In this document: positions 1 to 64,000 of the stretch, piece after piece
Numbering within the stretch: position 1 is the first letter of the stretch
Layout: every line of letters begins with the position of its first letter
Source: Vermamoeba vermiformis
Lineage: Eukaryota
Length of the DNA stretch: 64,000 nucleotides
Direction: 5' to 3'
Assembly (NCBI GenBank): GCA_045837725.1
Contig: JBEWZL010000235.1
Span: forward strand, 186,001-250,000
Made by a program: the position numbers and the translations under genes
The notes under the pieces: generated by a model
The model's input: the letters and a program-made list of their open reading frames with translations, nothing else
Database searches by the model: none
What the model was told of the DNA's origin: nothing

Positions 1-407
1 TCGCGCTATTATTCGCACTCGTAGTCTCTTCTACTGACTCTTTGAGCTTGGCCCAGTGTTGTTCTGTGATCTGATAGGCGCCAGTAAATAATAATATTCA
101 TATTATTGTAGTCAATGCACAATTATTGTAATGGATGAGGTGCGCATTAAAATCAAATGGCGTGAATTAATTGATAAATATCTTTGTCAATAAAATTTGT
201 AATTACCTCGGTGCCTTTAATATACTCCAATACAAATTTGAGCAGTTTGATAAAAGTCGCTTGATCAGTATTCGGCAATGAGAGTGCTAATTGTGTCACT
301 TCGCTGGGGGCTTTGGTGCCGAAGAAAGTGGATTGCGTTGCTGCTACCGAATCTCGCGCAACAAAACTGCGACCGAGGGCTTGTCGTTTAGAAGGATTGA
401 ACGTCAT
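1..407 (-). CDS. COMMD5: COMM domain-containing protein 5 (5' part; runs off the window start)
   Basis: Exon 1 (407-207) has TFFGTKAPSEVTQLALSLPNTDQATFIKLLKFVLEYIKG, resembling the COMMD5 N-terminus (SFLGAQLPPEV...DRSTFRKLLKFVV). GT donor at 206; exon 2 resumes at 70 (ITEQHWAKLKE). Confidence 0.75.
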
Positions 408-614
408 AGTTAATGTACTATCACGTGTGGTCCTCTCGATCCGTTTTGAAATTGAAATGTAAGCTGAAAAGTCAAATTATTTTTTATCAATTTTATTTGC
501 TATGTACATGACAGCGGCAGTAGCTCTCGTCCGCTAAACTATCTACATCTTCAATATGAATCAAACGGACCTAGATGTCAGTGCCTGTTTTTGGTAGTAT
601 GATGCAAGGGCAGC

Positions 615-630
615 TGAATCACGTGATTCA
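615..630. promoter_or_regulatory. Perfect 16-bp palindrome TGAATCACGTGATTCA with a CACGTG (E-box/G-box) core
   Basis: Read directly. It lies between the GPN3 stop and the COMMD5 start; function is inferred only. Confidence 0.3.
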
Positions 631-657
631 ATCTTTGCACTCATTCATTCGGAGATA

Positions 658-1817
658 TCAATCGAGATCACCCACACCACCAGTCACGTGCTCGTGCTCA
701 TCCAAGTGATACTCCTCGCGCGCCTCGTCCCCAAACAGCTCGTGCTCGTCCTCCTCCTCATCGCGCGGTATCTTCACCTCCTCGTCCTCGCCGTACTGCA
801 TCGCGTTGTCAATCTGTGACAGCAGTGCCACCACCGTGTCTTTGTCTTGCACATTCAGTGGCTGAAAGCCCACCATGTTGTACTGCTCCACCTGTCACGC
901 AACGGTCAGTGCGATGCTCTGTTTGACACGTGTCACACTTACAATCTCGGCAATGGCCTGATTGAGTCGTGTCAACTTGACAGGCGTGTCGTGTGTCAAC
1001 TGCCGTGCCAGCATGCTCGGATCAGGGTCGCAGAATCTGTGCAGGGGTCAGTGCATGGAGCACGAGGAGGGCGCAGTACTCACTGTTCGAGATAGTCCTC
1101 GTTGAGCAGCAGCTTCTTGTCGACGAGATCGAGCTTGGACAGCACATTGAGGTGCGGCAGTTCCAAGTGCAGCATCGCAGAGAGACACAGCAGCAGCCCA
1201 CTGATGAACTTGGCGCTGTCGCTGATGAACTGGCTGTCGATCAGATACACCGCGCACATCTTGTAGCCCCAGCGACGCAGTTCATTGACTAATTTGGGCA
1301 TCACACCCACGTGACTGTAGAGCTCCAACTGGCCCGGACAGTCGATGAGCAGATAGTCGTCCTCGTACTCGCCCAGCTGGTCGCGCAGCCAGTCCATGTT
1401 CTCGCTCAGGTACTCCATGCAGTACACGAGGCCACCATTGGGTCCGTAGTGCAGCTCTTCCATCACATCGTCGATGCTGATCAGCTCGCGGATGTCAATG
1501 CTCGCTGGGTACTTGAACTGATCTGCCGCTGGATCGAGATTGACAACGTGCACGGTGCGCTTAATATTCTCGCAGTGTTGACGCATCACCTCGCAGTACG
1601 TGGACTGGTAAAAGAGAATATTAGTCGTGTCGGTGGAAGCAGATCTGCTTGGATCGTGATCGAAGCATGGAGAAATTATCCCTCTTTAGAATAAATGGTA
1701 CCAAAATTTTTAATATGATGAAAATGAATTGATATTAATTAAAAATAACAGCACTGAAAATGTTCTTACTTTTCCTGATCCAGCTGGACCCATGATGATT
1801 TGTGCGTATTTGCCCAT
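658..1817 (-). CDS. GPN3: GPN-loop GTPase 3 (4 exons)
   Basis: MGKYAQIIMGPAGSGK|STYC..., VNLDPAA, GPNGGLVYCMEY, DCPGQLELY and FISGLLLCLSAM motifs. Confidence 0.93.
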
Positions 1818-1989
1818 GATAAATGATATAATTACGATGATACTCTATATTATACAATAATAGGGCTATATGTCTCACTGAGCTGTGGTCGTTCAATGCA
1901 GCTCAATCGTGCAATTAATCGAACAGATGCGCTGGTTAACACCACTGAAGCTGGAAATACAGAGAATAGCGTGACAGTTAGTATAGTTC

Positions 1990-3920
1990 ATGGCGGATAG
2001 CAGTACAGTGGTAGACGCCACTCAGCCCTCAACTGAGAGCGCATCCGCTCCTGAACTGAATGCGACCAACAGCACGAGCAACAGTACAAACAATAATACC
2101 AACACTAGTGGCAAAAAGACAGTCGATGATTATGAATTCATTCGCGTACTCGGTGAAGGCTCTTACGCCACGGTAATTATTGAATTAATAATTATTTGAC
2201 AGTTGGATCCGTGCACTGGAGATATTGTTCTTGCTTACATTAATACACTGGCGTACTATAATATAGATATCAAATTTCACCACCATTATTTGTATTCACG
2301 CATCTGATCGAGCGCCTACCTTTAGGTGTTCTTAGTGCGCGACAAGAGCAGTGGCCAGCAGTACGCGATCAAACAGATGGAGAAGCAGCATCTGATCAAA
2401 GAGAAGAAGCAGAAGTACGCCCTCACTGAGCGCGATATACTGACGCGCTGTGCCCATCCGAACATCATCAAGCTGCACTACACCTTCCGCGACGAACATC
2501 ACCTCTGTAGGTACACCCTGTCTGTGCACTGCACTGTACTCATCGCTCCCTAGACTACGTGTTGGAGCTCGCGAGCAATGGCGAGTTGTTCCACGCCATC
2601 AAGCAGCGCGGCGGACTGGATGTGGCAGTGGCGCAGTACTACAGCGCAGAGCTGCTGAGTGCACTCGAGTACCTGCACACACACGATGTCATACACCGCG
2701 ATCTCAAGCCCGAGAACTGTCTGCTCGACGCGCACTGGCACCTCAAGCTCACGGACTTTGGTACCGCCAAGCAAGTGACACCTGTCAACGCGAGTGCTGC
2801 ACCGCGCGTGTCATTTGAAGGCACGGCTGAGTACATGGCACCGGAGCTGCTCTCCGATGATGGCACGCAACCCGCCACGCGTCTGAGTGACGTGTGGGCC
2901 CTGGGCTGCATCGTGTACCAGATGCTGACTGGCCGCGTGCCGTTCAGTGGTGGCACCGAGTACCAGACCTTTGAGCACATCAAGCAGCACCGTCTCACTT
3001 ATCCACTCGACTTCCCGCAGAAAGCACGTGATCTCATTGACCGTTTGTTGACCGCTGATCCTGCGCGCAGACTCGGTGCGGGAGGTTACGCGGAGATTAA
3101 AAATCACGTGTTCTTTGCAGGCCTGAACTGGAGCACACTGGCAGACACGCCACCGCCGAGCTTGGCTGGACCGGCACGCGCTTGGGTCTGGCCTGACGAT
3201 CTCGCGCGCGAGAATGAAGCACGTGAACAGCAAGCACGTGACATGGAGGCAGCACGTGTCCAACAAGCACGTGACACGGAGGCAGCACGTGTCCAACAAG
3301 CACGTGACACGGAGGCAGCACGTGTCCAACAAGCACGTGACACGGAGGCAGCACGTGTCCAACAAGCACGTGACACGGAGGCAGCACGTGTCCAACAAGC
3401 ACGTGACACGGAGGCAGCACGTGTCCAACAAGCACGTGACACGGAGGCAGCACGTGTCCAACAAGCACGTGACACGGAGGCAGCACGTGTGCAACAAGCA
3501 CGTGACAGCGAGCGCGCCAAGTGGAGCAAGTTCCTGCTGGACTCGGAGCAGATCTTGTGCTCGGGTCACGTGATCAAGCGACGCAATCTGAGCAGCAAGC
3601 AGCGCTATTTGATCCTGACCGATCATCCGCGGCTGTTCTACATTGACGTCAAGAAGATGGAGTTCAAGGGCGAGGTGCCGTGGACCAAACAGCTGCGCGT
3701 GGAGGTCAAGTCGAGTGTGCAGTGGCGCGTGGAGACTGGCAAGCGCACGTACCTGTTTGAGGACCAGGAGAAGAATGCTGCGCGCTGGGAGAGTGCGGTG
3801 AACAGCTGTCTGATGAAGAGCCGCAGTGCCAGTGTGTCCAACTTGAACACTAGCAATAATAATAATAATGGTAATAGTAATAATAGCAATGCTGGCAGTA
3901 GTAGCAACACGAACAAGTGA
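1990..3920 (+). CDS. PDPK1: 3-phosphoinositide-dependent protein kinase 1 (AGC kinase plus C-terminal PH domain)
   Basis: LGEGSYATV, HRDLKPEN, LKLTDFGTAK, SFEGTAEYMAPE and EYQTFEHI motifs; PDK1-type PH domain (RYLILTDHPRLFYID...KGEVPW). Three exons. Confidence 0.9.
3228..3506 (+). repeat. Coding 33-bp tandem repeat, about 8.5 copies (QQARDTEAARV)
   Basis: Unit CAACAAGCACGTGACACGGAGGCAGCACGTGTC, near-identical copies, in frame between the kinase and PH domains. Confidence 0.97.
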
Positions 3921-4020
3921 TGGCGACAACTGCAATATGAATGAACCCCTTGTATTATATAAATGAGTCCGTGTGTCTGTATATTGAAACAGGTAGTATT
4001 GGGGGGTATTTATTAGTGTT

Positions 4021-6831
4021 CTATTGCGAGTCAAATAGCGACGGATTGGCTCGATAGCTCTCATACAGTGTCTCTAATTGACGCAATAGCTCTGTACATG
4101 TTGGTCGTTTGTCGGGCACTAAAAATAGAACTGATCAGAATTGCACTAGTAGTACTAAATAAGGCAATGTCATGACATACCAGCGTGCCAGCACTGTCGA
4201 ATGATGTGCGCGAGTGGTGCAGGACAGTGCGCTGCAATCAACGGACGCTTGTTCTGCGCGCGCACGGCAATGATGAACAGCGCGGTGTTGGACAGCACAT
4301 TGAGCTGCGTGTTGGTCTCTGGTGCGCCAGTCTCGAGCTCAATGCCCGCAGAATAGGGTGCCACCCACTTGTGCATCAGCGAGCACGTGACAATCTCCCA
4401 CAACACGACTGCGAGCGAGAAGATGTCGCTCTTGGCCGAGTAGTGTGCCCCATCGAGCACTTCAGGCGCGCAGTACTCGAGTGTGCCCATCACTGCTGCC
4501 ACGGAGGAGGTGGTGCCATCAGCGGACCACTTGCTCAGTCCAAAGTCCGACACTTTGATGTTGTCCTCGCTGTCCACGAGCAGATTGAGGGACTTGATGT
4601 CGCGGTGCAGGATCGATGCGCTGTGCAGCACGAGCACGCCACGCACGGCACCCAAGACGTACTTGAACACCTTGTCCCAGCCAAACTCGCTCTGCGCGCT
4701 GTCTTTGAGCACGTGCAGCAACGAGCCCTTGTGGCAGTACTCCATCACAATGCACAGCTTGGTGCTGATGGACACGCCGTACAGTGCCACCACGTGCGGC
4801 GATTGAATCTTGGAGAGTATCTCGACCTCTTTCTTGACGTCCTCAATCTCCGTGCTGTTCGGATCACTGAGCAGACTGTTCTTGATCACTTTGATGGCCA
4901 CCAGCTGCGAGCCCTTGTTGGAGCCATTCGAGCCTGCCATGCCGCGCTGTGGTGCGTACATGGCCTTGTAGACCTTGCTGCTGACACCATTGCCGATGAG
5001 ATCAATGTACTCGAGCTCGCTGGGCTGTATCAGCCAGTTGAATGCTGTGCGGCCTGGCGTGGCTGGTTCAGCGCCATCACGCGCACTGTTCGGCCCCGAG
5101 CCAGTGTCCGTCATCTTGCTCTCGACGAATGATTTGAATGCGGCAATGCTCTGGGCACGCGCTGCTTTCTTGACCTCTTTGTCCTGCGTGGTCTCGCGCA
5201 GTGCAATGCAGTGTTCGAGGAATTCAATCTGCGCACTGGGGTCCGTGATGCCAATGTACTTGAGCGAGGAGGTGTTGTCAATCTGTGCGAGTGTGTCGAG
5301 CAGCGCCTCTTCTTTGAGCAGTCGCTGGAAGTAGTGCTGCTGCTTGATCTTGCGCAGCCACTTGTACAGCTCGTAGACACTGAGCAGATAGTGCTTGACG
5401 CCGTTGTCGAGACTCTGATAGAGCTGTTGACGCGCACTGTGCAGCACTACATTGCTCGGCGTGCGGTCCCCACTCGCTTTGAGCTGCTTGTCCTGCTTGT
5501 CACTCACACTGCGCTGTCGACGCGGACTGGCAGGTGAGCTCTCGGGACTGTCTTGCGGACTGTCAGCGAGCAGATCCGCGGGCAAGTACGTCTTGATCAC
5601 GGAGGGATTGGCACCGTGCATCAAGAGGATCTTCACCGTCTCTTTGGAGGGCTTGTACTTGAGTGCCATGGTGAGCGGTGTCTCGCCGCTGTTGTTGGGT
5701 GTGTTGAAGTCGAGGCCAGTCTCGCTGCTCAGCTGTGCGCGCAACAGTGGCAACAAGAGCAGTCGCAGCTGCACATTCACCGCAGCCACGTGCAGTACCG
5801 TGCTGCCAGTCTTGTTCTTGAGCGTCAGATTGGCACCGAGGCGCGTGAATGCTTCGAGACACTCGACCAGGGCCTCAGGATCTTTGTGTTTCATGCAAAA
5901 GTAGTGCAGCGCCGTGTTGCCGTCTTGATTGGTGTCGTTGATCAGCTCGCGCATCACACTCTCAATGCTCGTGTCGTACAGCAGTGTCATGTAGGTGTCG
6001 CTGCCCTTGGCGTGGTGCAGCACTGTGTTGCCGAGTCGATCTTTCACCTTGAACTGACTCGGGGCCAGCGACTTGATCAACCGCTTCAACAGCTCCACTT
6101 CACCGGTCTTGACTGCGCGCATCACTGCTCCCTGACCCTCCAAGTCACGTGACTTGATCACTGACATGCGCACGTGCACACTGCCACTCACTTTGTCTTT
6201 GCTCTTCTTCTTGCCCACCACGTGCCACGTGTCACTCGTCTCGCCCTCGGTGGCTGATTGAATCGACACTTTTACGACACCCATGCGATCACCTGATCAC
6301 ACATCAGTCGTTACTTTATATATGGTAGTCAATTAACGTACTGCCGTGCTTGTCTTTGTCCAAGATTTCCAGTTGAATTTCGGGATCTGATCCTTCCACG
6401 GGACTGCATTAATTGGTCGTTAATACAATCATTTACTTGATAGTGCATAATATAATAACATATTTGTTATTGATATATATTATACTGAAGAGCTAACTTA
6501 CAAGACGAAGGAGCTAGTTTTCTCATCCCATTTCGGATTCAGTGTCTTATTTACCACTTCAGTCTTGCCCACGACCACATTATTATATGTAATGACGACG
6601 TATGGATCTGCGGCCAGAATTAATATTAATTTATTTTGAAATGTTAGTTGACAGCTGGTGTGAAAATTAATTGAGCTGATTGCTAGCGCAGCAGATCTGT
6701 ACCTGAAGTGCCACTCGCATCACGAGCAATGAGGTCTTTGCCTTCAATCACTAGCAGCGCGATTAGTGGGGTCGTGGATGTGCAAAATGGGAATTACCTT
6801 GTAGGTGAATATAACTTTGCTCTTCACTCAT
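4021..6831 (-). CDS. C2-ankyrin-SAM-TKL protein kinase
   Basis: Spliced N-terminus has C2 motifs (IEGKDLIARDASGTSDPYV, KTLNPKWDE). Ankyrin repeats (GNTVLH, GNTALH, GETPL), a SAM-like segment (LYKWLRKIKQQHYFQRLLKEE...LKYIGIT) and a TKL kinase (HRDIKSLNLL, DFGLS) follow. The last exon ends ...PSLFDSQ*. Confidence 0.85.
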
Positions 6832-7007
6832 TATCAGCGGTCATTATCAACTAGCACATGTATATGAACACTCGCCCTAGTGTCGAATATTCAGCAAATA
6901 AAAGAGTGCCGTGTGGTCAGTGGTAAATAAAATGTTGTGTAATCGATTACACAAAAAGATTTTTCAATTGGCTAGTGCAGAGTTGAGTTAATACTGACAC
7001 CAACACC

Positions 7008-7383
7008 ATGAACACTGATGACAACATCCATAATCAGCAGTTGAATAACAGCAACGGCAATCCTCCTGTTGTCGAGGTAGATCCTGCGGAGAGTGACCAT
7101 GAAATTGTTGAACTCCCTCGAACACATCTGTCAGCTCGTATGTGGGACAGCTTCAAAACATACATGTTGTATCCATTTATGATCGCTGTTGCTGGTTCAT
7201 TTGGCCTCAGTATTGGTACGAACGCTGATCCAGAAGAAATAATTATTTTCGTTAATTCAATTTTAATTTTATTTGCATTGAATAGGCTACGCACTGTACG
7301 ACAGAGCAGCAGCAGTATCAGCAAACATTAATTTCAACTTTATTAATTTATCAGCTCTCAAGCAACGCCTCCGATGGAAGTGA
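7008..7383 (+). CDS. Small single-pass membrane protein, weakly Mim1/Tom13-like
   Basis: Acidic N-terminus, then hydrophobic YMLYPFMIAVAGSFGLSIG|YALYD across an intron. The 3' end is ambiguous (7383, or about 7396 if a further 40-nt intron is spliced). Confidence 0.5.
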
Positions 7384-7755
7384 GATCTGCTTTTGATTTA
7401 TTGCGAATTAATACTTGTACATTTAATACTTATGCATCGATTTTGTTTTATAAAATACTATTTCCTCTATGAGCTGCTATTTACTCATAAGAACGATTTG
7501 CGTCGATAAAAAAGTTTTATTTACAAAAATGAACGAGATCTAGACAGCCTTAGACTCACTAGTTCTCCTTCATATTCATAGTACTACAAGTGGGCATGAT
7601 ATTGAACATGATTTCAAAAAAAGCATTTCCGAATGATGAATGCCACACTCGCATGGAGGATCTGACATGCAAATGTAACACGCATCACTACAACTAATTA
7701 TATATAATAACAACTACTGCTATATAAGACATGTGAACAGCGCTGCCAGCACGCA

Positions 7756-8721
7756 TTAGCAGCACTTTCGCTCGCTAGTAGCAGTAGACTGACCAGGCTT
7801 GACGGTGCCACTCGCGCCAGTGCCCGTGGTGGATTCACCGCCAGGCTTGTCGATCAATCGCTTCTTAATATCGCGCGCTAGTGAGATGAATGCCTCTTCC
7901 ACATTGATGCTGTTCTTTGCACTGCACTCGAAGAACTTGATGCCGTACTCGTCCGCGAGTGCCTTGCCCATCTCGGTGGACACGACGCGCTTCTCGCTGA
8001 GGTCGCACTTGTTGCCGACGAGAATGCGATCGACGGACTCGCTGGCGTGCTGTTCAATGCTCTTCATCCAGTTGCGGATGTTGTCGAATGTGCGCATGTC
8101 TGTCACGTCGTACGCCAGCATAATACCCATTGCGCCGCGATAATATGCAGTGGTGATTGTTCTGCACGGTTATATATGGCTCATTAGTATGCTATATGTG
8201 CTATGCGTAGTGCGAGTGAGGAAATGTACCTGAATCTCTCTTGACCGGCTGTATCCCAAATCTGTGCGCGACAAATGATTAGGACAGGTCACAATTGCAT
8301 GACCACGTCATAATTACCTGTAATTTAATTCTTTTGCCATCGAGCTCGATATTTCTAATCTTGAAATCAATGCTGCAAGTTGATCGTTAGTCACCCGTTG
8401 CAATATGTTCGTTAATAACAATTATATTGCCGAGTTATTAAATATATATCACTATAAGTTGTTAACAGCTACTCACCCAATAGTAGTAATGAAGCTGGGA
8501 GTGAAAGTGTCATCTGTAAAACGCAACAGCAAACAGCTTTTACCAACGCCTGTTTGAAAAAGCAATGGTAAATATAATGTCTTGGTTAATAATTATTAAA
8601 ATATAAATAGGAAATGTAAGGTAATTTAATTGTCGTTTCAAATAAAAATTTGATAATTACCACTATCACCGATGATCAACAGCTTGATTAAATGGTCAAA
8701 AGGCTTCGAGTTGTTGCTCAT
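7756..8721 (-). CDS. RAB8: Rab8/Sec4 small GTPase (5 exons)
   Basis: [64 protein letters not shown] and a C-terminal CC. Confidence 0.93.
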
Positions 8722-8944
8722 TCTATTATTACTAACAATATTATTGGGCGTGTACTATGTATAGTCTGCAGTGTTGTTGATTATGTGAAAATGAGCAAAA
8801 TTTCTTTCGTTACACGAGCAGTTAAGTCACGCTCCGTTCTTTTTGCGTCGTGACTTAATTGCGCTATTAACGGTTCTGTATTCTGTACATTTATTATTTT
8901 TTCTTACGTACTACAAGCACGTCTGATCATTCAAAATCATAGCA

Positions 8945-10294
8945 ATGTTGCGTCAAGCCTCAAAGCTTTTAACTTCCGCTGTTTCGAAAAGCAAATCTGC
9001 TTCCGGAACTGCTCTCATGCGCGCGGAACAACAACATCGCAGACAAGATCGATCGGTGTATTCGTTCATGAGCCAGAACAAGAAGGTTGTTACGTTGGTT
9101 TACGGCGATGGCATTGGTCCTGAAATCTGTCACAGCGCTGTTGGTGTCGTCCAAGCTTCTGGAGCACCTGTTGAATTCGAACAATTTTCATTGCCTCCTA
9201 TTAATAGCCCCAGCGATCCTTTGCTTCCGTTGGATCTGGTCAGCAGGTAATTTAAATAAAAATTCAAAAAAGTTAAATTTTTCCATAAATACAAGGAATT
9301 CAATTCCGATTAATAACAACATTATAATATGGGATAATAATGGGAAAAATTGTCAAAGAAAATAAAAATCATCGGATAAATACTGACAGAAACTCGGTGC
9401 AGCATTTCACGCACAGGAGTGGTCTTAAAAGGTCCCTTCTTCACGCCAGTCGGTCAAGGTTTCCCCTCGCGTAACTTGGAGCTGCGTCGCGTGTTTGAAT
9501 TGTACGTAACAGTGTCGTAACCGCGCTGACTTCACTTTGACTCACACATCATCACTGACAGGGGCACGCAAGTAGCACCAGTGCAGTCCTTCACAGGAGT
9601 GACCACGCGTCACAAGGACATCAACTTGGTGGTGATTCGCGAGAATACAGAGGGTGAATACACTGGTCTCGAACAAGAACTCGTGCCGGGTGTCGTGCAG
9701 TCACTCAAGATTACCACCGAGAAGCGTTCACTGGCCATTGCTGAATACGCCTTCAACTACGCCAAGACCACTGGTCGCAAGCGCGTCACAGCGGTGCACA
9801 AAGCCAACATTCAGAAGTTGACCGACGGTCTATTTTTAGAATCGTGCCGCAAGGTCAGCCAAAAATACCCCGGCATTGAGTACTTGGAGATGATTGTCGA
9901 CAACACCACCATGCAGCTCATTCAAAATCCACAGCAGTTCGATGTGCTCGTCACACCCAATCTCTACGGCAACATTGTCTGCAACGTCGCCACAGGTCTG
10001 GTCGGTGGTCCTGGTCTCTTGCCCGGTGCTAACTTCGGTCCTCGCGTCGCCATCTTCGAGCCTGGTGCGCGTCACGTGGGCAAGGACATTGCAGGCGAGA
10101 ACAAAGCCAATCCCACCGCGATGATTCTAGCTGCAGTTATGATGTTGCGACACATGGGTCTGCCACAATACGCGGACAAAATTGAGCGCGCGGTGAATCA
10201 GACCTACAACACGCAGTTCTTGCGCACTTATGACCTCGGTGGCACTGCTTCAACTACTGAATTCACCAAGGCCATTATTCACAACTTGCATTAA
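8945..10294 (+). CDS. Mitochondrial NAD-dependent isocitrate dehydrogenase, regulatory (non-catalytic) subunit
   Basis: Presequence, then GDGIGPEI, RENTEGEY and VHKANIQK. PNLYGNIVCN has Asn where catalytic subunits have the metal-binding Asp (LYGDILSD). Confidence 0.88.
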
Positions 10295-10408
10295 GCGTCA
10301 CTTGTATTCATTTGTGTAAACCTCTGCGTATCAATATCTATCCTAAAATCACATAAAAAGTTGTTAGAAATGACTGACGCGATTTATTTCCATTTAGGCG
10401 ATGAAATA

Positions 10409-12098
10409 TTATTTCCTGTCCCCGAGATATTTGTTCAACAGCTGCTGCACGGCTTCACCTTGCGACGAGTGTTGTTGTGCCGTGCTGCCGGTGCGATTGA
10501 ACAGCGCTTGTTCGAGGTCGTGCGCCACGTCACTGGTGTTCTTGTTCTGCTGCTCGAATCTGTCTTTCACTGCATTGAACAGAATGGGATTGACTGCTGG
10601 GCCAGTGTTCGGCATGGCACGCTGCACCTCTGCAATCACGTGACGCATGTGTTGCAGCACTGGATGATCACGTGCTGGATATTGTTTGCTGAGCACTTCA
10701 AAGGCGTTGGTCAACAGGTAGTGGCACTCGGTGTACTTTTGTGTGCGCAGCTTGTACATGCCGAGGTCCCACTGAATGAGTGCCACGTGAAAGTGGTCGT
10801 GTCCGAGCGCGGCTTGTTTGATCTGCAGTGCTGTCATCTGCGGCTATTATTAGCACCACATCGCAATTGGAACACTGCTGCTACTCACACTGTGCTTCAC
10901 GGCCTCATCTTCTTGCTGCGTGGCGTGGTAGTGCAGTCCCATGTGATGCAGTACTGTCGCATGCGCCACGTGCTTCTCACCTGTCACTCGATCAGATCGC
11001 GTGATTGCTAATTATTGAGCACCACTCACCGCGCCGTTTGAGTGAGAGCTCAGCAGCCCTGTGCAGTGCATCGAGTGCCTGCGTGTTGAGATCGAGTTGT
11101 CGCGCCACCACTGCCTCGCTCAGGTACAGCGGCACCAGTGTCACGTGATCGGCGCCGCAGTGCTCAATGTGTTCGTGAATGGAGTGCTGCACCTCTTCGA
11201 GTGTGTCAAACACGCCGTGGCGCTCAGTTCTCGTTGGCTTGTTGAAGCGTTGCATCATGTAGTGCAAAGTGCTGCTCTGTTGCGGATGGTCCCACGGGAG
11301 CGGATCTTGTCCATTGTTCCGCTGCAAGGTCTGCAAGTGCCACTGCTTCGCCTCACGATAATTGCCGCGGTGCTCGTAGAACAGAGCAATGTCCGCACTC
11401 ATCGCAGAGGTCAAGCCGCGCTTGGATGGATCGAGCAGTGTCCAGCCTTGCCAATCACGCGCTGCTTCTAGCAACAGCTCGTGTGCTTCTGCAGCGCGTC
11501 CTAATATGACGTATAGTCGTCCTAGTTCGTGCTGCAACACCGTGCGCAGTTCGCTGACGAGTTTGCTATCGTACAATGGTGCCTCGGATTCATCGCTGAA
11601 CAAGTTCGGTTCTGGTGTGGGTGTCGCGAGTGAATCTATCAGCTGCAAGGCCTCTTTGTACACCGATTCACACTGCGCGTACAGACCACGACTGCACAAC
11701 AATGAAGCGAGGCGATGCAGCGCGGTCAGTTTGGGCATGACGCGGTCCCAGCTGTCACTTGCTTCGCGCCACAGCTGTGTAGCACGCACCCAGTCTCTGT
11801 TGGTCCACGCGAGCTCTGCTTGTCGCTCTAAGTACACCGTGTCTTGCTTGGAGAGCTACTGCAAGCGTTACAAAAATACTACAATATTAATTAATTAAAA
11901 TATTAATACCAGTTCAAACACTTTTTTGTCTTTCGGCTCCAAGCCTCGAGCATAATGTCGAATTGACGTGTGGTTATGGCTGAATATTTTTTTAACACTT
12001 TTCAGGGCCGATCGCTGAGTCCAAACGAGATTGGAAGCGGATCCAGTCCCTCTCTGTGCAGACTTAATGAATCGCACTAACAGCGATCTGCTCCACAT
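10409..12098 (-). CDS. TPR-repeat protein with probable mitochondrial presequence
   Basis: R/S-rich acid-free N-terminus; kinesin-light-chain-like TPR units (LASLLCSRGLYAQCESVYKEALQ, LGRLYVILGRAAEA, LGHDHFHVA). Confidence 0.7.
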
Positions 12099-12271
12099 GT
12101 GTGTGTTGCGTTACGGTTAAAACAACAAATGCCCTCAATGCAACACACGTGACCACGTGGCCAGACGAGGAATTCTCAAACAAAAGTGAAGTTCGTTCAA
12201 AAGTTGGCAGTCATCATTTTGATCAGAGAGGTAACACCACACTAGGCACATCTGATATTAGCTCTGCTGCA

Positions 12272-13167
12272 ATGCAAATCTTCTTTCCATTCGCGTGTGC
12301 GCTGACGTCCTTGCGTTGTCTCGACAGCAAACGTCTAGGCAAACAACGCCTCGAGGGTAAGAAAACTATGTAAACGTCTCAAATACACCACATCGCATTA
12401 CTAGCATATTGTGGGTGCAGTAGTCGATAATAATCAATTTCTTGGCAAGTCAATTAATGCTGAGAATTTCTTCGAACTACAGCCTTTCAAGTCTGGACCA
12501 TTGTCAGTGGCAAGGAGCCCAACAGCAAGTGGAGACATCACCCTATTATCAAGATGTGGAGCGGCTACGAAGGTACGTGCGCTGGAGACGTGTTGCACTG
12601 GTTACTAATCGGATCGCAGTTGCCTTGCGCGACTACATCATCAAGTCCGTCGAGGTGTTTGGTGAGCGCAAGACTAAGGACGGCAAGCGCTTCTTCGACA
12701 ATACGCGCATGTTGCAGTACATTGAGGAGTACGACATGCGTCTCAAGCCTGAGGAGAAGATCGTGTACCCAGACTTCATCGGCAATGCGACCTTCCACGA
12801 CAGTCACAAGGCCATGCTGTATCATAAGGGTCGCGAAGCAGTGCGCGTGATGGCACTCAAGGGTAAGACGATTGACAACGTGTACGAACAGTTTGCCAGC
12901 TACAGCCACATCACGAGCTATTACTGGCCCGTAGAGCTGAAGACTACCAAGGTACAGTATAATATATTTATGTTGTAATTTGTGGCTTACTTGGTGCAGA
13001 TGTTAACCGCAGAACAACCCTCGAAAAATAAATCCGAGAAGAGAAAGCGCGAGGGCGATGAAGAGGCCCCTAAGAGAGCTCGACGCAAGTTGAATAGCGA
13101 CACTATAGTACTAGATAGTGCTGATGTTGTTATGAAGGCCTCTGTTAGTGCACAGCGTGTCAAATAA
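12272..13167 (+). CDS. MSMEG_6728-like / pyrimidine-dimer DNA glycosylase (T4 endonuclease V superfamily) with C-terminal NLS, 4 exons
   Basis: Spliced product: MQIFFPF..LDSKRLGKQRLE|AFQVW..KWRHHPIIKMWSGYE|VALRDY..PDFIGNATFHDSHKAMLYHK..YYWP. This matches the recalled family pattern MQTFLP..LD.KRLGKQR.E..W..HPA..MW.GYE..P.WLG...H.SH..L..K..Y.WP. Confidence 0.8.
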
Positions 13168-13262
13168 CAAATAAAACTCTTGTAATTTTAGCCGCAAATT
13201 GAACACTACGCAACGATTGATACGAGCGATTATTATTAAGCACGATATCACTATAAGACACG

Positions 13263-14142
13263 ATGAACTTTACCGAGAATAAGCGCGAGATTATTGCCAA
13301 GGGCAAGTGGATGACAATGAAAGAAATTCACTACACAGATCCGAAGAACACTGCACGAGTAGGCACTTACAATATTATTATTATTGTTATTATTGCTATC
13401 ATACGATGCAGTGGCTGATAGTTCATATGATCTAGGTGTGGGAAACAATAGAAAGAACGACCAAAGTGGGCGAATACGATGGTACTATGCCGTACATAAT
13501 AATCCATTGATATACTCGTGCTGACTATTATCAGCGGTGGAAATATTTGGGGTCGTGCGCAAACATGGCGAGGGAGATCAGCTCTTATTGGTGCTGCAAT
13601 ATCGTCCTCCAGTAGGAAAACTGGTAATTACATGACATATAGAGGGTATATTAGCGATGGTTGGGCTAATTATGTGCTGCAGACACTTGAACTGCCAGCT
13701 GGTCTGATAGATCAAGGCGAAACACCCGCTGAAGCAGCACTGCGCGAGTTAAAAGAAGAAACGTCAGTAGACTACGGTTGCAATTAATATGACTGACTGA
13801 CGGCGAATATTCAGAGGCTATGTCGGTCAAATCATCAAGATCTCACCGCCCTTGGTCATTGAGCCTGGCCTCACGAATGCTTCCTCTGGTCTCGTGCACG
13901 TGATGGTAGGACAATAGGCACTTGATAAATATACTACTCATCGTATTCGCTAGATTGACGCCGATCAGCCCGCGAATCAGCGGCCCAAACAAGAGCTGGA
14001 CGAGACTGAGTTCATTGAAGTGGTGCGCGTGCCACTCCACAATCTGCTCGCACATCTCACGCACCTCGCCACACAACGGCAGTGCTTGATCGATGCCAAG
14101 CTGTACACCCTTGCGCTGGGTCTGTCGTTCTCGTCGCAGTAA
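13263..14142 (+). CDS. NUDT5: ADP-ribose pyrophosphatase, Nudix hydrolase (NUDT5-like)
   Basis: VWETIERTT, QYRPPVGK and the Nudix box ELPAGLIDQGETPAEAALRELKEET|GY; C-terminal EFIEV and IDAKLY. Confidence 0.85.
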
Positions 14143-14205
14143 AATCGATTGCTTAATTGCCTAATTAGGAAATTATGATTTATGTACACGATCACGTGGC
14201 ACGCT

Positions 14206-15307
14206 TCACTTGCGCGACTTGAACAGTGCTTGACGCGCGAGTTCCAATGCCCCGACGAGTCCGCCATTGTCCCCGTACTGCGAGGGCACGATCAGCTGCT
14301 CAATCTCCTGCACGCGCTTGTGTGCAATGTAGCCGTTGAGCAGCGCGGTGGTGTGGCGACGAATGATGGGGAACAGTGCCTCTCGCTTCATGACTCCGCC
14401 GCCCAACACAATGCGGTGCGGACTGATGGTGAGAATGAGTGTGACGCAGAGCTGTGCGAGGTAGTAGCCGACTTGGTCCCAGATCTCGTGCTCGTCGGGC
14501 AACTCCGCGAGCTGTGCTTGAGTGAGCCCTGCGCGCTTGGCAATGGCCGGGGCCGAGACAAAGCCCTCGAGACAGTGGCCGTGGAAGGGACACACGCCCT
14601 CAAAGCTGTCGTGCGGGCGACGCTGAGGGTAGTAGTGGCCCATCTCGGGATGCAACACACCGTGGACGGGCTGACCATTCGTGACCAGGCCCACTCCGAC
14701 ACCCGTGCCGACCGTGACGTAGGCAGCAGAGATGTGCTCGCCACTGTCCGCACCGTGCACCTCCGCGAGCACGGCAGCATTGACGTCAGTGTCGAACTCT
14801 TTGGGACAGTGGAACTCGTGGAAGGCACCGAGTATGTTGTAGTGCTGGAAGGCGAGCTTGGGCGTGGTGGTGATGTAGCCGTAGGTGGCGCTGTGCTGGT
14901 CCAAGTCGAGCGGTCCGAAGCAGCTGATGCCGAGTGCATCGAATTTGCGTGGTCTGAGCCTGCATGGAATGGGTTAGCATCGCCGAGGAGCGGATGTGTC
15001 ATTCGAAAACTTTCCATTCGAGCACGTGCTGCACCGTGTTCTGATTGGTCTCAAATGTAGTTGATTCGACGATGTTGGACGGCGTTCCTTTGGCAATAGC
15101 TACTTTAAAGGTCGTGCCGCTGTAATGAATAATTAACGCAGATGCAATATTTGTGTTGTGATGGAGGCTCGAACTAGCTGTTGCAAATAATATTATATTT
15201 AAATTGTGTAAGCTCAATAGTATGGCTGGAAATAATAGCAATAATTGATTTGGCTCGATCCACTCTACTTACCCTCCTTCTACTCCGGCGAATATTGGTT
15301 CAGTCAT
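14206..15307 (-). CDS. ROK-family fructokinase (bacterial YdhR/ScrK type)
   Basis: AGVEG|GGTTF, FGPLDLD..TYGYITTTPK, DTDVNAA, YVTVGTGVGVG, HPEMGH, CPFHGHCLEG (Zn site) and IVLGGGVM. Confidence 0.9.
14960..15014 (-). other. Putative non-canonical GA-AG intron (55 nt)
   Basis: The join GAATG|gaaagt...gctaac...tgcag|GCTCAGA restores the frame (VLEWLRPRKFDALGI). Nearby GT donors are in the wrong phase. Confidence 0.6.
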
Positions 15308-15487
15308 CTACCAATTGTATATCAGTATATCTTATATGCGCGAGGGGGTGTTAAGTGCACAAATGCGTACTGACCTCGTGTGTGTTTTAATTCAATTTTA
15401 ATTTAACAACTGCACGCAACAAGCGAGTGATATTCATACAGCACAATAGACTACTGAACGAGGTGAGCTAGGTGCTGGATCTGTACT

Positions 15488-18226
15488 ATGTTTAAAAAGA
15501 AAGAGAAGCCAGCGGAGGTGAAGAAGGATCTCTCCACTTCGCACTCGCGCAAAGATTCATCCAAGTCAGACCGCGAGGACGAGGACTCTGCTCAATTAGA
15601 CAAATTAGACGATAAAAAATCAGATTCACTCCCACCCAAGAAAGACAGCGGCATTAAAGATGAGTCAAATAGTAACGGCAGTAAATCTGCTGATCTATCA
15701 GACTCCTACAAGAAGCGAGAAGAGCGCAAGCGACAAAACAGTATAGACCAAGACATCACGACGAGTGGCGATGTAATTATTAGAATAGACAGTGCCCGCA
15801 GCGTCAAAGACAAGAAAAAGAGTTCAAAGAGCAGCGAAGATCACGCCACCAGCAAATCATCCTCGCGCAGCTTATTAAGGGTTGAAGAGCCTATTGTACA
15901 TATTCATCGCGATAACGAGGAGAAAATTGAAGCAGCAAGTGAATTAACAGAACTCGATAATTATCCGTTAGATCAGGACGACAATATTAAATTGGATGCA
16001 GCGTACAATAATTTCTCGAGCGATTTCATCAAAGCAGTCAACAAATTGCACGACATAAGTCGCAATGCAAATGGACAGATTATGCCTCCCGAAATTGTTT
16101 TAATTGGACCAACGTCGCATGGCAAATCTGCTCTTCTTGAAGCTTTGATAGGTACGTAACAGTGCATAAATAACTACACAACACAATTCAATTTTATGCG
16201 TGTACGTGAGAAGCGAATTTGATTCGTGTTCGCTGTTCCCACACAACAATTTTGTACTTTTGCCAAATAAGGCAATGACACGCCACTGATTGCGCGGTGA
16301 ATCACACGAACTGACACGCACCACTAGGTCAACAGTTCAATGCACTCGGACTCGGCGCAGTCACCAAGCGACCACTGCTGCTACAACTGCACCACGCCGC
16401 GAACAGTGCCGTGCAGTGGACCCTCAAGCGCGACACCCTCACACCTGGCGGGGCTGACCGTGTCGTGGACTGCAAGGAGCTCGCGGCGGAGATTGCCAAG
16501 CGCAGCAGCAAGTACAGCAAGACACCGATTGTGGTGCGCGTGGAGGGCAGTGCGGTGCTGAACATGCACTGGATCGACACCCCTGGCGTGCCGGCAGAAG
16601 AGAGTGCCGAGTACGAACAAGTGGTGGCGGTGGTGAGTGAGGTCACACGACCCCTGCACCGCATCATTGTGTGCGTGGAAGAGCTGCCGCACAGTGACTG
16701 GACGCAGCTGAAGATGCACAAGCTGATGAAGCAGCTCGATCCTGAACACGCGCGCACTGTGTTTGTATTCACGCGCATGCACTCGATACTGCGCGAGTAC
16801 ACCGCACTGCAGGACATCAACAAGCACTTGAATGCAGTGCCAGGTGACATCAAGCCCTGGTTGGTGTCGCTGCCTGCCACCAAGACGCGTCAATCACTCG
16901 CTGACACCACTGCCTATCGCAAGCGACTAGTGCAGGCAGCCAAGCGTGATGCGCGCACACTGGAGCAGCTGCACGGTGACAGGAAGTGGGAGACACAGCT
17001 CGGTGCCATCAACTTGCGCATGCACCTCAACGAGCGCGTGGTGCGCAGATACCGCGACCTCGTGCCTGAAGTGACCTCGCAGCTCAAACACACGCAGAGC
17101 GAGCACGACACGGCCCTCGCAGCACTCAAGAACAATCTGAGCTCACTGTCGCACGCCAAGCTGCGCACAGCCTCGCAGAACTACGTGGTAGAACTCGTGC
17201 ACGCGCTGGACAAGCTCGTGTCCGGCACGTCTGAGGCCCACGCGGCAGTGAATGGCCAGACACTGAGCGAAGAGAAGAGTGCGCAGGGTAATTTCGAGTG
17301 GAGCGACAACTTCAACAAGAAGATTCGCGTCGCTGAGCCCGACAAGTGGATCCCCTTCGCGAACAACAAGATCTACGGCGGACAACAGTTTGAACGGCTG
17401 CTCGCCGAGTTCAAGGTAAGTGCGCTGCAGGTAGCGCGGCCCCTCGTACTCACAACAATGCTACCATTAGGCGGTGTGCGACAGTGTAGAGCTGCCGAGT
17501 CCTTCGAGCGACGACATTGCGACCTCCGTGGGCACCAACAAGGTGAACAACGCGCCCAATCTCATCTGGGTGGCTGCAGACTACGCGCAACATCAGTCGA
17601 GTGAGCTGTTGAAGCCTCTGATCGATCAGCTGCTCAAGCGCGCCGTGTTCATCTTGCGTCGATTCGTGGAGGTGGCCGAGCGACTGGTGCTGAACGAGCA
17701 CAAGAAGAAGCAGCGCGCGGAGCTCGAGAACATGGAGCACTATCCCTACTTCACCAACTACACGCGCGACAACTACTACAAGTTCATCGATCGTCAGGCC
17801 AAGCAGTGTCGCGACAAGTGTCTGGACGAGTTCTACAGCACGCGCACCATCTACTGGGAGGTGTTGGACTACGCCACGGACAAGCTCAAAGCGGAGCCCA
17901 AGGCAGATGAGCTCAAAGCTGCCACCAAGCTCGCGAATGATGTCTTGAAGGTGGTGTTGACGCGCATCTCGAAGAACTTGCTGCTCAAGTGCTATCAGTG
18001 CTTGTTGGAGCCGTTGCAGACTGCACTGCTCGCCGATCTGCAGCACCAACTGCACGCCATGCGCGAGGAGGACATTGATCAACTGTTTCAACTCACTGCT
18101 GTTAAAGAGCGACTCAAGAGCGAAGAACATACGCACGAGAAAGCAATGGATGCGTGCGGAGAGTGGATGCGACAACTGATAGCAGTGAGTGAGCAGTTGA
18201 GTGCCTCGCTGAAACAAGACAAATAA
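15488..18226 (+). CDS. Dynamin-like protein, DRP5/Dlp (DlpA-C) type
   Basis: PEIVLIGPTSHGKSALLEALIG, VTKRPL, IDTPG and IYGGQQFERLLAEFK; charged low-complexity N-terminus; 3 exons. Confidence 0.85.
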
Positions 18227-18427
18227 TTGTAACATCATCGTAAATACTATATAATAAAACTGTACTATTGTTGATTGTCTTAGTCTCCGCACCGGTGCAT
18301 GACGATTGCACAGAAATCTCGCGTGTAATCTCCACTGCGTAAGATTATGTTCGACGAGCGCACAGATTTTATTAGCAGCAATACACAACCTCAAACAAAC
18401 AGTTATATAAGCATGGGCAGAGAATAA

Positions 18428-21400
18428 ATGACAACAGCCTATTGGGAGGGACAGATCAAGAGCTTAGAGGCTCAACTAAAAACTCTAAAAGAGAGGTTAG
18501 AAGAAGAAAAAGAACAGAAGAACGAGCTCGCACAGAACTTGCGCAACAAACAGAAAGAGGCGCGTGATGTTGAATACGAACTGCAGCGACAGAAAAGAGC
18601 GCAAGAGCAGTTGAAGGATCAGATTGAAAAATTCAAAAAGCAAAGTAAGTAATTTCAGTTCTATTTGCATCATATAGAGCCTAAAAATCGCTCGGGTTGA
18701 ATAAAATATTTGAAAAATTCGAATTTAAATTTTAGTTCGGAATTTCCTCTGTCGGTTCAAAGATATTTTTTTTGCGCATATTAACAATACCGAGCGATTT
18801 TAACGATTCAGGCGATTATATAAAACCTCAAGTTTATAAGTTTAACTTGGTACACAACTAATTGTTCCTCTCGAAATTCACAGTCATACAACTCGAGGCG
18901 GAGAATGACAGCAAAGAGGAGGACAAAGCGCGGCTGGACAAGGACAAAAAGACACTCGGCGACAAGGTGCGCAGCTTGGAGTCACAGCTCGCTGACTGGA
19001 CCGCGCGCTGCACCACCCTCGAGCGACGCCTGACACACGCCCTCGATGAGCTGCAGAGTCTCTCACACCGCGGGACAAGTGCAGGAGTGGCGGAGGAGAG
19101 CAGCGAGAGTCACGAACTGCGCGCTGAACTGCTGCGTGAGCGCGACAAGTGCAGCAGTTACGAGGTCAAGCTGCAGGTACTCGAAGACAAGCTCAAAAAG
19201 TTGCGCGAGGAGCAGAGCAGCAATGGTACGACGATTGACACGTGATTGGCGTGCTATTTTTAGCCGTTGAACTGACACGTGACAGGTACTGGCAATCACG
19301 AAGAGGTGAATGGCACGCGTCACAAGCAGGTCGAACAAGTGCAGCACGGTGTGGCACGCATCGAGCGACAATTGAATCTCGAGCGCGAGGCACGCGGCAG
19401 TGTGGAGCGTGAGCTGAAAGAACTCGAGCGCGAGATGAACAAACTGCGCGTCAGTCACGACAAGCAAGAGCGCGAGGTGCAGCGATTGACCTACGAGAAC
19501 GAGAGCTTGAAGGTCAGGTTGGAGCGCGAGACCAAGCGTCAACGGCTCGCAGTCGAGGGTACGTCACGTGACGGGAGATTTCAAGTGCTGAACTGATGAC
19601 GCGCGTGACAGGTCTAGCGAGCACACACAGCGAGACAGAGCTCAAACTGCGCCAAATTGAGCGCGAGAATGACAAACTGACGCGCAACATTGATCAGCTG
19701 AAGCGCGAGCACGAGAGTCACGTGCAACAGAGTGCGCGACGTGTGAGTGAACTGCAAGAGACGATTGCACAGCTGGAGAGCAGCAACAAACAGCTCACAC
19801 ACAAGGCTGCTGCACTCTACGCTGAGCTGCATCAAGACGAGAATGCGTGAGTACCGTACATACCTGTGTGTTTGTACAACAGCTCGATTGACCCTCGTGC
19901 TAGGGCCCAGAGTGCGCTAGAGCTCGAGCGACAACTCCTCGCTGAACAGCAACAAGCGCGCGATTCAGAGCACGAGCGCCAGTTGAACACTGAGCGTGCA
20001 CGCGTGCAGTTGATGGAAGAACAGCTGCGCGAACAAGTGGCGCTGAATCAACGGCAGCAGAGTGACAGTCGCCGCGAGATTGCAGCACTGCTCGCGGAAC
20101 AGGAGCAGAAGCAGCACAGCTTGACACAGCTGCAGCAGAGTGTGGAGGCCGAGCAGAAGCGGCGCACAGAGCTGCAACACCAACTGACGCAACAGCTGCA
20201 CGAGGAACAGGCGCGCAGAGTGGAGGAGAAGAAGCGCTTGGAGGCACAGCTGGAGCACGAGATTGAGAAGCGCAAGGCTGTGGAGCGATCAGTGGAGAGT
20301 CAAGAGCGCGCACAACTCGCGCACAGTCACGAGATTGAAGCGCAACAGCAACAGCGGCTGTTGGAGGAGCAGGCCAATCAGCAGCGCATTGAACAGCTCA
20401 GCAGTGAACTGCGCACCGTGCAGCAACAGCTCCAACAAGCACAGCAGCTCCAACAAGAGAGCGCACTCAAGTTCAAGAGCTACACGAGTGAGGTCGAGAC
20501 ACTCAAAGCACAGCTCAAGACCGCACAGGGCGAGTGTGAGCGCGTGCGTGAGGAACTAGAGCGAGCACGCAAAGAGAGCGAGGCCCACAAGCGCGATGTG
20601 GCGGTGAAAGAATTGGCGCTGAAGCAAGAGATTGAACAGCTGAGCTTGGAGAAGAAGAGCTTGCTGGAGCGATTGGCACCCATGCAAGCGAGCACGGATT
20701 CGAGCAGCACCGAGCTGTTGCAGGCCAAGCAAGAGGCCGAGAAGAGTTCGCAACAGCTCGAACAGACCAAGGCACGCCTCGCACTCGCACTGCAAGAGAT
20801 CACGCAGCTGCAGAGCGAACACAGCGCGCAACAAGGCAAGAACGAGCAGCACGTGGAGTCACTCAAGAGCGAGATCACGCGCCTGCAAGCTGAGAGTGCG
20901 CGTGTGGAGCAATTGACGCGTGAGCTGGAGAGCTTGCAAGTGGAGCACAAGAAGCTGCAGGGCACGCACGACCTCGTGGCCCAGCTGCAGAGTGAAGTGA
21001 AGCGCTTGCACCAGCAACAACAGCAGAGCAGCGCAGAGCACAGCAAGACACAGCTCGAGCTCACCAAGCAGCTCGATCAGCTCAAGCTCGAGAACAAGCA
21101 GCTGTTGCAGACCAATCAGGAGCTGGAGCGCGTGCGTGTCGAGCATCAAAAGCTGAGTGTCACCGTGCAAGAGCTCGAACTCACCGCACAGCGCCTGCAA
21201 TCAACTTCGCAGCAGCTCGACGAGTGCAACAAACAGCTGCAGACCGTGCAAGGACAGCTGCACAGTACGCAGGAGCAGCTGCAGCACAGCGAGAGCAAAG
21301 TGTTGCAACTGCAGCGCGAGAATGCCGAACTGCACGCGAACAAGAATGTGTTGGACGAGACCAAGCTGGCACTGCACCAGTCACAGCAGCAAGTGGCACA

Positions 21401-24027
21401 GTTGAGTGCACAGCTCAGCGAAGCAGGACAGAAACACGCGCACGAGTCTGAAGAGTTGACGCGCTCCAAGTCACAGCTCGTGGAAGAGAAGGGGGCGCTG
21501 GACAAGTTGCGCGCTGAACACGAGCGCGTGCAAGAGGAGTACCGCGCACGAGTGGAGGCACTGAACGGTGAACTGCAGGGCTTGAAACAGACGCAGAGTG
21601 AGCGCGATGCACTGATTGCACAGCTGCAGCACGACCTGAGTGCAGCACAGCACAGCGCACACCAGCACACACAACTGCAAGCGGAACTGACGCAGCTGCA
21701 GACCAGTCACCAAACACTGCAGAGCGAGGCACAACAGCTGCGCGACAAGGTGCAGTTGAGTGCCGCGAGTGAGTCCCAACAGCTCGCACAGCTCAATGCG
21801 CAAGTCACACAGCTGAGCAGCGAGCTGCAGTCACGCGACGAGCAGCTGAAGAGCGAGCAGCACGCCAAGTCACAGCTGAACACACAGCTAGAACTGCTCA
21901 TCCAAGAGAGCAGCAAACAACTCGCTGCTGCTGAGGGCGATGTCAAGACTGCACGCGATGAATTGACCGCTGCACGCACTGACCTGCAACAGCTGCACGA
22001 CACACTGAACGGAGTGCGTGCTGAATTGAGTGCCGCACTCGCCGAGGCCAACACGATGCGCGCGGAGAAGCAGACCGCGCACGAGGAGCTGACGAGAGTG
22101 CACGAGGAGCTGAGCAAGACACGCGAGTCCGCGAGTGAGCTGACAGCGCGCAACGAACGATTGGAGAGCAAAGAGCGCGAGCTGACGAGCACGCTGAGCG
22201 AGGTGACCAAGAAGAACGAAGAGCTGATCAAGAAACTGTTCGAGATGAGTGAGATCGGCACGCAGGGCACACTGCTCGGAGTGGCAGCCACGGACAAGAA
22301 GAACACTGCCGAGCAAGAGGTGCTCGATGAGCTGCACAAAGAGAACGAGAAGCTCAAGAAGAAGCTCGAGAAGCGCAGCAGTCGTCGCAACAGCTTGCGG
22401 TCCCTGAAGCGCATGTTCAGCAAGGACAAGATGACCGTTGAGCCCGTGCCCGAGGACCAAGCCGTGACGCCAGCGATTGAAGACACGACCTCCACCGATG
22501 AGATGTCGGAGCTCAAGAACGAGCTCAAGAGTCGCAACAAGCGGCTGATGGACTTCAAGCTCAAGTTGAAGCAGTGCGAGGCACAGCGTGATCGTCTGAC
22601 GCGCAAGAGCGAGTACTTGGACAAGGAGCTCAAGGGCAACGAGGGCTATCAAGCAGCCGTCAAGAAGTTCAGCACCCTGGTCCGCTCGCGCTCCAGACCC
22701 AGCAGTCTCGAAGTGGATCGCAAGACCTGGGCTGCAGTCAAGATTCAAGCGCTGTACCGTGGCTGGGCGCAGCGTCGTGTCTACAAGGAGATCAGTACGT
22801 ACTAGCACCTATATGTATATACACACCGGTCACTAGGCACTAACACCGCTGCAGAGACCCGCACGAGCATAGTGCGCGAGATTATGGACACGGAGGCGAG
22901 CTACGTCAAGGGCCTCGCATTCATCATCGACTACTTTGTGCTGCCCCTGCGTCTGTTGAGCGAGACTGAAGAGCCCGTGCTGACCAAAGAGGAGATCGAT
23001 GAGCTGTTCGGCAATGTGGAGGAGATTCGCGAGAAGAATGCCACGCTGTTGCGCAGATTGGAGGAGCGCATGACTGCTTGGAACGTGGACTCGACCATTG
23101 GCGATGTGTTCGTGCAATTGGTAAGTATTTAATAGATAATATATAATGGATACAATTCGAGCCGTTCTAACACCTCCCCAGCTGCACAATCAGTTCTTTG
23201 CCCCGCACACGCCGTACATTCAGAACTACAAGCACGTGCCCGAATTGAAGCTCAAGCTCGTCAACTCCAAGCCCGTGTTCGCGACCTTCCTCAAGTTCTT
23301 GAAGCTGATTCCCGTGCTCGAGGGCAAGACACTCGACGACTACCTCATCATTCCCGTGCAGCGCATCCCTCGCTACATCCTGCTGCTGACCGATCTCATG
23401 AAGCACACCACTGTCACGCACAGCGATTACAAGTCCGTGCAGAAAGCATTGCTCGGATTTCAAGAGCTGGCACTCTTCATCAACGAGAACCAGCGCCGTG
23501 CAGACAACATCACCGCACTCACTGAACGATTGCAGGGCTATGATGTACGTCATTAATATTAACTAGTTAAGCTGCCAGTACTAACCACTCCTAATCAGAA
23601 ATTGCCCGTCAATCCCGAGCGCGAATTGTTCCACGAGGGCAAGTTGCAGCAGCTCGTCAAAGACAACAAAGTCGAGCGCTTTGCCTTCCTGTTCAGCGAC
23701 TGTCTCGTGTTTGCCAAGCTCGCCAAGAAGCGACGCAGCACTGGGGCCTCGCTCAAAGCCGGATCCATGTCGCCCAAGACCGATGCCAAGGCACTGATCA
23801 TGTACAAGGTGTCGCACGTGATCATGCTCAACAAGCAGATGAAGTTCGAGGCCAAAGGTGACGTGGCCTTCTCGGTCAATGTCGATGGCAGTCAGAACTT
23901 CTTTGCCGCCGCCAACAAAGAGGAGCGCAAGACGTGGGAGGATCGCATCACGCAAGCACTGGCGCGTCTGCCTGCACTCAAGATGAAGCGACAGTCCACT
24001 GGCAGCAAGAGCTCCATTCACCAGTAA
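18428..24027 (+). CDS. Giant coiled-coil protein with IQ motif, RhoGEF (DH) and PH domains
   Basis: More than 1000 aa of Q/E/L heptads, then IQALYRGWAQRR, a DH domain (EIMDTEASYVKGL, LIIPVQRIPRYILLL) and a PH domain (FAFLFSDCLVF...ERKTWEDRI). Confidence 0.85.
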
Positions 24028-24148
24028 CGTTGTACACTAGCTCGATACACCTCTCTTGTATATACTTTCAACTACAGTCACATTAAAATCAGTGTGGATA
24101 TCGAGATCTAGTGTTGAATAGTTTATTATTGCGGATCCAATGGGCTGT

Positions 24149-25198
24149 TTATTTCTTCTCGTCATCCTCATCCTCTTCGTCTTCATCAACATCCTCATTC
24201 GCCTCTTCACCTTCACGGCCCACATAGCTCTCATCGCCAATATTCACTGAAATGCGATCGCCGCTCTCGATGAACACGGGCACTTTGATCTTGCGACCGT
24301 TGGACAGGGTGGCTAGTTTGTGACGAGCCTTGGCATTGTCGCCCTTAGTCCATGGAGGAGTGTCGGTGACTGTAACAGCTGCTGTTTGCGTCACCCATCG
24401 AATGCTCAGTGGTGCGTCTTCAAAGCTGCGGATCTGCGCTTCAAAACCCTCTGCGCCGTGTGAATGAGTACTCAGGTGCATATAACACGTCCTACAAACC
24501 TTTAATATAGTGCTGAGCGACACCAATGAAATCAGCAGTCAATTCAACAGTCTCCAAAGTCTCGGTGTCAGTGAACTCAAACTTGTCGCCAGATCTGCCC
24601 ACGTATTTCAATTGCTTCGTGTCCATGTCGGCGACTGTGCAAATGTAAGTCAATATGAAATGTGTACACTGCTGTAACATACTCTCGAGAACCTCAGAGG
24701 TTCTGAATCGCTCTACGACCTTGCTGCCTGTCTTCAGATCCTTCAACTCTGCCTGCAATCAAATCAGTACCGATAAGGATTCGGCGTGATTGAAAATTAT
24801 TATTACATGCATATAGGCAGCTCTCATGCCAGTGCGGTGATGTTGAGCCTTTGTTACTTCCAATAGACGACCTAGATCCCGATCAGATCCATTATTTTGA
24901 TTAAAAACAAATAAATTTATTCGAATATTTTCAATATTATTAATAAATTATCCATAAATCTCTGGTGCGTGGTAGTCCCAATTATTGTGTAGAAACAATT
25001 TTTACCTTTCGCATCTACGTGCACCATTCCGACACGCAAATCATTGACAGGAATTTTGCTGTATTCCCTAAAAAATATGCCAGTATTTGTTTGTGTTTTT
25101 TTCTCGACATTGCGGTGGGTGGATCCAAACAGACTTCCAGATCTGCTCGAAGTTCGCAAGACACTGCTCTTGCTCAGCGTAACAAATAATCGTTGCAT
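24149..25198 (-). CDS. efp: Organelle (mitochondrion)-targeted elongation factor P, 5 exons
   Basis: Presequence; NDLRVGM, AELKDLKTGSKVVERFRTSE, FTDTETLE and KLATLSNGRKIKVPVFIESGDRISVN (EF-P C-terminal signature); acidic tail. Confidence 0.88.
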
Positions 25199-25361
25199 GG
25201 TGTAGCTGTGAAAATGATAATTGAAATAACTAGTCGAATTTTTTGTCTGTCCATAAAAGGAAACAGTTTTCGGATCGAAGCATTTACTTTTAGTATGTAC
25301 AATAAACAAGGCATGGGACGAGTGAAAATCAACTCGTGAGGCGGAACAACTGTCCACGTGC

Positions 25362-28300
25362 TCACGACTTGGGTCCCGAAGTGACAGGTGTCACAGGTGC
25401 GGCACTCTGACCTGTCAACAGTGCACCACCAGCGCGCATGACGGAGAGTTTTTTCTCTTCAAAGGCAGCTTTCTCTGCGGCCAGTTGTTGCTTGGCCTTT
25501 TCAACTTTGAGTTGCTCTTCTTTGAGAATTTCTTCAATCTCTTCAAAGCTCTTCATTTTGAGCTCGAGTTTCTTCAGCTGTGCATCGATCACTTCCGCCA
25601 CTAACTTGTGAATGTCACGCTCTTCTTTCTCGGCCAACAACTGCGCGAGGTGTTAGCGATGCTCTCTGTAACTGATTTAACAGCGCACGTACCTTGGCTT
25701 TGACTGCAGCTGTGCCCAGTGCAGCGGCAGCAGCGGCCTTGAGCATGTCTTGATCACTTTCACTGAACGGCGCGTCAAGTTTCGATTTGTCGTGGCTGTG
25801 ATCCACACCGTTCTCTTTGACGGCACCGTTGTCAAGCTCCATCTTGTCGCCTGTCTTGCTCTTCAGAATGCAGTTCAGTGCTGCTTGTGCTGCTGCTGAT
25901 GCGACTTCAGGCTGCACAGCTTGTGAAAGGAAAGTGATGATGCTCATGACAGGATTGGTGGAGGACATGAACGGAATGGCTGATCCACCATTGATGGCCA
26001 TGTCTGAGCATGAGAGTTAATTACTGTAGCTGCAATAGAATATGCTTGTACGTACGAGATTCAACGGATTTGTCGCTCAATGCGCGTGAGAGATGATCTT
26101 CCAGGAACTGTTCCTCGATGGGCAGGCGCAAGAACTGAGCAATGCACTGCTCTTTGGTCTTGGTGCCCACGTGACTTGCAACGCGGTCCCAGTTTTCACC
26201 GAATCGTTCAGCAGCTTCGAGCAGCAACAGTGTCTCTTCTGCTGTCCACTCTTCGAATTCTTGCGGTGCTTTTTCCACCATATTGAAATCAGCACTGAAC
26301 ACTAAATAGACGTGTCAATAAACGCCTCCAGACAGTACTATAGTGTGGCACTTACTGTCTTCAGGGAACTTTCCAGCAGCAAAACACTCGGGACAAATGT
26401 TGTAGCTCGCACGTTCAACAATTCTGTTGCTTTCATTCGGCAGACTGTTCACGTGTCGCTGACTCTCATAGCGCACTCGACTGCAATCTTTGTTGCAGCT
26501 GCGGCAGTGCACCGTTTCAGGCTTGTGAAAGATGTTCGGTCGCAGTGCCAAACTGTTGTGTACACTGCGCACTCGCTTGGCGTGCTCTTCTTGTCGCTGC
26601 AGGACATTCAACTGTTGTTGAGGCGGCAAGGGGACTTGATGTTGACCCATGAAATAGCTGTTGATGTCGGGATTCACGTTGTAATTGATCAGTCCCAAGA
26701 ACTCGAGGTACTCGTGCACTCTAATGATCGCGGCAGCATCGCCATTGAGATTTCGTCGGCAAGCAGTGGCAGTGAGATATTGCGAGGGATTTTGTTGATA
26801 AGCATAGATCATGAAGTCGCGATATTCCTTGTATCTGAGGCATACAAGTTAATATGACATTTCGATAATTACAGCACACGTACATTTCGGGGGTCTTAGA
26901 GGGTGTCAATGGATCCTCCGTGAAGAATTCGGGCAATCCTTTCTTTTCATTCTCGTGTATCTGTGCGATGTCAAACCAGCTCACGTGTGAGGGCAAGGAT
27001 AAGGTTGGTTTGGGTTCCTATTGCCGCGGCGTTAATATCAACTGGTACCATTGTGACGTAGAATAAATAAATACCTCAGCGGATGGGATTACAAAAGCGT
27101 ATTGTTCATCAGGCAAGTTGGAGATATTTGAAATGTGCAGGGGCTTGTTGATTGACAGGTCTTTGGTGCGGTTCAACGGCACTCGTTTCATATTCATCGG
27201 TGTGATGCTGTTGCGCGGTGAGGTCAAATCTTTCACGGTCGGATACACCTTGCGTGTGGTGCCTGAAGCCGCACGTGATTTTTTGCGAGAGGGGCCTTCA
27301 CTGTCTTCCCCATCACCGTCATCGTCCTCTGAAGCACTCAATTCACTGAACGATCGCTTGGTGCCTCGACTGCGTGTCACTCGGCGTGGCTCATCGTCAT
27401 TGGTGTTCTCATCAACAATGTCTGACATGGCATCATCATCGACTTCATTATTCACCACTTTAGCACCTCGTTGACGTCGAGGACGCACTGCATTAGCATC
27501 TGCAAAGAGTCAGTTCAATTGCGTCGTCAATGAAAGCTTTACCTTTCGCAGCCTCTTCGTCGTATTCATAATCGACCTCATTCATCCACTCGTTAAATAC
27601 ATCCAAATCAGTGATGAATCGAGCAGTCTGCAAAACTAATGAGCTCATCGAACACAATACTAATCGATTGTACGAGACATACCACCACCCAAGGACCTTG
27701 ACGAGCCGGCACTGGATCAGCCTCGCCCTCCACTTCATTGATAGGCAGCCAAGTGTTATAAGAGTCAGGATAATACCACCAGTGCACCAGCGCTAATCTC
27801 TCGCGCTTTTCAATGGTGCGCAAGTACTCGACGTCCTCTGGTTCTGTGCTCAACAAGTTGGGCTTGATCACGTGTGTGCACTCGCTCTCAGTCTCAGTGA
27901 CGGTGCCGCCGTGCTTGGTGACCAGTGCTGCGAGTCGCTTGGCGTCTGCTGCTGGCAGATCAGCGGAGAAATAGACCACGGGGTACTTCAAGTGACCTGC
28001 CTCCTGCAACGACATGTGTCAGATTGTACGCACGATGATAGTATTAGTCACTTACTCGCAGCGCTGATTCGACTTTAGCAAACAGCTCCAAGTTTTGTTC
28101 AGTTTTGGTGGGCGAGGAGAATTCAAACTTGCGCCAGTTCTGCGCATTCTGTGCGGCAAAGGGTCAGTTACCAAATAAGGAAGAATCGTTCCGTGCATTG
28201 CGTACCTTGAACTTGTAGCACTCTAATAGCACAATGTAAAGTGGTCCATTTTCTGAATAGTCGTGGAATAGCGCATTAGGCAGTTTGGTGAACTTCTTTG

Positions 28301-28917
28301 GACCAGGTGCCTGATCGTTACAGATGTCAGTTTAATTTCCCAATGATGCCAGGATTAGTGATAAAAGTTGAAATAAATTTTTGTTATTATGGCAGCAGGT
28401 AAAAGCCTGCCCATAACAATGAAATCTAGCAAATCCAATCTACCGATTCTTTCGAGAGAACGAATTACGCACAAGAAAAAAATTATATATTGATAAGAGA
28501 TGATGTACGTTAATATTTGAGTGCGTGTTCGGCTGGGAGTGCCCGCGCAAAATAAAAAATAGAAAATTTGTGTTCGGAACCACGACGCAGCATTCTAAAG
28601 GCGCAGTCATATAGGTGACACTCCAACACTATGTACATCACCGGTATGATTTTTGTTGGCCCAAAGAACAAGCGCGGCTATTTTCAGATTTACATCAGAT
28701 TGAAAAAACGGGTACTTACGTTTCGTCCCAGCTGATCCTCTTGAAATTGCAAAAAGTGTCCTACTGTCAAGCCCAATGCTCTATTTGTAATGGCTGAATC
28801 TTGTCCTAATGTTTCGTTGAGGTGGTGTCGGATGTTATCGAATCTCTGCACGAACGCCTCAGATTCATATTCCTTGAGATTGACACCGCCAGATTTCTTC
28901 CTTTTTACTGTAGCCAT
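25362..28917 (-). CDS. SMARCC: SWI/SNF core subunit SWI3/SMARCC (BAF155/170-like)
   Basis: N-terminal [35 protein letters not shown] and [15 protein letters not shown] ([16 protein letters not shown]); ZZ-like finger; SANT ([12 protein letters not shown]); C-terminal QLKKLELKM. Confidence 0.93.
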
Positions 28918-29261
28918 TATAATCAACCTATGCTCTATTCATTCGAGGGTCAGCAGGTCAAACAAATTACGCGGCCAGCAAATTCGATAAAAACACCGTT
29001 TTTGGTTTTTATTAATTTTATATTACGTTACATGTGCACACCACCATTTGCCACTAATCTGCGGTGTGCACACGTCGTCAGCATTCTTGAACGTTCCAAG
29101 ACAAGCTTTACTTGTCGGAGGTTTGATGATTCTCGATCGCGTCTTTAATCTGCCCAGATTCGGTAATTTACCCACGGGTCACTTGGATGTTTGCAGTTTA
29201 CGAACCTAAGTAAGAAAAATATTAGAACGAATATTTCGGATCGAGGCTGCAGTATTTACAT

Positions 29262-31230
29262 CTAAAGCACTCGTTCGGCAAAAGGCTTGGCGAAGAAGTG
29301 TTCAAATTGCCTGGCACTGACCACTGCACACCTTGCTGGCAACTCTTCTTCTCTGAAGTCACACTGGCTAGTGGTCACTACGAGCAACATCCAGTGCTTC
29401 AAGTGCGCTTTCTTCATCGCTTTCTTGACCTTGTTCACACTTGTCTCCACTTGCTCCAAGGTTAATTGCGCGGTATTGTAGTATTTAGTGCGACCACAGA
29501 TGAAGAAGCCGTTCTCGAGGCCCTCCACAGCAAAATTAACAAAAAAGTCGAATGGTGCACCTTCATTGTTGACGACCACCCGACCGGTGTTGCACCAATT
29601 AATGGGCATGCCACGCTCATCAACAAGCGTTCTTTTCGACGGGAACGTTTTGTTAGCTGTGAGTACTCTTCCGCAGTATTTCGTGTGCTTAGGGATGATG
29701 AGCTCGTAGTCTTGGACATCCTTAGCAATCACTGCACCGCGCAGCAATGTATGTACGTGCACCTGTCCTTCACCAAACGCAGCAATTCTCAATGCCAAGT
29801 ACTGTGCACAGAATCGTTCGAAGTGCTGCCGGGTAAACAGATCTCCATCGGTGCAGCTCTCGAGAGTGTAGCGCAACATTGAATGGAAGCGCTCGTTGTG
29901 GCCTGATGTCTGCTCCGTCCAAGCATGCAAGCTCAGGTATGGCCAGTAAGGTACGTTGTACTGATCGAATCTTAAGCCCAATTCTCGTTGTTCCAGCGAA
30001 TCAAAGGTCACGGAATTGCAGCCCGGTATCTCATCGCTGGATTGAGGAGCTCGTTTGACCATGGCAATGATGACATTCTCTAGTGAGACCTTGCTAGTTC
30101 CATCCCAACTGGTAGCCATAGATTTAGCGAGCACTTGTCGTACTATTGTCCAGTTCACGTCTGCAACAGAAGAGTACTTGCTCATCTGGATCACCAATGA
30201 CTCGATCGTTCGCGGATGTCCACCAATGTCTAGAAGCAGATTTCTCATGCACGCATTGGTGTATACTCCATTTGATTCGAAGTAGTTGGCGATGATGGTC
30301 AGGGCCGATGTTTCTGACAGCGGATCCAAGCGGTGGGGGCAGATGGGGAAAGTTGAATAATGGCCTGCATCAATGATAGACCGGCGAGACGTTCCAGCAA
30401 GAAGCACATAAATTCGGGTGTTGCTCGGAGGACAAAGCTTGGACCTTCCCAAAGCCTTAACGATCTGCCTGATCTCGAACGAAGAGCTCTCTCCTGGTGC
30501 ACCTGTTAAAAACTTGTTGTACTCATCAAGTCCTATTGCTATATTGAAAGTGACATCGTCACCGAGATTATGGGTCAGAATATAATCTTCGCGAATGAGT
30601 GCCAGTGCGGTGCGGATGGAGAAGGATGACTCGTCCAGGGGCTTCGTTAACTCGTACAAGTCACCGAGAACATCGTCTAAACACACATTAGGAGGTCCTT
30701 CGATGAAGTAGTGATACAGCAAGCGCAGAGCTAGGCATCGAGCTGGTGCCTTTCGGTCTATATCCGTGACCTCGTTGCCGTTGTTGTACGTCGCATGAAT
30801 GTACAGATAGTGTTGGAAGTGTTTTGCTACGGATTGGTGAGGTTGTTGCAATACTTCAGCCATAAACCGTGTTTTGCCTGATCCAGGTGTTCCAACAACA
30901 GCTTGTAACGGCCATTTCGTACGATCCGTAGTGCTGCAGTTCTTTTCTGTCAAGAATGTTTGCCATATCTGTTCGTATAGCTCGTTTCTGTCCATGAAGG
31001 TGAGTCTACGACCAACAGGGTTTATTCTCTGCAATAAAATTTAGCAGATTAGCAAAAGTCAAATGCGAACAAAGCATTATACGGACTTCGTAGTTAATGG
31101 GTTGTGATGATGGCTTTCTCATCGCGCGTAATTTCTCTCGAACCTCGTTAATTACCGCTAGGACATTTCTTTTTCTCGAGATCTTCGTCGGTGAAATTGC
31201 GCAGCCTCCATGTTCGGTAAAAGAAGACAT
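29262..31230 (-). CDS. Crinkler/RHS-type P-loop NTPase plus restriction-endonuclease-like effector
   Basis: Walker A GTPGSGKT, TYNNG, LALRLLY, Walker B IAIGLDEY, GGHPRTIE, FERFCAQY and REase-like NNEGAPFD..ICGRTK. One intron near 31032-31086. Confidence 0.72.
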
Positions 31231-31434
31231 TGTTATGCTATCGTATTAAATAATGGCGATGCCACGAATCGCTGTAATCTGTGGTCGAGTGTTGGTTTGA
31301 AATGAAATAATAAAATTGTAACGGACAAAAACTTCATTTGCAGCTCAGAATAAATTTAGAACGGAACGCGGAATATTACTGTACAAATATAAACTGCACA
31401 TTCAAGCAGTTTAGGTATGAAGTATACGTCATAA

Positions 31435-32996
31435 TTAAGCTCGAATAGACATCTCTGTTTTGGCTGAGCTCGCCTTTCCTGCTCCTTGTGATGTGTAACC
31501 CGGAGTGCCTTGCGACGTGCGGCCCTCTTCTGGGGCAGGATTGCAAGGGCACAACAGATTGCGCCAGCGATTGATAATCTTCTTGTTCATACAGTAAGCT
31601 CCAAAGATGCACAAGCCCTATTACAGCTTTAGAATTTGTAGGGTTGCGATCGACCTCGAACCAACTCACCTGAGAAGGTACGGCAATTGAAAACAATACG
31701 GTAAATAGTTCTCGTGCAATATCGACGTTATTGAGAATAGCGACTAAAAAGCCAGTCACCCACACGAGACCCACGGAGACGAAAATGCTAATGAGAATGC
31801 GGCACTCATTCGCTTGCTTCTGATTAGAGCGGGAGTTCTACAACGCATATTAGTTAATACTGCATTGATGTGACTATGGTAAGGTTGAGATTACCTTCTT
31901 GAGTGTAGTGAGAATTTCACGCGCGACGAATGCAAAGAGCACCAAGTTGGCGCAGAACACTCCGACACCAGGCACGAAGAATGCGTAGGCAATGACACTG
32001 CTCTCGCGCAAGTAGCAACTGCCACCCTCGAATGCAGCGCCGTACTGATTGCCAATCGCGGCTAAGATCGTCACGATCACTAGCGGCACACCCCAGCCAA
32101 TCAAATGATAGAACTTCTCGAGATTGGCCGTCTCAGGGTACCGCTTGACAATCTACCAACGAGGATTAATACAAGGAGTTATAAGAAATAATACATACCA
32201 TCAAATAGAGGTTGATGGCAATGCACAGACACCAGAAGAAGTTGGTGAGGAAGAAGTAGTGAATCATCGCACCAGCCACGACACAGAAGTGATTGCCGTA
32301 GAGTGTTTGCGCACGATCAGCTTGTGTGGAGAGAATTGAGACCGCAAAAAATGTGGATTGGCCGCAGATGATGCAGACACACAAGTACATGATCAGTTTG
32401 ATGGCAAATGTGCGCACATTCTTGAATATGGTGAATGTGAGGATGGTGAAGAGTGCACCTGCAATCGACAGACTGAGCAGCACGAGTGTCAAGTAGCCGA
32501 CTGCGAGTCCGAATTCTTCGGTGATAATTAGATTAACGTCCGCGCAGCTGTAGTATTTTTGACCACCACCAGCAGTCGCATCAAATACGACGCGTAATAC
32601 ACCAAATCCAACCACGGTAGAGACGCCAGGCTTGGTCTGAATATTAATTGTAAAATTGAGCACTTGATTGTCTCCAGATTGCGGTTGGGCGAATGAAACC
32701 ACTTCTATTTCAGTTTCATTAACTCCTGATCGCTTCCACAGAAATTTGTAAGTATTTGAAGGGGAGTAGAAAGCGGTTCGTTGGTAGATCGAGACGACAA
32801 TATCCTCCCACGCATCCATCGTTGTAATATTTGCAATTCGTCCAAGACATTGTTCTTGAGTTATTCTACATTGTTCAATTGGTACCGTGGCATCGCAAAC
32901 AATTCTGGGTGTCGGGTAATAAAAACCAGCCGATGCGTAGGTACACCCAACAAATAATGCAGTAATTAGGCCAATATAGAAAAATCTGGTTGTCAT
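31435..32996 (-). CDS. 7TM GPCR (family-2/cAMP-receptor-like) with signal peptide and a ~135-aa ectodomain
   Basis: Seven hydrophobic segments with HYFFLTNFFWCLCIAINLY, YHLIGWGVP, CYL and Q|GLCIFGAYC. The last exon ends ...EMSIRA*. Confidence 0.85.
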
Positions 32997-33117
32997 ATTG
33001 ATTCTTCTATGTTAGTCAATGCTGAAATAGTTTAAATAATGACTGCAGAAAAAAACGTACCGATAAAATAAAATTCATAAAATTTGTCAGTCACGTTCTG
33101 ATCCCACAAGAAGGACC

Positions 33118-36100
33118 ATGGCTGAGATAGATAAGATTAGTTACAGCGGTCCTGTTACGGCACTTGCGTACTCCTTAGATGGAAAGTATTTACTGGCAGG
33201 TATGTAACGACGCGAGTGACAGATCCGATCGTGGCTAATCCTCACGGCGAAACTTAGCATATTTTTACCTAAATATAAACACAAAATATATTAGCAGATA
33301 TTTTAATATTTTTACTGATTTTTTCTGGAGGAATTGGACCCGAGTTGAAGATCTACGCTACCTTTACTGGCGAGCTGGTGACTTCAGAGTACTTATTCGA
33401 CGGTTGTAAAATTAATGGCATACGACTCGGTAAGAATAAAGTATATGCAAGCAACGTTGTTGACACTCAGTGCAGTTCAACGAGAATCAAATGATGACAC
33501 CAATGCGCTGCTGCTGTTTCTGTGGGGCCAGAAGCGAATGGCTGTATATGACTTGGAGCTCGGCAAGCATCAGTTAACGGTCAGTATTAAGCTCTTGGCG
33601 AAAATCAAGCAGTTCATGGATTGGATCTGGGATGTCATGCCACTTCCTAAAGCATTAGCCGAGCACCTCAATCTCAAATACGCCGATGATGAGTTATGCG
33701 CTATTGGCACTGCGCACAATAGAATTGAAATCTGGGACTGGCGACAACAGATCCGCGTGTGGCACCGTCAGTGCGAAGAGAACTGCATCATGTAAGCTAG
33801 GGCACGCGCATTGATAACTACTAACACTCCCTATAGATACAGCATGTCGATGTACGTTACAGACGATGCACAGTTGATAGTAGCTGTTGGCACGGTGTTC
33901 AATCAGATCTGGATCTGGCACCCGCTGCACTCAGAGAAGATCCTGACAAGACTATTGGGTCACGAGGTACAATTTGTATAATGTGCATATGTTTTACTAA
34001 TATTCACAGGGTGCTATATTCCGCATTCACTGGAGTGCTGATGGTACGCGGATGTGCACCACTTCCGATGACCGCACAGCACGTGTGTGGCACCATGTCC
34101 TCACTGCACGGTGTGTAGATATGGCACGAATATAGGACTAGACTGGACTAACATCTGGCAGGGGTGAGATTGCACCGTTCAAATCCTTCTACGGACACAA
34201 AGCACGCGTGTGGAGCTGTCTGTTTGCAGGCCCGTATCTCATCACTGCCGCAGAGGTACCACGCATATTACAGTGAGACTAGGGGTATTAATGTCGTGTC
34301 TGACAGGACTCCACGTGCTTGATATGGAACATTGAAAGGGGAGAAAAGCTGCAGTCGATTGAAGGACATCGTTCGAAGAGTGTCTGGGCCATTGCCATTG
34401 ACCCGTCACTGCGCATACTCGTGCGTGTCTATGATCACTATCAATTAGACTCCTCATATAATAATGCTCGTATATATAGGCCACTGGTGGCGGAGATTCG
34501 TTCGTCAAACAGTGGGACATCAATCACTTGGTTGACGGCAAGTCTTCGGGTGTCGAACACGCGTATGATGTGCCGCTGACTGATGTGCCGGTACGTACAC
34601 CTTAGTATCGCTATTGTATATCTGTCTGACACGAGTGCAGAATGTGGACAAGCAAAAAGACGAACACGTCAAAACAATTAAAATCATCGACGACAAGTCC
34701 ATTGTTCTGAGCACCAATCGCGGGTATGCACTGCGATATGAGTAACTGCAATAGGGCACTAATAATAGCTGCAGATTCGTGTACCGCTTTGATCGCCACA
34801 CCTTGACCTGGTCGCAATTGCACTTCTTCGCAGAGTCGCTGCAGAGTCATGTCGTGCAGTACTGCGCGTACGATGCACCACTGCAACTGTTGCTGTACGG
34901 CGACAACTTTGGCACTGTGACTCTCATGTCACTGCTCGCTGATGGCAGTGTGGCTAAGGTCAGTGAGAGGACTTTATATGCGCCATACTGACCATGCACA
35001 GGTCCACCAGTTCACCGCTTCAACTCTGCGCATCGTGTACATGCACGTGCATCGATTGAAAGAGCAAAACGACAATGAATTCTGTTTGTTTGTATCCACC
35101 GTGGAAGGAGAGCTGCAGTTGTGGCATGTGAATATGAATGTATGCACGGACAATAACATATGTGATGTGCTAATACTGTATATAGGAGCTGCAATGGAAT
35201 TTGATCAAAACATTCAAGCTGGGACGTCGTGACTCAGTGTGGAGCATAGCCGTGGATGAAGAGTACAAGAGCGTCGTGTGCGGTGATGGACGAGGTGCAA
35301 TTCACCTCTTTGAACTGCCCGCACTCAGCACTGCACTCGCTGAGCCCTCGTTGCCGCACTTCACTCTGCGACAAATGCACGATCAAGAGCGCGTGAGCTG
35401 TTTGTTGATCACCAAAGACAAAGAAATCTACAGCGGAGGTCGCAATGGGCACGTGAACAAGTTCAAATTTGAAGGCACACCTGGTCACACTAATGTGCGG
35501 CTCGTCAAAGTGTCTTCAGCCAAAGCCTACAAGAACATGGACTACGTAGAGTCTATTTTTAGCATCGGAGATGTGACTGACATGCCCGACAATGACGATG
35601 ACAGCGGCAGTGAGGCTGAGAGTGATGAGGAAGAACATCTGGCCTCGCACAGTGAAGAGGTGCAGCAAAGCAGTCGCGAGCACTTGATGCTGCACGGCTT
35701 CTACGGTGCCAATGCCGTGTATTACGACTGGAGTGAACAGAGTGTGGTCACTACTATCGCGTGTGGTGGCAGCAAACGTCCCTACGACTGTCACTATGCA
35801 GCGCTCTCGCACGACGAGGGAGCTGATGTGCAGTACTGCATGGCGTACTCTAAGGCCAAACAGCTGCACATCTACACGACACAGCCCAAAGAGCGCGTGT
35901 TTGCGAACACTATTCTGCACCCTCCATTCCATGGTCGACAAGCCAACTCTGTGACATTGATTAATGACCCCTCGCACTCGAAACAGATGTACTTCGCGAC
36001 CACTAGCGAGGACACGACTGTGAAGCTGTTTAAATATGGTACCGACAACAATGAGCTAATTAGATGATGCTGACGCTCCACAGATATGCAACAACCTGCT

Positions 36101-37338
36101 CGTGCAGCAGTACAATGCATTCAAACGCTGCGACAACACACGTGCTCTACACGCACTGTTGCATTCTCGAAACGTGAGTACTAATCATAATAATTATAGC
36201 TTTATGAAGCTAATGGCATGCAGATCCGAACTCTTCAGAAGTGTTGATGTTCTCTGGCGGTGGCAAACTGCAGTTGAAATGCTGGCGGTCATTTGAAGTG
36301 AAGCAAGGTACACTCTACACCTATCTTCAACAGCACATCTAACAGCACAATTATAGGCAGCAATTCAATGCAAACATTCCATCTGTTGTCATCATTAGAC
36401 GCTCACAGTGCTGACACTCAATGCAGAATCATGGAATTGAATGCTTTTCCGCTGTCATGGATAAACGGAAAGCGTATGTGTCGATACTCCTAGCACCATC
36501 AACTAACATATTGTACTAGTCCTGCACTGTGTTGTGGCTGGTCGTTCCGATGCCTTTATGACTGTCATGTTGTTCGATCAAGACAGCAAACAGTTCTCCG
36601 TGCTTGGTGCATTGCGTCACGGCTCTCCTATCGTGTCCCTTAATACACTCCAAATTCGTAAGTGCACTTGAATGCATTGTTTAATGATATTAAATTGTCT
36701 TAGCTCGTAATGGCACACCTGCTTCGTTGATCTTCAGCGGTGGCACCGACGGATACATTCGTGTGTGGGACGTAACTGCAATGCTCAACACGCACTCGAC
36801 TGAGACTGTGCAGCCAATATTTGAAGTGAAGGCCCATCAACTCGGTGCTGATTCGATGGATATTGTCGAAGTGGCCCCTAACTCTTACGTCTTGTCCTCG
36901 GGTGGTGATGACCAGTCAGTTTTTGTCGCTGCATTTGAAGTGCACACGGAGCCAGAAATCAAACTACTAAATTGGCGCCAAAAGTCTTACGTCGATGTGC
37001 ACACCTCTTCGATCAAAGGTAAGTGATAGATCATCACCGCTACTCGTGCCTAATGGTCACTAGGCTTGCAATGCGATGGTTCGTATGTCTACACAGCGGG
37101 TCCAGATCAACGCCTCAACATTTGGAAGATTGTGCACAGTCCTACCGACATTGCACTTGCCTGGCACGCAGCCTGTCTGCTTGAAGTGGCAGATGTCAGT
37201 TCAATTGCCCTCAAGCGAACGGACCATGGACACGTGATTGTTATAGCCGTTGGTGATGGAGTGCAATTGTTGGAAGTCATTCACGTAAGCCTCAACTACT
37301 CTTTATACAACCGATTAAATACTGCTACACAGAAATGA
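33118..37338 (+). CDS. WDR6: WD-repeat protein 6 / Trm734 (tRNA 2'-O-methyltransferase regulator), multi-exon
   Basis: GPVTALAY..LLAG|IGPELKIY, GHE|GAIF..TSDDRTARVW, YGHKARVW, CGGSKRPYD, FHGRQANSV, SGGDDQS and GPDQRLNIW. Confidence 0.87.
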
Positions 37339-37339
37339 A

Positions 37340-38605
37340 CTACTCATTGGCGACATTGCTATTCGTGGGACTGCTCCTTGTTGAGAGCATATTGCGGAGT
37401 TTGGCAAATCTGTCAGCTGTGTCTGCATCACGCGCAGCTCTGACCTTCGTTGCTTGCTCATTTTGACTGCGTAACTCCGCGAACCTCTCTGCCGTAGACT
37501 TGTTGGTAGGTGTCTCGTTGCCTGACTTTGGTATCGCAGTACTAACTTCTCGGTTGTCTTTTTCAGCACTTCGTCGCAGAAACTTGTTGAACATGTCCGG
37601 GCTTGGGGTTAGCACTAATTAAATCAACGTTACCCGTGCTCGAGCTTTGAAACTCAACTTACTTGACGACTTTGGTGGTGTAGAAGGTACTGAGAAGGGT
37701 GTTGCGCTGTCAACTTTACGCTTTTTGTGATCGACAAACAAATCTGGCGTGCTTGGCGGTGGTCGCTTCATGGCAGAAGGCAAAGGAGTGGCAGGCAAGA
37801 TGCTTGACGTGTTCGGTCGTTGACTAAACAGCTGTTGCATGGACTCTTTGCTGATGATCGGCTTGGGTCTATCGTCCGCGCTCGCTGGTGACTTGTTGTG
37901 CATGAATTCACCAACCAGTGACCTGCACGACGTCAATTCAAATATTCTTTGATTTGAACTTACGAAGGGGGCTTAGAGGAGAATTGTAAAGCCGACACGT
38001 TGCTTGAGAGGTTGAGGCGCAGTTTCGAACTTTCATTTGAAACTAAATTGACTTGTTTTCGCAGCGTTTGTTGCTCGCTCGTTGCAGCTTCGAGCTTTCT
38101 AATCCAATCATTACGCCAGTAATCTTGACGAAGATAAACGTACCTATTTTTCTCTCTTTCGATGGCAAGTTCAGCTTCCAGATGCTTCGCGTACTCTTCG
38201 AGTTGAGTTTGCCGCCAAGTCGATATTTCAATCAGTTGTTGCGCGCTGTCCGTAATTTTCTTGACTACAGATGGAAGAGGCTCGAAGTAATGTAACAAAT
38301 CCGCAGGTATATCCCTCTGAACAAATATAAGAACGGATCTGGCAGTACGTTACTACTTACCTCGTTATTGATGTTTATTTTGGTTACCAGTGCCTAACAA
38401 TCGTTAACTCAGCCGTCTTAATTATAATACTACTTACATTGCATACAGGACAATTGAATTGATAGCCAGGAATGCCTCTAGAGCAGCCATTACACAAAAA
38501 ATGACCGCATGAGGTCAGTACAATATTTGTCAAATGCGAGATGGAAACGAAGCATCTGTTGCATCTAATCCACGAGAAATCGCAGTTGTGCTGAAACAAG
38601 CTCAT
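37340..38605 (-). CDS. RNF212: RNF212/Zip3-like meiotic RING E3 ligase
   Basis: N-terminal WIRCNRCF..LTSCGHFLCNGC..CPVCN, then a coiled coil and an S/P/T-rich tail, which is the RNF212 architecture. Confidence 0.7.
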
Positions 38606-38779
38606 CGCTCGTGTTGTGGTGCTTTGTTGGAGTTCGAAGAAAGAAATGAGCTCCAGTACGTGCGCGAAATTTCCTGCTAAGAAAAGCACGTGGTCAACCA
38701 CTACACGCGGATCTTAAGTTGTCATTCAGCTTCCGTGATCGCGAACAAGTACTACAGATCAAATGATTGAGCATTGAAA

Positions 38780-41288
38780 ATGCAAAATCATGAAGGCCTT
38801 GCGCTTTACTCGTTAATAAAAAATAGCAACCCAGATGCGCTGGAAGTTTTTCTTTCAAAGACCAAAATAGGTAAGACTAGTAATAATTATATTATTTAAT
38901 GCGATTATTTGTCAGGATTGTACAGTTGTATTAACTCCACAATTTAATTCAGATCTAAATTCTCCAATTTCTTCGTTGCAGCTTCTTCCAATCCAAATAG
39001 CGTTCGTTCTTAATTCCTACAATATTATTGGAATCTTAATTAAACATGGCGCCGATCCAAACTTTGAAAGCCTCGATTTAATATCACCAATGTTCCAATC
39101 TGACAGCGTATGGAGCGAAGAAATGTTCAACGCACTGCTGGACCACGGCACGAGTATTAGAGAGCTCAAATTTTACGGCAACTTGGCCAGGTACTAATTG
39201 CAGTCATTATAGCGCACGTACTGACCTATTGGCAGTCATCCTATTGTTTTGTCGATTGACACGCGCCATCCAACGGAGATTACAGCGAGATTAATAGCCA
39301 ACACGATTATGCCACTCGATGATTGGATGAAACTACTCTATTATACACTGCAGAAAGCACACAGCATCGTATCACACGTGATCCACAAGCTGTTTTCCAT
39401 GCCATTCACCTCACCACTCGACAAGCGAGTCCAAGGCCTGAAAGTGCTCAAGACACTGTTCACCATGCTGCACAACGTCACTGTCGAGACTACTGTCATT
39501 CACAACATTCTCGCGCAGTTTGACTTTATCTTCGCGGACTCAACGTTCTTCACATCATTCACAGCGTAAGTAGATAGTATATACTCGTTACATATACTCA
39601 ATTTATTGTCATAGTCCGCAAGCCTCGCTCAACAACCCCTTCACAACACTGCCCAATGAGCTTGTAGTGTCAATATTGAATCGGTTGTCAGTGCCCATCC
39701 TGCTGCGTCTCAGTCGCACGTGCAAAGCTCTCCATTACTACACGCGCACGGTGACGTCATTTGACACGTCGTTCAGATCACTGTACAGCAGTCTGCCGCG
39801 CAAACATTTGGTGCACACGAACTACGACTTGAAGAAAGCAGCACAACTGTTATTCTTGATCAACAGGCAAGCAATTGAGTGATAGAATAGCGTTCTAATA
39901 CTATACAGGTTCCCTAATGTAACTTCAGCCTACTTGGGGTCAATATTAGTGTTTCCTTATGCAGCACAACGAATCATCGACAAGTGGTGGTCGAATGGCA
40001 TGAAAGCACTGACAATACGCTGTTTGGACCGACAAAAGACTCTGGACCTGTTCAACACCGCCATGATGAATGCGAGATTGTTGGAGCGATTGGATTTGAA
40101 CTGCTTTCAACGAGGACACGATGTGTTTGTTGAGACGGTGCGCGCTTTTAATCACTTGCCGAATGTAAGTGGACGACTCGTCTAACAGTCTGAACTAATA
40201 CATATGTCTATTCTAGCTGAAATATGCCTCGATTGTATCGCGTCATTATCGTCCACCAGCTGACGTCATCCAAGTGTCACTCGCCAGTCAGTCGTTACTC
40301 TCGCTCAAACTCTCGGGCCACCATCAGTAAGCCATATCGTTAATTGTCTTACAAAGCCCCGCCTAACGGCTGGTTCAGATATTCGTCAGCAAAAATCGTT
40401 CTCACACTTGACACGCCACATCTCGAGTACTTATCGCTCATCAACACGACGCAACAGGTCAATATTCGACACACGGCACAGTTACACACTCTCAAATTAG
40501 TCGCCAATGACCAGCACCAGCTGGATTTGGACGCATTGGCTCACCTTACGGAGCTCAAACTGGTCTTTCCCGGTGCGTTAGTTAAGCCCCAAGCAAAATT
40601 CAATCGCTTGCGCAGATTGGGCATTCCCAAGACAATGCTCGCACCCTGGGCAAGTATCGCACCAAATTTGCAAGAACTGAGTCTGTATTACTCCAATCTT
40701 CTGTTGCCCCTGGATGCGCCGCTGTCAACCTTGTTCCCACATGTCAATACACTTGAAATCCACACTGAAGAAGCATTACAATCAATGCCGGAATTTTCAG
40801 TCTCAACATTCAAGTGCTCCAAATTTGATTTTCAATACGTACGTTCAACATGTAGTTCCTCGTGCTCACTAACATCTGTGCAGGACACCGCCACCAACAA
40901 ATTCCCCAAACAAATAGACCACTTTTGGATACGCAGCAGCAACATCGTGACATTTCCAGATACTTTAACAGACAAAGACGGCTCGTTAATGCTGTCCACA
41001 ACACTACAGTCGTTGCACATCTACAAAACAAGCACAATGAGCATCGTGTCCATCAAACAAATCCCTATGATCTCCCTGATTGCCAACTCTGGCTCGGAGA
41101 TATTTATTGATATGACGAATGTGCAGCACTTAGAATTGCTCGACAACAGCAACAAGATCACCCTGCAAGGAGATTTTTCGGCATTACGACATCTCATAGT
41201 GCGCAGGAATACTTTGATCAAGGTCAACGACGAGCGAGAAACATTCAACAAACGCGCGCTGCTGACATTTGACGTCGACATTGTTTAA
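38780..41288 (+). CDS. F-box / leucine-rich-repeat protein with an N-terminal ankyrin-like segment
   Basis: LIKHGADPN; F-box FTTLPNELVVSILNRLSVPILLRLSRTCKAL; degenerate LRRs (PHLEYLSL, HLTELKL, PNLQELSL). Confidence 0.7.
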
Positions 41289-41411
41289 CAAAAAAATCGG
41301 CAGTGTATCGATAGATGGCAAGTTTCGGCATTGGGATTCAACCCGCTTTGTAACTCCTCCGGTCTTTGGCACAATAACTATTGATCTTACTTATTGGTGA
41401 CTTACACCACT

Positions 41412-41471
41412 GCGAAGGTTCTGGATGGCAACTAGCGAAGCTTCCGGAGTGCATCCTGCGAAGGTTCTGGA
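41412..41471. promoter_or_regulatory. Three GCGAAGnTTCnGGA elements at exact 23-bp spacing (HSE-like)
   Basis: Copies start at 41412, 41435 and 41458, about 250-300 bp upstream of the ATG at 41716. Confidence 0.45.
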
Positions 41472-41715
41472 CGGGCCCAAAAATAGAACTAGTCTCATAA
41501 TATTAGCCTAGTGGACTTTAATCCGCTGTATCTTACTGCTTATAGTAACGAGCAGCTCGTAGGAACTCCAACATACGATTTTCATTCCCAATACAGCCTT
41601 GATCCTGAAATATTCTGAGTAGAGGGAATATTCAAAGGAAATCCCTAACCGAAAGTTTTTAAGTCAGTGCGTCGATTGAACAATTAGTTTACATTCGAGT
41701 ACACCAACGGTACAA

Positions 41716-43082
41716 ATGAAGAGCGCCGTCTTACTAGCTTGCTCGCTATTAACCGTTGTGTTTTGCTTCTCAGTCGGAAAACCAACGCTTAATCCTTACC
41801 CCTTAGTGTTTACTGCGGTTTTCAATGCTTCAGGTATTGGCACAAACAATGCCAACGGCTCTTACTTATCCTCGATTTAGATCAAGCGCAACATATTCCC
41901 GGTACAATGAACACCTTCATCTTGGATGTGCCAAATAAACGAGCTAGAGCTGAGTACGCCAATGCACTTGGGGATTACCTCCTCATTTTCAGACCCGATG
42001 GCGCAGATCCAACCAGCGTAAGTATCGCTATCCCTCCCGAACTTTAATTAACAGTTAGCTTCTTTGCAGCCATATGGCAAAAACTACACGTCCTTTGTAC
42101 TTAATCCTAAGCAACCAAACAATACGAAATGCTACTACCAACAGATTAACGACTACGGTCCCTGGCCTTCAAGCTGGATGCGAGCGCTGAACGACGTACA
42201 AATTTTTGAAGCAGTAGGACCTTTCTATGACTTACCTGAGGACTTAGTGTACACTGGTTCATACTACGTGCAGGAGTTGAACGTTTGGACAGATGTACGG
42301 AGGGTTACTAATTTACTTCTTTAACTCAAATTTCATTCTAGAGATGGGATTCGGTGAAAACGTGCAACTTGTTTCGATCCCATATAGGAGTAGTCCCTTG
42401 CAATAGTGTCATGTTCACAAAAGGCTCGGATCCGTTACCTGTGATGGACATACAAGCAGTAGAAGGCAGAAATTTTGAAAACGAACAGTAAGCGATGTTT
42501 CGTATGAGTTTATAACTCCGGCTGACCTTCGCACAGATACTATGTCAGAGTCTACCACTCCTTTCAAACTCATGTCTACGACTCTGATTTTAGTCTTCCG
42601 AAGAATTGGCAATATCAATGCGGCAACGGCGATGCCGGTTAGTTTTCTCAATGCGAAGTTAATCGATGATCTGACACGACTGTTTAACAGGATTTCAACT
42701 GTCTCCCTCCTTCGACTTCACGTTGTATTCCGACGGAAGTACAGATAACACCCCAACGGTCAGCTTGGCTTCACAACCGATCGAATCTCTCGGCCCTGTG
42801 ATGGTAACTCTTACAGCGAGTCCTAGCGACCCTCTTCCTTGTGCGGACTGTGTCAGTTCTGGAACTTTGACTTTTACGTCCGAGAACTGGTTTATTCCGC
42901 AGAAAATGCCGTTCTCCTATCAAAAGGCTGGGTGCTCCAATATGGTAGTTCAGGCAAAAGGAGGTGGTTACGATTGGAATCTGTTTCAAACAACTTGGAC
43001 GGTCTATACGTGCGCAGGAAGTGCTTCTCAAGGATGTGTCTCGCCACCACAATGTGGCTCAAGTCTCGTCTCATCGCAATGA
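41716..43082 (+). CDS. Secreted protein: ependymin-like domain plus Calx-beta/Ig-like domain (6 exons)
   Basis: Signal peptide MKSAVLLACSLLTVVFC. Five canonical introns give an open frame. Motifs DVPNKRARAEY, DFSLPKNWQYQC and GTLTFTSENWFIPQ. Confidence 0.6.
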
Positions 43083-43630
43083 ACGTTATTAATAAAAGAA
43101 CATTTACAACCCATTTTACTGTTCACCCTAGAATTAATAGATCAAATCAAGAGGCTGTTGTGCCTCAATAAAAACTCGTTTTAGGACACAACTCGGCACT
43201 TTGCTGACTCCTTTCAATTGTGCGAAAGCACTCCCAGTGAATTCCTTAACTCATGCACCTACTTCCATTCTTCTAGAATAGCTACTAGTATATCCCTTAA
43301 AATTTTAAAACCGGCAAAATCTTAATTAATAACTAAGAACAATGTCGTTTTATGGTATGTATTCACCGCACTAATATAAATTGTATGCTCCCTACGGTGG
43401 TGAACTTGCGCAGTCTAAATTCCTGCGAGAATTAAAGATCACGTTGGATGAAGCACCCGATCTACGGATTAAGCATTGACTACCCTCCGATAGCACCAAT
43501 AACGATACTTTATAATAATAACAAAGCATACGTAACAATCCCGATGCATTGTGTACATTTTGAGAGTCATAAAATTTCATATTTTGGAATTTTGACCGTT
43601 TTTCCGAGATCAGCATTTTATTCTTTTACC

Positions 43631-44525
43631 TTCGACTGATGTTGGACCACACGTGGGTATTAACTTCGTGGCATAAGCCGTCCATCTTGTGGATGGGCCC
43701 GCGTCCACCACGAGCTAATGCTAGATCGGGCCAACAATTCGAACCCATGTACAACGTAATTTATTAATCCCGGTTTAATATATCCTAGAAATTATATTGG
43801 GCTAAAATTCGGTAAGTGCATAAAAAATCGGATTGTAACGTAGTGAGCGCGCGGGAAAGGAATCGAAACGAAAGAATATAAAGCACAAAGTGGCACTCAT
43901 AAATATTGCACGTGCCACTTTTTGTATCCGCAGATGCACATGCTTGGTACGACCCTCATACCTGCGGGGCTTTCGCTTCATATTTGCCCTATTATATTGG
44001 GTCATTGACAATGTAACCTGCACATTTGTATGCCTGTTCAATCTCCACAGTAAAAATTTCTTTAATTGTACCGGAGCTTGGGTGAATCCTCGCTCCTTGA
44101 CATTTTTAAGGTCAAATAGATAACTCTCTGAAGTTGGGGTTCACTGACTATGCTTCGCCTCAAATCCACGCGGCTTGACAAGGAGCAGAACAGTCTTCTC
44201 CAATGAACGAGATCCAAAGCCGACCTGAAGTCACTCTGTGATGAACGGGGTTTTATTATATTAGCCTTAATTATGTTGGGCTCATCGTGGTAGATGAGGG
44301 CGTGTCTTAACGCCGAGACCCTGCTTAGCCCTGGTTGAAAGAAATTTCGACCAAAATTAGTGGTGCAGCCCTCGCCTAACGGGGGACTAGGATACCGGCT
44401 GCATCTCCCTGGGTGAGCAAAAGGGGTGTCATACACCCCATTTTTACGAAAAATAACGAAATAAGCCAATATTGGAGGGGGTCGAATTGGGATCTGGATC
44501 CGCGGCGCTTGCCATTCCGGATCCA
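43631..44525 (+). ncRNA. Candidate structured non-coding RNA region (family unidentified)
   Basis: Dense stems with G-U pairs favouring the + strand, a GAAA tetraloop and a hairpin followed by a T-run. No credible ORF. Confidence 0.35.
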
Positions 44526-45891
44526 CACATATTAATAAGCCATCGTTGGTGAGGGGAGATGTATTATGAGCCAGTCTATCAAAATCATATCTTTGTTCAA
44601 CTGCGAAAGAACGGCGCGTTCGTTTGTACCATTTTTTCCGGTTTATATCCAGAAAAAAGATAAGGGATATACTCTTGGAATGACGTACTCTCTTTTCAAG
44701 CGTTTGTTAAAGATACGCACGTAGACAATTTTTTGAACCAAAATTTGACAGTCAAATTTCATTTTTTTTGAAGCCCAAAAATTATCAGATCTTATTCGGC
44801 GATCTGACGCCTTACATAGCCATCGATCATAGCACCAGCTAATCGATTTCATAGAAGATATATTCTAATATATATATCGAATTTTAAAAGCATAATTGAA
44901 GCTTTATTAATTGAAAAATTGCCGCCGGTTTTGGGTGAAAAAAATTCGGATCAAGCTTCGATTGCCGAACCTAAGATTTTCTAAGATTTTTCTTTATATC
45001 ATGGTTTAATTAATAATTTAACCGGTTTAGCCCTAAATTAACTTCTCCTCACCATGCGTAAGTTAGATCTGCAGATCTGACCACCGGATCTACTAGTGGC
45101 ATCATGATGCTGCAATCGATCTGCTAGATTCATATAATATACTCTATATTAAGGTCAAAAAATGCCTTTTTGTTGCTTTGGATTGTTACGTATGACCATG
45201 CCATCAATTGCTTTCAATTTTTTTATCAAATTCAATTCTTGTGTGCCGCTTTCACCTGGCAAAGCAATGCTTGATATATGCATTCGAGCATATAAGATGA
45301 TAGTTCGAACATAATCGAGAACCAAAAAAGACCCTGAAATGAAAGTCAAGATCTGATCCGCATTTGTACACCACGTCTCGTGTCTACATTCAACGATATG
45401 AAATTTTTTAAAGTAATGAAATCGATTATATATATCATATTTATATATCATAATACTGTCTTAGCTATCGGTGCTCGCCACAGGCGGCATTGATGTTGTT
45501 CTCGGTACAATGCGGCAATTTTTCAGGGAAATTTCACGTAAAGTGCAAATTGCTCGCTTGTATGAGGTTAAAAGACAAATATAGTAGCATATTATGATAA
45601 TAGATGTTATTGCGTATACACTGGTGTGATATGTTCGATGAATAGTTCCGTGGTGAGAGATAGCATCAAAAAGCGACAAAATTTTTTTGGTGATAATTTC
45701 AGTCCAAAGTCTGAACCATGACAAATTAAAGAGATGGTTCTTGGAGCGGAAAGTTATCTCCTTACATGTGCTTTCATTATAGAATATTAAAACGGTTTTA
45801 AATCAATTAGCAAAAAAGTCAACAACTACGTGCATATCTTTAAACATGGCTTGTTGTATTTTTTACAAATGTACACTTAAATAGAATTAAA

Positions 45892-53314
<7,423 letters not shown>

Positions 53315-54489
53315 TTAAAGCATTAAATATGTGCTGTTCTGGGTGACGTTTGTTGCTTTGTTGGCGCTGTAGAACGAGTTGAATAATTTTCCAACACGCT
53401 AAAAAACACCGGTAAAGTGAAATTCCCAATCTTCAACTTCCTTACAAGGCAAGAGGTTTCGACAAATTTAACGGCTGATCTATTTCTGGTATCGCGCTAA
53501 GGGAATCTATCCCGAATTCTTTCAGTTTTTACTTTTGGATGTGGTCGCATCCTCGTTTTGTCTATCTCGGCTCTGGATCGAACATTTTCGAGATTAATTT
53601 ACAAATTTGTGCTCTTTAGGGACATTAGATGTCCGAGAAAGGTAAATGGAGATTGAGGGAGATTAATGAAGGGTTAATGATAATGTAAGTGCTGCCGATT
53701 CGATTCAGAAACTGGTTTAAAAGTGCCCTGCAGTCTCAAACTGATATTTCGGACACGTAAATGTTTTGGAAGAGCTCAGTGATGCGGCTAAAAGCGTTTA
53801 TGCCTCGACATTGCCCTGTGTTTCGAATTCCATATTGCTCCGGCTGTACGTCTCAACATGTGGATTTCTACCGTGCGAACATGACCAAGGTGGCATGGGT
53901 TCTAACCGCAAGACGGTAGGTGAAGCACAATGAAGGGACCGATCTTACGAAATAAGATCCTTTTGCGGAAATTTACCCAACGAAATGCAGCTTGCCTACT
54001 GAGACAACATTATACGAACAGCAATAAGTGCTTGAGCACTGCTTAAACTCTTCTCTAACGGAGTTTATGAGCACCGGAACAACGCGAAAGCGAGTTTCAC
54101 ATCCCTGCGCTCAGACGACAAAGAGGTGTCCATTGACCAAGATATATGTTATGATATTGCTCCACGGAATAGCAAACTTACCATAAAAAGATCCAGATTC
54201 TATTTTGGGTGAATGCAACATTCGGATTTGCTTCCAACAATATCACCATTGTATTCGTACGATACATAGACGATGATTTATGTCCTTTTCATAGGTGGTA
54301 GCCTCATGTATTTTGGAAGCTAACTAACTGACTTAATGTTGACCAGGAGTGAAGGGGCAACTAATACATGCTATCAGTGGGAATCGTTTTGATTAAAGAC
54401 AAATATACTGGGAGGTGTGGTTGTGTGGTGAAGGCTTGAATAGGGAGTGAATTAAATAAAACTGATTTTCAAACAACGGTCAACACACG

Positions 54490-55381
54490 GATAGTCGTTC
54501 GACTTCTGGGTAAGGTAAATTTTACCTGGTTTTTTTTTTCCTACCGACTTTTCGGGTAGGAAACGGATAATTTACCTTTCCCTTAGGTTAAGGTAAATTT
54601 ACCTCCAATTGCCAATCTATGATGTAAAGCTGACTATAAAGAAGTAACATTGGCCACGCTTCTTGGATAAGTATATCAAAAGGTTTTATTTAGGTGACAA
54701 GTCCTGGATTGCCTTCATGAATTGTTGCGACCCTTCTCCAATTAATCTCTCTATATTCAAATCAGCCATTTATTAATATCATTTTCGATTTTTACCGAAT
54801 TGTAGTGAGGTCTAAGGATTATTTCCTCGATCGAACCTCGGGAACAGCATTGTTAGTAATTAGCCCTATTGAAAATTACTTACGTGGGGAGTTATCACGT
54901 ATTACAATTTGTGCATCCTCGCGGCAGTCGCTCGTCAGCTTTTTCAGCAACTCGAATTCTGTTCGCATTATCTTTTGTGGACAATAACCTGTTCTTTGAC
55001 CGCACTAGCAAGTTCTTATTCGAGGCGCACTCTCAATGATCTTGCATCCAATCCGCCAAACAGTAAAGCCTCAACAATTTAGTATCACTTCCGTATTTTC
55101 GACGAGGATAAACCTTCAATAAATACTAAGAATTGTAGCAACGTACGTGCCGCGAGGGTTAAATTGACTCCATATTAATTATTAATTTGAGCCCCAATGG
55201 ATTTAACATTGTGGATTGGTTCAACACCCAAGCATATTGCCCGTAAGAGGAAGGCTACACACTGGTAATTTACCAATTTACCTTGGTAAATATAACCTGG
55301 TTTTGGTTACCTTCCGACTTTTCAGGTAGGTAAATAAAAAAGAAGGTAAAATTTACCTTACCCGAAAGTCGAACGACTATC
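54490..55381. mobile_element. Non-autonomous DNA transposon (MITE/Pack-MULE-like), 892 bp
   Basis: TIRs of about 38 bp, GATAGTCGTTCGACTTyyGGGTAAGGTAAATTTTACCT (2 mismatches). Perfect 8-bp TSD AACACACG at 54482-54489 and 55382-55389. Subterminal GGTAAATTTACC-type repeats. Confidence 0.9.
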
Positions 55382-55437
55382 AACACACGCACACTAGCTC
55401 GTGTCAACTTGTGACCCCTTTATCGTCAAATATAGCC

Positions 55438-57060
55438 ATGGACACACCAAGGGCCGTGCTCAAGCCATTAGTTCTCGAATTTGGTGCTGCTTACACGAAG
55501 ATTGGTTATGTTGGTGAACCAGAACCTCGACATATTATTAAAACAGAACTTATATTAAAATCAGGAAAACAAGTATGTGTTTGTCATGCATACGCTCCGG
55601 TAATTAATTTATAATTTTATGGCTTCAGATTGACTTGGATGGCCCTCATGCGTATTCAGCAGCTGAGTTTAAAGAGGCGATATTTCATTTTATGCGAAAG
55701 CTTTTTTTTCAGTAAGTACAATTCATTTATTTCAAATCCACTAAAAGAAAATCAGCTGCGCTCTTGCCAACCCAGCCGATCGCGTTGTGCACGTCTGCGA
55801 AAATATCTTAACTTCGCACTTGTTCCGTGAAGCACTAGCGGATGTTCTATTTGAAAAATACAAGGTAGGTGACGTACAGATACCACACGAGTGAATGACA
55901 AGTCGTGCTAGGTTCAATCAATCTCCTTCTTGCCTGCTCAAGGAGTTGCCTGTTATGCGGCCGAGAGCTCTTCAATATTGCTCGTGGACTGTGGTTTTCG
56001 CGAGAGTCGTGTCGTACCCGTAAGTGATAGCTCGTTTACTAATCAAAGCGCGCTAATCGTCTCACAGGTTTACAAAAAAATCATTCAGACTTACGCCTTG
56101 CAGCTATCGGCTGTGGGTAGTCACACAGTGTATTCGTATCTTGCGCGCATGTTGAAGAGCTATCCATCGGTGGCAGTTACAAATGCGCAAGACAACACTG
56201 TCACTTACAGGTATCCACACGACGACGAGTTATCCTTGAGCAATATGGAAGACATTGCTGTTCGAGTTTGTTACGTCAAGCCTAAAGCAACGAACACAAG
56301 TCCAAGCACAACCAAAGCGGAAAGGAAGCCTTGGCCTCACGTGCCGAAAGATCTTAAGCTCAAGTCAACTGAGACACGTGTCACCTTTGAGCCTGTTGTG
56401 TCAGAAGATACTCCAGTCAAGACAGGTCAGAAGGAGTCGACCAAAGGATCTGAACCGGTTAAATATCTCGACTATCGCATGACCTCGGGTCTCACGTTCC
56501 ACCTCCGCGATGATGTGCGTCACTCGGTCTGCGAGCTATTTTTCACTCCGGAGAGTTGTGAAGTCCGCTCCGTGGCTGAATTGTGTCTGGACTCATTGTT
56601 AAAGGTAAACAAAATGACGTTTATGAATTACAAGCTAATTATTCTACAGAGCAACATCGATATTAGACAACGGTTGGCGAATAATATTGTTTTTGCTGGC
56701 GGATCAACTCAATTTGTTGGGTTCAAATCGCGGTTCGTCAGCGAGTTGTTTTCACTACTAGAAACAGACCCACGATACGAAGAAATCAAGTCGCTCAAGT
56801 CCAAAGTCAATATTTTAAGCCTGGTCTTTCCAGCAAGTATAATTCAATGGACTGGCGCAACACTGCTTGCAGTTCAAGAGCCCAAGCATTACACTGTCAC
56901 GCGTAAGGTTTACTTGGAGAAGAAGATACTACCTGATTGGACGAAGATTCAATCACAAGAAGACAAGCAGCGACGGCTGAAACAAGACAGCCCAGTCAAA
57001 CAAAGTAAGAGCAAGCCGAGGATAACAATGGATATCGCTTTGAAATTAACACCAATGTAA
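55438..57060 (+). CDS. ACTR10: Actin-related protein 10/11 (dynactin pointed-end)
   Basis: LVLEFGAAYTKIGYVGEPEPRHII, LANPADRVVHVCENIL..FREALADVLF, VDCGFRESRVVP, NNIVFAGGS and LPDW. Confidence 0.85.
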
Positions 57061-57087
57061 ATTGATCAATAAAATGTACATAGAACT

Positions 57088-58080
57088 TTATTTGAGTTTG
57101 AAGAAGTGATTGAACTTTCCAATGCGGCACTGCACCACATCCACGTGAAAAGTTAAGCACTGGTCTTCTTCCAGTGGTACGCTCGGATAATAATGCTGCT
57201 GTTTAACATCGCCGAGCATCCATGCAACGGTGACATGAGGTTTAGGGTCTTCGTAGAACACAGGGAAAGCAAATGATTTCATCACCGAGTCCACTGCTTT
57301 AATTAGACGCACAACTTGACTGCACCCAGGACCTGTCACATTCAGACCGATAAATGAACGTGTCTTCTCATCGTTGACGTAAATCTCTCGCTCGGTGAGC
57401 TGTGCTTCAAACCTGTTGATAGAAGTAAGTCTAAACCATCTTGCACCGCTGCCACTTACGATTGGACTGGACACGTTTCTATGGCTCGTTGTAAGGATTC
57501 GACGAACAATTTGATGTGGTGCTCTCGCATAGGGAATGGTCGTGACAAGCTGATGTGCCACTCGTCGTTCTCGAGCGGTAAAATGTTGATAGAACTGCCG
57601 AGATCTGCGCGTGCCAATTCGATTATCTCTGTGGTCAGCTCTGCTAACTGAGGTAATGGTACTACTCAAATAATAAGAATTACGATAGTTAATAATGTTC
57701 ACATACCTTTGATGAAGACGTGGCTCGGGTAGTTTCCTTCAACGTGAGCAAACTGTCGTACTTTTCCTCCGTGCTTAGACGGATCATTTTCTAAAATTAA
57801 TCTACTTAAGAAATTGCTGCTTTGTCGAGTACAAGGCACAAATAGTGCAAGAGGAAATCATTTAATAATTAAAAAAAAAATTACCTGCATCTGGTTTCTT
57901 TTCTTCATCAAATATAGAGGGCAGTTTCAATTTCTTTTTAGGAGGCTCATTAGATTTTTTTTCATTTGTCGCTGTTAATTTTCTCTTTTGGCCAACCATC
58001 TTTTCTGCTTTGACGTCCTCTGTGCTTGGCGACTCATCACTGCTGCTGTCTTGTCCATAATTGGCGAGGAGGTCTTGCAT
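57088..58080 (-). CDS. USB1: U6 snRNA phosphodiesterase (2H family)
   Basis: HGGKVRQFAHVEGNYPSHVFI, HISLSRP, YVNDEKTRSFIGL and FYEDPKPHVTVAW. Confidence 0.9.
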
Positions 58081-58874
58081 TCACTACGGTCGGTAGGCAG
58101 ATAAAAGGAAAAGAAAATTCCAACTGTTGGCTGTCAAACCAAGGTACGTGTCTCCGAATTTTATGGTCTAAAGATGGGGACTGATGCTCAGTTTGACAAA
58201 ACATGTATTCCGCTGTTCATGGCAGATTGGAAGATCCGCACCGAGGTGCGTTCACGGGAAGAAATTTGTAAATAAAATTTGGTTAATTTTTTGCATTTTC
58301 AGCCAACTATCAACGAAAAGTCAACTACTAAGCGCTGAAACCCAAGATATGGCACATATCAAATCTTTTATGGAGATTACGGGTAAGCTATTAATCGAGT
58401 TACCTGCTCGTCCAATCTGACCCGAAAAATTTTCAATTTAAACATAGTATTTCTAAAAAGGAACGTAAAAATATCAATATACTTCTACTATATTTGTTAA
58501 TTAGATAAACAAGTTGTCCAAAATTCTGCAGTTTATTAATAAACTTTTAGATTTGTTCGCCATTTGTCAACCAGTGTTTACTCAATACTCGCTATGATGC
58601 TTTAATGAATTAACCTATTAAAATATTATTGTGACGCTGATGGTGAAGTCAAAAAACGCTTTGCGTGCCATCCATCCAAGATTTACTTAAACGCAACCTA
58701 ACGCTTCTCAAGTCCAAGCTAAGTCCGATGACTCGTGCCAGGGCGCTGTTCAACATCTATAAATTCAGTTGGCCTAGATTTCATCACATTATTCATCTGA
58801 TTTTCCCGGCCATTGTCGCGCGCATCATAATTTTCTTAATTATTGGCCAAATCTTCATTATAATTCTGCAGTCG

Positions 58875-60597
58875 ATGACAACGAAAGAGAACCACTCAAC
58901 AATGATATCGAGGAATCAATGCTTCAATATCATTGGCTATTATGTCGATGTCGTGGGGTTTGTTCGGTAAGTGCCGCCGTTTCAAAAATAGATCGAAAAG
59001 ATCCGTAGCGCTTTAGAACTTTAGAAAATCTTAAGGATTACCATATAATTATCACTAAACTACATTTTCTAGTGATTATTCTTTATTTCTACTTTTTTAC
59101 AAGCGAGTTTGCTCGTTTATTGAAAAAGCAGAAAATCAGCCGCTTTGCATAAAACTGACACTAGTTCATTATTAGGCTGTGTATGTTGAACAAAGATATT
59201 AGATTCAATTTAAAGAGAGATATTCCACTATTAAAGAACGTATACCTTAAGATGTGGGACAAATACACTGGAACAGATCACATAATCAAAACTTTTAAGG
59301 ATCGGGACTGGTGGAGGGCGATTAAAAACAATGTATTTAATAGACTACAGAACCCAGTACTCAAATTTCCAGCCATTCTTGGCGAGGAGTCGGTATGTCA
59401 TTAGTTTGTGCATTATTGCAAAGACGGCAAAATTGGCGATCTGTGGTCTAATAATGATCTAATAATAGCTTTTTTTTGAATAGCAAACCTCAGAGCTTAC
59501 TAATACTACGACGGATTGCTTGAACAATACTTTCATATACTCCACATCCAGTTCGGTTGCTTGGGCAGACCAAAGCAATTACAGGGTAAGATCTACTGAC
59601 AATTTGATTCTATTTAGCGCTCTCGCTAAATTAATCATATAAATAGGGCATTCGAACCGAAAAGCCACTATTACCCTTGTTTTTGGAAGGTACGTTAGTC
59701 GATCCAAACTGAGTAATTTTCCGTACTCACAGCACGTGCACAGGTCGCGTAGGCTATTTTGAAATCATTATCCAGAAGATGGGCGAGTCCAAGTACATCA
59801 ATATAGGTTTAACTCAAAGGTAGGTACCGAACAATGGCGTTTTAGAGAGAAATTTAGATCTGTTGCTTAACTTTGCTTGATTTTAATGGTTAAATATCAA
59901 CAGAGAGTATCCGATCATCGCACGCGCTATAGGACTATATTCGGAGACATTTGCAGTCGGATACCATGGCGAGGATGGAGCGTAAGTCTATTTTTAGCGA
60001 ATTGAAACACTGTACTTTGGTGATTAATCCGCTTGATGTCAGTTTATATGAATCAAACAAGATTTGCGGACAAACCTACGGGCCTGATTGGGATGAAGGC
60101 GGAGTAAGTAGCTAACGCATTTTATCATTGCAAATCGAGATTTCCGTAATTGGATCAGCGAAGTAACGCTGTTTTTGCGTAGAGCGAAGATGGTCGGCTT
60201 GAAATTCCGACACGATAATTAATAGTCTTTATATTTAGATCATTGGCTGCTTGCTTGATTTCTTCGACTATTCAGTCTGGTTTACCATCAATGGATCTCT
60301 CCTTGAAAAGGCAGTAACCCTTTCGGAGCCCGCAAAACATCTTGTCCATATGCTCTATCCCACAGTAGCAACACGGTCGAGCGGATCTGGTAAGCTTGCT
60401 ATCCATTCCATCGCGGTGAGCACGATCTGATCCTTCTCTCAATAGTAATCAAGTTCAACTTTGGTGAAGACCCTTTCGCTTTTAACTTGCATAACTATCT
60501 CGAGGAGTCCAACATCACAGCGCACTCTAGGCCTGCTAATCAAGGCTCAACAGTGCCGCTCATGAGCCAAGCCGGACTGGTTCCGTTCATCCGTTAA
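58875..60597 (+). CDS. SPRY-domain protein with an N-terminal F-box-like motif (5' end uncertain)
   Basis: FNIIGYYVDVVGFVR|LCMLNK; SPRY motifs VGYFEIII, INIGLT, VGYHGEDG, YGPDW, IGCLLDF..VWFTING, LYPTV and FNFGEDPFAF. Confidence 0.7.
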
Positions 60598-60803
60598 TTT
60601 TCTGTTTAATGTCCCTTGTAAATGATGTATGTATTGTAAATTTGTGTACTATTTGTAGATTCGATAATGTATAGACGATTGCGACATAAAATTAAAGAGT
60701 TGTTTTCTTATTGTACTTGACTGAAAACTGAATACCCAAAATTTCAAATGATTATTCTTTCAATCCGTCCGAGCAGAGACCCACAAGAGGCACCCTAAAT
60801 TAA

Positions 60804-62711
60804 ATGAAAAGGCTGCGAGAAGAGACTGAAGCGCTATCTGTGCGTAAGAGATCAAGGCTTACGCGCAGTTCTTCGTCAGAAGAATCAGATTCGGATCTTA
60901 AAATCTTTGGGGATCTGCCCAGCGAAATATTTTTATATTTTATCGTGGCAAAATATCCGAGGGATTGGCTACGCGTCTCAAAAGAATTTTATCAATTCGC
61001 ATTTCCCTACTTGCTGACAGATCCTCGAATCAAGGCGACGAACATTAAATTCCAGGAAGTGGCAGCCAGAGGACACCTCAATGTCGTCAAACTACTACTT
61101 ACTAGTCCCAGAATAGACCCTTGCCGCACTGAATGTGCCTCCCTTCGAAGAGCATCTGCCGCAGGAAAAACTGAAGTCGTCAGATTCTTATTGCAGCTGC
61201 CTAACATGGACCCTTCTGCCGCCGAAAATCAAGCCATTAAAGAAGCGGCTAAAGGAGGACATTATGACGTGGTCAAGCTATTAATGGAAGACCCACGTGT
61301 CGATCCTGCTGATAACTTCAACGAGGCATTCAGCGGTGCAGCTCAACACGGCCACTTAGAGGTGATGAAGCTGTTGCTCGACAATCCAGATGTGGATCCA
61401 GGCGATGCACAGAACCGAGCCATTTGTTTGGCAAGCAGAAACAACCATCTCGAAGTAGTCCAGTTTTTGTTGCAAGATCCGCGCGTAGACCCCACTGTGG
61501 CAGAGCACGAACCATTCAGACTGGCAGCGTTGAACAAGCACTTTGAATTGGCCGACTTGTTGCTCCGAGATCCGCGCGTTGATCCTTCGGCGGGCGACAA
61601 CAAGACTTTACTGAAAGCAGTCAAAGAGGGTGATTTAGGCGTGGTGCAGTATTTGCTGAACATCCCTAGAGTGGTCCAATATCGCTCGCGGATGAGAGCT
61701 GTCGTCTTTGCCGCCGAACTGGGCCGCACTGATATCGTGCGAGTGTTGCTAGCGGATCCAAACTTTGGCCCTTCAACCACTGCTTTGGAGCACGCCATCA
61801 AGGGAGGACATGAAGACATCGTGAAGCTAATGCTCGCCGACAAGAGAACGAAGATAACACAGAATACTCTGGCTGAAGCTGCAGCTCTAGGCAATGCAAG
61901 GATAGTTCAGCTGCTAATCAACGACGAACGAGCAGATCCTACTGCAGTAAACGAGGAAGCTCTGTGCAAGGCAGCCAAAGAGAACCACGTTGTTACTGTA
62001 CGCGTCTTATTGAGTGGCCCCAATGCCACGTATGGGCCGTTGAGCTCCGAGGCTATCAAAGTAGCAGCTGAATATGCACGTGTTGAAGTACTCGAGACCT
62101 TGCTCGCTGACCCGCGCCCTATTGACGGAGATGTCACAGTAGCACTGCTCCTTGCGGCAGAGAAAGGTTCGTGCGAGGTTGTCAAGAGCCTCTTGCGCTG
62201 CACTCGTCTCGACCTTACTGCATGCTGCAATCAAGCGTTGATTGAAGCGGTGAAACACAACCATGTGGACATTGTAGAGCTGCTTTTGAACGACCCACGC
62301 GTTGATGCAGGCCACAACGACAACGCAGCACTATGTACAGCCGTCAGAATTGGAGGCCAAACCAGTGTGCGCATGCTGCTCGAACACCCGCGCTTGGCAC
62401 TCGGTCCGTCGCTGAACTACGCGTTGTGCCTCTCAATCACGCATAACCAGTTGGAGATCATGAAGATGTTGCTCGAAGACTCGCGATTCAACCCGTCTGA
62501 CTACGGTGATCGTGCGCTGCACACTGCGTTGAGGGACAATCGCCCCGAGGCATTCTGCATTCTGGCTGAAGATTACCGTGTGGACTACCTGAAGTGGCAG
62601 ACCTACGTGGAACGCTTTAAGAAGAGCCAAAAGAAGCTCAGCCAGCGACAGATAAGCATGTTTGTTACGGCCGTACAGCAAGTTCTCTCAACATTGCAGG
62701 ATGTGTCGTGA
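60804..62711 (+). CDS. Intronless F-box-like plus ankyrin-repeat protein (DPRVDP-type repeats)
   Basis: 635-aa single ORF with a basic NLS-like start, DLPSEIFLYFI..WLRVSKEF and about 15 repeats of A..GH.EVV.LLL.DPRVDPS. Confidence 0.85.
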   Translation: MKRLREETEALSVRKRSRLTRSSSSEESDSDLKIFGDLPSEIFLYFIVAKYPRDWLRVSKEFYQFAFPYLLTDPRIKATNIKFQEVAARGHLNVVKLLLTSPRIDPCRTECASLRRASAAGKTEVVRFLLQLPNMDPSAAENQAIKEAAKGGHYDVVKLLMEDPRVDPADNFNEAFSGAAQHGHLEVMKLLLDNPDVDPGDAQNRAICLASRNNHLEVVQFLLQDPRVDPTVAEHEPFRLAALNKHFELADLLLRDPRVDPSAGDNKTLLKAVKEGDLGVVQYLLNIPRVVQYRSRMRAVVFAAELGRTDIVRVLLADPNFGPSTTALEHAIKGGHEDIVKLMLADKRTKITQNTLAEAAALGNARIVQLLINDERADPTAVNEEALCKAAKENHVVTVRVLLSGPNATYGPLSSEAIKVAAEYARVEVLETLLADPRPIDGDVTVALLLAAEKGSCEVVKSLLRCTRLDLTACCNQALIEAVKHNHVDIVELLLNDPRVDAGHNDNAALCTAVRIGGQTSVRMLLEHPRLALGPSLNYALCLSITHNQLEIMKMLLEDSRFNPSDYGDRALHTALRDNRPEAFCILAEDYRVDYLKWQTYVERFKKSQKKLSQRQISMFVTAVQQVLSTLQDVS

Positions 62712-62939
62712 GGATCCGGAATTGTGACTTTGTAAATAGTGTAATTCTTTTGTATTCGATAAATCTATGATCCCGCAATTCCCGATCTTTGAAGGTACTT
62801 GATTATGAGCTTTCTCTGAAGAGATTCTGTCGGCAAATTATCAAATCACGCAGGAATCTCAAAAAATTTGGTGTGCAATTAAAGTTGCGCACTCCGGACC
62901 GGGAGTTCAATTTTTTCTCTTGTGTGCAAGGCAACAGCA

Positions 62940-64000
62940 ATGGCGGAAGGTTGGACTGTGTTGCCTTTTGACTTGTTTTACCGCGTTGCATTGTGGTGCG
63001 ATGCCAAATCCGTTGCGCGGGCGGGATTAGCATGTCGGACTTGGTTTGACAACTCAAATAGCCAACATATTTGGAAGGTAATGTAAACCTATTCTTTACA
63101 ATGCATTCCTCTCAAGTAAATCCGGTGTTCAATTTCCCCATCAAAATTAATTTTGAAACTAAACAAACAATTTACCAATTGCAAAAACCGTAAATATTAT
63201 ATTGCTCCGAATGATTGTCGATAGCGTAATTAATAAAAAACATTGGATGAAATTTCTAATTTTTTTATTTGGATCAGGTCATGTATGCCAACTACTTGAA
63301 TGGCGAAAAGAAGGATGCGACAGAAGAAGTAGATTGGCATCTGTTAGTAAAGAAAAAATTGGTTAATATTGAATCGAACGCTGAGAAATTACGGTGAGTT
63401 TGCTACATTCACGGGTTGTAACTCAACGACAACTAACTCCGCTTATTGATCAGGTATATAATAAGGACGTTCTCAGTGCGGGAATTCTCAAAATCAAAGC
63501 GACGAGGCTTTTCTAAAGCGTCCTTCGCTGGCAACGAGGCATTACTCAGTTACAAAGAAAACCCGTAAGTTAACGATGTCAGTGGTTAACAACGTAAAGA
63601 TGTTAATATATATTGTTTAGCGGCAATCATGTTGGTCACGAGTTAGTGGATCTGGTCACATGGCAACGAAAGCCTATGGATGCAGTCTTGAAGAACAAAG
63701 CACCCGTGTTTCTAACCAAAGATTTCATCGTCTGCTCGGTATGTTGTAGCTGCTTATGCAATTTAGTAAGCCTTGAAACTAATGAATTTATTACAAATAA
63801 AGCCTATTGACGACCAGATCGGGGAACAGCGAAATCCGTTCCTCGCGGCTTGCACCGTAGTCAACAGGCACAATAATAGGGCCGTAAATTTGAGTATACC
63901 CTTAGGTACGTTTATTTAACAATATATATACAGTTCTGATTCAGTTTCAGCTGGAATCCACGCGCTATTACCCAGTTTTGGTCCGTCTTCGAATATGATT
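62940..64000 (+). CDS. F-box protein (partial; runs off the window end)
   Basis: MAEGWTVLPFDLFYRVALWCDAKSVARAGLACRTWFDNSNSQHIWK|VMYANYL...DWHLL, followed by several short exons. Confidence 0.7.

Follow-up and report, generated by a model that had tools for sequence, protein, structure and literature searches.

A spliced nuclear gene for an MSMEG_6728-type protein with an NLS-like C-terminal tail in Vermamoeba vermiformis, a candidate damaged-base glycosylase

Introduction

Pyrimidine-dimer glycosylases of the T4 endonuclease V type (endoV; DenV, T4-pdg; PDB 1ENJ) are familiar from textbooks, where they are assigned to a phage, a few bacteria and the chloroviruses, and the chlorovirus PBCV-1 enzyme cv-pdg is closely similar to the T4 protein. 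In T4 endoV the nucleophile is the free alpha-amine of Thr2, which is exposed when the methionine is removed. Eukaryotic repair of UV damage, as it is usually taught, proceeds by nucleotide excision repair, photolyase or UVDE; the latter two have unrelated folds and chemistry, being based on direct reversal and on incision 5' of the lesion, respectively. UVDE is described in PMC5768739, where cv-pdg is also reported to have been given an engineered C-terminal nuclear localisation signal (NLS) because T4-pdg localised poorly to nuclei.

The MSMEG_6728-type proteins (NCBIfam NF038085) form a large family of 5,078 clusters at 50% identity, mostly of 130-190 aa. Our literature search found no tested activity for any member of this subfamily; in the papers retrieved MSMEG_6728 itself figures as a hypothetical gene of the SigF regulon and as a zinc-responsive gene, with nothing further. 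A cellular eukaryotic member was not described in any paper that this search returned. Here we describe such a gene in Vermamoeba vermiformis, within a stretch of 64,000 nucleotides which is referred to as the window.

Gene structure and expression

The original prediction placed four exons at 12272-13167 of the forward strand and had them splice into a full family member, and the gene structure was recovered at these coordinates (Table 1). The spliced coding sequence of 675 nt is open up to a single terminal stop and gives a product of 224 aa, a full-length MSMEG_6728-type domain followed by a basic C-terminal tail of 50 residues. The RNA check proposed with the prediction was positive, all three exon joints being present in transcript contigs of two public RNA runs (X6 and X15). 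Back to the preceding stop (ORF 12071..12373) there is no in-frame ATG upstream of 12272. Targeting to an organelle by an N-terminal transit peptide was considered and rejected, given this absence and the lack of any extension before the conserved Met1.

Table 1. Features of the gene and of its transcript in the window.
Feature	Position	Strand	Description
Minimum 5' UTR	12231..12271	+	X15 / X6 transcript contigs start at 12231 / 12233
Exon 1	12272..12356	+	residues 1-28 and first base of codon 29; family-conserved N-terminus MQ.F.P and RLGKQR.E motif
Glu28 codon	12353..12355	+	invariant family glutamate, candidate equivalent of T4 endoV Glu23
Intron 1	12357..12482	+	126 nt, GT..AG, phase 1; joint 12355/12482 (cut +1) in X6 and X15 contigs
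Exon 2	12483..12572	+	residues 29-58; W..HP...MW motif
Intron 2	12573..12619	+	47 nt, GT..AG, phase 1; joint in X6, and in X15 with one substituted letter
Exon 3	12620..12951	+	residues 59-169; remainder of catalytic domain (FHDSHK...L..K, Y.WP)
Clade-specific insertion (approximate)	12673..12696	+	about 7-8 residues after conserved Arg75, from family alignment A1
Intron 3	12952..12999	+	48 nt, GT..AG, phase 0; joint in X6 and X15
Exon 4	13000..13167	+	residues 170-224 and stop; C-terminal tail outside catalytic domain; X15 contig reaches 13151
Bipartite NLS-like segment	13039..13089	+	KRKR, 6-residue acidic spacer, PKRARRK

The gene had also been said to be hidden in the open reading frame track by motifs lying in different frames. 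It is indeed hidden, but not through four frames: the exons are spread over four ORFs bounded by stops, which use two reading frames. The lengths of introns 1 and 3 are divisible by 3, but both introns carry stops. Four database ORF calls (P0010-P0013) all diverge from the spliced protein exactly at intron 3, and one of them, P0011, also reads through intron 2 at the same place. Prokaryote-style ORF calling turns the gene into such read-through fragments, which have no Pfam match, and the eukaryotic distribution of the gene is therefore probably under-counted.

Raw RNA reads with the same species label, 4 and 18 in number and 95-99% alike, cover exons 1-3 only. Fourteen of the 18 exonic differences in the aligned reads and contigs fall at third codon positions. 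Across all three junctions the spliced protein can be aligned gap-free with P0002 and with P0001, a transcript-derived homologue which is 69% identical over exon 3. A related metagenome contig from a second species (L162) carries an intact orthologous frame sharing all three intron positions, with introns 1 to 3 of 101, 41 and 47 nt, and has the NUDIX neighbour in synteny. The two proteins are identical at 167 of 223 residues; pN is 0.154, pS 0.727 and dN/dS about 0.07, with dS saturated. The gene is under purifying selection, and it is a real, expressed and spliced nuclear gene of a eukaryote.

Genomic context

The surrounding genes encode a PDK1-like kinase, an Ank-kinase, IDH, a dynamin-like protein, a CHD helicase and an intron-rich NUDIX protein. 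With eukaryotic neighbours on both flanks and spliceosomal introns removed in RNA, the gene is eukaryotic and intron-containing, as had been predicted. Its GC3 of 0.66 lies within the range of the neighbours (0.46-0.76). No tRNA genes are found within the 64-kb window. Contamination and a prokaryotic ORF were ruled out by the introns, the RNA joints and the synteny.

Viral contigs often carry the family: 342 of 389 and 586 of 600 pattern matches were confirmed in scans with the family profile, and the neighbour clusters in the protein atlas carry mostly Uroviricota labels. Both observations would suit a recently integrated viral fragment, derived from a giant virus or a phage, or else an assembly contaminant. 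Against this stand the three introns spliced out of the RNA, the eukaryotic genes on both sides, the host-like GC3, and the purifying selection on the gene, whose synteny and intron positions are the same in a second species. Furthermore, no viral contig holds a close relative of P0001: scanning the viral contigs with this protein alone confirmed none of 123 pattern matches, and in the profile scans the best viral identity was about 43%. A viral fragment or contaminant is thus already contradicted, and we consider it extremely improbable.

In a small sample of 12 viral contigs no giant-virus genes were seen in the flanks, and the association of the family with giant viruses that had been put forward gains no support from them. 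A sigma-70 gene lies next to the family gene in three of the 12, a sign of phage.

Family membership

A local family profile of 158 positions was made from 109 prokaryote/phage-type members, leaving out eukaryote-like sequences. The lack of a profile match of the spliced protein was to refute the original prediction, but a match was found: 130.5 bits in one alignment over profile positions 2-149. The ORF fragments reach at most 42 bits. As five shuffled versions of the spliced protein scored no more than 5.0 bits, the family match is not due to chance.

The Pfam and NCBIfam scores are those of exon pieces and homologues, not of the joined window protein. With Pfam Pyr_excise (PF03013, gathering cut-off 23 bits) exon 1 scores 16.2 bits (profile 1-26) and exon 2 14.5 bits (29-53), two colinear matches each below the cut-off and amounting to 30.7 bits when summed. 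Ten homologues are above it at 36.6-80.6 bits, including six members of the eukaryote-like clade of the window protein (36.6-56.9 bits). With NF038085 (curated cut-off 100 bits) the exon pieces score 26.2, 20.7 and 16.5 bits, again colinear, at profile positions 1-28, 39-56 and 59-133, the first of these, from exon 1, with an E value of 6.5e-6. Clade members fall on both sides of this cut-off, P0002 (100.7), P0004 (110.8) and P0006 (120.3) above it and P0001 (88.5), P0014 (73.5) and P0015 (79.6) below; the sister protein P0039 scores 122.7 bits. Exon 4 has no family match in the Pfam and NCBIfam profile search.

In the family alignment of 120 rows, 39 columns are kept in at least 85% of the rows. 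The window protein is identical at 34 of these, including all six invariant ones (exon 1, 14/16; exon 2, 6/6; exon 3, 14/17), and departs at five (T>I, L>F, W>F, G>K and W>F). The family motif set is present, with N-terminal MQ.FLP, RLGKQR.E, W.NHP...MW, FH.SH...L..K and Y.WP. An insertion after Arg75 is common to the eukaryote-like clade, P0039 and P0189, and is missing from the short prokaryote/phage forms. By sequence comparison the window protein belongs to the Pyr_excise / MSMEG_6728-type family, in agreement with the predicted assignment: the exon matches are colinear, homologues exceed the Pfam cut-off and some of them the NCBIfam one, and the local profile matches the whole domain.

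Predicted fold

AlphaFold models were available for two homologues of the window protein, P0001 (pLDDT 86) and P0039 (pLDDT 93.4). Out of 48,161 chains, T4 endoV (1enj_A) was the first match of both: for P0001 at Z 8.3 (rmsd 4.0, 114 residues aligned, model 1..145 to 1enj_A 2..138; next match Z 5.2) and for P0039 at Z 8.7 (rmsd 3.8, 107 aligned; next Z 5.1), where a VIA Z of 8-9 is the range in which the tool warns of a common helical arrangement. The relatives of the window protein are thus predicted to have the T4 endoV fold, and the T4-endoV likeness originally proposed found its counterpart in these two models. Foldseek gave nothing in the PDB at E<=0.001 for either model.

Sequence methods connect the two groups less directly. 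The family profile (A1) matched no T4 endoV chain among PDB sequences at E<=1; its sole match there, a CHCH-domain protein at E 0.12, is at chance level and was discarded. By hhalign a second family alignment (A2) was aligned with T4 DenV over 23 columns (E 0.027, probability 1.8%); greedier and global settings gave unreliable N-terminal alignments, which were left out. T4 DenV itself matches Pyr_excise with 53.3 bits and has no NF038085 match at E<=1.

Active site

A glutamate at position 28 is found in 120 of 120 family rows. Residues 1-28 of the window protein align with Pyr_excise profile positions 1-26, and residues 1-27 of T4 DenV, which begins MTR and has YRELPR at 21-26 with its Glu at 23, align with positions 1-30. 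Since both glutamates fall near profile position 26, Glu28 is, as an approximate assignment, the candidate counterpart of the catalytic Glu23 of T4.

The N-terminus differs. T4 endoV uses residue Thr2 after removal of Met, and the window protein starts with Met-Gln, as Gln occupies position 2 here and in 115 of 120 family rows; the segment before the glutamate is also about 5 residues longer than in T4 endoV. Met is expected to be retained before Gln, and the T4 mechanism with its free amine of Thr2 cannot be transferred literally to the window protein. In eukaryotes Met-Gln N-termini are typical NatB acetylation substrates, and acetylation would block an alpha-amine nucleophile. The extreme N-terminus of the family is strongly conserved, in 113-119 of 120 rows, and may nevertheless have a role. 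K24 and K128 are invariant lysines in the family alignment.

C-terminal tail

The original prediction described the last exon as adding a bipartite NLS-like KRKR-x7-PKRARRK. The tail and its bipartite character stand, and the spacer is of six residues, not seven. The window tail matches the regular expression of a classical bipartite signal, in which two basic residues are followed by a spacer of 10-12 and then by at least three basic residues in five. A K[KR]x[KR] motif is present in the tails of 19/19 clade sequences and in 9/163 others. Both basic clusters are kept in the second species (L162), with a different spacer that is one codon shorter. A nuclear localisation signal is suggested by motif match. 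A signal at the C-terminus rather than the N-terminus would suit a family that conserves its extreme N-terminus, which in T4 endoV takes part in catalysis.

Proposed function

We somewhat favour the reading that this real, spliced nuclear gene is of foreign origin and encodes a damaged-base glycosylase which is imported into the nucleus by its tail and works by Glu28. As a classical bipartite nuclear localisation signal, the tail would take the protein into the nucleus, where the helical core would bind damaged duplex DNA via the conserved basic residues R21, K24, R26 and K128. The N-glycosyl bond of the damaged base would be cut with the help of invariant Glu28, with the conserved N-terminus or a conserved lysine as the nucleophile, and the abasic site or nick left behind would pass to the host base-excision machinery. 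By family analogy the most likely substrate would be the cyclobutane pyrimidine dimer.

The same fold might instead serve another function: the protein could act on some other lesion or modified base, be an AP lyase only, or be a non-catalytic DNA or chromatin binder whose tail contacts DNA and not importin. In its favour are the uncharacterised state of the MSMEG_6728 subfamily in the literature found, the low identity to T4 endoV in the structural alignments, the different N-terminal architecture, the failure of T4 DenV to match NF038085, and the invariant K24 and K128, which could serve as alternative nucleophiles. The invariant glutamate together with the conserved extreme N-terminus argues for a T4-type active site, and the low dN/dS likewise speaks against this alternative. 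So do some of the prokaryotic neighbours, which are DNA-repair genes: among 80 loci RNase HII is found beside the family gene in six, and XPB, a Y-family polymerase and SprT in one each. We regard another function as possible, though on the unlikely side.

A bolder version of the glycosylase reading, which we hold to be rather doubtful, takes the protein as a prokaryote- or phage-derived enzyme of T4 endoV fold that has been recruited for base excision in the nucleus, with UV dimers or some other lesion as its substrate and a nucleophile other than the alpha-amine. The nucleophile would be a different one because Met-Gln N-termini are normally acetylated in eukaryotes, and the import signal would sit at the C-terminus since the N-terminus is part of the active site. 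If true, the clade, and perhaps the whole MSMEG_6728 family with its more than 5,000 clusters, would form a mechanistically distinct branch of the fold.

Origin and distribution

In a search of 5.8 billion proteins, 12 full-length clusters of the window clade and four read-through fragments stand out. The clade together with P0039 and P0189 is held by SH-aLRT values of 99-100 on a stem of 0.92 and is placed inside prokaryote/phage diversity, in a tree which is unrooted and whose nearest relatives are unlabelled. Profile scans of viral and genome contigs for a donor, limited by back-translated patterns, gave nothing above about 44% identity, and the 18 matching cultured phage records are all at 42% or less.

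Some eukaryote-looking members lie outside the clade, namely P0266, a EukProt gene model, and P0131 and P0152, which have NLS-like tails. They could be taken as remnants of an ancestral eukaryotic gene inherited vertically with massive loss, and an AU test of all eukaryote-looking sequences as one clade with the window group did not reject this arrangement (p 0.184, for a grouping picked after the first trees were seen). In the free trees, however, these three proteins are apart from the window clade, among DPANN and viral sequences, and the 12 clusters of the clade face thousands of prokaryote/phage clusters. To our knowledge the family is absent from well-studied eukaryotes. Vertical inheritance appears improbable to us.

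The ancient horizontal acquisition originally proposed is plausible, from a prokaryote or phage, in view of a rare clade on a long stem within prokaryote/phage diversity; the unrooted tree and the lack of a donor above about 44% identity weigh on the other side. The direction of transfer is read from the rarity of the clade rather than from a rooted tree. The word "ancient" plausibly applies as well, in keeping with a host-like GC3, with the gain of introns and with intron positions common to two species despite saturated dS. Most likely the gene passed into an ancestor of this eukaryotic lineage, and it would then have gained its introns, the short insertion and the C-terminal tail.

Comparison with known systems

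With the MSMEG_6728-family proteins of bacteria, archaea and phages the window protein shares a colinear full-length match and most conserved residues. The prokaryote/phage forms are intronless and mostly without a tail of at least 20 residues, and the window clade differs from them by its long stem, its own insertion and its C-terminal tail. Should the favoured function be right, this would be a clean example of the domestication of a foreign gene, in which introns were gained, the composition was adjusted and a targeting signal was put at the end left free by a catalytic N-terminus. It also points to a large and widespread family whose chemistry may differ from that of T4 endoV.

With T4 endoV itself the family shares the Pfam family Pyr_excise, a structural match that spans nearly the whole domain from the N-termini of both proteins, and, by hhalign, a corresponding helix ending in an R-G-[FY] motif. 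On the other hand, the structural alignments with the clade models are only 11-13% identical, the family profile and the T4 sequence do not match, and the window gene is nuclear, with introns, the extra insertion and the NLS-like tail.

Photolyases and the UVDE of S. pombe resemble the proposed enzyme as extra UV-damage routes beside nucleotide excision repair, provided that the substrate is the one suggested; a nucleus-directed cellular member would then add a repair route to eukaryotes. The chlorovirus enzyme cv-pdg is alike in that it belongs to the T4-endoV superfamily and acts inside a eukaryotic cell, and its engineered form cv-pdg-NLS (PMC5768739) carries the NLS at the C-terminus, where the natural window gene has its NLS-like segment. 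The NLS-tagged enzymes that were engineered to prevent skin cancer would thereby have a natural counterpart in the window protein. Nonetheless cv-pdg and the window protein are distinct, cv-pdg being viral, T4-type and artificially tagged, and the window protein being of the MSMEG_6728-type branch and encoded by a cellular gene.

Gene structure and transcript evidence

The predicted four-exon spliced gene is confirmed by an open frame, homologous proteins, RNA joints and an orthologue, and since these and the database ORF calls agree we consider the gene to be real. Its three introns of 126, 47 and 48 nt all have GT..AG borders, the G+C content of introns 1 and 3 is below that of the exons, and the joined exons give a 675-nt frame with a single terminal stop, encoding 224 amino acids. 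No in-frame ATG was found upstream of 12272 within the same ORF. The ORF list gives only fragments because the exons occupy two reading frames and four stop-delimited ORFs; the claim that the ORF track hides the protein was thus borne out. The gene is single-copy within the 64-kb window, its GC3 of 0.66 lies inside the range of the neighbouring genes (0.46-0.76), and the flanking genes are eukaryotic (PDK1-like kinase, Ank-kinase, IDH, TPR protein, NUDIX, dynamin-like protein, CHD helicase and actin-related protein). The 145 amino acid stop-to-stop ORF antisense to exon 3 is regarded as a coding-strand shadow.

Coordinates of the gene and of neighbouring features (window positions)
Feature	Position	Strand	Remark
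Whole gene	12272-13167	+	four exons
Exon 1	12272-12356	+	spliced model
Exon 2	12483-12572	+	spliced model
Exon 3	12620-12951	+	spliced model
Exon 4	13000-13167	+	spliced model
3' end of intron 1	about 12453-12482		nearly identical in the orthologue
Antisense ORF	12565-13002	-	145 aa, stop to stop
NUDIX hydrolase gene	13263 to about 14160	+	intron-rich
NUDIX exon	13677-13787	+	Pfam NUDIX match

P0001, a 243 amino acid transcript-derived protein from a eukaryote collection, and the JGI protein P0002 align without gaps across all three junctions. All three predicted splice joints are present in assembled contigs from two public sequencing runs. For X6, presumed to be RNA, record 5 covers exons 1-3 and record 7 exons 3-4, and an unspliced piece across intron 1 is also found; for X15, an RNA-Seq library, records 1 and 3 together carry all three joints with exact GT..AG borders, one joint having a substituted letter. 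Raw RNA reads with the same species label are sparse (4 in run X21, 18 in run X23), 95-99% alike and restricted to exons 1-3; they probably come from a different strain and give weak support. By our own count over the aligned reads and contigs, third codon positions hold 14 of 18 exonic differences.

The orthologue, on metagenome contig L162, has an exon identity of about 79%, an uninterrupted frame of 221 amino acids and the same downstream NUDIX gene; its three introns (101, 41 and 47 nt, GT..AG) sit where those of the window gene do. The two proteins are identical at 167 of 223 aligned residues; pN is 0.154 and pS 0.727, with a dN/dS of about 0.07 that is only a rough ratio because dS is saturated. 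At the 3' end of intron 1 roughly 30 nt are nearly identical in the two sequences and the rest of this intron has diverged with indels (70 of 126 columns identical overall, 25 gap columns); the conserved end may be under constraint as branch site and acceptor, or may contain some other embedded element.

Four fragments among the database ORF calls (P0010-P0013) read through introns, break at the positions of intron 2 and intron 3 and have no Pfam match. The intron positions are therefore common to several relatives, and the gene is hidden from ORF calling. P0010-P0013 and P0033-P0036 represent the gene type in public collections solely as prokaryote-style ORF calls running across introns 2 and 3, and two of these fragments are located on contigs of about 450 kb. 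As such calls read through the introns and carry no Pfam annotation, eukaryotic occurrences are likely under-counted.

Family membership

Membership of the MSMEG_6728/Pyr_excise family, as originally predicted, is well supported. Taken as separate exon pieces, the sequence has colinear matches to the NCBIfam model NF038085 (MSMEG_6728_fam) at profile positions 1-28, 39-56 and 59-133 (26.2, 20.7 and 16.5 bits) and to Pfam Pyr_excise at 1-26 and 29-53 (16.2 and 14.5 bits); exon 4 has no match in the Pfam or NCBIfam libraries. Against a local profile of the 109 rows of the family alignment lying outside the eukaryote-like clade (the window protein and its close tail-bearing relatives), the spliced protein scores 130.5 bits in one alignment (residues 1-170, profile 2-149 of 158). 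The ORF fragments score 36.0, 27.1, 42.4 and -1.9 bits, and five shuffles at most 5.0 bits. The protein retains 34 of the 39 columns conserved at 85% or more in the 120 family rows, distributed over exons 1-3, and all six invariant residues (R21, L22, Q25, E28, L125 and K128). Full-length clade members exceed the Pfam Pyr_excise cut-off of 23 bits (36.6-56.9 bits) and fall on both sides of the NF038085 cut-off of 100 (73.5-120.3 bits).

Distribution and origin

The family comprises 5,078 clusters at 50% identity (E<=0.001; 3,750 at E<=1e-10), mostly of proteins of 130-190 amino acids. When a profile of the clade was compared with 5.8 billion proteins, the best 8,000 word-sharing candidates included 12 full-length clusters at 226-335 bits, followed by four read-through fragments at 156-164 bits and a drop to 153 bits or less. 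In a scan with one peptide pattern, relatives from labelled genomes reached at most 44% identity and belonged mainly to DPANN archaea (Woese-, Pace- and Nanoarchaeota), CPR bacteria, Chloroflexota, Synergistales, Methanothrix and some Asgard archaea. Relatives on viral contigs reach 43% identity, and 18 cultured phage records have a family match (42% or less); P0001 as sole query found no viral relatives.

The 12 eukaryote-like rows form one side of a branch in a FastTree tree of 218 rows (out of 297 after dereplication, representatives of 125-200 amino acids only), as do 13 such rows, with support 86, in an IQ-TREE tree of 98 rows, where a stem of 0.92 leads to the clade plus P0039 (SH-aLRT 99). 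A third tree of 99 rows, with two long-branch rows removed and P0266, P0189 and P0207 added, joins the clade, P0039 and P0189 with support 100. P0039 and P0189 have the clade's insertion after Arg75 and lack the tail. Eukaryote-looking members also occur outside the clade, namely P0131 and P0152, with NLS-like tails, and P0266, a EukProt gene model of 253 amino acids that is extended by about 48 residues at the N-terminus and ends in a basic C-terminal tail. The P0266 extension is rich in Ser, Ala and Arg and precedes the conserved N-terminal motif, with Leu in place of Met1; the protein could be organelle-targeted, or its first exon mis-modelled. The free trees place all three away from the clade; an AU test of uniting them with it, a grouping picked after the trees were seen, did not reject it (p 0.184, lnL difference 41.6). 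On these unrooted trees, transfer from a prokaryote or phage to eukaryotes is plausible and is put forward as the most economical explanation.

Gene neighbourhood and function

No activity for the MSMEG_6728-type subfamily, and no cellular eukaryotic family member, is reported in the papers found, where MSMEG_6728 appears only as a hypothetical gene, SigF-dependent and zinc-responsive. Of the immediate neighbours at 80 prokaryote loci (148 ORFs scanned), most are unrelated housekeeping genes. RNase HII adjoins the family gene at 6 of the 80 loci, all from Woese- or Pacearchaeota (L082, L087, L088, L089, L095 and L102), which may reflect a conserved repair gene pair or just related genomes; XPB, a Y-family polymerase, a SprT-like protein and NUDIX occur at one locus each. 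These neighbours give mild support to a role in DNA repair.

The next gene downstream in the window encodes a NUDIX hydrolase; a NUDIX gene also adjoins the family gene in a Cyclobacteriaceae genome (L090), and nudE of T4 lies about 1.7 kb from denV. This recurrent proximity is probably a coincidence. On three viral contigs (L038, L069 and L076, of 326, 60 and 321 kb) the family gene is followed by a DUF6576 protein and then, at a distance of about 1 kb, by a sigma-70 family gene; this order, conserved in all three, suggests a phage gene block.

The C-terminal tail

The tail had been read as a bipartite NLS-like KRKR-x7-PKRARRK. It does fit the classical bipartite pattern, the spacing having been off by one: KRKR is followed by six mostly acidic residues and then PKRARRK. 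The post-domain extension contains K[KR]x[KR] in 19/19 sequences of the eukaryote-like clade, which are partly non-independent (11 representatives, 6 cluster members, the window protein and L162), versus 9/163 other family sequences scored, eight intron read-through fragments having been excluded before the count. Four of these nine (P0094, P0131/P0184 and P0152) themselves resemble eukaryotic tails. The L162 protein retains both basic clusters around an altered spacer one codon shorter, as expected if the two clusters form a bipartite signal. In the AlphaFold model of P0001 the tail is a long helix of lower confidence.

Relation to T4 endonuclease V

T4 endonuclease V (DenV, T4-pdg), as encoded in the T4 record, scores 53.3 bits against Pfam Pyr_excise and has no match to NF038085. 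The family profile found no T4 endonuclease V chain among PDB sequences at E<=1, and hhalign gave a single 23-column helix match (E 0.027, probability 1.8%). At the sequence level nothing beyond the shared Pfam model connects the two. Foldseek with the AlphaFold models of P0001 (pLDDT 86) and P0039 (pLDDT 93.4) found nothing in the PDB at E<=0.001. With VIA-align, run exhaustively over 48,161 chains, the T4 enzyme (1enj_A) ranked first for both models, with Z values near 8 that are not decisive for helical proteins: Z 8.3, rmsd 4.0 and 114 residues aligned for P0001 (model 1..145, chain 2..138; runner-up Z 5.2, on the tail helix), and Z 8.7, rmsd 3.8 and 107 residues for P0039 (runner-up Z 5.1). 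As both searches gave one and the same domain-wide match, ahead of all others by more than 3 Z and consistent with Pfam, a shared T4-like fold is likely.

On the Pyr_excise profile, positions 1-26 correspond to window residues 1-28 and positions 1-30 to T4 residues 1-27, so that Glu28 and T4 Glu23 (in YRELPR) nearly coincide. The N-termini differ: the T4 enzyme begins MTR, whereas the family begins Met-Gln (Gln in 115/120 rows) and carries some five extra residues ahead of the Glu. The nucleophile of T4 endonuclease V is the alpha-amine of Thr2, exposed by removal of Met, while Met-Gln N-termini retain Met and are typical NatB acetylation substrates in eukaryotes. The T4 mechanism therefore does not literally apply; the extreme N-terminus probably still matters, being one of the family's best-conserved stretches.

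Gene structure, family, fold and tail of the original prediction are thus supported, and the best-supported reading is a predicted nuclear DNA glycosylase with the T4 endonuclease V fold, which would act through Glu28; by analogy, its candidate substrate would be the cyclobutane pyrimidine dimer. The gene is a rare domesticated eukaryotic branch of a very large, uncharacterised relative of the T4 UV-repair enzyme. The chlorovirus enzyme was engineered with a nuclear localisation signal added at the C-terminus, since T4-pdg reached nuclei poorly (PMC5768739); in the window protein the putative signal occupies this position naturally.

Follow-up and report, generated by a model that had tools for sequence, protein, structure and literature searches.

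The gene at 32996..31435 on the reverse strand of the window (the whole stretch of 64,000 nucleotides analysed here) is real and conserved, and is predicted to encode a seven-transmembrane (7TM) receptor of the 7tm_2/cAMP-receptor-like kind, for which coupling to G proteins is likewise predicted. According to the structure model, a single compact domain with an LPMO fold, of the BIM1/X325 type, makes up the whole of its extracellular N-terminus. No alignment could give this ectodomain a histidine brace: residues 1–159 of the receptor contain no histidine at all, as counted by script. The reading that we favour, with a probability of roughly 60%, is that a copper-less surface protein was fused to the 7TM core, and that the domain would serve as a ligand- or contact-recognition module.

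Gene model and seven-helix core

The exons were read by eye and checked by script. The receptor gene consists of four exons, and its spliced coding sequence of 1407 nt contains one stop codon, which is terminal, giving a protein of 468 amino acids. The positions of its parts are collected in Table 1. The ectodomain and TM1–3 lie within one exon; the fusion is therefore independent of splicing and is read directly from the DNA.

Table 1. Features of the receptor gene, in window coordinates
Feature	Position	Strand	Basis or remark
Start codon and signal peptide, aa 1–21	32934..32996	-	ATG is the first after an in-frame stop; Kyte-Doolittle window aa 5–23
LPMO-fold (BIM1/X325-like) ectodomain as modelled, aa 22–159 (138 aa)	32520..32933	-	AlphaFold2, Foldseek, structure alignment
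Exon 1	32996..32199	-	Leader, ectodomain and TM1–3
Exon 1 remainder: linker of about 6 residues, TM1, TM2, TM3	32199..32519	-	Pfam 7tm_2 and hydropathy
Intron 1, 46 nt, GT..AG	32153..32198	-	Position same in ortholog L001
Exon 2, aa 267–352: TM4, TM5	31895..32152	-	Pfam 7tm_2, Dicty_CAR, hydropathy
Intron 2, 57 nt, GT..AG	31838..31894	-	Position kept in L001
Exon 3, aa 353–408: TM6 and first part of TM7	31670..31837	-	Hydropathy, tblastn to L001/L002
Intron 3, 52 nt, GT..AG	31618..31669	-	Position kept in L001
Exon 4, aa 409–468 and TAA: rest of TM7, cytoplasmic tail	31435..31617	-	Open frame requires this splice

The spliced product has a signal peptide and seven Kyte-Doolittle hydrophobic segments, with TM1–3 at approximately residues 160–185, 193–224 and 243–269 and the segments of TM6 and TM7 at 363–390 and 395–417. 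Pfam 7tm_2 (PF00002; gathering score 20.6 bits) matched exon 1 at 39.8 bits (E = 4.1e-10; amino acids 166–266 on profile positions 4–105) and exon 2 at 43.4 bits (E = 3.3e-11; profile positions 111–188). The profile thus runs consecutively from exon 1 into exon 2, which supports the first splice. Dicty_CAR (PF05462; gathering score 21 bits) was matched by exon 2 alone at 31.8 bits (E = 1.1e-7) and by exon 1 alone at 14.5 bits. Exons 3 and 4 gave no Pfam match when each was scanned alone, and are too short to score in this way. No Pfam match at E ≤ 1 to a secretin-type hormone-receptor domain or a GAIN domain was found before TM1; the space ahead of TM1 is taken up by the LPMO-fold domain.

A word-based search (59 candidates) returned five close relatives, P0001–P0005, with 79–99% identity, all of them single open reading frames. 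P0001–P0004 carry the entire ectodomain and TM1–3 in one frame and share the start codon of the receptor, and P0005 starts inside the ectodomain. The fusion of an LPMO-like ectodomain to a 7TM part, as claimed in the initial annotation, is accordingly found within a single exon in the window and is kept in the relatives. A scan of metagenomes gave two loci, L001 and L002. L001 has three introns at positions identical to those of the window gene; its exons are 77–78% identical to those of the window and its introns 48–55% (48% for intron 1 and 77% for the exon). Intron 1 of L001 (3139–3198, 60 nt) starts with GCATGT and is of the GC..AG type, versus GT..AG in the window. L002 comprises the TM4–7 exons of a further relative of the receptor. 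By tblastn, exon 3 shares 86% of its amino acids with L001 and L002, and exon 4 shares 83–85%. Nei–Gojobori dN/dS between the window gene and L001 comes to 0.13 in the ectodomain and to 0.04 across the 7TM part; both halves of the receptor are thus under purifying selection.

In a scan without length limits, the libraries for which mostly lack eukaryotic multi-exon models, the domain was joined to a 7TM part only in close relatives. A search for longer fused proteins of 467–2000 amino acids scored none of 218 candidates, the ESM Atlas gave no usable match with the entire exon 1, and local tblastn found no second copy of the receptor gene within the 64-kb window. The fusion receptor could be young, lineage-specific and of minor role.

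In three raw RNA-seq runs labelled with the same species, no reads fell on the receptor gene, which is not a test of expression, and two partly fitting reads fell on the neighbouring gene, both in one run. The database relatives of the receptor are all prokaryote-style ORF calls that run through intron 1. Both observations would agree with an artefact or a pseudogene, in which no single functional protein would unite the ectodomain with the 7TM part. This explanation is hardly credible: the ectodomain and TM1–3 form an uninterrupted frame in the window and in four relatives, the introns have canonical borders and conserved positions and leave the frames intact, and dN/dS falls well short of 1 for each half.

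A divergent gene with many introns (33110–36067, forward strand) starts 113 bp from the receptor ATG. The short gap suggests a compact genome, and the two genes may share a promoter region. The largest exon of this gene has weak matches to WD40/β-propeller families (E = 3e-4 to 6e-3, all below threshold). Downstream of the receptor, an open frame of 592 amino acids (29265–31040, reverse strand; possible upstream exon near 31229) contains the P-loop GTPGSGKTRF; its sole Pfam match is AAA_22 (E = 0.005, below threshold) and it is presumably an NTPase. The region 16001–24000 has a GC content of 0.53–0.57, versus 0.41–0.51 elsewhere in the window, and a strong AT skew of 0.21–0.31.

Sequence and fold of the ectodomain

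The stretch 32996..32520 (reverse strand) translates as MTTRFFYIGLITALFVGCTYA followed by SAGFYYPTPR, later by QCLGRIANITT and then by GVLRVVFDATAGGGQKYYSCADVNLIITEEF, with the first hydrophobic segment directly after. The start SAGFYYPTPR, the CLG..ITT segment and the end YYSCADV before TM1, on which the initial annotation was built, are all present on translation. The signal peptide comprises the n-region MTTR, a hydrophobic core and the c-region CTYA. Its cleavage site was assessed by the -3/-1 rule only, which is satisfied by cleavage after TYA, leaving Ser22 as the first residue, as well as after ASA, leaving Gly24. It is the Ser22 register that aligns with His1 of P0008, a free relative, and with residue 1 of solved LPMO chains. 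Four cysteines are present in the mature ectodomain, and three N-x-S/T sequons occur, at positions 56, 93 and 114. The motifs SAGF..P.PR, NT(Y) and GGG.(V)YYSC.D go beyond chance, as they are kept in distant relatives that an unbiased HMMER scan found among 1.84 billion proteins.

The ectodomain was modelled with AlphaFold2 from a shallow alignment of 16 rows. The model (pLDDT 88.9, pTM 0.85) is built of eight strands and a single short helix. A Foldseek search of the PDB returned 21 matches at E ≤ 1e-3, comprising 19 LPMO or LPMO-like chains and two superoxide reductases; coverage was highest in AfAA11B, with TMq 0.63, and in LaX325, with TMq 0.62 and TMt 0.58. Structural alignment (VIA) was performed over 48,161 PDB representatives, and the best 17 were all LPMO or LPMO-like, with Z scores of 12.4–9.3. 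These include TdAA15A (PDB entry 5msz; Z = 12.4), LaX325 (PDB entry 6ibh; Z = 12.1, r.m.s.d. 2.6, 121 aligned residues of 150) and ScLPMO10C (AA10; Z = 12.0); the remainder, with Z no lower than 9.3, are fusolin and further chains of AA10, AA13, AA11 and AA16. In the structural alignment, residue 1 of the model was aligned with residue 1 of the chains of the LPMO matches.

The model, Foldseek and structural alignment agree on the LPMO/BIM1-like fold proposed for the ectodomain at the outset, and none of the alternative folds named there (DOMON, reeler and ML) is among the top structural matches. Unrelated β-sandwiches of the Ig/FnIII type also reach Z = 7–8.7 in the same structural alignment, so that the fold alone reveals little of the function. 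When the PDB was searched by sequence with the ectodomain, profile A2 and P0008, only chance-level matches were obtained (uS17, lipoprotein lipase and P2X; E = 0.2–1.8).

Free relatives and putative copper positions

A HMMER search with the N-terminal 159 amino acids against 1.84 billion representatives gave 16 matches at E ≤ 1e-3: two receptor orthologs, four long repeat proteins and ten short secreted proteins. The short secreted proteins are P0008, P0009, P0011 and P0013–P0019, with E values from 8.8e-10 (P0008) to 9e-4. P0006, P0007, P0010 and P0012 were excluded by eye as repeat-driven matches, with 8–21 short stretches each. A profile search contributed two more relatives, P0020 and P0021, and put names to two of the matches, Cavenderia fasciculata DFA_09133 and Heterostelium album PPL_04999. 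As judged by eye, the free relatives start with a leader, continue with the domain and a Ser/Thr-rich stretch, and end in a hydrophobic C-terminus; apparently, they are a small family of secreted, GPI-tailed proteins in dictyostelids. None of the ten free relatives scanned had a 7TM match. The secreted protein P0013 (395 amino acids) carries a partial copy of the domain followed by a complete one, and the module thus also exists as a tandem repeat. Viral contigs were scanned with profile A2, and none of eight pattern matches was confirmed.

The only Pfam family matched by the window ectodomain is PF20238 (BIM1-like), which was matched at E ≤ 1 by six of 11 proteins. Its gathering score (27 bits) was passed by P0008 alone, at 31.3 bits; P0004 scored 17.3 bits (E = 0.0066) and the window ectodomain 13.4 bits (E = 0.11). 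The window ectodomain is below the threshold and is tied to the family via its homology to P0008. The C-terminal part of P0014 matches the final stretch of LPMO_10 (profile positions 136–183 of 183; E = 0.0029). Among ESM-Atlas features, BIM1-like, LPMO_10 and SCE4755 clusters were found at 0.87–0.82, and these are leads only.

P0008 (188 amino acids) has exactly two histidines in the domain, at columns 1 and 55 of alignment A3, and its N-terminus reads H-x5-P-x-P-R. Because its only two histidines sit there, we infer from the alignment that columns 1 and 55 are the copper brace positions. Among the 12 rows with a residue at column 1, histidine occurs once (P0008), serine six times (the five receptor rows and P0009) and asparagine five times. 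Column 55 (16 rows) holds histidine in six rows, phenylalanine in seven (the receptor rows, P0015 and P0020) and arginine, tryptophan and tyrosine in one each. The missing histidine brace reported in the initial annotation is therefore borne out, with Ser and Phe at the two histidine columns of P0008. Without a brace, the ectodomain cannot be an oxidase, and a role in copper uptake is ruled out as the mechanism of the receptor.

Most of the free dictyostelid relatives also lack His1, and two of the seven that are complete at the N-terminus (P0009 and P0019) have a domain free of histidine, so that the loss of copper is not special to the receptor. P0008 is the only relative that both has the two putative brace histidines and passes the PF20238 threshold. 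It is likely to be a genuine copper-binding member, and would form a bridge between the His-less family and X325/Bim1.

Sensing of a metal (copper) through ligands other than histidine would be in keeping with descent from a copper-binding family and with the conserved tyrosine of YYSC, the first Tyr of which we take to be the axial Tyr/Phe position of LPMOs. However, the ectodomain has no histidine to offer, with Ser and Phe in the brace columns, the four cysteines are all conserved, in an arrangement compatible with disulfides, and no alternative cluster of ligands is evident. We consider such a metal sensor extremely improbable.

Proposed recognition role and known systems

In the favoured reading, a copper-less member of the family would have been joined to a 7TM core within a single, narrow lineage of protists, and its domain would act as the ligand- or contact-recognition module of the receptor, with the partner bound on the former copper face. 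This face is probably oriented away from the membrane, as the last β-strand (model residues 126–136) would span the full sandwich from the YYSC motif and lead straight into TM1 (the 7tm_2 match starts at precursor residue 166); the orientation was read from the alignment and the DSSP string. Q51, N60, T61, Q83, GGG and YYSC, which are kept across relatives of 30% identity, may mark a binding site retained on that face. The short linker would relay binding rigidly to the helix bundle and then to the G protein.

The ligand would be a glycan or polysaccharide with a chance of about one in four, and another extracellular partner (a protein, a glycoprotein or a small molecule) is more likely. The polysaccharide version of the mechanism, which the initial annotation had put forward, is possible and is not favoured. 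A dead LPMO domain would here keep a flat glycan-binding face and report chitin, cellulose or polymers of prey walls. We regard such a sensor as unlikely, even though the fold is common to the chitin- and cellulose-active AA15, AA10, AA11 and AA9 families, aromatic residues (FYY at 4–6 and F55/Y56) are near the N-terminal face in sequence, Cavenderia DFA_09133 is labelled as carbohydrate-binding-domain-containing by UniRef, and orthologous DNA occurs in metagenome runs from water, aquifer and soil. BIM1/X325 is the sole family linked to the ectodomain by sequence, and in the available parts of the reviews its X325 members have shown no polysaccharide-degrading activity and Bim1 has no appropriate polysaccharide-binding site (PMC7924993; PMC10952591). 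Furthermore, the receptor domain is a minimal one of 138 amino acids and has none of the extended surface loops that AA9, AA10 and AA15 possess (targets of 166–235 residues).

A domain with no outside ligand would be a structural cap, a module for self-association or adhesion, or a modulator of basal activity or trafficking. The linker of about six residues would press the domain against the extracellular loops, β-sandwiches often mediate protein–protein contacts (many of the structural matches are Ig/FnIII-like) and the free relatives are apparently tethered to the surface, all of which would suit such a function. It is nevertheless quite improbable in view of the purifying selection indicated across the entire ectodomain (dN/dS of 0.13), and since the conserved residues listed above suggest a specific site and not a spacer.

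To our knowledge, LPMO-fold proteins have nearly always been studied as copper enzymes or copper carriers, and the ectodomains of protist GPCRs are largely uncharted. An LPMO fold without a brace, joined to a 7TM core, conserved and under selection, would offer a testable case of an enzyme scaffold reused in a receptor. Beside it would stand a small family of BIM1-like surface proteins of amoebae that mostly lack His1 and whose role cannot be copper chemistry. A more far-reaching view, which we hold to be doubtful, is that the receptor is the first GPCR with an LPMO-fold sensor and that the His-less BIM1/X325-like proteins of amoebae are a hidden family of recognition modules, not copper handlers. 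If this were true, the targets recognized by the family would be wall polymers of prey or substrate, or cell–cell identity, and copper-less LPMO-like proteins would generally become candidates for non-enzymatic sensing. A wall polymer as the ligand would give phagotrophs a new route to sense food or surfaces.

No description of an LPMO-fold ectodomain in a GPCR was found in the main texts of openly accessible papers, and a term search of the main text available for two GPCR surveys (PMC12716839; PMC10445921) gave no mention of LPMO, BIM1 or monooxygenase. In the portion of the dictyostelid survey used here, a mixture of 7tm_2 and Dicty_CAR is described in one Crl clade (PMC10445921), and exon 2 of the receptor, scanned alone, likewise has matches to both families. 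According to the same portion, no further domain could be detected at the N-terminus of family 2 GPCRs from amoebozoans (PMC10445921). In contrast to these, the receptor is predicted to have a folded domain of 138 amino acids before TM1.

The X325/Bim1 proteins resemble the receptor ectodomain in that a small LPMO-type β-sandwich directly follows the signal peptide and is tethered to the membrane at its C-terminus. As far as the accessible text of the sources goes, they have a histidine brace with a further Asp ligand and a C-terminal GPI anchor (PMC10952591), and a role in copper uptake (PMC7924993; PMC10952591). In the receptor, the tether is instead the 7TM core, and both histidine columns are replaced. 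The catalytic LPMOs (AA15, PDB entry 5msz; AA10, PDB entries 4oy7 and 5wsz; AA11, AA9, AA13, AA16 and fusolin) have the same fold, with the N-terminus at residue 1, whereas the receptor domain is far shorter, at 138 amino acids, and has no copper ligands and hence no oxidative chemistry.

Loss of the brace within an LPMO fold has a precedent in an AA9-like protein without a histidine brace, reportedly described by Frandsen and co-workers in 2019, which is said to be fungal and secreted and is not a receptor. The use of an LPMO domain as a recognition surface, as proposed here for the receptor, has its closest likeness in CWR-1, an AA11 chitin PMO of Neurospora crassa. In the part of the report that was available, allorecognition by CWR-1 is independent of catalysis, and its histidine-brace mutants are functional (PMC9550227). 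Unlike the receptor, CWR-1 is an active secreted enzyme that is not fused to a receptor and has a separate membrane partner, CWR-2.
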